Shown: piece after piece, positions 1-64,000 of the stretch | Layout: every line of letters starts with the position of its first letter | Numbering within the stretch: position 1 is the first letter of the stretch | The notes under the pieces: generated by a model | What the model saw: only the letters and a program-made list of their open reading frames with translations | Databases searched by the model: none | Told to the model about the DNA's origin: nothing | Made by a program: the position numbers and the translations under genes | Assembly: GCA_047967505.1 (NCBI GenBank) | Contig: CM106538.1 | Length of the DNA: 64,000 bases | Source of the DNA: Dipteris shenzhenensis | Taxonomy: Eukaryota | Strand: one strand, 5' to 3'

Positions 1-1559
1 CCGCTAAAGAGGCCAGCACTTCACAAGCACATCTTGGACCAATGGTCCAATACCACTGAAGACATTCCTCAATAGGTGAAGGTCACCTTGCAAATGAGAA
101 AGCAAAGAAAAAATGGATGAGATGCAATCCCAAAAGATAATCATCTCCAAGCTTGAACTCTAATTGCTAGTGCACAACAACAATGAGGCAATGGAAGACA
201 ACACTAATGAAGCCCCACTACAATGCACAACAGTGGTGCACCAAGAGCTTGTGGGGCTACTCTACAAGCAGAAGATCACCTCAATACACAAATGCTTATC
301 CAATGGAAGCAAATCCAAATCAAGATCATATTTGCTCATCCAACAATCAAGTGGGAACATTCCATAGGGACCAAAACTCTGCACATAATTTTCCAAGACT
401 TGTCCGAAGATGAGAAAAATATCTTCTGCATGTCAACACATGCCGGGTTTATAGCACTCAGGACGGATGCTTTCATTGCATATGTATGCCTCAAGGGTAG
501 TCCTCCCCTTAGGGTTATTGCTAGTTTGTTGCCATTGCTACAAAGGCCATCACTATTATTTGCAAGGCATGACATAACTGACATCCCACCCATGTAGCTG
601 ATGATTCCATCGCACCAGCAAAAAGAAGGTTCAAAAGAGTGATTAAAAGAAGCGAGAAAGAAAGCAAGAGATATTCACCTCTTCTACTGAGTCCAAATCA
701 AGCAGCCATGTGCATAGCATATCCTCCTCGAATGATTTTCCCTTCATGGGTCCATACAAAAGGGATCTAAGACAGAATTTGAGTTCAGTAAATGAAGTCA
801 CGTAGTAATTGGCCATTGTCTTGGAGGGAAAGTGAGAGAAGGAGAGTGAGAAAGCGATAGTGAGGGATGCATAGTGAGCCAACCCTCCTTTAAGAGTGAT
901 AGAAAGTGAGGGATTAGACAATGACATAAAGTGAAAGAAGAATACAAGTTACTGAGAAGGACTAGGAGGTAAGAAATAAGAGAGTGTTTGTGGAAGGACT
1001 AGGATGGAAGAATACAAGTTCACTAACACACGGTGTGTTTGCTATGATAAGGATAAGGGTTGGAATAAAGTGATTGAAGCATTGGGAATGCTCTACTTTA
1101 AGAGAGTGGATACGGTCCAACTGACACTTTAACCGATAGTGTGTAATGAAAGGTTTGGAATAAAATCTTGCAAAGCATTGGGAATGCTATACTTTAAGTG
1201 AGTGGAGCATTGGGAATTGATACTTTGAAGTGAAATATTACAAATAATTATTATGTTCTTCTCTTCACACATTTATTTTCAAATAATCACATCATCACAC
1301 ATTCATATCATAATTCTCATCACACATTTAATATTTCCAAATAATCACATCATCACAAATTCATATCATAAAATTGTGTGCATGAAATAAATATATAAAT
1401 ATCATGAGTAAATGCCACTTAAGTAATAAGTCACAAATTGGTGTATAATCAACAAAAACAACATCATGATTCACTACATTGCAACAAATAAATGTCAACT
1501 ATAATACTCATGGAATAAACAACATCATCAGAATATGCTCCTCATTGCATATATACAAA

Positions 1560-3420
1560 AACAACATCATACATGCATCACAACTCTTCTGATGCTTCTA
1601 GTGGAGACTGTGGCAAGTCTTCTTATGCTTCCAATGGAGGCTATGGTGCTCTAGGTGTACACTGAGTCTCTACTTCTTCTGTAGTGTGTACTTCTTTCGT
1701 AGTGTATAGTGCTTTTAGAGAAGACTCAGTATCCTCTTCCTTAAATGCAAGCGGAGGCTGTGGCAACTCTTCTGATGCTTCCAGTGGAGGCTATGGTGCT
1801 CTAGGTGTACACTGAGTCTCTACTTCTTCTGTAGTGTGTAGTGCTTTTGGAGTAGACTCAGTCTCCTCTTCCTTAAATGCAAGCTCTGATATAGCTTTAG
1901 TTGCATGTTGTATTCCAATGGTAGCAATTAGGTCTCAAATGATTTCAGCCCTAAACAATTGTATATCCTCCTCTGAATATTTGAGCTTTAAAGAATCTTC
2001 CGATGAGACCTTGCAGCAACTAAGACATACTATATAACCAATAGTTTAGCATTCCACCCTTAGAGGAAGACCCCCTCAGACCAGTGGCTTAAGTGAGAAA
2101 ACTTCTTTGAAAATCAACATGCAATTATGGGCAACTCTCCACCCACAGCTATGCCCATCTTCTTGCTCTACTACTAAATGCCTCATGACATATTAAAAAA
2201 ACTTAGTGTGTCTATTACATAAGATACATAATATAGAAGTAACAACGGATTAATAGAATACTTATGTTTGCACTGAGCCATGAAAGCCTGCAAATCGAGT
2301 TGACAAACCAACAATAGTTGTCTTGAAGGTCCCAAACCACCAGACTCCAATGTACCCTACACGAATAATTAAGAACCATTATTATTTAACACAATGTTGC
2401 TATAGTAAAAAATGAAAATAAAGGTCGTGATGATACTTACATCTCATGATATGCCATAAACAAGACTCACATGCTATCTAAATGTAAAGGCTATAACCAC
2501 TTACAAACATCGGCTATCATTTTTCTGCTATCGCTAAGTAAAGGAGAAAGGAGGGAATCCAACATATACACATAGTTTTGTATTGATCTAGAAAATCGTG
2601 AGATAACTATACTATACCAACAAATAAATGAATATTAGCTTATTAGATTTAATCAAAATATTAAATTATCAAGCATAGAAAAAGTTTGTATCAAACCTGA
2701 GAATGGCCATCATAATGTTGTTATTGACCTCACTTGAAGGAACAGAGAGGATTGCAATCTCCTCTCCACCAAATTCAAGATGCTGAGGTCTATGTTGAAT
2801 CATAACCCTAACATTAAAAGAGCTTCCCAATTCTTCCAATGAAGCCACATTTGTAGAGTTGAGGTCTTCTATCCCCTTTGACTCTTTGACGGCATTCATT
2901 TTGCACTCCTCTGAGCCATTATATATTTGACTTATGGGAGGGTCCATAATGTTGCCCTTAATGATTGCTCGAATGGTACATGTTATAAATGCATAGAGAT
3001 GTAAGTCCATATATGTTGATAATGTGGTGTCATTATGTATCTCAAAAATTTGACCAAGTACCAAAAAGCAATTGTAGCCCACTCTCCATCCATAATTGTA
3101 GATGTGGCTATCCTCTTGATGTGATACCTGTCATGTTATATACTCTATTTGTTGTGCCAAGTCACGTTGCCGCATTATTGTGTTGATAGCACCTACCAAC
3201 TTTTGAGCCGATCTACACATCAGAACATATAACAAGAGTGAATATGTGCATTGCATATCAATCTACATGTGAAGAAGTGACAACAATTGTATTCTATACT
3301 TACTCTGACACATTGCCATGGACGGATGCCATTGAGTTGGCAAAGAAGCACTTCTTGGCAAAGATGTCCACGACCACCAAACTCCAATGTGAGTTGCATT
3401 ATCAATAAAGAATAATTACT
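1560..3420 (-). pseudogene. Decayed Ulp1/C48 (SUMO-type) cysteine protease-like gene, possibly with two protease-like domains
   Basis: Manual minus-strand translation gives MRHLVVEQEDGHSCGWRVAHNC (about 2120-2190; Q-x-D-x-x-x-CG catalytic Cys motif) and YVYMLDSLL (about 2550-2580). An upstream paralogous segment reads QVSHQEDSH...GWRVGYNC (about 3070-3130). Many stops and frameshifts; boundaries approximate. Confidence 0.6.
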
Positions 3421-3429
3421 GTGTTTGAG

Positions 3430-5260
3430 ACCCTCTCTCTCCTCACTCCCCTCTCTTCCCTCACTTTCTGTCTCTACTCTCCCTCCCCTCACTCCTCTTT
3501 CTCTCTCCCTCCCCTCATTCTCTCTCTCTCCTCTCCCTCCCCTCACTCCTCTCACCCTGGGGGCCGCGGCTGCTAGGACCTCTCTTTCTCTCTCCTCTAG
3601 CTCCTCTCTCTCTCTCTCTTTCTTTCTCCCTCCCCTCCCTCCCCTCACTCCCCTCACTCCTCTCTCTCCTCACTCCTCTCTCTTCCCTCACTTTCTCTCT
3701 GTACTCTCTCCTCTTTCTCTCTCTATTCTTACTCCTCTTTCTCTCTCTCTCCTCTCCCTCCCCTCACTCGTCTCACCCTGGGGGCCACGGCCGGTAGGAA
3801 TTCTCTCTCTCTCCCTCCTCCACTCACTCCCCTCACTCACTCTCCTCACTCACTCAACTCACTCCCCTACCCGCCTCAATCCCCACTCACTCGCCTCACT
3901 CACTCCACTCCACTCACTCCCCTCACTCCCCTCTCACCTCCCCTACCCACCTCGCTACCTCTCCTACCCGCAGTGCCTCCCTAGCTCTCCTACCCACCTC
4001 CCTACCTCCCCTACCTATAGTGCCTCTCCTACTTTCCCCCTTTGCCCTCCCCGTGCCGCCCTCTCCTACCCCCGCAGTGCCTCTCCTCCCCTCCCCTCCC
4101 CTCCCCCCTGCCTCTCTATGCCTCCCCTACCCCGCGCCTCTACCCCCGCCCTCTCTATGCATCCCCTACCCTCCCCCCTGCACCTCGCTCCTCCATCCCT
4201 CCCTACCCCCGTGCAACGCCTCCCCTACTCGCCCCCTTTGCCCTCCCTGTGCCACCCCCCTCTGCCCTCCCCAGTTGCCCCTACTCCCCTCCCTACCACC
4301 TCCTCCCTCTCGCTGCTGCCTCTCACTACCTCCTCCCCTCCTTGCCTCCTCCACCTCCCTACCCTGCCTCCCTCTCTACTCTCCCCCCCTCTGCCGCTGC
4401 CTCCCCCCTCTTGCCCTAGCCGCTTTCTCCCCTCCATCCCCCCACCTCCCTCTCGGACCTCTCTCTCTCATACCTCTCTCTCTCTCCTCCCTCCCTCTTT
4501 TCCTCCCTCTCTCTCCCCCCTCCACTTCCCTCTTCCTCCTGGAGGCCATGGCCCCCAGGGCTCCTCTCCTTCTCTTTAAACTTACTCTCTCTCTCTCTCT
4601 AGTCCCTCTCTCTCTCTCTTTCTTTCTCTCTCTTCAAATTTTAAAAAAACAAATCTACAAAACTTAGAAAAAAATTTAATCAAAAAATTTTACAAGTACT
4701 TGGAAAAAGTTTGTAACTTTGCTCTTTCTTGCTTTCTTGCTCTTCCTTCCTTTCTTTCTTGCTCGTCCTTGCTTTCTTGCTTCAATGAAATGAGGGGAGA
4801 ATGAATGAAGGCAAGGAAGACTATATATAAGAAAAACTAGGTTTCCTGCCTCCTCTCTTATTGGCTTTCCATTCCCCCCCTCTCCCATTAGCTCCCCTCT
4901 TCCTCCCCCATTGCCACCACTCCCATCCCACATTTCCACCACGTCCCATGCTCCTCCCATTTCCCCATCCCACCCTTCCATTTCTCAAAATCCCATATTT
5001 CCCCATCCCACCCTCCTCTTTTTCATCCCCTATTAACTCCCCTCACTCATTCTACTCCCTTATTATCCTACTCCTCTATTACCTCCCCCTCTCCCATTCC
5101 ACTCCTCCCTCCCCACTCTCACTTCCACTTCTTGTTACTCACTTGCCATTTGCAGACTATTAATATATTATTATACTATTTTTTATACTTATTATCATAC
5201 ACCCCTATTACCTCCCCCTCTCCCATTCCACTCCTCCCTCCCCACTCTCACTTCCACTTT
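3430..5260. repeat. Pyrimidine/C-rich low-complexity tract
   Basis: Near-continuous CT/CCCT runs; positional counterpart of the G/C-rich tract at 34690-36650. Confidence 0.85.
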
Positions 5261-5589
5261 CCATTAGTCACTTGCCATACACATTTGCAAACTATTAATA
5301 TATTATTATACAATTTTTTATACTATTTGCAAACTTACATGTGGGCAAAATCACAAGTGTCAAAGCGAGCCTATCATGCTCATACAACAACTGTGCTTTT
5401 ATTTAAGGGCATATTTACAAGGACATATTTATCCTCATTAACAAGCCTATTTAAATGTTTATTTCAACACAATACTCAAGGTATGAATTTCATGATTTGT
5501 GCACAAGGTGTTTACTTTGTTGTATCAAAATTGTTTGCCACACACACACACATATACACATATTGGGAATTTGCTAATATTCTCGCATC

Positions 5590-8375
5590 TACATTTCTCT
5601 GATGGCCACAAACTTTGTACATGCCTCAACATACGTGGTGTTGACTTGCATACAAAGTGGCGCACCCATCCCATAAGTACTTGTTCAGATAACACACCTG
5701 CAAACACATTTATGACGATTGTTCATAACGCTAGGAAGAAAACGGTGTATAATGCATGAGCGACTATGCAAAGTATATCCAATGGGCACAAGACTTTGCA
5801 TGTTCCTCAACCTAGGTAGTATTTACTTGTGTGAAAAGTGGCATCCCCATCCAATAAGTACTTGTTTGAATAACACACCTAGGACCGTGTTTTTTGATGG
5901 TTCTACATGACACTAAGGCCAAAATGGTATTTAATGCTCGGTCCACCATGCAAAGCATATCTGATGGGCACAATACTTTGCACGTGCCTCCAAATTGGTA
6001 GTATTGAGTTGCATGCAAAGTGAAATGCCCATTCAATAAGTACTTGGTTGGATAACACACCTAAGAGCGTGTTCTTTAACGAATGTGCATAACACTAGCG
6101 GGAAAATGGTGTATAATGCGTTGTCGAAAATGCAAAGCATAACCGATAGACACAATACTTTGCACATGCATCAACCTAGTTGCACTTGACTTGCCTGCAA
6201 AGTGGCTCCCCCATCCAACAAGTACTTGTTTGAATATCACACCTAGGACCGTGTTTTTTTATGGTTGTCCATGAGACTAAGGTAAAAACGGTGTTTTATG
6301 CTTGATCGATAATGCAACGCATGTCCGATGGTCACAATATTTTGCACACACATTAAACTAGGTGTTATTGACTTACATACAAAGTGGTGTGCCCATCCAA
6401 TAAGTACTTGTTCGAATAACACATCTAGGACTGCGTTTTTTGAACAGTTATGCATGATACTAAGGCAAAAACGGTGTTTAATGCTTGATCGACAATACAA
6501 AGCATATCCAATGGGCACAATAAGTTGCACACACCTCCACCCAAGTTGTATTGACTTGTGTACAAAGTGGAACCCCCATTTGATAAGCACTTGTTTGAAT
6601 AACACACCTAGGACTATGTTTTTTTATGGTTTTGCATGGCACAAATGGTGTTTAATACTTGATATATCATGCAAATCATATCTGATGGACACAGTACTAT
6701 GCATGCACCACAACCTAGGTGGTATTGAGTTTCATGCAATGTGGCATGTCCATCCGATAAGTACTTGATCGGATAACACACCTAAGAGCATGGTTTTAAT
6801 GCATGATCGACCACAAAGCATATCCGATGGGCACAATACTTTGCACGCACCTTAACCTAACTTGTGTGCAAAGTGGATCCCCCATCTGATAAGTACTTGT
6901 TTGAATAACACACCTAGGACCATGTTTTTTTATGGTTGTGCATGACACTAAGGCAAAAATTGTGTTTTATGCTTTATCGACAATGCAAAATTATATTCAA
7001 TGGGCACCATACTTTGCATGCACTTCAAACTCACTGGAATCGATTTACATGCAAAGTGGCATGCTCACCCCATAAGTACTTGTTCGAATAACACATCTAG
7101 GACCATGTTTTTTTATGGTTGTGCATGACACTAAGTAAAAACGATGTTTAATGCTTGATCGAGAATGCAAAGCATATCCAATGGGCATAATACTTTGCCT
7201 CAACCTATTTGAACTTGAATTGCATGCAAAGTGGAGCCCCCATCTGATAAGTACTTGTTTGCATAACATACCTAGGACCGTGTTTTTTTATGGTTGTGCA
7301 TGACACTAAGGCAAAAACGGTATTTTATGCTTGATCGACAATGCAAAGCATTTTCGATGGGCACAATACTTTGCACACACCTTCAAATGGGTGAAATTGA
7401 CTTACATGCAAAGTGGCGTGCCCATCCCATAAGTACTTGTTCAAATAACATATCTCGGACCGTGTTTTTTTACGGCTGTGCATGACACCAAGGCAAAAAC
7501 GGTATATAATGAGTGATTTCCTATGCAAAGCATATCCGATGGGCACAATACGTTGCATATACCTCAACCTATGTGGTGTTGAGTTTCATGCAAAGTGACA
7601 CACCCATACCATAAGTACTTGTTTGGATAACACACCTAGGAGCGCGTTTTCTGACGGTAGTGCATAACACAAGGACGAAAATGGAGTATAATGCGTGATT
7701 GATAATGCAAATCATATCCGATGGGCACAATAATTTGCACCAACTTCAACCTAGGTGGTATTGACTTGTGTGCAAAGAGGTGCCCCCATCTAATAAGCAC
7801 TTGTTTGAATAATACACCTAGGATCGTGTTTTTTTACGGTTGTGCATGACACTAAGGAAAAAATGGTATTTAATGCTCCCTCGACCATGCAAAGCAAATC
7901 TAATGGGCACAATACTTTGCATGCACCTCAAAAGCAGTAGCATTGAGTTGCATGCAAAGTGGTACACCCATCCGATAAGCACTTGGTCAGATAACACACC
8001 TAAAAGTGTGTTTTTTTATGGTTATGCATGACACTTAGGCACAAACGGTGTTTAATGCATGATATACCATGCAAATCATATCCGATGGGAACAATACTTT
8101 GCATGCATCTAAATCTAGATGTAATTGAGTTGTATGCAAAGTGGCGTGTCCATCCGATAAGTACATGATTAGATAGCACACCTAAGAGCGTGTTTTTTTA
8201 CGGATGTGCTTCGCACTATTAAGGTAAAAATGGTATTTAATGCTCAATCGACCATGCAATGCATATCTAATGGGCACAACACTTTTCCTGCACCTGAACC
8301 TAGATGGTATTGACTTGTTTTCAAAGAGGAACACCCATCTGATAAGTACTTGGTCGGATAACACACTTAAGGGCA
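5590..8375. repeat. Diverged tandem array, about 182-bp unit, about 16 copies
   Basis: The anchor A(T/C)AAG(T/C)ACTTG recurs at 5673, 5854, 6036, 6218, 6400 ... 8342. Units contain the inverted pair GATGGGCAC..ACTTTGCA / TGCAAAGT..GTGCCCATC. Confidence 0.9.
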
Positions 8376-8376
8376 T

Positions 8377-9435
8377 GGGCATACACATGATGATATCGAT
8401 CAATTTTTAGCACAGTCTATAGAGAGCTTAAATGCAAGGATGTGGAGACAATAGATGACTTGGTAAGAAGATGTCAGAGGCAAGTTGGTGGTCGTAAGAA
8501 AAGTACGGTATGTGAGAGGCGCAAAAGAATTTATGATTGGAAGAACTTCATTCTACCTTTCATACAAACGAGTGGTGATGAATTGATAGTCATACCAATC
8601 CACACTACCTTCGTTTTTTTTTTAAGGATGAAAAACCAGTAATGTAATGGCAATAGTATTCTCATGATACAAAATGGGAACTTGAAGAACCTTATAGTCT
8701 CTTAACTTCAATTCCTAGCACAAGGAAAGGCATCCAACATGGGCTCCTATACAAGGATTCAATGAGAGGTCTAACTGTGAAATAGAAGGATTACAAGTAT
8801 TTATTACATACAAAGAGGAAATGCTCCGGAGATATCATGATTCGAAGCCTACTTGGAGAGAACACACTACCACTGTAATTAACAAGACACAAAAATTAAT
8901 AAAGGACCTTGAGAGAATGCGAGGCTCAAAGGATGTCAAGGAAGAATGCAATATATTTTGGCCAAATGTTCATAATGATTTGTGCCCAGCTCTAGTCTTT
9001 GAAAATGAATTTGTATCATTACTCCCACATCCATATTATGGACCAAAGAAGAGAGAGTTTATGCCACAAGTAGATATAGAGGTCGATTGTTTTGTTGTGG
9101 TTCGGCCATCGGATGATGAATATGAGAATGTGAAGTTTTGGGTTACAAAAGTAGTTGATGTGCAAACAGATGATGAAGGGAGAGCTACAACATTTACAGT
9201 GGTATGGTATGAGCCAAAGGACAAGAAGGAGAATATGGATAACAACACATTGTATACTAATTGTATAACAAAGGATTGGTTCCCAAATGATGAACCGGTC
9301 TCACAAGTTTCAACGGAGACAATCATAGTGTCTTGGCATTCAAGGGCAAAGAAATCAAAGAAGCGCATGGGTTATGAGGTAGAAGGAAAAATAAAAATAC
9401 CAAGCAAAGTATTTTGCATATACACGAATTTTTAA
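8377..9435 (+). pseudogene. 3' remnant of a Sola-like (DUF7869-type) transposase
   Basis: Starts at GHTHDDIDQF (8377), then YDWKNFILP. ORF 8821-9435 (FVVVRP...FWVTKV...TFTVVWYEPK) is clearly homologous to the C-terminus of 43030-44496. The N-terminal part is missing. Confidence 0.85.
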
Positions 9436-10314
9436 GGATGCTCACCATGGAGGAAGTAGAAGGAGACAGCGCAAATGAAGAATGCCCATGATTAAAGCTT
9501 TGTATTGAAGTCCATTGAAGGATTCAATTTGGATACTAGGCAAGAAGCCAATTGACAATTATAATCATATTATTAGACTAGGTGCAACTGTACTGAGTCA
9601 TCACTTCCTATGTCAAATGAGAGGCAAATTATGCACTGGATGTCACCCAAGGGGCAAGGCTTGGCAAGACAATAGGGAGTTAATGTAGATGGCACCTGGC
9701 AAGTGACTATCACATTGAGCAATAAGACAACAGGCAGTCAATGTAGATGGCACGAATTTAGACTCTTTAAGAGCAACAATTTTGTAAACATATGTTCAAT
9801 CTATATCATTTTATACAAAGACTCCAGCTGAGAGCAACGTTTCTCAACGTAAACATATGATAGCTATAATTGCTATTATAATTCTTTGGTTCAACACAAA
9901 ACTTGGGTCTTATGGCATCATGTCTTTTTTCTATTTATTAAAAGTTTTAAATTTGTGCATATTGCGAGTGACAATGTTATTTACATGAAATATTTAAGTC
10001 TCCTTTGATGGATTTATAAATTTATCACGTTAAGGAAAAATGTTAAAAATAATTAAATTAATAGCTAGAATTTCTAAAATAGGATTATTTCAAATTCTTG
10101 CATGTTAGTGCAAAAGTATAGATTGAAAAAATAAGATTTTTATGTGAATATGATAGTGCCACAAAGTGAACTTTTGATTTGAAAGGATATTTTCACAAAG
10201 TAAAATTTTGATTTGGGAAGGATATTTTCACAAAGTAAACTTTTCATTTGGAAAGGATTTTTGCACTTCGTCCAAAAACAATAGAAAAAGTCCAAAATTA
10301 ATGAAATAGGTGTT

Positions 10315-10680
10315 CCTCTTCCTCATTCAACCAACTTTCCTGTGTAAGATGCTCTAAAGCCAACACTTCCCCTACCATAGAATTAAACATCAACCTTTGA
10401 TCATAGGGCTTCCGTTTAGTATGTGCCAACACATCGTTCCATGAAATCATCAAATGAGAAAGAAAGGTACAACTGCCACCCCAACCTATTGGGGGAAATT
10501 CCTTGTATCCCACCATGTACCATTAATCTTGTTCTTACCATTGAGAAGTCCAAACCTCTCTATGAGCTTTTCAGCCACCATTGCCGTCAATGGCTCATGA
10601 GATCCACACATATCTTAGAGTAAAGGGGCCCATCTTTTAGTGACCATATGTAAGCAAACATCTAATAGGCATGCTCCTCA
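10315..10680 (-). mobile_element. LINE ORF2 C-terminal relic
   Basis: Trp-rich degenerate minus-strand coding sequence directly after the TIR-like end; weak. Confidence 0.35.
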
Positions 10681-10930
10681 CTTATTGCCTAGTTTTTTCC
10701 ATAGCATAAATCTAATGGCTTGTTGTACTTGATGCAAAGCTTTGGCAATTTATGGCAATAAAGGTATGAAAAAGAGATCATTATAATCATGGATTGTGCC
10801 ACTTTGAGCCAAACATGCATTATAATCATGATGGATTGTGCCACTTTGAGCCAAACATGCATAGGCCAACCTTGAGATTTCTAGGACATAAATTTGTCAT
10901 TAATCCTTCCAAAGATCCATGCTAGCAAAG

Positions 10931-10941
10931 CTCTCTCTCTC

Positions 10942-11034
<93 letters not shown>

Positions 11035-11035
11035 T
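10931..11035. repeat. (CT)n/(CA)n microsatellite
   Basis: Direct reading. Confidence 0.95.
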
Positions 11036-11781
11036 ATCTTATTGTGTACTCCTCAAAAACTATGATTTAAAGCACTTTATGGAAATGAAGTACCAAAAAC
11101 ATTGACAGTCTTTCACCTTTTGATTTTGAAGAACTATAATTGCCTAAGACACCAAAATTTTGGGATACATGGTCCCTCTCACCCTAAAACAAAAGTACAC
11201 ATATAGTCATATGGTTTGCCTCTTTTTGTACAAACATTTGCCACATTAGGTGATGACTTCCTTACTTTCACCACATTCTATGAAAAACCCTTTTAGTCAG
11301 AGTCCCTATAATCTGCCACATTATTCAACATGTTGCTTGCTTTTATGGTGGTGGAGAAAACTTATTTTGAGTCTACAATCCTCTAGTAGTGACCTCCTTC
11401 AATTGCAAGCTAAATGTAAATTATGGTAAGAGAATTATAATGAAAAAGATGGAGAAATATGATGATATCATTAGAGAAGAAGCAATGACAAAGTAAGTGA
11501 AATCTAAGGTGCAAACTAATGGAAGGAAAAAATTGGAAATTGCATGTGGAATAATACTGAGATCAAAGCTTATCACTACTTCTAGAGTTGTTAACACAAG
11601 AAGGTTGAAGTTAGCTTAAATTTACTTGTAAATGTTAGCTATTTGTCAACATCAATTTGATGCTATTTGACAATGAGCACATAGCCAAGGGGGGGACATA
11701 ATTCTAGGAATCATCTTACTGTATTACTATTGCTATGAATTACCATTGTTTATATGCATTAATTTGATTTTGTCTTGCTGC

Positions 11782-11825
<44 letters not shown>

Positions 11826-12109
11826 CAGAGGTTCCCATGAAACTTCCCACAGAGTGGCAATTGGGACTATGGTGCAATTGTGCATTCTATGCCCCAAACG
11901 TGAAACATGACAACCACGATCGTGGGACCTCCCCAGGTGGAGCTCTCAAGACTAGACTTTAAAAATTCAATACCAGAAGACAATCTGGAAATGCGGAATG
12001 CAGCAGCAGTGAACGATACATTAGTTTCTTTTTACATCGGCTCTTTCAAGTCTGATTCTAAAGCTTTTGCTAGTTGTCCATATGTCCATGTGGAGTATCA
12101 TCCATAACA

Positions 12110-12860
12110 AATTTGAGACTTTCTCTGGTGTATTTTTTTCCTAGATATTCTCAAATCTATTCTTTCAAATGGCCACAATATCTTCAAACCTCCACCTTTT
12201 ATTAAGTTCCTTGTAGGCTTCGTCAATAGTGGAATTTGGTGTTGGTATGGGAAGAAAGAGGTAACTGCCCACCCAACTAAATTCCATCTTATAGACTAGC
12301 TGAGAGCCACCCTTCCATTGAGTTTCACCTTGGTAGAGAGCAATTCTATTCATGACTAAATCCTATTGATTGTGAAAATTCTCTTTGTGTTTCTTGCCAG
12401 CACTTCCATTTGAGGTTTCCTCGCTCCCATACTTTCCCCAGCATTGAAGGCTCTTTTTGAATAACAGGCTTGCTCTCAATAATTCTTGATCATTCACAGA
12501 TTTATCATTGAAGATCATTGAGAAAAAAATTGAATCAAGTTCCATAAAGGCACCTTTACCTGAAAAGACAATGAAGCTCTTCATTTGCTCAAAAGTAGAC
12601 CAAAGAAATCTCCATAAAGGGCTCCCTTTTGTTGTGGCACAGTGTTCTAGGGAGTAGAGAGTCGAGAAAAGAGGAAACTTTTTCCACTTAGGGGCTCTGA
12701 GAGGCCGAATATGAATAGTATTTTTGAGCAAAATCAAGGACCAATATTCCAAAGGGTTAAGAATAGCTTTGACAATCCAAGAGGCAACAAGCTTATGATT
12801 AGCTTGCTCAATATCAACTATCCCTAGACCTCCCTCCCCTTTGGGTTTAATTCAAAAAGA
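12110..12860 (-). mobile_element. LINE (L1/Tx1-like) ORF2 fragment downstream of RT
   Basis: PKGEGGLGIVDIEQANHKLVASWIVK (about 12770-12850) matches the PKxxGGLG motif of L1-clade ORF2, followed by ORF 12363-12752. Confidence 0.75.
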
Positions 12861-13661
12861 CCACTTCACTTTAGACAATATGATTGGACATCCCTGTAGA
12901 AATGATATACACATCTTAATAAAACTCTCAGTACCAAACCTTGACAATGCCCAACAGGATAAGTAGAATATGACACGCAGCATGAGCATCGGATGGGTTC
13001 GTTCGGATGTAGTAATTTTGTCATAATTTGAATGTGACTGAGGCTGGTGGTTGACTGTTGTAGATCTCCAATATTGGAGACTTGCATCTGTAGGGAATCA
13101 CGAAGCAGCAGTTGTAGCAAGCCAATCTTGAATTGCCTCAGCTTTGCTAGGGGGAAACTCGACTTTCGAAGTACCTTCACGCCCATCATCAGGATTGCCT
13201 GCAATGGAAACACGAGAAAAAGCTGGGAAAGATAGACGCATCACTCGCTTGCCATGATCACGAGAGGAGCGGCATTGTATGACTACCTTGGACAGAGCAT
13301 CTTCAATCTGGAATTGTGAAAGCTGGGCAAGGACTTCATTGAGAACCGATGGGTAGTCCATTTCACATTCTTCGGGCATCATCCTTCAGGAATAGGAAGT
13401 GCATCAAAAATTCTGGACTAGTTCCTACTCAGAGTTAGCAGTCCCTATGCTCACATGTGGTTTCACATCATCATGTGCATATCTTGAGACGTAACTATAT
13501 CCACATCAGTGAGCAGACTCTAGAGTATTCATAGATATTGCTAGATTGTTCAGTGGGAAATTTGCACATAATTTCAATTTGCACTCACAAGCCACCATTG
13601 TAAAGCCTTATTGGCTATTTTCCCACATTTTTGCATATTATTTTGAGCCTTGTAAAGCCTC

Positions 13662-13980
13662 TTGGCTATCTCGAGCATCATTTTCCATACAAGCCTTGTA
13701 ACAGATTCAAATTCCATGAGTGCTATTCAGCTAGCATGGAATTCAATCTTTTATGGAAAGACAAAAAACATTGAGATCAGGTGCCATTTTATCAGGGAGG
13801 TAGTTGAGGACAAGTGCAAAGAGCTTGTCAAGGTTCATACAGATGATAACCCTGTAGATATGTTGACGAAGAGTCTACCTAGTCAGCGGTTTGAGTAATG
13901 TTGTGTATTGATGGGCATTGGATAGTATATCCATTGGTTGTTCTCCCTTAAAGGAACATTTGCCTTCAACTGGGAGGTTG
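13662..13980 (+). mobile_element. Ty1/Copia RNase H C-terminal fragment with polypurine tract
   Basis: SAIQLA.N.IFYGKTKNIEIRCHFIRE...KVHTDDNPVDMLTKSL; GGGAGG followed by TG at about 13972-13980, a plausible PPT/LTR start. Confidence 0.85.
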
Positions 13981-14091
13981 TGCAGTTCAAAGGGCACTGT
14001 ACCTTAACCCCGATTATGTACAATAGTCAAACACATATTTATATGGATGACATATAATATTAGGGTGTTCTGCACCCACCAAAACTTGTGT

Positions 14092-14910
<819 letters not shown>

Positions 14911-15049
14911 TCTCCCAAAAAGGAGGACATATGCTGAAAGAGGATTCGAGTACACCAATATGAAAGCCATGCATTGCATTTGCTAGAGGATGATGAGGTA
15001 TGTTGTTTTGTTTGAGATCTTCTTGAGTGCATTGTTGTTGATTTGTTAA

Positions 15050-15720
15050 GTGCATACTATGTACAATACATACTATTTATTTAATACTAATAGTACCTTA
15101 AATGTTACTATACATACAGCTAGATTTGGTGCGTACATACTATGTATTCACTACTAATAGTACTCTCACTCTCAATAGTACTATATATATAGCAAAATTT
15201 GATAAGTATATTCTTTACATAGTACAACCCATGTATTCGGTATTAACAATAATAAATACATAGTACTCTCAATAGTACTCTATATATATATAGTTAAATT
15301 TGATAAGTACATGTTATCCATAGTAAATTCTATGTATCAATACTAATAACACTAATAACACTCTATATATACAGTTAGATTTGTAAGAATACACTATGCA
15401 TAGTTCATTCTATGTATTCGATACTAACAATACTCTAAATAGCACTATATATATTTAGATTTGTTAGAATTAATAGTTAGATAAGCACATAGTATGTATA
15501 TAGTACTAATAATGCTCTAAATAGTACCATATATATAGTTAGATTGGGTAAGTACATACTATGCATAGTATAACTATGTATTAGATTCATTAGAATCAAT
15601 ATTAATTGTACCTTCATTAGAATTTAGAATGTACTAGCTTTTAAATCCTAGTGAATATGACACTAACTCTTGTATTAGTACTAGAGTTAGTATAGTTAGT
15701 GCAATTGGTTATTGTACTAT
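15050..15720. repeat. Degenerate AT-rich tandem repeats
   Basis: Recurrent ATATATAGTTAGATTTG..TAAGTACATACTATGCATAGTA-like units. Confidence 0.6.
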
Positions 15721-15959
15721 ATGCACTTAAGGGATGCATTAGGGGTAGGTTTATGTTGTGTTATCTTTACTTTTAAAAGTCAAGATTATGTAGTTATCTT
15801 GATAGTAGGTATAATCAAGATAGTATTGATATTACATTGAGAGATTGTACTATTTACTTGTAGGGCTACATACATTGTATACTTATTTCTATACTTTTTT
15901 AAAAGTACCATGCAATGTATATAGTACATAAAGTGCTAATGGAATTACTTGTAGTACTC

Positions 15960-16600
15960 GTAGTGGACAATATTGTCATAGCCCACACAGGCTTCTCTTC
16001 TTGTAAGAAACTTAGAATGATTAGAAAGAAGTAACTTGTTTTTTGTGCATATGAATTTCCTTGGCAAATTCAAAGAGGAAAACACCAAATATGACATTGA
16101 GGTTTGGGCATTTCAAGATTTAAATCCATACTATATGAGGAAGGTGCAGGAGGAAAACACTTAATGTTGTATCTATCATGTTTGCATAGAATTACTGTTG
16201 ATGATGAGAGAAACTAGATGAGGTCCGGGTGAGGTTCTCACAATATAGTATGGCTTGTGATTGCTTTGTGTTGTCTACCATGCATAAGGTGAGACAAGAT
16301 GTCAAGCAATGAGGTCCACTTATAACTCTATTAGATATCTATCTATGGACATTTGTGGTATGCCCAAAAATTGATGGATGCCAATGGCATAAAAAATTAT
16401 GCATGTTGGGGAAATGCAATGAGCGGGGGGTTTCTAGGCTTCTCTTTTGTTCGTGTGAGTTCAAAAACATTGATGGAGTTGGAGTTAAAATGGAGGACAT
16501 ATGAATATGCCACAATAGAGAAATCAAAGAAAGGAGTTTAAAAAGAAGAGAATTGACATACCTTATAGAGAAAGAGATCCATCAATGTGGAGCAGCAGTT
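15960..16600 (+). pseudogene. N-terminal relic of a Sola2-like transposase
   Basis: Cys-rich fragments (EENT..CIYHV, HKKLCMLGKCNE, KWRTYEY) resembling the region upstream of the catalytic core; heavily disrupted. Confidence 0.45.
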
Positions 16601-17929
16601 AGTTCCAACATCACCTTAAGTTGTTTGCTATAGACAATTTTATGTCACAATGGCAACACTCTCAGTACAAATAATTTCTCTCAAGCTTTCTAGATGATGT
16701 GTGATCTTTATTGTAAATTTTGTAGAAAACTATGAAGTACATTGATGCATTGGCACAATTTGCAGTGCACACTTCTTATGCACATCTACTATTAGCACAA
16801 AGGAGGGGAACAAAAAAATGAGTACAAATATTTATATATCTAATAATAAATAACATGCCGCCCTCTTTTCAACATTGTATATTATCGCGAGATTATTGCA
16901 CCTTTAGTATCTAATTGGATTGGGAAATAAGGTTAAGAGGCATTGGTATGGTCTAATGGTGCTACTTTGCAATTCAAAGCAAGATAGCCTTTTTACCTTA
17001 TAGCAAGGTATGTAACTAGATTAGCTTCATTTCATTGAGTCAAGAGGTCAATGTGTCTTTTGCATTGACTACACATCATTATTTTATTACTATCTAAATT
17101 TATTTTGTAACAGCAGGGTGCAATTGTGCTTTTCACCAAGGCTTTTCTCTATGAATTGTGTGTGCAGCATGAAGAACCACTACTTTGTCTTGGGATGTGA
17201 AAACGGTGAACACAATGGAGACAGAGTAGTGATGAGGTATGCACTTTTCAAGAAGCAAAAGAGAGATGGGACAAGATGTCATTGAATGGCTAGTCAGTAC
17301 CCCAACATAGTACTTTGAATGCAAAAAGTGGGTCTGTGTTGGAAAAGGCCAATGGTGTGAACTAGAAGGATCATTGGGGATTGCAATCCCATAAAGGGTA
17401 CATGTAACTTCTAATCAATTGATGGCTTTAGCAAGAAAGACCCAACATAGGTGTTCAAATCTCGTTCAGGATTTTGTCCATTTTGCATTCTAATTTGTGC
17501 CATATTGACTTCAAGAATCTTACATTAGTGACATTATTAGACCTATAAAGCTTCCTGTTAGAGATCTTTGATGCATTCCATGAACCACCATGCTTGCTTA
17601 TGTTGTAACTATGAGAGATAGCTTCACAATTCATGCAGCTAAGGATAACACGAAAACCATTGATTACTATGCAGTGTTGTGTGAGAAGACCAAAACAAGC
17701 TATGAGAGGGATTAGAGATGGATGGGATACATTATTAGTGGGGAGGAAGTCATTATTGACATCTATTACTAGAAAATCCTTGAGGAGAAGTCAACTATGC
17801 CCTCTTGCAAGATGGGCCAAAGGCCATTATACCAATAGACATGTAGTAGCAGTCAAATTTCCAATGCCACAAGCAATGCACAAGATAAGGGCCACCAAGT
17901 TATAATACAATGCATTTGTTTAATGAAAG

Positions 17930-19240
17930 ACAATACTTTAATATGGAAATGATTTGGCATTTTGGTTTCTCGACCCTTCTAAAAAATTTATTGTTGTTGG
18001 ATAGCTATCAAACATGGAATTTAGAATAGGAGTCCATATGTATGGCAAATAATGAAGATTCTAAATTGAACTTGCACAAGAAGCTGAGAGAAACTATGGA
18101 TAATGTAATATTAAGTGCTAAGAAGAATAGTTGACAATAAAATTTGTACTAGAAGATAAATTTTGAACATAAAAATGTGTTATATTGTGGCTTCTAGACC
18201 CTTCTTGAAAATCGCTTGTTGCACGACTATCAAACATGGGATTTAGTATAGGCGGTTATCATGAACTGCAAATAATGGAGGTTCTAGATTGAACTTGCAC
18301 AAGGAGCTTAGAGACCTGTTAGGGGGGTCACTTAAAAACACATAAACATAGCACTTGGGTTTAATACTAGATTATTAACACATTTTTTACATACAAAAGG
18401 GTACGATTTAAAAGAGGTATTCATAGATTGAAAAGAAAACAAGTGCCATTTTATCCATGAAAAATTCATCGATAAGGGACTTTAAATTAGTCCTTTAATG
18501 CATGTAATATGGAGGATTAACACATAGTGAACCCACCATGAGAGAAACTATGGATAATGCAAGATTAAGAGATAAGAAGAATTATTTGACTATAAATTTG
18601 AGTTAGACATGAATTTTGAAACATGGAAATGATGTGGCACATTGGTTTCTAGACCCTTCCCCAAAATTTCTTGTTGGATGGCTACTCGATGGCTATCAAA
18701 CACAAGATTTAGTGTAGGAGTTCATCATGTACCACAAATAACAAAAATTCAAGGTGGAACTTGCACAAGGAGCTGAGAGAAACTAGATTAAGAGATGAGA
18801 AGAATCATTTAGTATATACAATTTGAGCTAGATATAACTTTTGAAACATGAAAATGATGTGGCATTGTGGTTTCTATACCCTTACCAAAAATTGTTTGTT
18901 AGATGGCTATCAACCTGGGATCTAGTGTTGGAGTACATCAGATACCACAAATAATGAAGATTATAGGTTGAGCTTGCATAAAAAGCTAAGAGAAACCATG
19001 GGTAATGCAAGACTAAGAGCTACCAACAATTAGTTGACTATAAAATTTGAACTAGAGATAACTTTGAAGCATGAAAATGATGTGCATTGAAGTTTCTATA
19101 ACCTTGCCAAAAATTGCTCATTGAAACATGGGATTTAGTGTAGGAGTTCACTATATACCACGAATAAAAAAGATTTTAGGTTGAACTTGCACAAGGAGCT
19201 GAAAGACACTATGGATAATGCAAGATTATGAGCTGAGAAG
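17930..19240. repeat. Diverged tandem repeat, about 215-bp unit, 5-6 copies, with an insertion of about 225 bp
   Basis: GAACTTGCACAAGGAGCTGAGAGAAACTATGG-like anchor at 18068, 18291, 18757, 18970 and 19183; unrelated sequence at about 18315-18540. Confidence 0.8.
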
Positions 19241-20376
19241 AAAGTAATTATTGATGGATTATTAGGTCATCAAACTACCTTAAATGGTGTGTACATGTGA
19301 TTTTATTAAAAAACCCTTGCATTATGAGCATTCTTGGAATCATAACATTAATTTGACATTCAATTTTGCAATTTAGCCACAAATTGTATGCTAAACATAT
19401 TAGAATTGCAAACTCCAAAGACATTGTATTATACGTATTAGAACATTTTAAACTATAATCTCCAAAGACATTGTATTATATATTTCTATTACATACACTT
19501 GCGTTCACCCACAAAGGGAAATATTTCCTTGATTTAAGAACCCAAATTTTAGACTTTTCTACAAACTCTCAGAGGTCCTTATGACATTTCATCTCCACTG
19601 AGGACTGCATCACACATCTATTAAGGATTATTGCTATTTTACAACATAGAGAGATGATTTTTACAAGGCCCCCCATTTCCAACAGATTTTTTTTTTTTTA
19701 ACAAGATGTTTTCATTTTGCTAAATACATGTAACTACAAAGTGACTACTAGATTACTTTACTAAGATATTCCTGAATAATAGGGGGCAATTTTGCTATTA
19801 TGTTGTCAAACTTTCTCCACTAATCCACCAAAGGTTCTACAAAAATTTGGGATATATTTGTCATTCCACTCTTTCCAATAAAGTATAGTCTTTTGAATAA
19901 GTTCCATGGGTTTCTCACCTTATACCTTCACAAAAACCACAAGTTTAAAATAGTCCACAAAATTTGGTGTCAATCTAGTACTATGCTAGGAAATTCTATC
20001 AATCACATGAGGTATGGTCTTGTGATGAGTACCAACACATCATCTTCTCGAGTTCCATTGTAGGGTTGTGGTGATATTTATGTTAGCACAAGGTTACACA
20101 TACCTTTTTGCCCAATATCATTTACTAGTAGCACCTATTGGTGATCATAGGTAAGCCCAATTCAATCAAAGGTAGAAAATGATTTTAAGAACAAGATAAT
20201 CTTACGTGGGATGTCAACATATTTATTCTCATCTAGGGTAAATATGGAGACAATAGGTGTTGTGGATTCCTTTGCATAAAAGGGTATGATTTCTCCCTCT
20301 TACCAAGGATCTCTATCACTAAGTTTTGAAGAAGTAGGAGGCTAAGAGGTGCACAAAGAGTAGGAAGAAGGCGACG

Positions 20377-21860
20377 ACAAGGAGGGGGGTCTTCTCCCTT
20401 CTAGCCTGGTAGAGATTTTCTCCTCGCCCTTCCTATCCAAATGAGTCCCCGATGTTCTCCCCACCAAGAAAAGATGATGAAGATGAGGGAGCAGCCCACT
20501 CGCATGGGGGAGAAAGAAACATGGGAGAGCCCAATAATAGCCATACAAAAAAAAGAGTTGAAGAAAAAGTTAGCAAAAAAAGAAGGCCAGGAAGTAGAGA
20601 AGAGCTTCAGAGGAAGGATGAAGAAAAAACTGCCAAGGTAGTTGAAGTCACAATGAAAGCATAAAACATCCAAGCCCCCCAAACTCTCCCCATAGGCTTT
20701 GGAACGGGAGGAATCTATCTAGAAAGCACACACACACTTCCAAAATAGAATGCTCACTCTAGTTGAATAGCGCCGACTTTTGATTCAAGTATGCATGTCA
20801 CTGCTACACTCGACAACAAACTCCTTTTCGAGCCTATAAAGTGGTTGAGCATACATGCATTGGTTGGGGTTTTACCAAGTGTTAGGTCCCCTCTAACAAT
20901 GATTGAAATGTAGATACAAACCAACTGGATAAGGAAGGGGTTAGTGATGACAAACATCTGATTCCTTAGGAGGGGATACTTTGTCTTCCTATTTGAATGG
21001 GCTTGTACAAGGGATACAACATGGTATTTGGACCATATGTAATCAACCTCTCTATCTCTCTTGGTGGTCTCATGATTTCTCTCCAAACAAACCAAGATCC
21101 ACAAGGAGGGGGGTCTTCTCCCTTCTAGCCTGGTAGAGATTTTCTCCTCGCCCTTCCTATCCAAATGAGTCCCCGATGTTCTCCCCACCAAGAAAAGATG
21201 ATGAAGATGAGGGAGCAGCCCACTCGTATGGGGAAGAAAGAAACATGGGAGAGCCCAATAATAGCCATACAAAAAAAAGAGTTGAAGAAAAAGTTAGCAA
21301 AAAAAGAAGGCCAGGAAGTAGAGAAGAGCTTCAGAGGAAGGATGAAGAAAAAACTGCCAAGGTAGTTGAAGTCACGATGAAAGCACAAAACATCCAAGCC
21401 CCCCAATAGGCTTTGGAATGGGAGGAATCTATCTAGAAAGCACACACACACTTCCAAAATAGAATGCTCACTCTAGTTGAATAGCGCCGACTTTTGATTC
21501 AAGTATGCATGTCACTGCTACACTCGACAACAAACTCCTTTTCGAGCCTATAAAGTGGTTGAGCATACATGCATTGGTTGGGGTTTTACCAAGTGTTAGG
21601 TCCCCTCTAACAATGATTGAAATGTAGATACAAACCAACTGGATGAGGAAGGGGTTAGTGATGACAAACATCTAATTCCTTAGGAGGGGATACTTTGTCT
21701 TCCTATTTGAATGGGCTTGTACAAGGGATACAACATGGTATTTGGACCATATGTAATCAACCTCTCTATCTCTCTTGGTGGACTCATGATTTCTCTCCAA
21801 ACAAACCTCTCTATCTCTCTTGGTGGTCTCATGATTTCTCTCCAAACAAACCAAGATCCA
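20377..21860. repeat. Near-identical direct tandem duplication, 724-bp period
   Basis: ACAAGGAGGGGGGTCTTCTCC starts at 20377 and again at 21101; the ORF track shows duplicated ORFs (20441/21165, 20452/21176). Confidence 0.95.
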
Positions 21861-23500
21861 CCAAAATACCCATTTTGGTTGTACTTCCTAATTTACCCTT
21901 GTTCCTTTGTAATCAACTTCTAGCTCTCTGTAGAGGTTTGGGTAAGGTGCTAGGTGTAGAAGCTAAAAACTTTATAAACTCGAGGGGGAACCCCTAGATT
22001 TTGATTCAGATGCACATTGCTGAGGAATTGCCTAGCTCATTAGTGATTCTCAATAGGATTGGGATCTTATTCGGAGAACAGCAACTACTATATAAAAGCC
22101 TCCCTAATTTTTGTTTTCTATGTGGATTGGCAAGCCATTTAGTGAAGAATTGTCCTCAAAAGAAAAATTAACCCAAACCTTATACCCCTATCACCCCTAA
22201 GCCTCCTATGGCACCAACTAAGAAATGGGTACCTAAGGACACTATTATAAGTGTAGAGAAGATTCCTTCAGTTGTGGGATCTCCCTACAGTTCTGAGGCT
22301 ACACCAAAACAAGCTCTAATTAATCCCCTTTAGTCTCCTCTCACTAAGAACTCTTTTGAAGCTTTAGTTGATGATGAGATTAAAGAGTGGATTAGAGAAA
22401 TCCCGAACAAGATTCAGGATGATGATTTTGATCCTAGATGGAAAATATATTTTGAATAGGATATTTCTAGAAGTGATGACATGGGTACAGATAACATGGA
22501 AGGCACTAACTCAGAAGAGGATCTCCCCAAGTCTACCCAAGAGGTCAAGGAAACCCCTCTCATAACATTGCTTTTACAATTAAGAAAAACAAAAGAAGAT
22601 AGTCCAAGATAGCAAGTCCTCAAAGTGATAGCCCAAATCCTAGGGCTAAAAAGGGATCCAAGGAGAATGCTAAGTAAAGTATTCTCTATCCTCACCTAAA
22701 ATGTTAGGGGTCTAATTAACCCTGATTTTTAGGCTGAGAGCCAATTCCCTCTCTCCTCTTTTCTTAGCCCTCCAAGAGGTCAAAGTAATTGGCCTCACAC
22801 TTCACGAGAGAAAAAAAAAAAAAGATGAAAGAAGAACTTGTTTTGTCACTAACCATGAGGATAACAAAGTTGGGGTAGCTTTAGGAGTTCTCTCCTAGTT
22901 CATGGGTTGTATCTTTAGTGAGAAGGTTGACACTCAGGGTAGATGGGCTTCATTAACTATCCTTATTAAAGGAAAACACTTTACTTTCTCATCCACTATT
23001 GTCATCAATAGCCATCGAGATAGAAATTGCAATTGGGACTCTTTAGATGTAATTGGGGAAAGAGGTTTGCTCCTTGGAGATTTTAATATGGTGGAATCTG
23101 GTAAGGACAGGTGGATGGAAAAAGGCTAAGTTGTAAAGGAATCAGAAAGAGAAGCCTAGGAGAACATAAAAGAGAAACTCCGATTGGTAGACGCGGGTAA
23201 AGAGGGCACTTTCACTTGGTAGCCACACAGGGCTCACTAGAAGAAGGAAGAATAGACATAATTTATTTGTCTCAAGATCTACTGAGGGAGGTTTTCTCTC
23301 TTATTGAACGGACTCACTCTAGCCTTTCCCTCTCAAACCAAAAGAATGTTTCCCTTCAATGTGACTTTGAAATGGGTAGACCTTCCTCCTCTTGTTGGCT
23401 TAAGGCTAATCCTGAACTCTTTAGACTTTGCTAATGCATCCAACTCCTCCCAATCATCCGCAGACATAGCTGTAAGCTTAGTTGCAATCCCTTCCAAGGG
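20377..23500 (+). mobile_element. Decayed LINE: ORF1 with zinc knuckle plus APE endonuclease
   Basis: CFLCGLASHLVKNC knuckle (about 22110-22155); endonuclease motifs NVRGL (about 22700), LLGDFNMVE and GRIDIIY; stops and frameshifts. Confidence 0.8.
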
Positions 23501-24604
23501 TTAAATGTGCTTCTTTTGAATAATCATATCCCTTATCTATTCTTTCCACTAAGAAAAGTTTGTCCCATCAAACTTTTTAATGCTGAAAAACTCCTTTTCA
23601 AACATGGAAGGGGATGCCATGATGCAAATAAAGCAAAATCCCAAATGTTCTTGTTTCATTCTTGTAGCTAAAAATGTGTTATTTATGCCAAAATTGAAGT
23701 CATTTCATGTTTTTTTCTATGGAGCAACACGTTCAAACTTCAGCACTGGTTCAAAGCCATATGATAATTCAATCATTCCTCAATCATTCACAGTAAGTTG
23801 TCAAATTTGAAGCTCTTCCATTATATATAAATGGGCATAAAATTTTCTTCTTCCATCGATTTCCAATAAGCTTGCATTCCTCACGGCACCTCAATCATTG
23901 AATGAAGTTGATTGGGAGAAGATTTATGAGGCATGGTTGAATATGAAAAATCACAGGCCTCACCGGGTTGATGCGTAAAGGCCTTATGATGTAATGAAAT
24001 GTTGAAATGCATAGGGGCCTCAACTCATATAAAGGCCTTTTGATGTGATGAACTTGCAAAACTTTTATTTTACATTAAAAGCTTATTTAATTTAAAATAA
24101 TTAGAGAACTTAAACCTTATGCATGCTTTTGTAATATGAATTTGAGTGAGTTGAATGCCTTAAAGGGGAGGAAAACTTCAAAATAATACCATGGAATTCC
24201 AATTCTATTCCAAGGCTACATTTGAAGGCCAAGTTTAAAATTTTAATTTCTCTATATGAGGCCTTCCAAAAGAATGCTAGGCTAGGCCTTCAAATTTCAA
24301 CCTTGCTCCTCCGCTTGGCACATACATTGACACCATCGCTCCTCGCACATGCAACCGCTCTGAAGCCCCAACAGACACAATCCACTCATGCACCCTCAAG
24401 CCTACTTCCATCGCTTTTTCACAACCACCAACATCTTAGTCTTCAAATTTTACTAGTTTATTCTAGAAAACATCATAATGAATCATGGTTTCAAACAACT
24501 CTTCGATAGCATATACCCCATAATATATTAAATCATTTTCATCCGACTCTCCTAACATGTATAGGTATCCATTCTTATACGAGAGCTGTGAGGTGGTGCT
24601 GCCA

Positions 24605-25480
24605 GGGTGTGATTTTTTGGTGAGCTTTTTATCATGAGCTTTTTTTCAATTTTTATGAATATTGCGAGCTTTTCATTCACCTGAGAGAGAGAGAGGGGGG
24701 GGGGGGGTCATGGAGTGGGGTGGGTTGAAAGTTTGGGTTGTGGTTGCAGTAGTTAAGAGGAGAGAGGGGGGGGAGGGGAGATAAAGGAAAGGGGGACGGG
24801 CGCATGGGTAAGGTGGCATGGAGAAGGGAGGGGAGGGGAGTTGGAACATATATTTATTATCATAGTGGAGAACGTAGAGGGGGAACTTATAAGGTATGCA
24901 AAGAGGAGTGCAAGGAGGAGAGAGAGGATGAGGAATGTGAAAGTTATGTTCATCTACTAAATGTAAAGGGGAAGGGAGAGCATGTAGAAAATTTGTTTAT
25001 TTTCAAAGTGTATAATTTGACAGATTTGACCTCACTAGCGCAGACTCAAAACAGGCCCCAAACAGGCCAAAATGACAAAAACACCATTTTTTCAATTTTT
25101 ATCAGAATATGGTCATGTTGGTACTCAAAATGACCGGACTTCGACGAGGAATCCAAATATGAGGTCAAAAGTTTCAAATTATACACTTTTAAAATGTACA
25201 TATCTCCCATAGTTCCTCCCTTCTACTTTGAATATGGACATATCTTCCATAATTTTTTGCCTCCTAGTGCCACTCATATCCTCCCCCCCCTTGTGCATAG
25301 TATACACTCTTCCACCCCTCCCACATGCTATGAAAAAATATCCTATATTCTCTCCCCCTCTTTCTAACCTCCCCATCTTTCTTATAACAAAAACATGTAT
25401 GGATTTCTAAAAAAAGCTCGCAAAAACAAAGGAAATGGTAAAAAAGCTCACATTAAAAAGCTCGCCAAAAGATTTCCCCC
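24605..25480. mobile_element. Non-autonomous Mutator-like element
   Basis: 9-bp TSD GTGCTGCCA at 24596-24604 and 25481-25489; imperfect G-initiated TIRs (GGGTGTGATTTTTTGGTGAGCTTTTT / AAAAAGCTCGCCAAAAGATTTCCCCC). Confidence 0.85.
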
Positions 25481-25837
25481 GTGCTGCCATCACGTAAATC
25501 TATAATTTACTGCTAGAGAATTATAGATTCCATTCCCATAGAAAATTAGTAATGATCTTCATGAATAAGACTTCAATTCTTTGCAGGTTTTCTTTCCTAT
25601 ACTAAAATCCATTCTCATAGACGATCTTCGATACAATTTTGAATATCCTCAAATTATTCTTTGGTTTTCTTCCCTTCTGTATAAGCAACGCCCCTTTTGC
25701 ACTGCGGTGCCATCAGATTAATCTATGAATCTTGCCCTGGCGTCCTTCATGGTTTGTGTATAGCGATAATGATGGTGCTGGTGCAGAATTGTCCTCAGGA
25801 TCGTAAGATTGAGCCAGTTTGGAAACGCTTGAAACAA

Positions 25838-26248
25838 TCACGGCGCTGGTACAGAATTGCCTCCAGGGTTTGGCCCTGAAACTGGAGTTTTTATGTTGAA
25901 TTGGAAATGAACAGCTGCAGCTTGCAAGATGGACTGCCGTTGGTCAACAAAAGTTCTAAGAACTTTGCCGTTAAAGAACCTTGAAGCCCAGCTCGCTGGT
26001 GTGCTTTGATTTGTGACCTCTACCAACTTTGTTTGCTCGTCAGCGTTTTCTTGTGCGTACGATCTTCTGCTAGACCTCTGCAGGCTAGTAGGCGAGGTGA
26101 GGAAGATTTGCTGTATATGTCCCTGCTGTTTCTCGAGGCTTCGAGAATGGTGGTGAGGATGTGATTGTATTCTGCGGGATTCAATTGGGAGGGCTAGTAA
26201 CATTACGAGGATTATAAGAAGGTACAAAGGCTTCCTGCTTGGAGACAT
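25838..26248 (-). CDS. Small secreted peptide precursor, CLE/TDIF-like (136 aa)
   Basis: Signal peptide (KPLYLLIILVMLLALPIES), variable middle region, C-terminal KTPVSGPNPGGN resembling the CLE core (x-x-V-P-S-G-P-N-P). Intact, intronless, and inside a CpG-retaining island (about 25690-27200). Confidence 0.75.
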   Translation of the reverse strand: MSPSRKPLYLLIILVMLLALPIESRRIQSHPHHHSRSLEKQQGHIQQIFLTSPTSLQRSSRRSYAQENADEQTKLVEVTNQSTPASWASRFFNGKVLRTFVDQRQSILQAAAVHFQFNIKTPVSGPNPGGNSVPAP

Positions 26249-28882
26249 CGAGCTTACAGGGCTAGACTAACTCACGCGAGCCGCTCCTTGCTTTTCAGCA
26301 CAGAGTTATCACGTAAAATATGCTTTTCGCTAGAAAACGTATACAGACCAGCAAAGATTGAGTGGAAGAGGTACTATAGATAAACGCTCCCACAACAAGG
26401 TAAGGTTGTATGAGGAGAAGATTCAAGAAGCAGGAGGACAGGAGCAATCGGAGGGAATCGGGAGCTATTTTCTGACTATGGCGATGAAGTAAAGAGATTA
26501 TTTATATTTTCATCAGCACGTTGGGTCACGGGTGACCTGCTCAGCCACCTTGCTCGGCTGCAGGTCAAACGCTTGCGGGGAGGGGCAAGTTTTCCAAGCA
26601 AGGTGGCAAAGGCCGGCAATTCAAACGACGACTTCCCAGGCCGATTGTTGCCGCTGCCATGCAGTTCAATCGGTGTGATGATTCAAATTCAAATAATTCA
26701 AAGATGTCTGCTCGGTGGTTGCTTGAATCTTTCTTAGCATGTATTTCAAGGTATGTATACGCCGGCTCTAGTGGTTTGAAGCAGTTCGGATAATGGTAGA
26801 AATGGCACCGTTGGATTGCGAGCTGCTTGGAGCCAACACAGAGAGAATCGCGGTCTGTCGGCTCATGTGCTTCCATGACTTGTTCTTGGTCAATCGTGGT
26901 ATGATAATAGGATATCAAAGTCTACGAACTAATTGAGCGATTCTCTGTCCACGAATCGACGTAAGCGTGCACAATCGAGCGTTCAGCGTTCAAAGCTCTC
27001 AAAGTGGAGCTCCGATTTTTTAGTGATAGAGACGCACAAAACTTCATTGTTTTTCTGCCTCGTTTTGAAAATACAAGGATACAATTTCGTCCATCCACAA
27101 AAGTCCAAAGTGTACAAAGCAAGGTAAATCAAAGGTATAATTTTTTCAAGGCGACCACCAATCTATATTATTCTTTCAAAAGTCTAGCGGACATTTATAG
27201 ATCCCATTTCACTCCCCTCTTGTAAGCCAATGACAAACAACGTTGTCCCTTGAAAACAAGCAGCATTACATAAAATGAGGAAGTTAAATTTGCCAAATCA
27301 TAGCTCTTTAAACTAGGTTGCAATAGGGAGCCTTAACTCCAAATTGGACCTAGAGTGGCTCGAGGAGAGCTCACAAAAGTTTCAAACCCTTGGATCTCTA
27401 TAAAGATCAACGCCTATAATTACGACACATGGCTTAACAAGGGCTTAGAAAAGGAAAACTTATTTTGCTTTTCTGAAAAGCACGTTTCAAACCCTTGGAT
27501 CTTCATAAAGATCAATGTCTATAATCACGACACATGGCTTAATGAGGGCTTAGAAAAGAAAAACTTTCTTCTACCATAAATAGGAGATATTATACAAAAG
27601 GAGAAGGGTAAATTTAGAGACATGGCTTTTACAAAAATAGAACCAACTTGTAACCAACTAAAAATAGTGGCATTCGGTAGGTAAACCTCTTGAGTAAACT
27701 CTCTCGAGCACTAGCCCTTAGTGTAATTGGTATGTCCCACCCTTCCCTCTCCTCCCCTTTATTCCACCTACTCCTTAGTATAATCATGGACTTTCCTCTT
27801 CATTTTCACACTTCTTGTCTCCTCCACAACTAATAGCCCCTATTTTTGCTGGGTTGGAAAGACATAATGACCTTTGACAAAGCCTAGAATACTTTTCTCT
27901 CCTAGCTCTTCACTATAGGCATTCCTTACAATAAGATATCGTTGATTATTATCTTGCATACAACTAACATAAGTCTATCACTTGAAAAGAATGCAAGGAT
28001 ACTGATGTATACATGTCATATATAATTCGGCTCACATTTCCATATCAACCATAAAAAGTCTTGGAAGACACTTGGACTTCCTACCTCAAATCTAGAGCCA
28101 CTCTCTTGTTAAATCATGTTTCAAACAATCTACCACTTTGTTTGACACCCACTCTAAGTCAAAGGTGAGATACTTAGGCATTGAAAACTTGAGTGTAATT
28201 TTTTTGCAAGCATCTTTTGGCGAACGCGCATGAAAATGGAGAGTTTTCTCTATCTCTCGTCTCTCCGCTTCCCTCTTCTTGACTGCTCTCTCTCTCTCTC
28301 CCACCCCCTTTTCCTCCTTTTCTATTTCCTCTCCATCCCCCCCCCCTTTCCTACTCTCTCTCTCTCTCCCTCTCTCGGATACCAAAAGTCGTCTTGGTTT
28401 TTTTCTTTCTTTTGGCTACTAAAGTTCCATGTGGCACTTTGGTAACCAAAAGTCCATGTGGAAATATTTTTATTTTTTGGCATGTGTGGTAGATTATTTG
28501 TTTTTATTTTAACAAGTGGCCTTTGAGCAGCTCTGAGAGAGAGAGAGAGAGAGAGAAAGAAAGAATGAAATTTTATTAAAGGTCCACGGAAGGCCATACA
28601 TGGCCTATGGGACACAAAATCATCCGAAAGGAAAATACATCATCAACGATGCGCCAACTAGGTGGCCTCATCGTGATATAGCTAAGATGCCAAAAATGGC
28701 TACAAAAATCCTAGATACAAAATGAAATGAAATAGAGTACCAAAAATGCCTAGATACAAAATGTAAAATATGAAATATGAGGAACATCGTCTTCCCTAAG
28801 GGGTCTGTGATCCAAAGAAATGCTGGAAGTCATGGCCATCGACCATGCCTCCTACCATGAGTGTGAAGATCTGGGCAAGTGT

Positions 28883-28924
<42 letters not shown>

Positions 28925-29431
28925 CCATGTTTGTGCACACTTGACAAAAGATGCTCATCAAAAACTCACACCCAATTTTTTAATGTTTGAGCATCTTGCC
29001 TTTGACTGAGGGTGGATGATAGACAAAATGATAGATTGTTTGAAACACAAGGAGGGAATTCAAAATGCCACAAGAGACTAGCATCCAATCAAGCTTTCTC
29101 ATTGCCATAAGGATGACTAGAAGGAGGAAGGATGCTCGGGGGGTCCATCTGGGAAATATAAGTATACTATGAGAGTTCAAAATGAGGGGTATTTTAATTC
29201 TCAAGACTTACAGAAATACATTTATAGCAGGGTAATTTTATACATCATTTTTAAATTAACAGGTAGGGTGTGTTTATTCACAGATCCAAATTAAAATTGA
29301 TTTTTTTAATATTGTCTCATCTAGGATGATGTGTAAGAGTAGTCATAATTTGTTGATGGGTAGCTCAAATTTTTAATGTGCTCACTAGCCCTCGTAGTCA
29401 TGATAAGTAGTTGGATTCAACGAGACACGTG

Positions 29432-29488
<57 letters not shown>

Positions 29489-29559
29489 AGGACTCCAATT
29501 GTATCTTTTAAGCTATGCTTTGAGATAGTGGCAATTTAGTAACCTAATGTCAAGCTCTG

Positions 29560-30293
29560 CAAAGTGGATAAAGTGTGTTTGAAAGAACATTTGAATGGGC
29601 TCAAGGACAATTCTACTACATGATGTTATTGCAAGCTTCTACTACATTGATTCTGAGCATGTACAGTTTGAATCTCCAAAGGTTCTCCCACTTGTGTACC
29701 TTTTGGACACAACAAAACTTGACCACTTTAAAGTGGAAAAAGAGTACCACCTTACCCTATATATAACCTTCTACATAACATTTCCCTATATTTATAACCT
29801 TCTACATTTAAAATGATAAGAAGCACAAAAATTTATTCATATAACATTGCTTTATGTTACACCATGAATGATTATAATTACTTGTAAAGGAACATTGAGT
29901 TTGGTTTGATGGCATAGCCTCCCAATTCAAAGCATGTAGACCTTTGTAGTTCACTATTCATGTCCATGTCTATTAGTCTCACTAGCTTGTGCATGATTTG
30001 GAACTTTCTTAGACCTGGACATGGCAAGGGAGAGCACAATAGTGCAAGGGCCATTGTAAATAGAATGTTGACTCATAAAGATATAAAGCAAGGTGGTGCA
30101 AAGCTATAACGTGCTAGTGATGTTGTGACATTCCTACAGGCTAGCATAAAATGGAGGCTGACACTTTATATCTCCTAAAAGGCAGAGATTTTGAATGCTT
30201 TTTCTAGGAAGTAAAAGAACAAAATGTGAATAGAGATGTCTTATGGAGCTATGATTCCATTCCTAACACTCTTTCCCTTCATTTTGTTAATGG
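29560..30293 (+). pseudogene. Sola2-like transposase relic, 5' part (target of the 14.8-kb insertion)
   Basis: VWFDGIASQFKACR (about 29900) and WNFLRPGHGKGEHNSARAIV (about 30000-30060), i.e. degenerate SDGxxxQFK and GHGKGxxDG motifs. Confidence 0.7.
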
Positions 30294-31111
30294 AACACAC
30301 TATTCAAAATTTTTGGACTTGTGTAAAGTCCAATTTGAGAAATGGACTAAAAAACAGTCCAAAAATTTTGAATATACTAGTAATGTTGTTTTTTAACTAG
30401 ATTTGCCAACTCAAAACAAAAGATTTAATGATTTTGAACTAGATTTGCCAACTCAAAACAAAAGATTTAATAATTAAGTACTAAGAACATCAATGCATAA
30501 CCAAATCTCTTACAAAGGGGTCTACATAAACATTTTCATAACTTCACAAAAATCAATGCATAACCAAATCTCTTACAAAGGGGTCTACATAAACATTTTC
30601 ATAACTTCACAAAAATCTCTTGCAAAGTGGTCTACATAAACATCTTCATAACTTCTTGTGAATTGAGCAACTATCACCTAAGAACATCAATACATGACCA
30701 ATAATAGATGACCAATTCTCTTACAAAGTGGTCTACATAAACATCTTCATAATCACGTAAGAACATCAATAGATGACCAATACATGACCAATTCTCTTGG
30801 AAAGGTGGTGTAAATAAACACCTTTATGTATAAGTGGTGTGCACACACCTTTATGACCATTTCTTTTAGAAAGGTGGTGTACATAAAGCCCTTAGAAAGG
30901 TAGTGTAGATAAATCCTTTTATGTGTAAGTAGTGTACATATACACCACACTTGGTATTAAAAAACACCATTAAGTATAAAATGGCCCTCATAAACAATCT
31001 TTATACATAATAATGAGAGTAAAGAAATAAAAAAAGTAGTAAACTTTTCATTAGATATTAGCTTTACATAGAAGTTCAAAACTTGTGATTACAAAGCCGT
31101 TAGCCAACATG

Positions 31112-34100
31112 TTACTCAGTACCAATGTCCTCAATGCCAGGCCCTTGACTACCAGGGTCGTGACTAATAGGCTGCTCTAAGACTGGAGTCTCAGTAGCAA
31201 GGTCCTTACTAGTTTGCTCTTCAGTTCCAAGCACCTGACTAGTAGGCTGCTCTAGAGTCTCATGACCAAGTTCTTGGTAAGTAGGGACCTGGCTACTAGG
31301 TTCCTGACTAGTAGGCTGCTCTGGAGTCTGTAAGGTCATGGTTGAAGAACCATCTATGCCTCCTGGTAACTCCTCCTGGTCATGCTTTGCCTCGTCCATA
31401 CCTTCTTTGAGTAAGGCTTCCTTGCTTGATCCACTTGCCTGTCCTTCACCCAAGATCGATCCACTTGCCTGTCCTTCATCCAAGATCAAGGGTGCCTTCC
31501 TCACTTTTAATTTTAAGGGAAGTGCTTCCACCTCTTTAGCCTTACCTTTACCTGTGACGTGCTGTACTACTGTAACTTCTTGTTGCCGTGAACCTTCCCG
31601 TATGATGAGTGGAACCTCCTTGACTCTAGTTGACAATTGATCACCCTTATTCTTTGTGCGGATTTCTTCTTGCCGTAAGTCATCGGATGCAGAGCTTTCA
31701 TCCTCATCATCACCTGAGCTAGAATCATCACCCTCAGACTCACTACCCTCTTCTTTGACATTTTCCTCCTCAAAGAAAGTAGTGCAACTGTAATATGTGT
31801 CAAAGAACTCAATTTGATGGGGGGTATCAATAACATTTACATTTTTACCTTGCCATAGCAATTTCTCAGCAGCAAAACCCATTCGATACAATGCTACTTC
31901 CCACCCATCATTCAATAAATTCTTTGTCATCTCTAGTATCACATCAGGATCCATCGGCTTTCTGTAATCCACCATTGCTGCATCAAGCTTAACCTTATGG
32001 TCCTCAAAGTAATGAAGCTCGAGAGTCCTTAAAGGAGTTTGGATTAGATTACCACCACCCCTCGATAAGAAGCACATCAAGAAAGGCTGCAAGACTTGAA
32101 TGGCAGTGCCTTCCAAGACAGTCATATGATTATGCAGGACTATACCATGGTATACTTTTGAAAGTAAATACCCAAATGAAGATGTCAAACTCGCATATAG
32201 GGCATCCCTTTGTGATTCTGTCACGAACAGGACCAACGTTGATCTTTTCTTATCTGCCATAGGACCTTCAACAATAAACCGCACAAGTTCAACTATCTGT
32301 GACACTGCAAGGTCTTGCAATTCATTTATGAAAAATACGCATGGCTTCTCCCAAGCATGACCGCTCATTGTTATGAAATGCTCCGTATCAATGCCATTGA
32401 TGTGTGCAAATTTTGTATCATTCTCTGATAGCAGGATATCATAAGAGAAGCTGAATGAAGAACCATCATCTAAACCACCAATTGCTCTACCTTGGGTACT
32501 GGACTGCAAGGCCTTTTTCTTAATGTCCATATATTCTGTCTCAACAACCTTTGGCATTTTAGCTCTTAGATCCTTTGTTGGTGTCGCATCTGCATCCATT
32601 GAAGCCAACCACTTTCTAGCCCATGTTTTATCAAGGAGTTAAGTGCTTTCTTCTTATCCACATCAATTGACTTGCCAGCTAACTCATCATCAGATTTCAA
32701 TAAAAATAATAGTGCCGAGAGAGCAGCCTCACTTTGAATCATTCGGGTGACCACTTCATCTAAGTTGCTATGCTTGCTCTTCTTTCCAAAGAAGCAGTCA
32801 CCACTTAGGATCTTCTTGCATACTTCTTTTGTTATTGCATCTGGAACAAACCTTAAAGCTCTCCACCAAACAATAGACATTGGTTTCTTTATTTCTTTCC
32901 TCTGAGTTGCAATGTGCTCTGGTGCCTCAAAGGTATCTTTCCTGTTTCATATGCTTGGCAAACATCCACGATGCTCTGAAACACTGATTCCTCACGGAAG
33001 ACAATGCAGGTAACATCCCTGTATCTTGCAACAGTGGTGTTCAAATCCTTTGCCTCAACCTTGTTACCTGGTATGCCTTGCGTATTGCTTACAACACCTT
33101 TCAAGCATCTATAGAACCGAGTCCTCTTTGTCATGTACTCCGATGTAGGTCTCCTGCCCTTCACTGTTTGTGGCTTTCCACAGCCCATCCATAACTCCCT
33201 TGCCTTTATCAAGATCTCAGAAAGAGAAGAGCTTTTTTTCAACCTAAATGGAGCAGAATTCAGCCTCTCTGATTCTAGAATGTACTTCGAGTCATCATTA
33301 AATATGCATATATGACAAATGACCCGTTGAAACTTTTCCATCCACTCAATCTGTGGCAAGTTTCCTTTTCTTCCCTCATCAAGGGCGATCCTGCAAGCCT
33401 CACAAAAGTGTTGCCCATCAATGGGCTCAAACCTACATCTTTCTAAGAATCTATTCTTTGCCAGCATGTATCTCTTCTCGATGTCACTCCCATATCGGCT
33501 TTGATACAAAGCCTCTCCACGAACAAAGTCACTCTTTCTAAAGTTCTCAAAAGCATCAAGAAAGTCCACACGCTTTTGAAATGTGACATCAGGCAATGTG
33601 GGATCATCTTCTTGAAGTCTCTTAAACGCCATAGGACGAAGAGTGATATTAGTGGCAACGAGAGTTCTTGTTTTCCTTGTATCTTCATACAATTTGCGTG
33701 CAAATATCTTATCGAGCTTTCTTTGATTTGTGAACAATGAAGCTCGATCAATAAGCATTGTGGCCACGCTGAATTGTGAAAATCCCCAAATGTATCCCTC
33801 ATCCTCTGGAGGATGTAAGTCCGCCACACTTATAGAAAAGTCTTCGAGACTTGTATCTTCTTCTTGCTGATCTTTCTCTTCATCGCTATCCAATTTTTCG
33901 CCAGGTTGTTTTAAATAGCCTGCACTTGAGCGATCTCCACGTGGAGTAGGAGTTATTTTTGCTCTCTTTCTAGGAATAGCTATAGCACTTGAGTCTACTC
34001 CACGATCACTCCTTCTTGTTCCTGTAGTTGCAGCAGTCGATGGCGTAGGTACAGTTGGAGATACTGTAGTTACACTTGTTGGAGTTATCGGAGTTACCGC

Positions 34101-34507
34101 CACAGATATTGACGGTACTTGAATAGATGGCATAATTAATGCTCTGAAGGTTCAACACCACCACTTGGAAATGCATCCCACATTTTCTTCAATGCTTCTA
34201 AGGCATTAAGTAATTCTTGGGATCCCTCAATTGAATCTGGTAACGGTTTCAAGAAGTGCTTCGGAGTAACTCGTAACTTGTAAACCACCTCGTCATTCTT
34301 TCCTTGGCACACAATTTCTATTAAATTGTTTTCTTTAATATTGATGTTTGATACCATGCCACCATTTCTTACTGCCTCTGCAGAATATTTCGGGCTTGAT
34401 ATGTTCTCTGAAGTGATCACCAAAAAATACTTTGATTTCCGCTCCATAAAATACCAAGCATGTTCAAGGTATTTGAAAGACACCTTGGAACCAAAACTGG
34501 AAGCCAT
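31112..34507 (-). pseudogene. Accessory gene: ParB/DGQHR-like domain plus degenerate beta-class DNA MTase-like region and acidic tail (frameshifted)
   Basis: Four abutting ORFs (34136-34507, 32889-34133, 32566-32880, 31112-32608). Motifs NQRKLD...ITLRP...FEPIDGQHF..AC...ERLN. Later RKPMDPDVILEMTKNLLNDGWEV..GFAAEKLLWQGKNVNVID. Confidence 0.6.
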
Positions 34508-34689
34508 GAAAGCTATAGTTTTCTGAAAAACAATCAAAAATAAAAAATGAGAAATACAATGATTTTCAAACTCAAAATATTAAATAAATTTTTAATTAAA
34601 TATTTTTTAAGTTTTATTTATTTTTAATTTTTAAAATAAAATATTTTTTTAAATTATTTTATTTTAATTAGTTAGTTTATTTTAATCAC

Positions 34690-36650
34690 CCACGCCCACC
34701 TCTTCCCTCCGCCCGCCCTCCTCCCCCTTGCTCCTTCCCCACACCCCTTCCCTTGCCCCTCCCCTTCCCTCTCCACACGTGTGTGTGCATGTGGTGAGGG
34801 AAGGGGAGGGGCAACGAAAGGAAGGAGCGGGGGCCGGGCGGGCGGAGGGAAGCGGAGGGGGGCGAGGGGTACCTGTTGCGTGCGCAACAGGTGGGGGCAT
34901 CGATGCCCCCCTCCCTTTCTCGCGCTCCCCCACCCCCCCTTCCCTCCGCCCCCAACCCCCCTCTCAACGCGCGCGCGGGGGCGTGGGGAGGATGGGGGTG
35001 TGCGAGGGTTGGAGGGGAGGGAACGGGGCGGAGGGGAGGGCACGTGCGGGCGGAGGGGAGAGGGACAGGCGCGCGGGGGGCGGGAAGGAGGGGTTGGGGG
35101 GGCGGAGGGGAGGGAAGGGGAAGGCAGGAGGGATGGGCGGATGGGAGGGAAGGGGGGCGGGTGGGGTGAAGCTCCCCACCTGTTGCAACAGGTTGGGGGG
35201 CGCCTCGCCCCCCTCCCCTTCCCCACACCCCGCCTCCCACAGCCCCCTCTCCCGGCACGCCCGCCCCCCCTCCGCCCTCGCCACGCCCCCCCGCGCCCCA
35301 CCCACGCCCCCCCTCCCCTCCCGCGCCCCCCACGCCACGCCCCCCCTTCCGTTCGGAAGGGGGGGGCGGGCCCCCTTCCGTACGGAAGGGGGGCGGGCGT
35401 GCGGTGGGGGGCGTGGGGAGGGCGGGAGGGGAGGGGGAAGCCCCCACCTGTTGCGCACGCAACAGGTGGGGGGGGCCGCCCCCCCACCTGTTGTGTGCGC
35501 AACAGGTGGGGGGGATCGACCCCCCACCTGTTGCGCATGCAACAGGTTGGGGGGCGCCCTCGCCCCCCTCCCCTTCCCCACCCCCCGCAGCCCCCCCTCC
35601 CGGCGCGCCCGCCCCCCCTCCGCCCTCGCGACGCCCCCCGCCCCACCCACGCCCCCCCTCCCCTCCTGCCCCCCCCACGCCCGGCCCTCCCGCCCTCCCC
35701 ACGCCCCCCCCGCGCGCGGTGGGGGGGCGTGGGGAGGGCGGGAGGGGAGGGGGGGCGGGCGCGAGGGGAGGGGGGGTGTGGGGAAGGGGAGGGGGAGCAA
35801 GGGCGCCCCCCCCACCTGTTGCGCACGCAACAGGTGGGTGGGTGGGTGGGGGGGGGCCGCCCCCCCACCCACCCACCTGTTGCGTGCGCAACAGGTGGGG
35901 GGGGGCGCCCTTGCCCCCCCTCCCCTTCCCCACACCCCCCCCTCCCCTCAGCCCCCAGCCCCCCTCCCGGCGCGCCTGCCCCGCCCTCGCCACGCCCCCA
36001 GCCCCCCCTCCCGGCACGCCCGCCCCCTCCCCTCCCCTCCTGCCCTCCCCACGCCCCCCCCGGTGCGCCCGTCCCCTTCCGACGACGGAAGGGGGCGGGC
36101 TCGCCGGCGGGGGGGGCATGGGGAGGGCGGGAGGGGGCAGGGGGTTGGGGGCGGAGGGAGGAAAGGGGGAGGCGGAGGGGGGGAGGGTGGGCGGGCGGCA
36201 GGGAGGGAGGGATGGGGGTGAGGGCGAAGGGAAGGGGGGGCTTGGGGGCGGAGGGGAGGAAAGGGGGAGGCGGAGGGGGGGAGGGGGGGAGGGCGGCAGG
36301 GACGGAGGGACGGAGGGGAGGGCGAAGGGAAGGGGGGGCAGAGGGTCAATGACAGGGCAGGAGGGGGGTGCGGCGGAGGGCGAGACGGAGGGAGGGAGGG
36401 GAGTGGGAAGGGCGGAGAAGAGGGAAGGGGGGCGGAGGGGGGTGGGAGCGGGGTAGCGACGACAGGGGAAGGGAAGGAAGGGGACGGAAGGAGGAGGGAG
36501 CAGGCAAGGGGAAGGGAAGGGGCCTTGGGGAGGGAGGAGAGGAGAAGGGGGAAGGGAAGGGAGGGGAGAAGCGGGAGGAGAGGGGAAGGGACGGGAAGGG
36601 GAGGGGAGAGAGGAAGTTGGAGAAGAGGGAGGGAGGGAGTACCTGAGTGG
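34690..36650. repeat. G/C-rich tract with ACCTGTTGC-N4-GCAACAGGT palindromes (predicted intron 34523-36642 of the minus gene)
   Basis: Palindromes at about 34871, 35446, 35486, 35526, 35814 and 35875, plus a collapsed copy at 35178. Donor CAG|GTAC at 36642 and acceptor TTTTTCAG at 34523 on the minus strand. Confidence 0.8.
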
Positions 36651-36719
36651 AGAGGTGGTGGAGCTCCAGGAGAGAGTTGTGAAAGAGAATAAGAGAGTTG
36701 TGAGACAGAATGAGGAGAA

Positions 36720-36830
36720 GTAGAGTTTTATAGGAAATGGATAGCTTTTAGGTCAAGTCAGTTTTTTTTAGTTTTTAAGGTTTTTTTAGTTCTTTTAGGT
36801 TCACTATAAGTAGAACATTCTTCATTCTCT
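36720..36830. promoter_or_regulatory. Putative compact bidirectional promoter
   Basis: CTATAAAA on the minus strand (36726-36733) and CTATAAG on the plus strand (about 36804-36810), between two short predicted first exons. Confidence 0.5.
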
Positions 36831-37009
36831 CTTTCATTCAAAGATCATTCGTTTACACTCCACGCTTCTCTCCTCTCATCAACCTGTTGCAGGATTCGCA
36901 AAAATTTTCAAAATGATGCAAGAGGTGAGTTGTTGCGTACGCAAGAAGTTCTAAGAATCAAGTTTTTATAAATTTGAATTTTTTTTCAAATCCGATCTTT
37001 TTCTAAAAA

Positions 37010-37560
37010 ACTTGTGTACGCAACAACTTAAAAAACCATTTTAGCATTAAATCTTTTTTTCCATAAATTTTTCTCTTTAACTCAAACTCTCACAACCCCT
37101 CCCTACCTATTGCATACGCAATAACTTCAAAACAAAATTTAACACTCAAACCCTACCTATTGCGTACGCAACAACTTCAAAACAAAATTTAATCATAAAT
37201 CTCTCAAAAAAACTCATCAACCAAAAAAAAAAATCTATTATAAATTTCTCTCTCAACCTCAAAGCCACTCAAACCTCCCTACCTATTGCGTACGCAACAA
37301 CTCCAAAACAAAATTCAATCATAAATCTCTCCAAAAAACTCCTTTTAAAAAAAAAAAAATCTATAACACATTTCTCTCTCAACCTCAAAAGCACTCAAAC
37401 CTCCCTACCTATTGCGTACGCAACAACTTCAAAACAAAATTTTACCACAAATCCTCCAAAAAACTCTTCTCACTACACGTTATTACAAATATCTCTATCA
37501 ATCTCAAAACCACTCAAATGTCCTACCTATTGCGTACGCAACAACTTCAAAACAAAATTC
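37010..37560. repeat. Repeats carrying CCTATTGCGTACGCAACAAC
   Basis: About 6 copies at about 37013, 37105, 37155, 37281, 37407 and 37525 in A/C-rich context. Confidence 0.85.
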
Positions 37561-38899
37561 AATCATAAATCTTTTCAAAAAACTCTTCTCACTACACTTT
37601 ATTAATATAAGAAATCCATTTATAATATTTTTACCCCATAATATAATAAATTAAATTTTTATTAACTAATGTTAAAATATAATTTTACTAAAAATATATA
37701 TTATTAATCTATAAATTAATATAAATATTATATAATTATTATATAAATAAATATATAAATACATTAATTTAAGAAAAAAATTGAAAGGAGATCTTCTAGC
37801 ATATGTGCTTTATATAATACTTAGTCTTAAAACAATGAAGAATTAGTGAATATATTGCTCTTCTATACATTATTAACTTAAAAACTAATATAAATATAAA
37901 TTAATTATTATATAAATTTAAATAAATATATAAATAATTAATATTATACATTAATAACATTTAAAATTATGTAGATTATATACTAATAACCTTTCAATTT
38001 TAAAAAGTAGTCAATAAAAGAATTAAATTAATTTTAAAATTTAGAAAATATTAAAATTTACACACTTACTTTTAGCATGTATGCTTTTATTCCATATGTA
38101 TAATACTTGTTAGTTAGTCAAAAAATGAAAAATTAGATAATGTATTTGTAAGGTAGTTATTTAAAACCATAGAATCTAGAAGACTACACTATCATTGCAT
38201 CCATATCATTTTTTTACTTTAGTAACCATCAGATATCCATGATTCCATGTGTATAATACTTGTTGGTTAGTCGAAAGAATGCAAAATTAGATAATGTATT
38301 TGTAAGGTAGGTATTTAAAACCATAGAATCTAGAAGACTACAGTATCATTGCATCCATATCATTTTTTTTTACTTTAGCAAGCACCAGATATCCATGGTA
38401 TCCATGATATGGAATACATATTTCTTAGAATGTCCATGATATGGAATATATATTTCTTCGAATATTTCTTATCAAATACTTTTTCATTTCTTCTCATACA
38501 CCATGCACTTCTTCCTAATCAGTGTGCATACATCACTTCTTCGAATCGGTGTGCTTTTAGCCTATGTACTTGTTACTAATCAGTAGGATGCTTTGAGTAG
38601 GTAGGCTTGTAACTACTTAAAGTAAAGCCTTTGCAAAGGATCGTACCTTTTGATACACCATGCAGCATGAATGTAAAAAAATATGAATCGGTGTGCTTTT
38701 AGCCTATGTGCTTGTCCCTAATCAGTAGGATACTTTGATCCTACTTTGACTAGGTAGACTTATACTTACTTAAAGTAAAGCCTTTGCAATGTATCATACC
38801 TATAAACAAAACACTTTGGAAAGCATATAACATATAGTCTATATATATCTAAACTAAATACTTTAGAATGCATATTTTATATAGTCTATATATCTTAAA

Positions 38900-40590
38900 T
38901 CTTACACCCTAAATCTTAAATCCTAAAGTTTCCTAAATCTTAGGTTATATAATCTAAGCTCTTAAACTTATATAATAGTTATAATTCCTAAACCTTAAAT
39001 CCTAATCCCTATAACTTAAATTCTAAAACCTAATTCTCAATTCTAAACCCTAGATTCTACACTCTAAGCTCATGATCTTATATACTAAACCTTAAAACCT
39101 AAATCCTAAACCCTAAAACAATAATCATAAACCCTAAAAGCTAAACCCTAAACCCTATATTTTTAACCCTAAATCCTAAACCCTAAACCCTAAAAATATA
39201 ATCATAAACACTAAACCCTAAACACTAAATCTTAAATCCTAAGCCCTAAATCCTTAACCCTAAATACTAAACCCTAAACCCTAACCCTAAAATACAATCA
39301 AAATTTTATGATTTTTCTCGATTTGTGCAACATGTTAGATATACCCCAACCTGTTGCTTAAGCAACAGGTTGGGGGTATATCCGACCTGTTGCACAAATC
39401 GAAAATTTTCTCGATTTATGCAACAGGTCGGATATACCCCCCAACCTATTGCTCAAGCAACAGGTTGGGGGATATACCCGCAACCTGTTGCTCAAGCAAC
39501 AGGTTGGGGGGTATATCCAACATGTTGCACAAATCCAAAAAATTCTTGATTTGTGCAACAGGTCGGATATACCCCCCAACCTGTTGCTCAAGCAACAGGT
39601 TGGGGAGTAACTCCAACATGTTGCACAAATCGAGAATTTTCTTGATTTGTGCAACAGGTTGGGGGTATATCCAACCTGTTGCACAAATCAAGAAAATTCT
39701 CGATTTGTGCAACATGTTGGAGTATATCCAACTTGATTCATGCAACAGGTTGGATATACCCCAACCTGTTGCTCAAGCAACAGGTTGGGGGGTATATCCA
39801 ACCTGTTGCACAAATCGAGAAAATTCTCGATTTGTGCAACAGGTAGGATATACCCCCCAACCTTGAGCAACAAGGTTGGGGGTATATCCAACCTGTTGCA
39901 CAAATCGAGAAAATTCTCGATTTGTGCAACAGGTTGGATATACCCCCCAACCTGTTGCTTAAGCAACAGGTTGCGGGTATATCCCCCAACCTGTTGCTTG
40001 AGCAACAGGTTGGGGGGTATATCCAACCTGTTGCACAAATCGAAAAAATTCTCGATTTGTGCAACAGGTAGGATATACCCCCAACCTTGAGCAACAAGGT
40101 TGGGGGTATATCCAACCTGTTGCACAAATCGAGAAAATTCTCGATTTGTGCAACAGGTTGGATATACCCCCCAACCTGTTGCTTAAGCAACAGGTTGCGG
40201 GTATATCCCCCAACCTGTTGCTTGAGCAACAGGTTGGGGGGTATATCCGACCTGTTGCACAAATCGAGAAAATTCTAGATTTGTGCAACAGGTCGGATAT
40301 ACCCCCCAACGTGTTGCTTGAGTTGGGGGTATATCTAACATGTTGCACAAATCGAGAAAAATCATAAAATTTTGATTGTATTTTAGGGTTAGGGTTTAGG
40401 GTTTAGTATTTAGGGTTAAGGATTTAGGGCTTAGGATTTAAGATTTAGTGTTTAGGGTTTAGTGTTTATGATTATATTTTTAGTGTTTAGGATTTAGGGT
40501 TTAAGAATTAAATGTTTAAAGTTTAGGATTTACGGTGGTTAAGATGTTTTGGTATTAATTATTTAAAGTTTAGGATGTAGGGTTTAGGTT
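38900..40590. repeat. Palindrome array flanked by inverted telomere-like (TAAACCC/GGGTTTA) repeats
   Basis: 39190-39350 and about 40322-40483 are near-exact reverse complements. The core 39320-40350 is built from CAACCTGTTGC/GCAACAGGTTG units. Confidence 0.92.
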
Positions 40591-41369
40591 AATGCCTTCT
40601 CTCCTAGTTTTGATATAGAAGTTATTAAGTAATAATAAGCTCAATGATTATTTATTAAATGTTCATTTTGAGTTGCTAATTTACTTTTATACATAAAACA
40701 GGTATTCACCCTAACAGAGGGTATGGATGTGGTGTTATATGAGAAGAATGAAGTGGTGGCTTTTGGACGAATTCATAGTCTTGATCCTATGAATGTGTGT
40801 CATTTTCAACGTTGTGGTGAGAGAAGATGTGTAGTGATAATCACCAATGTTGTAAATCCTGAAGTACATTTAAAATATCCACATGGAGACTTTGAAACAT
40901 TGGGAGATATCTTACAATGTGATATATTTGATATGCAAGCACACAGAACACTCTGGGACCAAGACGAAATTGTTCCAAAGACATACTTTCAAGATATCAA
41001 GAAAACTTATATCCAGGGGGAAAAAGTACAGATGTTATCTCGCTTCGGAGAAGTTTTAGCAATTGGCAACTTTAAGGGCTATGCTCAGAGTTTTCTCTGT
41101 ATAGTGGAGATAATTAAGTTGACTAGTGCAGGTGTCATTCAAAATGCAATGGATAGTACTTCACAATTAGACGTCCATAATACTACGTCTCAACTACAAG
41201 TTCATAGTACTTGTAAATGGGGGTTAGCTTTCTTGAAATCAAGTTTGCCCAAGACAGTTTCCTTCAATGTCATGGAAGACACAATAGAATATTATCAGAA
41301 GAAAAAGACTATAACACAAATGGGATCCAAATTGATAAGAAGCTATAGTAGTAATCAAGAGTATCATAG

Positions 41370-41670
41370 TGGCATGCTCACAGGTATCGAGGACATTATA
41401 GTAACAGATGTTGATGCAGAAAAGGTTTCTTGTGTTGCAAGTGACTCAAATATACTCACTGGTATAGAAGACTTGTCTTGTGTTGCAAGTGACTCGAACA
41501 GGCTCACTGGTATAGAAGACTTGTCATGTGTTGCAAGTGACTCGAACAGGCTCACTGGTATAGAAGATTTATCCTGTGTTGCAAGTGACTCAAACAGGCT
41601 CACTGGTATAGAAGACTTGTCTTGTGCTGCAAGTGACTCAAACATGCTTATTGATATAAAAGACAGAAGA
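41370..41670 (+). repeat. In-frame 48-bp coding minisatellite (LTGIEDLSCVASDSNR x about 4-5)
   Basis: Visible in the translation of ORF 40723-42459. Confidence 0.9.
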
Positions 41671-44600
41671 TGTGTTGAAAATAATAAGATGGGACCACAA
41701 AGAAAAATACACGCAAAGATCAATGGGATAAGTGATGCAATAACAGGAATTGATGATATTAGTGACAATGATCATGATGTTACCACTCGAATACAAGGCA
41801 AAAGGGGCAGAGAATCTGAGAATATTGTTGCTAGCATGCCAGAGAATATAGATGGGAGAATCTTGAGTTACGAAGGAGAAACAGTTCAACCACAAAATTC
41901 AAGAGGCATTAGCAACAAATTGACATCAATGAACATGTCGACCAGATTGCCATTTCCAAGATATTATAAGGTATCAAATAATTCTCAAGCCTACACAGCA
42001 TTTGATTATAAAGATGAAGATTCAAGGGAAATGGATTCGAGGTTTGATGGTCTTACAACTAGAAAACGCAAGACACTATTTACAAAAAGAAAGTATGTGA
42101 GTGTGAAGAGGCGAAGAATCATGGCATCAATTCCAGAACCAAAGAGACATGTGATGCTATCCGAGGAGAATATGGAAAGGATGCTTATGCAAGTTTGTTG
42201 CAAGAGACTTTGCATTAGAAAAGTTGGGAAAGATGATTGTGCAGCCATACGCCTTGGTATTTGGAGTAAGACAGCGCCTAATAGACATAACTATCTTCTT
42301 CAAGAGTTTTCATGCTTTCTTCATCAAGGCACTAATCAAGATTTGAGCACAGGACACTGTAAACCTAGATTGAAACCCATGGTTAATGGGAGACCCATTT
42401 GCAATCGAGGATATCAATGGTTAACTGGACTATCACATGGCACATATTGGACCATCTAGGCAGAGGTGAAAGAAAAAGTTATTCATACAATTCATGGAAA
42501 TACGTACAAGCTTAAATGCCATGGAAGCACTATAAATGCAACCGCAACATTAAAGCAAGTTCTCGAAGACCATGCATTACCGCAGCCTCATCTTCAACAA
42601 ACAATGCTAGATGGATGTGTCGAATGCCAACAACATCTTCCTTTGGGAATGACAAAGAAGGTCGTCCTAGAGACTGTCAATAAAACTTTACAAGACAGAG
42701 ACGAGAGCATGATTTCACGATCAACCTTGTACAAAATTTGGCGTAGAGATTTTTGCCATGTCAAGACACCATCAAAGCAAAGGATGTCAAAATGTAAGAC
42801 ATGTGATGAATTAAAAAATGCCATTGAACATAGTAAATGTGAGCAGCAGCGAGGAAGATATATTAAATGGCGATCAATCCATTTACGTCATGTGTAGGAT
42901 GCTCGAAAGTTGTATGCTTCTTGGAGAGAGGAAGCTATTTCACATGTCAATAAGTCCATGTGCATCACCATTGATGGCATGGACCAGAATACAACCACTT
43001 TGCCATGATATAGACGTATCCCACCGGCATTGGAGGGCAAACGTGGACTAAAAACACACTTGTGTGGAGTATTAGTACATGGATACCGAATCTTTTGTGA
43101 TGTATGGATTGATAGTTTGCATGACCATGATAGTAACCAGGTTGTTACATCAATCATGAAAGCAATAAGAAAGGTCAGAGATGCTCGCAGATGTTTGCCT
43201 AACACATTGCGAATACAAGCTGATAATTGTTGGAGAGAGAACAAGAATAAATATATATTTGCTTTATGCTCTATGTTGGTTGGTCTGAAAATATTTGAAG
43301 AAGTGGAAGTTGGCTTTCTTCTTGTCGGCCATACACATGAAGACATAGATCAAATCTTCAGTGTTATCTCTGGTGAGTTGAAGGCAATGGATGTTTTGAC
43401 AATGGAGGATATGCTATTTCGAATTGGGAAAAAAATTGGAGGTTCTCGTAAGGAAGAATCAGAAGTGGCTATCTTAGAGAGGATGGTAGATTGGAGAGCA
43501 TTTATAGAGCCACATTTACAAACAGGAGATGATGCCCTAATAGGACACACAAATCCACACTACTTTCGGTTTTACATGCATAACAATATTCCAGTGATGC
43601 AATGGAAGCACTACTCAGTAGATGGAGATCATTTATGGAGTGAGTCATATGCTTTGTTACAACGAATAATTCCATTGGAGGAAACTAGATTTGTTCTTGC
43701 AAAAAACAAATCACTTGACATAGATGAAATGAAAGGCTTGAAAGCCTTCATTAAACATCTTCAAAGTATGATGCAGAAATATCCTGAGCAATCAACTAAG
43801 AATTTGGAGACAATTAAATCAACTAAAGCACTTATCCAATCTTTAGAAAGACAAGAAAACTTAATGAGCATTGAATACTCTGAATCCTTTTGGCCGGAAC
43901 AAGCTAGGTCACCAAGTTTTCCTTTGGATATAAATATGTTAGTAGATATGGAGGAAGCAGAGGAATGCCTTTTACCTCGAAAATATTGTGGCAGGAAGGG
44001 AGACAAACCCTTACCAGAGTTTATACCATGTAATGAGATTGAAGAGGGTCTATTTGTTGCAGTTTGGGCATGTGATCCGGGTTCAGAGTTGGATGACCAA
44101 GGTGGCCCAATTTGGGTTGCAAAGGTTACTAAGATAGAAAGGGATGACAAGGAAACTCCTATAACATTTACAGCTTTATGGTATGAACCAAAGCCATTAA
44201 AAAATCTCCCGAGAAGATATACAATAAAACAACTCTATGAGGGATGCTTGCAAAAGAAACGTGAATGGGTTCCAAATAATGAGGGATTAACAGAGGTGGA
44301 AGTCAGTAGCATTATTCATTGCTGGAAATCGAGGACACGAAGTTTTAAAAAGAAGCATGGATACAATGTTGAAAAATGTATCACAATCCTTGATCCAAGT
44401 CGTGTCCATATTAAACATCATTTGGCAAGACTTGACCCATCAAGCTCAAATACATTACATGAGTCTGATGACTCTGAACGAGATTCAGATGCATAAGATA
44501 ATGTTTTGTATGCTTTTTTCCATACAAATGGTGTATCTATACACCACCAATAACGAGATTCAGATGCATAAGATAATGTTTTGTATGCTTTTTTCCATAC

Positions 44601-45093
44601 AAATGGTGTATCTATACACCACCAATAAGATAATTTATTGTATGGTTTGTTTTTTAAAAAAGGGTGTATCTATACACCACTTATGTATTGAATTCAACAA
44701 ACTCTTTTTTTTTTTTTTAATGGTGTATCTATACACCACTTATATGTTGAATTCAACAAACTCTTTTCATATGGTGTCATATTTTCACTTCATAGTGTTA
44801 AAATTGAACTTGAGTTAGGAGACTACTATTATTATTATTATAGCTATTGGATGGAGGCACCATGCATGAGTTTGGGAATTATAGCTTCAGCGAGCCATTT
44901 TTTTTAAAATTAGAGGTTACCACTTGACTTTTTACTAGCTTAATAAGGCCATATTTGTATATAAGTGACCCATTAAGTGCTCAAAAAACCCAATTTTTTA
45001 GCTCACTAAGTGAAGTTGAGTGGAAAGGATATGCTCCAAAAAAAAGTCCAAACCAAGAGAGAAAGTCCAAAAATTTTGAATAGTGTGTTATGG

Positions 45094-45810
45094 GTACTCT
45101 TCAACACTTAGCACCACTTAGATCATGCTACTATAATGTATGCTTTCAAGGTATGTAGAAGATGTGTTCTAACAAAGCACCCCTTTCATGTTGGGAACAT
45201 ATCACACTAGTTCCATCAAGTGATTGTCATGTTTATGATCCTTCAATCAAAGATGCAACATATCAAGTTCACCATGATGTGTTGTGCGATGCTCTTGAAA
45301 TTTGTGATTTTGTTGTGATCCTTCAAGCGATTGTGATGTTGGTGATCCTTCAAAGTTTAAGCAAAGATGTAGCATACAAAGTTCACCATAATACATTGAG
45401 CAATGCTCTTGATATAGGAGACAAGATTTTGTGGTAAGTGATGAGGTTCAAAATATTGATGAGCATGCTAGTTTTACTCCATCTAAAGTGCACTATTGTC
45501 AAGCATATGACAAATCATCTTTTAAAGAATGGATGGAATAATGTTATTGAACGAAATTCACACTTTGAGAAAGGGTTATACTACCAAGAATTAAGAGATT
45601 TGATGTTCAAATTGCTTGATCAAATCCTAAAGGATCTAGATACTCAAATCAATGGCATTTAATGCTACAAAGTTTCAGATGGAGGTTGTTGAAGGTGATA
45701 GTGTAGTATTCAAGATTTTTGAAATTGGACGTGAGGCTACATGGATGAGATGGTTTGTGACAAATCTTGGAGTATACAGATTTCATGCTAGATCTTAGAG
45801 TAGTCTGAGG
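45094..45810 (+). pseudogene. Sola2-like transposase relic, 3' part
   Basis: Continues the frame interrupted at the ATGG TSD; degenerate, with an internal duplication. Confidence 0.55.
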
Positions 45811-48800
45811 ATGATCCCATGATGATATTTTTTTATGATCAAATTTCCATTACATTGGAAAGAACCCAAGGATTCAACATCAAAACATTATGGAATTGGG
45901 ATTGTAAACTATTTCTTGGAGAACACACTAGACGTATCCTAAAACCCTTGCCTTGTGAGAACATTGAAACTTTCTTTGTATGATGTACACCATTGAGTGA
46001 TGAGGGAGTGTTGATGTTTGGTCTTTCATGTGTGTGAACCAGGCCTCAAATTTGAAGCCTTTAAGACCCTTCTGAGCCCATTTTGCCCTTCAGAGAAGGA
46101 GTGTAAAAAAATTTAGCTATCAAAAGAAGAGGGATCTTCAATTTAACACTTCATGGCAAGAAGAGTGACTAAATCATGAGATTATCAAAAGAAGGGCTAA
46201 GGGTCCAATGGTCCTTGTAATAAATCATATTATTATCCAAATTATTATCCAAGGCTGAGGGTCCAATGGACCTTCTAATAAATCTTATTATTATCCTAAT
46301 TTCTCATAACATTATCTCTTAGGACTTCCTCCTCACCTTGGATCCTCCTCCTCGCCTTGGATCCTCCTCAGCCCTGACTTCTGAGGCTCTCTTCCTCCCT
46401 CTTCTCACTTTTCTTCCTCCTCCTTCTCACTTTTGTGAGTTCTCTACTCTCGACTCTCTCCTGAGGTCCTCTCTCCTTTCAACTCTCCTTGCATGCATTT
46501 CCTTTTAGCTCTGAGTTCTCTACTCTCGACTCTCCTTGCATGTTACTTGTGCTCGTGGCTTAACTTTTGTGAGTTCTCGAATTTGTCCTAAGTGGTACGA
46601 AAAGTCATTTGACGATCCAATTCGAGGGTTCGGTGCCAATGCTTTTTCTTCAAAGAAATGTAGTTATTCGAGTTTGAAAGGCACCAAGTCACAATCAAGT
46701 CTTACAACTACAAAAGGTTTCTTCTTCAGTGCACGGCCGGGCGCATCAGAAGCAAAAAGTACCCACACTGGAGGTGCCATGACGCAAATGCAACAGAGGC
46801 CTCCGCATCTATTGTTTCTTTCGATATTGTGGGATCTGGCCCAACAATAGACAATTCCACAGCTTCATCTGGAGGGGGGGCGCCTTCAGCTCTATGCATT
46901 CTAGTTGACATCAGCCATCGCTTAACTGAAACCGGACTCGAGGTTGTAAAATCTATCGATAGAGCTGACGTCCAAAGCATTATTAGTCCCATCGAGAGCT
47001 TGTAGCTCAAACCTCAAGCTCCTAAACCACCGAAAGGGGCCCTGCTTGAGCATTTGGAAGTTGGCATAGTTAGCATTCCAACACCATATACCTCCTCATC
47101 TTTAGAAATATCTGGGACAAATTCTAACTCCCTCCCTAGCTCCTCTGCCTCCATCGTCCTCTCCAACTCCTCCCTCAGTTCCTTGCTCTTCCCTTTCCAT
47201 CCATCAATGTGAAGTCTCAAAAATCAAGATCTCAAGACTTGTGGTCCATCGAGACTTGAACTTTGAAGTGCTCCTTGGCACTTGTGGCTATAGCTACTGG
47301 CAGATGGAGGAAGTCGAGAGTCGAGATCGGTGCAGGACAACACCGCATGAAGGTGAAAACACCTTTGAATCTCTACCATCCAGCCTAATGTCTACCTATC
47401 TGAATTATGTGAGGGTTGCTCCTCTGTCCCTACTCCTATCGTTGTAGTCCATCATGTCTTTGTGGCTGGCTTATGCCTACCATCCTCTCGATAGCACGAG
47501 TAAGCCGTTGTATTTGTTTGGATTTCTTTGTTTTTGGCAGAGTCGTTGGAGGCTATGTTTGTTCAATCATTTCAATTAAGCCATTGCCTATGAGATCTGT
47601 GTCGGTTACCTGGGTCAGATGGCTGTCGAGAGCATCGTTGCTGCATTTCTTCACTTGTGTTAGGGTCGACTGCAGTCTGCTAGATGTAGTCTTGTTATTT
47701 GTTTCTAGAGTCGTTTCCTCTTGGGGCTCTATTGCAGGCTTGTCTTGTGTGATGTTGAGTGTCAGGTTGACTGTCGTGTAGTTTGGGCCTTATAAACTGC
47801 TTGAGTTGAGCTGCTGCTACTATAGGTCATTTATAATTGATGCTTGAATAGTCGTTTGGCTATCTGTTGGTGGCGAGTCTTTCTTGCACGATTGGCAAGC
47901 TTGAGCCTTGAGGCTTGAATCATATATTACAATGATTCAATCATTTCTTGCTGCTTGCAGAGAAGCGGGTGATGGATGCTGTGTGCAGGTTGAAAGACTA
48001 AAGTTGAATGGTGGAACAGTGCCCAATGAACTCTGGTGCCTGGAGCAATGGAGACTGGCGATGACTCGTGAGGCAGCAAGCTTGCTTTAGAAGTCCAAGA
48101 CTTGATATTGGAGGTACTTGGTCACTATTTTTACATCATAGTAATGAAAACATCTAGCAGCCTCTCTCTTCCCTTGCAACTATGGAGATTTGGCACTTTC
48201 CATTTCCTCCTAGCCACATTTCCCTGGCCTTCTTGCACAACGATGAATATTTGGCATGCAAAACCGTGCATGATTTTCTTCTCTCCTTCAATTTGCTTTC
48301 ATCTTACTCTCCATACATGATAGGCCACTGTAGATGTTTGCGTAGGTATTTGCAACAGCAATAATATTGAGAAGCTCAAATATATGCGGCTTTTTGGGAC
48401 AATGAAATATGTTTCCTCTATGTCGGCTTTGTAAACCGTGAGTTTTTTTCCCTTGAGAGCTACTCTACCTTGCCATCTTTATTCCTTTACCTCCTGTCCT
48501 ACCCAATTTGTTCAGATTTTTCTTTTTCCTTTGTACCTCCACATTTGGATTTGGAGAGCTAGCAGCCCCTGAGCTTGGGTGCAGCACGTCAAAAATTGGA
48601 TTAGTCAAATTAGGAAGGATGACAAGCCATGCTCAAATACAAAAGAGGTGGATTAAGGCATGCTTCCATGCTTGAAGTGCTGATCTGAGACCTCCACAGT
48701 CGCTCATCTCTATTTAAGGCTCCTTTGAGCTCAGGTTTCTGACATAACAGATGGGAAAGAGCCTATTGTACTAAGCTATACTTCTTATGTGCAAACCAAG

Positions 48801-49399
48801 TATAAATTTTCTTTACCTACTCTTCAGCCATCTTGCTTGGAAAGCTGCAAATTGTTGAGTGGGTTCCCCCCCTTGGTCTACCCTCTCTGAACATATCAGG
48901 AATTCCTCCTTTGTTCCTTAGTTTATTTGTCCTCAGATTTTTGTTGTATCCCCCTACTTTTGAGAAAGCTGGGGATTTTGGTAAGGCCAGAGAAACTTTG
49001 GCATTGTCCGTGGGCTCTAAGAAGGCTAGCCACAACTGAAACACTAAGGATCCTTCTTCTCCTATAAGAACTAACTAAACATGTTACGGTCACTAAGCTT
49101 TTATAAATAACTAAGGTAACAAAACACATGTTACGGTCACTAAGCTTCTATAAATTTGATATGCAAGAGAGTAGGAAGGTCCTCCAGAAGCTTGGAGGGC
49201 CTCCTCCAAGACCCTCCCTCTTTTCAAATGCAATGATGACTTAAGCTACCACCTCATCTTTTGGAAGATGAGGATGATTGTTGGAGCATATAGCATGCAA
49301 CAAATAATATCATGTTTCTATATGCCTATGCTTCTTTAGTCTATGCTTCTATGCTATTTATGCTTTATGCTTTAATATTTGTCTTAGTATGTATTAAGC

Positions 49400-50085
49400 A
49401 ATCAAGTCATGCAATGTATAGTATGTAAGCAATCTAGCCTCGGGAGCACTCCAGTCTCTTGACATGGTCTGCAATTCCCCTGGTAGAATTCTTACAGAAT
49501 CAAGTCATGCAATGTATGGTCTGTAAGCAATCTAGCCTCGGGAGCACTCCGGTCTCTTAACATGGTCTGCAATTCCCCTGGCAGAATGCTTATAGAATCA
49601 AGTCATGTAATGTATAGTATGTAAGCAATCTAACCTCGGGAGCACTCCGATCTCTTGACACGGTCTGCAATTCCCTTGGTAGAATGCTTACAGAATCAAG
49701 TCATGCAATGTATAGTCTGTAAGCAATCTAGCCTCGAGAGCACTCCGGTCTCTTGACACGGTTTGCTATTCCCCTGGTAGAATGCTTATAGAATCAAGTC
49801 GTGCAATGTATAGTATGTAAGTGATCTAGTCTCGGGAGCACTTCGATCTCTTGACACGGTCTACAATTCCCCTGGCAAGATGCTTAGAGAATCAAGTCGT
49901 GCAATGTATAGTATGTAAGCAATCTAGCCTTGGGAGCACTCCGGTCTGTTGACATGGTCTACAATTCCCCTGGTAGAATGCTTAGAGAATCAAGTCATGC
50001 AATGTATAATATTTAAGCAATCTAGCCTCGAGAGCACTTTGGTCTCTTGACATGGTCTGCAATTCCCTTGGAAGAATGCTTAGAA
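49400..50085. repeat. Tandem repeat, 98-bp unit x 7
   Basis: AATCAAGTC(A/G)TG(C/T)AATGTAT starts at 49400, 49498, 49596, 49694 and onward at 98-bp spacing. Confidence 0.95.
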
Positions 50086-50168
50086 AATCAAGTCAATAAT
50101 TGGAAATACATCTACATGCTCACAAGAATCAAACCGTTTAGTTGTGTGTGAGAGAGAGAGGAAGGGAT

Positions 50169-50224
<56 letters not shown>

Positions 50225-50226
<2 letters not shown>

Positions 50227-51643
50227 GAATCTCACAAAAGCAACTAATTTTATTTTATGTGCAGAAGGTAACATGGACAAGATGAAGAGTCATAAAAAAT
50301 GTGTGTTATATGAATATAGATTCAAGGAAGGAATGCGAAAAATATTCTCGAAGTGTTTGCATGAGCTTGTTATCAAAAACGCAAGAAGATTTGGAAAAGT
50401 ATTTTGACTTAGGGGAAAGAGGGATGGATAAGCTTTGTGTGGATCTTTCCTCTGATGTCGTTACCATGATGAAGAATGAAGATCCACAATGGAATATGCA
50501 ATATGAATTTCAAGATAATTTTTGTGTGAGTATTCGCATAGAACTAGGGAGAGTTAAAAGTGTCTATGAAAAGCGAACAAGCACATTCAATCCCAGAGAT
50601 ACAAATAATAAAGAAGAGTTGATTGATTGGTTTTCCTTAAAGTGGAAGGTAGTTATGAGTTCAAAGAGGGAAGCATTCAATGCTAGTTCTTCAAAAGAAT
50701 GTGTCAATCCCACAAGATTGAAGATGGCTTTTTTTTTTTTTTTAAGAAGCAACAAATTCATGTATAAGAGAAAGATTATGTGCTAGGTGAAGGCTCATAT
50801 GGAAGAGTGGTGAAAGGTAACATCATTGGTGTAGACTGCTTTGATCCAAAAGAGACCTTTGCCATTAAGAAACTTAAGGTATCTCAAAAGCCAAGTGAAA
50901 GGGAAGAGAGAAGGTCCATGAGAGAGTTAATGGCAAATATGGAAACAACGCAAGCCCAATTACCTCATAGAGGACTTGTTCGCACGATTGCTCGTGTGAT
51001 AAATCCTCCAAGATTGGTATACCAGTATTGGAATGGGGAGACATTGGACAAATGGTCGAGGTTAAATGCTATGAACTCAGTCTATGTGGGAGAGGAGCTA
51101 GACCATTTATTTTGTGTCTGTACTCATGCCGTAAATCTAGCTGGTACTTTGATGGGGACGTTAAAATACATGCATGGAAAAGATCGTTTGCATAATGACT
51201 TGCATCCTTCGAACATTATGCTTCACTTTGATAGTGAGTCTGATAAGGTCTTCATAGGAATTATCGATTGCGGATTAAACAAGAGTGATAAATATGTCAA
51301 TAATGGCAAGGATCAATGTGACCCTCAATTCAAAGAGCAATGCATGCGAAGAAAGTGGTTGGCTCCTGAGTTGTATACTTTTCCATATGCAAAGATTTCC
51401 AAGGAAACTGATATTTATGCTACAACCTTTTCATTGGAAAAGTTGTATCAGCTAGCTTACAAGTACTTTGTTCACATTCAAGATCCAACCAAGTTGAATC
51501 ACTTAAAGCATTGGTGGAAGAGAATAGAGGAAATGAGAAATCCTATTCCTAAAGCTAGACCTACTGCAACAGATGTTACTCATACATTTGAAGTTATATT
51601 CAAAGTCACATGTGAAAGTGCATTACAACATGATGCATTGTAA
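50225..51643 (+). pseudogene. Intronless protein kinase; kinase domain open (50780-51643), N-terminal region frameshifted
   Basis: GEGSYGRV, AIKKL, HNDLHPSNIML, IIDCGL, WLAPE and DIYA motifs. Upstream ORFs 50225-50407 and 50301-50786 are out of frame, with a long T run at about 50730. Confidence 0.85.
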
Positions 51644-52045
51644 CCTTTTGTAGCACTATAGTTTCTAAATAATATTCCAAAGATTGATGGTTTTCTTTCT
51701 AGTACATGATCTATTTATGTATATAAAAAACATGTCAACTTTTTCAATTTATTCTTTCAAATGACTCGTTAATAATGTTTATGTAATATTTGTGTTGATA
51801 CAAGCAAGAATTAGAAGGTCTATAGTTATTTGTTTTGATATAGTATTTGTGAAATACTTTATTTTTCTCTCTTCTTGAGCTTGAATATTGATCTTCAATA
51901 AATGCAATTAGCTCATTAATTTGTTTGGCCATGGTTTTGACATAGTGGGCACTCAATATCCATCTCTTTTTTCATTAGTGATTTAGACTATGGCATACCA
52001 TTTAGAATTTAAAAGTTATGAGTTTATTTATATTTTTCTCTTATT

Positions 52046-55000
52046 TTGATTAGGTATACTATTGATCATATCATGGCTTCAAAGACTCACATAAAGGTGT
52101 TTGACTATGGATCATCTGAGAAGAAGCTTTTGGGATGTGTTAGAGTGCTTGGCGACTCTACCTATAGCATGATATGTAAGGAGATTATGCAAGATGGAAT
52201 CATTAATGTTCCTTTTCATTTTGTTATCAAAGATGACAATGATGATGAAGGTTGCATACTAAATACAACACAAGAAGAACGTTGGAATGTTGAAGAGGAT
52301 AGGTGTGTTGGTATAAAGAGGGCTCTAAGTACGATTGTCGATGAGATCACACCATCAAAACTGTGTTTGCAGAACATCAGATAATATTCATAAAGAAGTT
52401 GATATTGTAAATGTTGATGAAGGAGGTGAGCATGTTTCTTGTAATCATGGTTTAAACATGCACAAAAGTAAACTTTTAGCAACGTCTATTTTTGAATATT
52501 GGGATAGGCCTTGTGAAAAAGTTCGCAAAAAATTGAGGCAGCATAAGACACCTAGAGATGATAAATTTGAGCTCCTCATAGAGGATCTTAATGGAAAGCC
52601 TAAAGTTTGAATTTGGTGTGAAGAATGTGGAATGCCATATGGATTAGGGTCCATTGAAGGCAAGCAATCAGCTTACACTTGCTTGTCTAATTTTCTAAGA
52701 ACCCATATTCTAGAAAGCCAGAAATATCAAAAAAGATATGCTGCCAATCGAGGATTTATCACTAAAGAAGCATCTCTTCGAAAAGATAGCATGAAGGACA
52801 CTCAGGATGATGCTGATGATGCAACAATAATTCTTGATGCTATTGAGGAAATGCACAGTTTCAATAATTCTCATGAAGGTAATCTCCACTAGAAGCATTT
52901 AGAGATGACAAGAGTCTTTCTTTTGTTAGAATTTTCATAAATATGGGTCAAAAAAATATTCTTCTGAAATTTTTCATTATCGAGTATGTTGCAGGAGCAA
53001 AGTTTGAGATAGTTGAAGCAACTTTGAATGACTACAAGGATAAAAATGCTATAAGAGTGGCATGTGGATATGATGGATAATGGTTGTTTTTGTGCCCTCG
53101 AGGTTCAGATCTACAAACAATTTTATCAAAACATATCAAAGGAAAAGCTCACATCACTTCTTCCAGTAAGAAATCAATGGAGCCATGTCCAGTATTATCA
53201 AGGGTTGTTGGGCGACCTAGGAAGCATTTTGATAAAGATCCATGACAAATATCATTAGGAAGGTTCCTTGTACAAATAAAGGAGTTTAAAGTGTTGCAAC
53301 CAAAATGTGGTGAGACAGAACCTCTTTCTGATTCCTTGACTGAGTCATTCTTATCTTCATCATCAAATATAAATTTGTTATGCTGGGGATTATGGCAAGC
53401 TCATGTTCATGTCAATGGTTGTGAAATTAATATTAAGTCATTTTTTATGGATCAAAAGATGGGGCATGAATGGTTTTGTGAACCATATACAAAGGCCACT
53501 TTACATGGTGGGAATATGGAATACAAGATAGATGGATGCTTCAGGCACATAAATTGTCTTCGTATATCAATCATTGGAGATCCATTTCAAGGTTTCTCAT
53601 GTGAACACTGTAAGAAAATTTTAGGTTGTTCTGATTTTTGTATGAGATTATATAGGGAGAATCTTGCCGTTTAGAAGAGAGGAACCAGGAAAAGAGACAA
53701 AGGAAGGCAGGTAGACTACCTGACAATTGAAGAGCTAAAAAATGCCACTTTTGAGTGTAGGAAAAGTTTGAATGAAGAAAAAAGAAGGCTGTGGTGGGCA
53801 ACATCAAAAATTGTAATGCTGTCAGTCAGAGTCAAAACTTTGAAAGAATCAAGTTTTGAATGTATAAATAGGAAAGATGTTCAATGCTTTTGTAACAACA
53901 TAATTGAAGCTCATAGACAAGGAAAGTTTGGTGGAAAATCAGCCTTGTGGGAGTTTTTTCAAGAAGTGGCACAAAACATGTTACGGTCAAAGTAAGGACA
54001 CAGGTTTAGTGACTCTACAAAAACCATATATGAAGTTATTAAGCTATGGGGTGGTCCACGTCTACATGACTTCTTGAGTATAAACCTTGGAGGTCCATCT
54101 TTGTCTACCACCAAAAGGCAAGGAAGAAAAGCAATTGAATTTATTTGTGGTGAGCACGAATACATATTCAATGCTGTTGGGAAGATCTATATGGATGCAA
54201 AAAAAAGATATGGAGTCATTTCTATAGTTCCAGTTATCATAGTGGAAGATGAGACAACCATTAAGCATCGAATAAGGTAATTTTAGCTCTGTATGCATTC
54301 TACTTTTATCTATATCATCAAGATATTTATAATTGCTATGTTTGGAAATCTCTCAAAAAGATGAGGAAGTTATTAAACTCTATAATCGTGTTGTGTAGAT
54401 GGAATGCAAAAGATGACACTCTTATTGGGTTTTGTGGAAAGAAAGGAGAATATCATCAATGCTCATCAAATGACTCCATTGTTGTTGGTGAAGGCTCACA
54501 AGGATACTCGAATATTATAGATGCCTTTCAAAATCATATCATAGGTCATTATGCTAGATTTCAATGATTGTTAATCCTCTTCATGATCTTCTTCCACGAT
54601 TGGCTTTGATTGTGCATTGCACATGCAATCGTTTTGGTATTGATTTTGTAAGGAACCAATGGAATCTTTTGGAGACCATGTGGAATGCAAACCTGAAAGA
54701 TAAAGTTGGACCCATAATTGGACATGCTTCAGATGGAGATAGTAGAAGATGAAAGTTGATGCTTGAAGACTATTTGGAGAAAAGCGAACAACCTTTTGCT
54801 ATCAATTGGTGTGGATGGAATTTGAGAGCAAAAATTGTAGGAGGAAATGTGTATGGCCTTCATGATCAAGACTTTGTACACTGTGGAAAGAAACTTACAA
54901 GCCCACTTGATAGTCCTACTCGACAACTAGCAATTGGATGTGTTTGGATCACACTAAATCATGTATCTATTATTTACAATTCTTTTTCAATTGAGGAGCA

Positions 55001-55433
55001 CAAGCTACGAGATGGAGATATTCAAAGAAATGATTGACAAAATTGGGGAGCAACTCAAAGGATTGCAAGTAGACAAGTACAGAAATGTTTGAGAAAACTT
55101 CAAAAAAAAGAAAGAAGTATGAAGGGGACTGAGGCCTATTTGATGATTGTTGCTGATTATATTGATATTTTCTTGTCACCATATTTGATCTTGAAGGAGC
55201 GTGTGGTGTTTGCAGCCAAGGTAGTTTTCTTTTTCAAAATTTGGCGATTATGGATTCATCACCATCCAACCTACACCTTGAAGAAAAATTTCATCAGTAA
55301 GGAGGCTTATACGGACTGCATACTTTCTTGTCATTTTGTTGTATTGCTCATCAATAAAGAAGCTATAATATTTCATCATTCTACAAATTTTTCTTTTATA
55401 TCATATGCATCTAGCATATGGTTTGGAAGTTAG
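52046..55433 (+). pseudogene. P-element/THAP9-like transposase relic with Cys/His-rich N-terminus
   Basis: EDET, IGHASDGDSRR, QDFVHCGKKL, ND*QNWGA, GTEAYL, ERVVFAAKVVFFFKIWRLWI and NFISKEAY motifs. Intron 54277-54398 joins HRIR|WNAKDDTLIGFC. Many stops. Confidence 0.65.
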
Positions 55434-57539
55434 GATATTCAAAAATTTAGAAAAAAGTGATGCAAATACATAAATATGAAAGCATGTAACTTAAAGAAAA
55501 GTAAAGCGACATAAATTGAGAAAAAGATACGGATTGAGTGATAATGAGCTTAATAACTTTGTGCACTTAACATGATTAAGTTGCATGCCTTTATGATGAG
55601 ATGATAAACACTATCTTTTCCTAATATAGAGTGTGGCATATAGGCAACATGATGCTAGTGCATGCATCATATTGAATATAAACACTTGCATTACATCAAC
55701 ATATTGCTACTACATCCATCATATTTAATATAAAAACTCCCATTAGATTAACACAAGGTTAAAGTTCAAGCAATCTTCTTATAAGTTTGTGCCATTTTAT
55801 TCATATTTCAATTCAAGTTACTTCATGCAAATCTCTAGTAGGTAGTGATAGTTTGGGAGCATGCAAGGGAAATAAAATTGGATAAGGTGGAGTAAATACA
55901 TGAGAATTTGAGAATTAAAAGATCAAAAGTTGAAAATATGTTCTATTAGGTACTAGTATGGATGTAAAGCATGCATCTCGGCAACATACAATTTAAATGG
56001 CTTTATTCAATTATACAATACAATTTCTCAAAAGTAGCATCTGTTTCAACTTACACTGAAATGTACAAGAGGAGGGCAAAAAATATAGGCTTCTCAAATT
56101 TTAAATTTATTGAAGGGATATAATTATTGATCCAAAAATTCATAGTAGGGGTATATAAATAGATAACATGTGGTTACAAAGGGGTTTTTTAAATACCTTT
56201 CGAATGCACGTTGTATAGCTAGCTTATGTAAGGTGGACCCCCCGAGGAAGGATGAAGCAATAAAAAGGCCAAAGCTAGTTTTATGGCATATAATATCTTT
56301 CCTTCTTTTTCCTTAAATTTTCATATACTTTTATTTTCTTACATATCTACCTCATGTGCTTCCCATATAATATTCATGTATACTATAGCTCATGTGACAA
56401 ACTAGGACTACACCCCTATAGAATATAACTACCGAACATAGTTAATTCATGTATACTAAAGCATGTGACAGACTAGGACTACACCTCTACCGAATATAAG
56501 TATGCATATGACAATGGTACGACTGCTCTCTTCCAAAGGTTGTAGGATAGAGATGAAGATTTCCAAAATGTATACTTTAATGTAAGAAACTCTTGAACCT
56601 TAAAATCAAACTCCAATTTATGCAAGATCTAAATACATGGCTTTCAAGTGTCTTGGATATGTACATTGTAGACTAATGAGGTTGACCTTCACATATACAA
56701 ACAAAGGTTGGAATACATGGATAGCAGTGGTGCAAGGAAGGTAGTGGTGACAACAAGGATGAGTTAGAGGAGGACCCTTCCTATTTCTAGCCTATTAGTG
56801 AGGGTGATGACTTTCATGAAGATTCAAAGGAAAGAGAAGATGATAGTGGATTCATTGATGTATAGAAAAAAGGTAGCTATTTGTTGAAGTTACTAGGGGA
56901 ATTGTGGACTTAAAAAGGTTCTCATAAGGAGTAAATTAGCAAATTGGATTAAGAACTAACAAGGCCTATAGAGGGTCCCTTCACCCCCATATGAGTCCAA
57001 AAAAAGTGCATCTCAGGCTAAGAGTTGATCCTAAAAAGTGCATCGGGTCCTCTCCCACGGGTCCTCTCCCACTTGGAGGGGCCCCCTACTTAGGAAAAGG
57101 TTCTCCATGCACACTCTCCATGAATAGCTAACCCAAGAACAAATAGTAAATTTGACTCTTAATAAAAAACTTGCAGATTCTAAAATTGAGATCGAAAATA
57201 TATTGATGTAAAAGAAAGATCACAAGAGGCAATTACAAGATTAATTGATGACATGACAAAATTATTGAAAGAGATTAGGCCCACGAGACTAGGTCCCTCT
57301 AATATCAACTTCCTACATTGACTTAAAAATTGGAGAGAATAAAAGAACTCCTCTTGGTTACAAGCATAGGATCAAGGTTGTGCAACGAATGGAAAGCTTG
57401 GCATATGGTGGTGGAGCAAGCCTAGTGTGGGTGCAAGCTACATGATATGTATCTTTGGACTATTCTATAAATGTGAAGCATTTCATACAACCAAGTAATT
57501 GTGTATTTTTCCAATCTCATCCATACTTTTTGTAGGAAT

Positions 57540-58428
57540 TTCATGAAAGAGGTTGTTGGAAGAGAAGCACCTCACAATCATTTTGTGTGGTAAAAGTATA
57601 GGAAATAGAGAATTCTCCATGCATGTGATGTTGTTGGCATTAGTAGCCAATGGTACTTAGCTATACATATATTGTAAATGTGCTTTGAGGTCACGGTATA
57701 AAGAATCCATTGCTGCCAAGACTAGTATATGTTAGAAATGCAAGAAAGAAAACAAGAGGAAAATAAACTCTGTTCTCGAAGATATGTTAGGTTGATTTTT
57801 ACACATGTCAAAGAGCATGATGTGGGAAGGCACTAACAAGATGAAAGGCCAACGTATCAAAAAGAAAGGTGGACATGCTACCACAGGGGCAAAGCAAGGA
57901 CCAAGCACCTTTGAGTACGTGGAGCTTAGCAATGTCTTTTTGGATCTAAAATGTATTCTTTTTAAATGTGCATTGCGTTTTTTTATTTTTTATATGAAAG
58001 TTACTGATACAAATTTTATAATGCTTTAGAAAATCATGGATATTGACCACTTTGCAGCATGCAATGGAGGTCATCGAAGAGCAGCAGGAAAGGACGCTTC
58101 CTTGGCCAACTACTTGGACCAAATACCTCTCAGAGAAATTCTTGTAATGCATGCCTTGTATACTCCCAATGACAATGCACAATTGACATTGCTAAAAGCT
58201 TTGTCTAAAACTCTCTATTTAATTTCCACATCAAGAAATGTAGATAGGGTCATTTTGGTCAAGAGAGAGTTAGCCAGACACTGCTTTAGAGGGCATATTT
58301 TGGCATCGATTGGTGTGGCACAATCTCTAGATATAGATGATGTACAACAAATATCAGCTAGTGTGGTTAGCAATGAGCTTATTGGTTCAAAGAGACAGAG
58401 AAAGTGTGCAAAGGAGCAAATCAAATGA
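57540..58428 (+). pseudogene. Internally deleted RAG1/Transib-like transposase copy
   Basis: ILHACDVVGISSQWYLAI...GIKNPLLPRLVYVRNAR (about 57610-57750) aligns by eye with LHYACDLASISCQGYKAI...GISNAFLPHPFSIKLSR of ORF 62205-62531; probable C-terminal exons follow. Confidence 0.55.
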
Positions 58429-58666
58429 ATGAAGCCAAGAACTCTTGTAACACGATATATATATAATGTAAATCTCATTTTTGTCTTCCATGATGCAAAT
58501 TCTATCATGTTTCATGGTGTGTAACACTGTACATTCATTGTTTGTTTTATAAATCCAATGTTTGTTTTTTAATTTGTCACTGTGTATCTAACTCGCATCA
58601 TGGTGCCGTAGATGATCAAATTTCTAGAGAGATTGCAAGTTTTGTATTTTTTAGTACTCAAAAAGG

Positions 58667-58805
58667 CTATTTCCATGCTACGTTGGCTTAAGGGGGCCTT
58701 GGGAAGGCCAAAAAAGGCTAGCCATAGGGCCTCTAGTTACAGCATGGCAGCCAGGCCTTTTTTGGCCTTCCCAGGGCCCCCTTAAGCAACATAGCATGGA
58801 AATAG
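58667..58805. repeat. Inverted repeat, probably the back-to-back termini of two related elements
   Basis: CTATTTCCATGCTA..CTTAAGGGGGCC.TGGGAAGGCCAAAAAAGGC versus GCCTTTTTTGGCCTTCCCAGGGCCCCCTTAAGC..TAGCATGGAAATAG, with a 15-bp centre. Confidence 0.85.
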
Positions 58806-59040
58806 TGTTTTCACACTCAAAGAAAATCATAAACTTGTGTTACAAGAAAAGAAATTTTGTGTATGCATTTATGCATTCCTGGCCCCTCCTTAACCCTCCA
58901 ACATAGCACATGTCTTGGATTTTGAAATGATAACTTCATTAAAAGACAAAGAACCATTTGTAAAGACAAATTGATACACAGACAAATAAGAACTTGTATT
59001 TATATTGGAAAAAGGGTACTGTAACAATAGATTTGGAGAT

Positions 59041-59890
59041 TCAAAACTCTCTGATACGCCTTGCCAGCACAATGTCCTTGGTCATTATTGTTAGGTTATC
59101 ATTACACGTTTTGCATGAATAGTACATAGATTGGTGTCCTCAAACAACCGCGCAAGATAGGCTTCAGCTGCTTCCTTCAAGGCCTCCAGAGCAGCCACAA
59201 AAATCCTCGTTAAACGAATAACTTTGTATGATCTCTTTAACAAGCCTCATGGATGGTCCTGGCCTTTTGATGAGGAGATCCACGGAGGTCTAGTACTTCT
59301 AGATCTCTCTCAGGGCAACAAACTAGGCCTTCACTGCCACTTCTAAGGAACCCAGCCTTTTGGTCCACCATGGCTGCCAACTCCACCACCAAGTCCTCCA
59401 CCACCAGGTGGCCCTCCTCCATGTCTAAGATGAGTAGGGAGCCTCTTCCCTCCGTGTTGTCCCTTGCCAGGTGCAATAGGTGCTCCCCATGATGTAGCCT
59501 TGGCCGTTGGGGCTGGTGGTGCCTTTGCCATAGTGCCACTACTGGCGGTGCCTCTACCGCTCATACTACCGGTGCCTCGGGGTGCCCCATCCACTACCTG
59601 AACCCATGGCTCTTGCTTGCTGCTGCTGCTAAGTGCCAAGAAATGCTACAATGGCTTGACCTCCCCATGGTGGTGCCTGAGCCAGTGCTTTTAGCACCAC
59701 GATGGTCTTTCGGGCTGTTAGTTTTGGCCTTTTGGGCTGGGGTTGGGCCTCGAGCTCACTCGGGCTCAGGCTCGGGCTCAAGCTAGGGCTCAGGGGCTCA
59801 GGGTGGGGAGGGGAGTGGCAGTCAAGTTGGCTGGAGGAGGAGAAAGATTCAGTTTTGGATTGCGTGGAGGAATCCTCCGTGCTAGCATGC
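59041..59890 (-). pseudogene. Divergent histone H3-like pseudogene with extended N-terminal tail
   Basis: [53 protein letters not shown] and TIMTKDIVLARRIREF* (stop at 59041). A TARKT motif lies at about 59705-59720, upstream of a Gly-rich stretch. Confidence 0.9.
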
Positions 59891-60365
59891 TAGAGGAGGA
59901 AGATTCAGGTGGTGGGGTAAATTTTCATTTTTTCTTAAGCCTAGCTGTGAACTTCAACCTGGGCATAGCATATGGAAGGAAAAAAGTGCATGTGAAGAGA
60001 TAGGGAAAAGTCATAGTGAGCAACTAGACAAAGGAAATGAGGCCAATCCTCCCTATATATAACCCTTGGAAAATTTAGTCCTCTATGTTGTACTTTGACC
60101 TTACATTAAAATGCAAAAAACTCTTCTTTTGACCATTCATATCTTACAAACATAATATGCAATCATCCTGATACCAAATATGTTCCTTCATGACTTCTTA
60201 TGATGTGTCAAGCCACATGTTTAGATTTGTTGGTTCCTTTTTTGCCACTTTATTGTTTTTTTTGTCTTGTGTATTGCTATTTGAGATTTTTGAGTTTATT
60301 CAAGTGAATTGCTTAATGTCTTAAAATTAAACTTCACAAATCCTTAAAACCAAAATTCATATTAG

Positions 60366-62531
60366 TCATTGCAATGGAAATTTTACAAAGTGATGTGGTA
60401 TCATGCAGATACCCACAATCGACATCCTTGACGTAGTTTTGTGAGATGCCAAGTTGCATGTTTTGAGTGTCCCACTCCCCTTTTCCAATTCTCTTGTTTT
60501 ATTCTTTTTTGTATACTGCACACTGCTGCTGCAATTTGAGATTTCTCTTCTATTTCTTTCATGCGAGTCCTGATGATTGTACATCTATAAAACCAATCAA
60601 ACATTTCTTGCAAGGCATTACTACATGTGGATCCACCGCCCTGATGACGAGTATTCTTAAAGTAAGCACCTCTTGCTTGGTACTAAGATTTCTCCATTCC
60701 TTGCATGCTCCACATGCTGAGGGATCCATATTGTTGCATATAAAATGGCCCATGCACATAAAGAATATGCTAAAAGCACAAGATCTAACACAAATTAAAA
60801 TAGAATGGTTAAAAGTGAATGCAACGTAATGATGAAACCAAATAGTGCAACATACCATGTAATGTGTTATGTCTGTCTCACCCCAAGCTTGCACAAATGC
60901 CTTTGTGAACTCTTGAATTGCATTTCCAAATTCTCACGATCTTCACTGGTTGTACTACTTAGGATCATAAAGCATGAAACTTTGCTAAAAGCATTCCACA
61001 CCTTGGCTTGTTGATTTCGTACAACCAGATCTTGCTCTTGATCTGTAGTGCATTTACATAGGTCCTTACATTATAGTTCCCACTTTTGTGTTGTAGCCTT
61101 TTTAGCGGGGTTCTCAAGGAACGTCCTTGACTTTCCGCCACTCATAGATACCTTGCAAGGAATGTCCTATGTATTTACAGATCTTTTTTCATCCTTTTTT
61201 ATATTAATGTTGGCTCCATGTACCCCCAAACCATTGAGAAGGTCTTGTACTTCTAGAAGCCATTTTTTAGACCTTGCTTTGGGACACATGTTGTATGCGT
61301 ATCGGATATGCAAGTCCATGAGCTTGTCAATAATGTTCATTTGACAATGAAGTGTGCAAAAATGCACTCTTGACAAAGGGATGGGAAAAATAGGCTTCCA
61401 TGCCTTGTCTTCTTTATTCCTACTTGGTGGTCTATTCTGATCACAACTCAACACTCCCCACTAAGCCATTTGCCACAATCCTCACCTTGAATTGTAACTA
61501 CAACTTTTTCATGCACATCGAACATGGAATAATCGAGCAAGCTCCAAGGTCATGACCTAGAATGCACTTTACGGTTTTAAGATATCCTCCCAAATCCCAT
61601 TCTACATTGAACACCCCTACATTTGGAACATGAAGCAATTGACCATTTTGCTATTGCATAATCACATCTATGAAAGGAGTTCTCTCAAAAAACCATCTCA
61701 ATGTCTCGTGTGACTCTTTTGGCAACTCAAATGCTGCCAACCACCAAACCTCCTTCTCAGATTGCACACTAAAGTCAAGTTTCTTTGTTTCATCAAAAGC
61801 ATACTACATTGCTTTGTTCATGAGATTCACACTCACCCTCTCCAATTTGCATCCTTTTACTATTTCGCTTTCATCTAGCTTCAAGACAAATGCTAGTGTG
61901 CCCTCACTTTCTGCAAAAATAAAAAGTATGTACAAAGGTCATGCTAAAAGGTTCAATTCAAAACAAATGCTAATGTGCCCTCACTTTCCCACTAATAATA
62001 AAATATTCAATATTTTCAAGCCGTACCTTCAAGGGTCATCATGTAAAATTTGACCATTGCACATTGCAACTGGATCAAATCAACAAATATGTTATTAAAT
62101 GCATTGCATTCAAGTGACAAAGATTCCTTTTTCTTTTTAAACGCCATCGTATCAACAATGTGAGAATATTCTCCAATGAAAGTCCTGACACACTCATTGT
62201 TGTGCTATCGAGATAGCTTTATACTGAAAGGATGGGGAAGAAATGCGTTTGATATGCCCTCTTCTAATAATCTTATTTTCACAATTTGAAAAATGGCCTT
62301 ATACCCTTGGCAACTGATACTTGCCAAATCACAAGCATAATGGAGTTCATTTGGATCTATGAGTTGTGGTACGTCCTTCAATAACTCATTTAGCACATGT
62401 GACTTCATCTTCTTCTTCTTTGGATCCTGCAAAATTACCATTATGTCAACCTTATTCACAACTTTAACTTTATGCCATTTTGCATGGCATGACCTTTTCC
62501 TTTGAGCTTTCATTTTATTCTTGAAAAGCAT
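60366..62531 (-). pseudogene. RAG1-core/Transib/Chapaev-like transposase with two predicted introns
   Basis: SISCQGYKAI, VLKLDES, VQSEKE..KESHETL, LGGYLKTV..CSMC, CTLHCQM, and ITHYM|HILYVHG..YGSLSMWSMQGMEKS. Predicted introns at 61911-62026 and 60770-60855. Several stops. Confidence 0.75.
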
Positions 62532-62839
62532 CTAACTTTATTTATCTCTTTGAACTGACTTAAGATAGAGCCCCGTTATTAAACTTTTCTCCTGAGATTT
62601 AGAATGCAATACCTAGTTCACTCTTACAAAAACATGAGTGGAGAAAGTACTATAATTTTATACCATTTTGCATGGCGTGATCTTTAAACTAACTTTTCAC
62701 GCAATGTGTGCATTCAAATTAGTATGTATGTTTCGTTCTGCAATATTAAGATACTCTAGTGTGTACATTCTATTCTGTAATGGAATAGTGTGGGCATTCT
62801 ATGGCTTAGATATACTTAGTGTGTACATCCTATTCTGCA

Positions 62840-64000
62840 ATGGAGTGCCTTGCAAAAGCAGTGGGCCCCGTGTCCACAAAGGTGGTTTTAGTCCCTGTCT
62901 ATGGTTCGAGAGCTGGTTGGCTGACCTTCCCTTCCCACAGACATACTGGCTAAGGGGTTCTCCATGTCTACCGAATCCATCTAGCCTAAATGTCCAAACA
63001 TGTCAGTGATTGTACCTCTTAACCTGGATGCTACAAAAGGAGCAGGAGAGTTGGGGGGATCCAAACTAGTGAAGGGGGCTTTGGAAGCCCTCGGACCCAC
63101 AGGGTCTTGCATCTCCTCATTCAAGCTCTCTATCTCATCAGAGCTAGATGGATCCTCTTGTCGGGGGCCAATTACTGAGTGAGAGCTGGGAACTGAGCTT
63201 CCTGGTTGGACCGATCCCCAACTGGGGCAAAAGGTGGGCTCAGTGTAGCTCGAAGCGCTCTCCTCAGGCACGGGTTCCTTGGACAAAATCCTTCCAAACC
63301 TCAAGTGCATGTATAAGTCTTCTAAAAGAGCACACTCTGGATGAAGCTTTAAATATGTATTTTTTGGACTACCCCAGAGGTATCCTGACGGGCATGGGGA
63401 TAGGACTATGGTGACGATCGTGGGGATGAAGCTAAGGCGACGGTCATAGTGATGGAAAGTGACACGTGTTGATGGGATAGGATGCCGGTGGTATCCCCAC
63501 TATTGTGGGGTTGGAGCTAAGGCTACGAGCGGAAGGATAATAAGGTCAGTGGGATAATGGTATGGTGACTAGGGCGTAGGGTTGATAGTATGACAACGGT
63601 CACAGGGATGAGCTTTAGGCATCGATCGGCGGGATATCTAGATCAGTGGGATACAGTATGACAACAGTTGTGGGTATGAGCTTTAGGCACCGTTCAATGG
63701 GTTACAAGTATGGTAACGGGCATGGGGTTGATAGTATGGCAATGGTCGTGGGCATGAGGTCAAGGCCACTAGTCAACGACGGCTAGACCGGTGAGATCCC
63801 TAATTTGGACACGTATTAATTAGGGTGGCGGGTTAGACAACGATCAGAAGTTAGGTCGTGGGGATAAGGGCTAAGGCCATGGGTCAACACAAGTTTGACT
63901 AGTGGGATAGTGCTATGGTGCCAACCATGGGGATAGCGCTAAGGTGACGACCCGTGGGGGTAGGAATGCATAGTCTCACTGATTGGTTTTTGATGATTCT
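62840..64000 (-). mobile_element. Probable LTR-retrotransposon gag/5' region relic
   Basis: ORF 62981-63310 starts MHLRFGR and is S/P/E-rich, similar to gag N-termini; the upstream leader is repetitive. Weak. Confidence 0.35.

Follow-up and report, generated by a model that had tools for sequence, protein, structure and literature searches.

In the 64,000-nucleotide stretch of Dipteris shenzhenensis DNA that we analysed (hereafter the window), the minus-strand segment running from 62531 to 59050 is, on balance, best read as a dead DNA transposon of the RAG1/Transib superfamily that carried, behind its transposase and in the same orientation, a histone H3 as a second gene. Chromatin readers are among the proteins that transposons are known to encode, and dead H3 copies are known from fungal ones. 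An element keeping a working H3 variant under selection would, if true, represent a new way of handling host chromatin, and it would concern the superfamily from which the V(D)J recombinase arose, an enzyme with a subunit, RAG2, that reads the H3 tail. The features of the segment and its surroundings are as follows.

58661..58811, no strand: palindrome of 150 bp, centre at about 58736-58743
59050..59319, minus strand: histone H3 fold remnant of canonical type, alpha-N to alpha-3, H3 residues about 46-132
59320..59703, minus strand: Gly-rich low-complexity spacer between tail motif and fold, from translations
59704..59718, minus strand: TARKT motif, context KRPKLTARKTIVV
59719..60403, minus strand: spacer of about 690 nt from the transposase end to the H3 tail motif
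60404..62531, minus strand: RAG1/Transib-like transposase pseudogene, frame from the ATG at 62531, homology from 62507 to 60404

The decayed gene pair in the window

The H3 remnant in the window is real. An earlier note on this DNA had described an H3 fold on the transposase strand, broken by stops and frameshifts, and Pfam, phmmer, tblastn and frameshift-aware alignment all recovered it. The ORF at 59246..59091 matched the Pfam Histone model PF00125 with 38.5 bits (cut-off 26.4; E = 1.6e-9). In phmmer searches, 173 distinct H3-type PDB sequences matched at E <= 1e-3, and the best matches were all H3, led by H3.3 (4.8e-11). Using a plant-type H3.1 (the last 136 aa of P0056) as the tblastn query against the 64 kb, we found this to be the sole locus with E < 1, its pieces lying in two frames (59319-59050 and 59195-59097). 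Frameshift-aware alignment to H3.1 gave 77 identical residues out of 129 and placed three frameshifts (near 59321, 59217 and 59102) and four in-frame stops, two of them inside the fold and two more in the Gly-rich spacer beside it; with this damage the copy does not form an intact ORF. It is intronless and fully decayed, and no activity remains in it. The alignment also showed the divergent loop 1 and the canonical-type FEDTNLC that the note had reported, together with a canonical alpha-2. The note's further suggestion, that the window copy might be CENH3-like, is not borne out: the lengthened loop 1 and diverged alpha-2 that mark the CATD region of CENH3/CENP-A are both lacking, loop 1 having no insertion, and FEDTNLC is as in canonical H3.

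On the same strand as the fold and 385 nt upstream of it, the TARKT motif (59718 to 59704) is the window's single TARK[ST] when all six frames are read, against an expectation of 0.13 per 64 kb from shuffled windows, and is probably what is left of the N-terminal tail of the H3. The Gly-rich stretch said to divide this motif from the fold was recovered as well: 25 of the 100 residues in the ORF at 59645..59343 are glycine, and a 12-nt tandem repeat occupies 59377-59403. This spacer exceeds its equivalent in canonical H3 by about 260 nt and may either have lengthened the tail while the gene was still functional or have expanded afterwards. Another 12-nt repeat, at 59759-59794, lies within the spacer between the transposase and the H3.

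For the upstream gene, tblastn produced matches in three frames, to the relative P0123 over 62507-60850 and to the transposase of metagenome locus L006 (see below) over 61911-60404. Frameshift-aware alignment to the latter gave 186 of 476 residues identical, with 8 stops and 5 frameshifts, and this gene, with at least that number of stops, is dead. Decay is similar in the two genes, the 8 stops and 5 frameshifts per 476 codons of the transposase comparing with 2 and 3 in the approximately 90 codons of the H3 fold. The dead transposase copy sits in a repeat-rich window.

We were unable to delimit the element. Position 58743, previously taken as its terminus, proved to be the centre of a palindrome with arms at 58661-58722 and 58750-58811 (80.8% over 151 nt); we found no second copy of this palindrome in the 64-kb window and nothing that ties it to the element. 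Nothing convincing emerged in the window when we looked for inverted ends with a CAC heptamer and for 5-bp duplications. Among 3 x 2 candidate ends in this old copy, the best pair agreed at 20 of 40 positions and had no matching 5-bp flanks. As neither TIRs nor TSDs were found, the borders of the element and its mobility are putative.

Fold and kinship of the transposase family

A read-through of 61460-60867 identified 89 relatives (E <= 1e-3), of which 43 reached 1e-10 or better, each relative being a cluster at 50% identity. No Pfam match was obtained for the window transposase frames, for 10 family members or for the L006 transposase, DUF7398 staying below its threshold (17.7 bits; cut-off 27). 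Neither two transposase pieces nor a family profile retrieved RAG1/Transib chains from the PDB by sequence, the rows returned being at chance level, and a word-based protein search with the read-through scored 0 of 139 candidates.

Evidence from fold was drawn from P0187, a distant family member to which the window transposase is linked by phmmer (E = 4.6e-7) and whose AF2 model has a pLDDT of 66.2. In Foldseek this model had 49 matches at E <= 1e-3, and among those listed all were RAG1, BbRAGL or HzTransib (best 2.3e-10). VIA-align superimposed it on RAG1 residues 550-1008 with a Z of 18.5 over 386 residues (rmsd 4.1); HzTransib and BbRAGL scored 16.9 and 16.6, and the next unrelated fold, ISCth4, scored 6.7. 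The model contains the RAG1 core, that is, the pre-RNase H, RNase H, ZnC2/ZnH2 and C-terminal domains. Atlas features of P0123 placed RAG1 clusters nearest (score 0.96). The family alignment contains an LDE motif, a GDLK motif with a CxxC about 20 residues on, two histidines 5 apart and a QGMEKSH motif, a spacing that we take to fit RAG1 D600, D708, C727/C730, H937/H942 and E962. The predicted structure of P0187 supports the view, already put forward in the earlier note, that the upstream gene is the remnant of a RAG1/Transib-like transposase. This family, unseen by the Pfam copy that we searched and identified by fold comparison alone, would widen the known RAG1/Transib-like diversity.

Set beside the known systems (HzTransib, amphioxus ProtoRAG/BbRAGL and vertebrate RAG1), the modelled fold is alike over the RAG1 core, whereas the family has no sequence match to Pfam RAG1 models or to PDB RAG1/Transib chains, and the CAC-heptamer TIRs and 5-bp TSDs that characterise those systems were not found in the window. 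The second gene also differs: in RAGL elements it is RAG2-like and convergent, whereas here it is a histone H3 that is co-oriented with the transposase. In the literature that we searched, no histone gene is described in any Transib or RAGL element; the supplements of PMC10462144 and the RAGL surveys that it cites lay outside this search and may list accessory ORFs.

Recurrence of the transposase and H3 pair

Transposases of this family are encoded at 16 metagenome loci, 6 of which continue for 1000 nt or more beyond the downstream end of the match and are informative about a second gene; the contigs are short and their hosts unnamed, and the pairing counts rest on them. At two of the six, the independent loci L002 and L006, a same-strand H3-like ORF follows the transposase directly (tblastn E = 4.7e-22 and 3.5e-26), at a distance of 136 nt and 107 nt, respectively, compared with about 690 nt in the window. 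The L002 ORF is intact (168 codons; Pfam Histone 117.5 bits), and that of L006 contains one TGA stop. The two loci share 67% nucleotide identity over 2212 nt, and in this one pair the H3-like gene has a dN/dS of 0.21-0.28 and the transposase one of 0.06-0.19; judging from these ratios, the H3-like ORF of L002/L006 is under purifying selection. The earlier note had named a one-off H3 pseudogene as the finding that would speak against its reading, and the two selected, similarly arranged ORFs show a recurrent association in its place.

The H3 was absent downstream of the transposase at the other 4 of the 6 informative loci, and therefore the histone is no general trait of the transposase family. 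The subfamily of L013 and L014 has another second gene in place of H3. In the transposase tree the rows nearest the window are P0123, L006 and L002, and a weakly supported branch (42/84, and 62% of bootstrap trees) can have the three H3-bearing rows together on one of its sides; L013/L014 and L008, which are without H3, fall in other starred clades. We also considered L008 and L009 as a source for an element end, and rejected them: they are 99.7% identical, and the point at which they diverge looks like a splice acceptor.

In the window, H3 and this kind of transposase each occur at a single locus, and the two are co-oriented and about 0.7 kb apart. Such a pair could arise by chance, if an unrelated processed H3 pseudogene had come to lie beside a dead transposase; in favour of this are the single copy available for comparison and the long, low-complexity spacer. 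We consider this very improbable, as a same-strand landing within about 1.5 kb downstream would occur in roughly 1 in 100 cases in 64 kb (an estimate), the layout recurs in L002 and L006, and in a control with flanks of up to 10 kb none of nine ordinary eukaryotic H3 loci had the transposase beside it. The window H3 probably belonged to the element, then, rather than being its chance neighbour. The linkage to a transposase is seen in the window and at two of the six informative loci; with the ends not found, the place of the histone inside the element is something we infer.

No mobile element need be invoked if, in some eukaryote lineage, a domesticated RAG1-like host gene and a host H3 variant form a pair of which the window contains a decayed duplicate. 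The failure to find TIRs or TSDs, the purifying selection on both genes and the fact that all intact examples come from metagenomes with unnamed hosts would fit such a pair. It is nevertheless an improbable account: the transposase lineages are many and diverged (the 89 clusters above), five different loci occur in records with one common accession prefix, and the dead copy lies among repeats. In addition, the H3-like P0377 has an unrelated upstream exon that occurs without H3 in P0376, and the two look like a filled and an empty site.

The H3-like proteins and their possible role

The proteins that resemble the L002 H3 (hereafter L002-type) form a family of 11 clusters with 62-94% identity to L002 and lengths of 155-170 aa; 59 members could be read from 9 of these clusters, and most are 168 aa long. 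They have a 15-residue insert in loop 1 and are without ARKS motifs. Residues R49, R69, R72, R83, H113, K115, R116, K122, D123, L126 and R128-131 are kept, as are R2 and K4 of the tail. Position 9 is R in place of K in 5 of the 6 sequences examined, position 10 is L in place of S in all six, and position 27 has neither a lysine nor an ARKS context. The top PDB match is Cnp1, the fission-yeast CENP-A homologue, with 116.4 bits, a lead over H3.3 of only 1.4 bits. An Atlas search with P0229 named a general H3 cluster and nothing narrower, and AF2 modelling of the H3-like protein of L002 as a monomer gave a pLDDT of 45.6, too low for a structure search. Like CENH3, CENP-A and Cnp1, the L002-type proteins have a diverged tail and an extended loop 1, but the L002-type insert is 9 residues longer than that of Cnp1 in the same alignment. 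Proteins named CENH3 or CSE4 in their source were tried as CENH3 references and set aside on proving to be models of tandem canonical H3.

The window H3 differs from these proteins. Its fold is identical to plant-type H3.1 at 57 of 83 residues and to L002-type proteins at 41-44 of 83, and in a maximum-likelihood tree constructed without true CENH3 sequences a 100/100 branch separates it from the L002-type clade. An AU test did not reject joining it with that clade (p = 0.398), a result that we do not count as support. A profile of the L002-type tail had no significant match in the window, and a likeness to this tail perceived by eye (KRLP and W41) was dropped for that reason. The window H3 may descend from the ancient capture that also gave rise to the L002-type genes, or the same slot may have been filled by a second capture.

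A second capture invites comparison with fungi. In Dothideomycetes (Pseudocercospora fijiensis and Pyrenophora tritici-repentis), hAT DNA transposons have transduplicated H3, according to passages of PMC6710886, and there an H3 coding sequence without introns sits within a cut-and-paste DNA transposon and multiplies with it, as the window H3, likewise intronless, may once have done. The same passages describe elements of a different superfamily, with 8-bp TSDs, and in P. fijiensis the captured H3 copies were all inactivated by RIP, most of them consisting of the third exon alone. The L002-type H3, in contrast, is diverged, full-length in many sequences, constrained to the dN/dS given above and marked by derived features of its own. 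The window copy might still be passive cargo of this kind, a functionless retrocopy of a canonical host H3 that was acquired independently of the L002-type gene. Its canonical type, lack of introns, position outside the L002-type clade and complete decay would agree with this, and capture of H3 by hAT elements without retained function is documented in the portions of PMC6710886 concerned. However, it would be a coincidence for H3 to have been captured independently a second time, in the same position and orientation relative to a homologous transposase. A single clade with the L002-type genes is not rejected by the AU test, the L002-type relatives are under purifying selection, and a dead copy is uninformative about its ancestor. 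We therefore regard passive cargo as unlikely, albeit the strongest of the alternatives.

A bolder account, which we consider less likely than not, is one in which a RAG1/Transib-like lineage has long maintained its own nucleosomal H3 variant, with a tail that escapes K9 and K27 methylation and an insert in the chaperone loop, and in which this variant builds silencing-resistant or specially targeted chromatin; the slot may have been filled by H3 more than once, with a canonical type in the window and a derived type in L002/L006. Elements like L002 and L006 seem, from their coding sequences, to carry a chromatin protein of their own. The residues kept in the alignment suggest that the H3 of intact elements would act as a nucleosomal histone, and the changes at K9, S10 and position 27 that its tail would be unable to bear the usual silencing marks. 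In CENP-A, loop 1 decides the choice of chaperone. Taken together, a markless tail and a loop-1 insert lead us to propose that the H3, when expressed from the element, would be built into chromatin, which would then resist H3K9/H3K27 methylation and so favour the element. As a whole, this predicted mechanism for intact elements, a silencing-resistant nucleosomal H3, is one that we regard as rather doubtful.

Alternatively, rather than being a component of chromatin, the H3-like protein could serve the transposase as a partner, a cofactor for tethering or activation in the place that RAG2 and the H3 tail occupy in the case of RAG1. According to passages of PMC10462144, the PHD finger of RAG2 binds the H3K4me3 tail, and Transib is described there as lacking a RAG2-like protein. 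The tight gene order, the retention of R2 and K4 in the tail and the different second gene of the L013/L014 subfamily are also compatible with a partner. The conserved residues, however, are those of the nucleosomal histone fold and give no pointer to direct contact, and we give this possibility little credence.

A variant histone maintained by a mobile entity would have a counterpart among viruses. We found no relative of the H3-like protein, nor any of the transposase, on viral contigs. Marseilleviridae and other large DNA viruses are likewise mobile entities with core-histone homologues of their own (PMC9145170). Those viral histones are doublets that package viral DNA, whereas here a single H3 is present on a small cut-and-paste transposon.

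A broken H3 gene and transposase gene in the window

62531 to 60404, minus strand (same as H3): broken transposase gene, recognized from its relatives and fold
59718-59704, minus strand (same as the fold): TARKT motif, 385 nt upstream of the fold
59319 to 59050, minus strand: H3 histone fold in three reading-frame pieces, recognized by translation

The H3-like gene is real. Window translation gave the fold as pieces of 32 residues, 38 residues and TIMTKDIVLARRIR, in that order, and the middle piece alone exceeded the Pfam Histone cut-off (38.5 vs 26.4 bits, E 1.6e-9) and matched 173 distinct H3-type sequences in the PDB at E≤1e-3 (top, H3.3, 4.8e-11). A frameshift-aware alignment contained 77/129 identical residues, 4 stops and 3 frameshifts, confirming the broken fold described in an earlier note. 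Within the fold, 57/83 residues were identical to H3.1 and 58/83 to P0004, an H3 variant whose cluster includes a Mantoniella antarctica transcript. Using the last 136 aa of P0056, a plant-type H3.1, as the tblastn query, we found no second H3 locus in the 64 kb. The gene contains no intron; loop 1 is divergent, as previously noted, and carries no insertion. TARKT is the sole TARK[ST] in the six frames of the window (0.13 expected per shuffled window), and the stretch between motif and fold, part of which is a 12-nt tandem repeat, is as Gly-rich as had been claimed (25 G/100 residues).

The transposase gene had no Pfam match and no match in a word-based protein search, and PDB sequence searches with it recovered no RAG1 or Transib chain. 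Exhaustive phmmer with a read-through of 61460-60867 identified 89 relatives at E≤1e-3 (43 of them at ≤1e-10), most of which are short unnamed metagenome proteins; no Pfam family was found in any of 10 family members tested. Their alignment contains the motifs LDE, VEWHLAGDLKTLKC...CxYC, IPLxRVHxCTLH, THYM and QGMEKSH. In Foldseek, the AlphaFold model of one member, P0187 (pLDDT 66.2), matched RAG1 chains best (E 2.3e-10), followed by BbRAGL (2.9e-6) and HzTransib (9.4e-6). VIA-align superposed this model on RAG1 550-1008 with Z 18.5 (386 residues, rmsd 4.1), compared with 16.9 for HzTransib, 16.6 for BbRAGL and 6.7 for the next unrelated fold, and a language-model Atlas placed another member, P0123, closest to RAG1 clusters (0.96). 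From this modeled fold, rather than from sequence models, we assign the window gene as a dead RAG1/Transib-like transposase, in agreement with the earlier note. Relative to the intact transposase of metagenome locus L006, the window gene aligns over residues 195-687 (186/476 identical, 8 stops, 5 frameshifts), and alignment to P0123 covers its N-terminal part, starting at 62507. In eight metagenome loci (L003, L008-L012, L014, L015) the transposase frame breaks directly after THYM, and the QGMEKSH exon continues it in a different frame, a pattern indicative of a conserved intron. Such an intron accounts for the many database proteins that stop at THYMV.

Position 58743, previously called the element terminus, proved to be the middle of a 150-bp palindrome (58661-58811; 33-nt core 97% complementary) that nothing connects to the element. 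This palindrome, which resembles a foldback or MITE, has no second copy in the window, and a search of the window for a TIR or TSD found none.

Recurrence of the pair in metagenome loci

Scanning metagenome contigs for the transposase-family pattern yielded 16 loci, two of which matched H3 by tblastn (L006, E 3.5e-26; L002, E 4.7e-22), with no score under E 0.008 in the other 14. Only six loci (L002, L006, L009, L013, L014, L016) extend 1000 nt or more past the transposase match on its downstream side, so the histone is present in two of six informative loci; the linkage proposed earlier holds in L002 and L006 and is absent from the other four. In both, gene order and orientation are those of the window, with an H3-like ORF on the same strand 136 nt (L002) or 107 nt (L006) after the transposase stop. 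The open transposase frame is 527 codons in L002, where the contig start cuts it, and 699 codons in L006; the H3-like ORF is intact in L002 (168 codons, Pfam Histone 117.5 bits) and carries one TGA, in VAL*EIR, in L006. L002 and L006 share 67% nucleotide identity across 2212 nt, and similarity stops at the histone stop codon. In this one pair, the dN/dS comparison that had been suggested placed the histone at 0.21-0.28 and the transposase at 0.06-0.19, values that are rough because dS is ~1 or more.

Chance is an improbable explanation for the adjacency of H3 and transposase: given that the 64 kb contain a single H3 locus and a single transposase, we estimate such a placement at roughly 1 in 100, and the same layout was found again elsewhere. 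Among nine control contigs with ordinary eukaryotic H3 genes (flanks up to 10 kb), none carried the transposase. Recurrence in independent loci supports the link between H3 and the transposon; a non-mobile host gene pair is a rival reading of the shared layout. A full-text literature search turned up no histone gene in any Transib or RAG-like element, and the word "histone" is absent from PMC4411706.

The control contigs are filed under bacterial MAGs, the identity of their H3 genes to plant H3.1 ranges from 48 to 88% (57-88% in eight of the nine), and the bins are likely contaminated by eukaryotic DNA. Downstream of the H3-like gene lies a third conserved ORF (L002:2587-2856, plus strand; L006:3059-3238, plus strand), cut by the contig end in both loci, which starts MVRxKxTPxRxNxYxxLLG, is 41-45% identical between them (E about 1e-6) and has no homologue in the window. 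L013 (3290-5120, minus strand) and L014 (3105-4572, minus strand), which belong to another subfamily of the transposase, have no histone and carry a convergent second gene of ~600 aa, 31-45% identical between the two, with no Pfam match and no homologue detectable in the window.

The element-borne H3 family and the window copy

Close relatives of the L002 H3-like protein form 11 clusters (62-94% identity, 155-170 aa), below which the list falls to tandem canonical H3 models; most of the 59 members read, from 9 of the 11 clusters, are full-length at 168 aa. A maximum-likelihood tree groups 13 such L002-type sequences in one clade with 100/100 support and a long stem. Compared with canonical H3, they carry a 15-residue loop-1 insert and a C-terminal extension, NNSDAFxLDPNMP. 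The tail retains R2 and K4; in six tabulated sequences K9 is R in five, S10 is L in all six, and position 27 has no lysine and no ARKS context. The fold retains R49, R69, R72, R83, H113, K115, R116, K122, D123, L126 and R128-131. The top PDB match of the family profile was the fission-yeast CENP-A homologue Cnp1 (116.4 bits), just 1.4 bits above H3.3. For the window copy, the uninterrupted loop 1 counts against the earlier suggestion that it could be CENH3-like. One H3-like protein model, P0377, begins with an unrelated hydrophobic exon that we read as membrane-protein-like; the same exon is found on other contigs that lack the histone (P0376), the two models part after STLLFVSH, and they may represent the filled and empty site of an element without transposase.

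The window fold, which lacks the insert, has 41-44/83 residues in common with L002-type sequences and falls outside their clade, and the L002-type tail profile found no significant match in the window; a tree joining the two was not rejected by the AU test (delta lnL 2.27, p 0.398). In the transposase tree the window branch is long and its placement not fixed (nearest rows P0123, L006, L002). A single branch (42/84; present in 62% of bootstrap trees) can separate the three H3-bearing rows from the rest, and the H3-less loci L013/L014 and L008 fall into other clades with good support. Two readings remain: either H3 was captured once, long ago, and the copies then diverged very unequally, or it was captured twice into the same slot.

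Judging from its sequence, the window copy is inactive, as both genes have decayed to a comparable extent. For intact elements we tentatively propose, from the residue table, that the encoded protein would be a nucleosomal H3 variant whose tail could not be marked at K9 or K27, that the loop-1 insert may alter chaperone use, and that chromatin containing it would resist silencing. In plants, host H3 variants without K27 serve to reset H3K27me3, a precedent for this logic. Rival explanations are that the H3-like protein is a transposase cofactor or functionless cargo, as described for fungal hAT elements in an excerpt of PMC6710886. According to PMC10462144, a RAG2-like protein is not encoded by Transib, and the H3K4me3 tail is read by the PHD finger of RAG2. 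Taken together, the evidence that a lineage of RAG1-like transposons carries a selected H3 variant of its own is strong enough to warrant further study, the function of this variant being a putative one.

Other features of the window

40672-44496, plus strand: three long open frames (595, 145 and 495 aa), the last matching DUF7869 (E 1.6e-54)
50768-55433, plus strand: protein-kinase-domain ORF (Pkinase E 5.2e-18), then a run of ORFs
31112-34151, minus strand: two long ORFs (508 and 420 aa) with no Pfam family
34672-36752, both strands: ~2 kb of G/C-rich low-complexity sequence, open in several frames

The first of these appears to be an intact gene from another transposon-like element. The second may be another large mobile element; among five ORFs tested behind the kinase ORF, the sole Pfam match, DUF6849, was below the cut-off. 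The ORFs of the G/C-rich segment (500-690 aa) are Gly/Arg-rich and Pro-rich.
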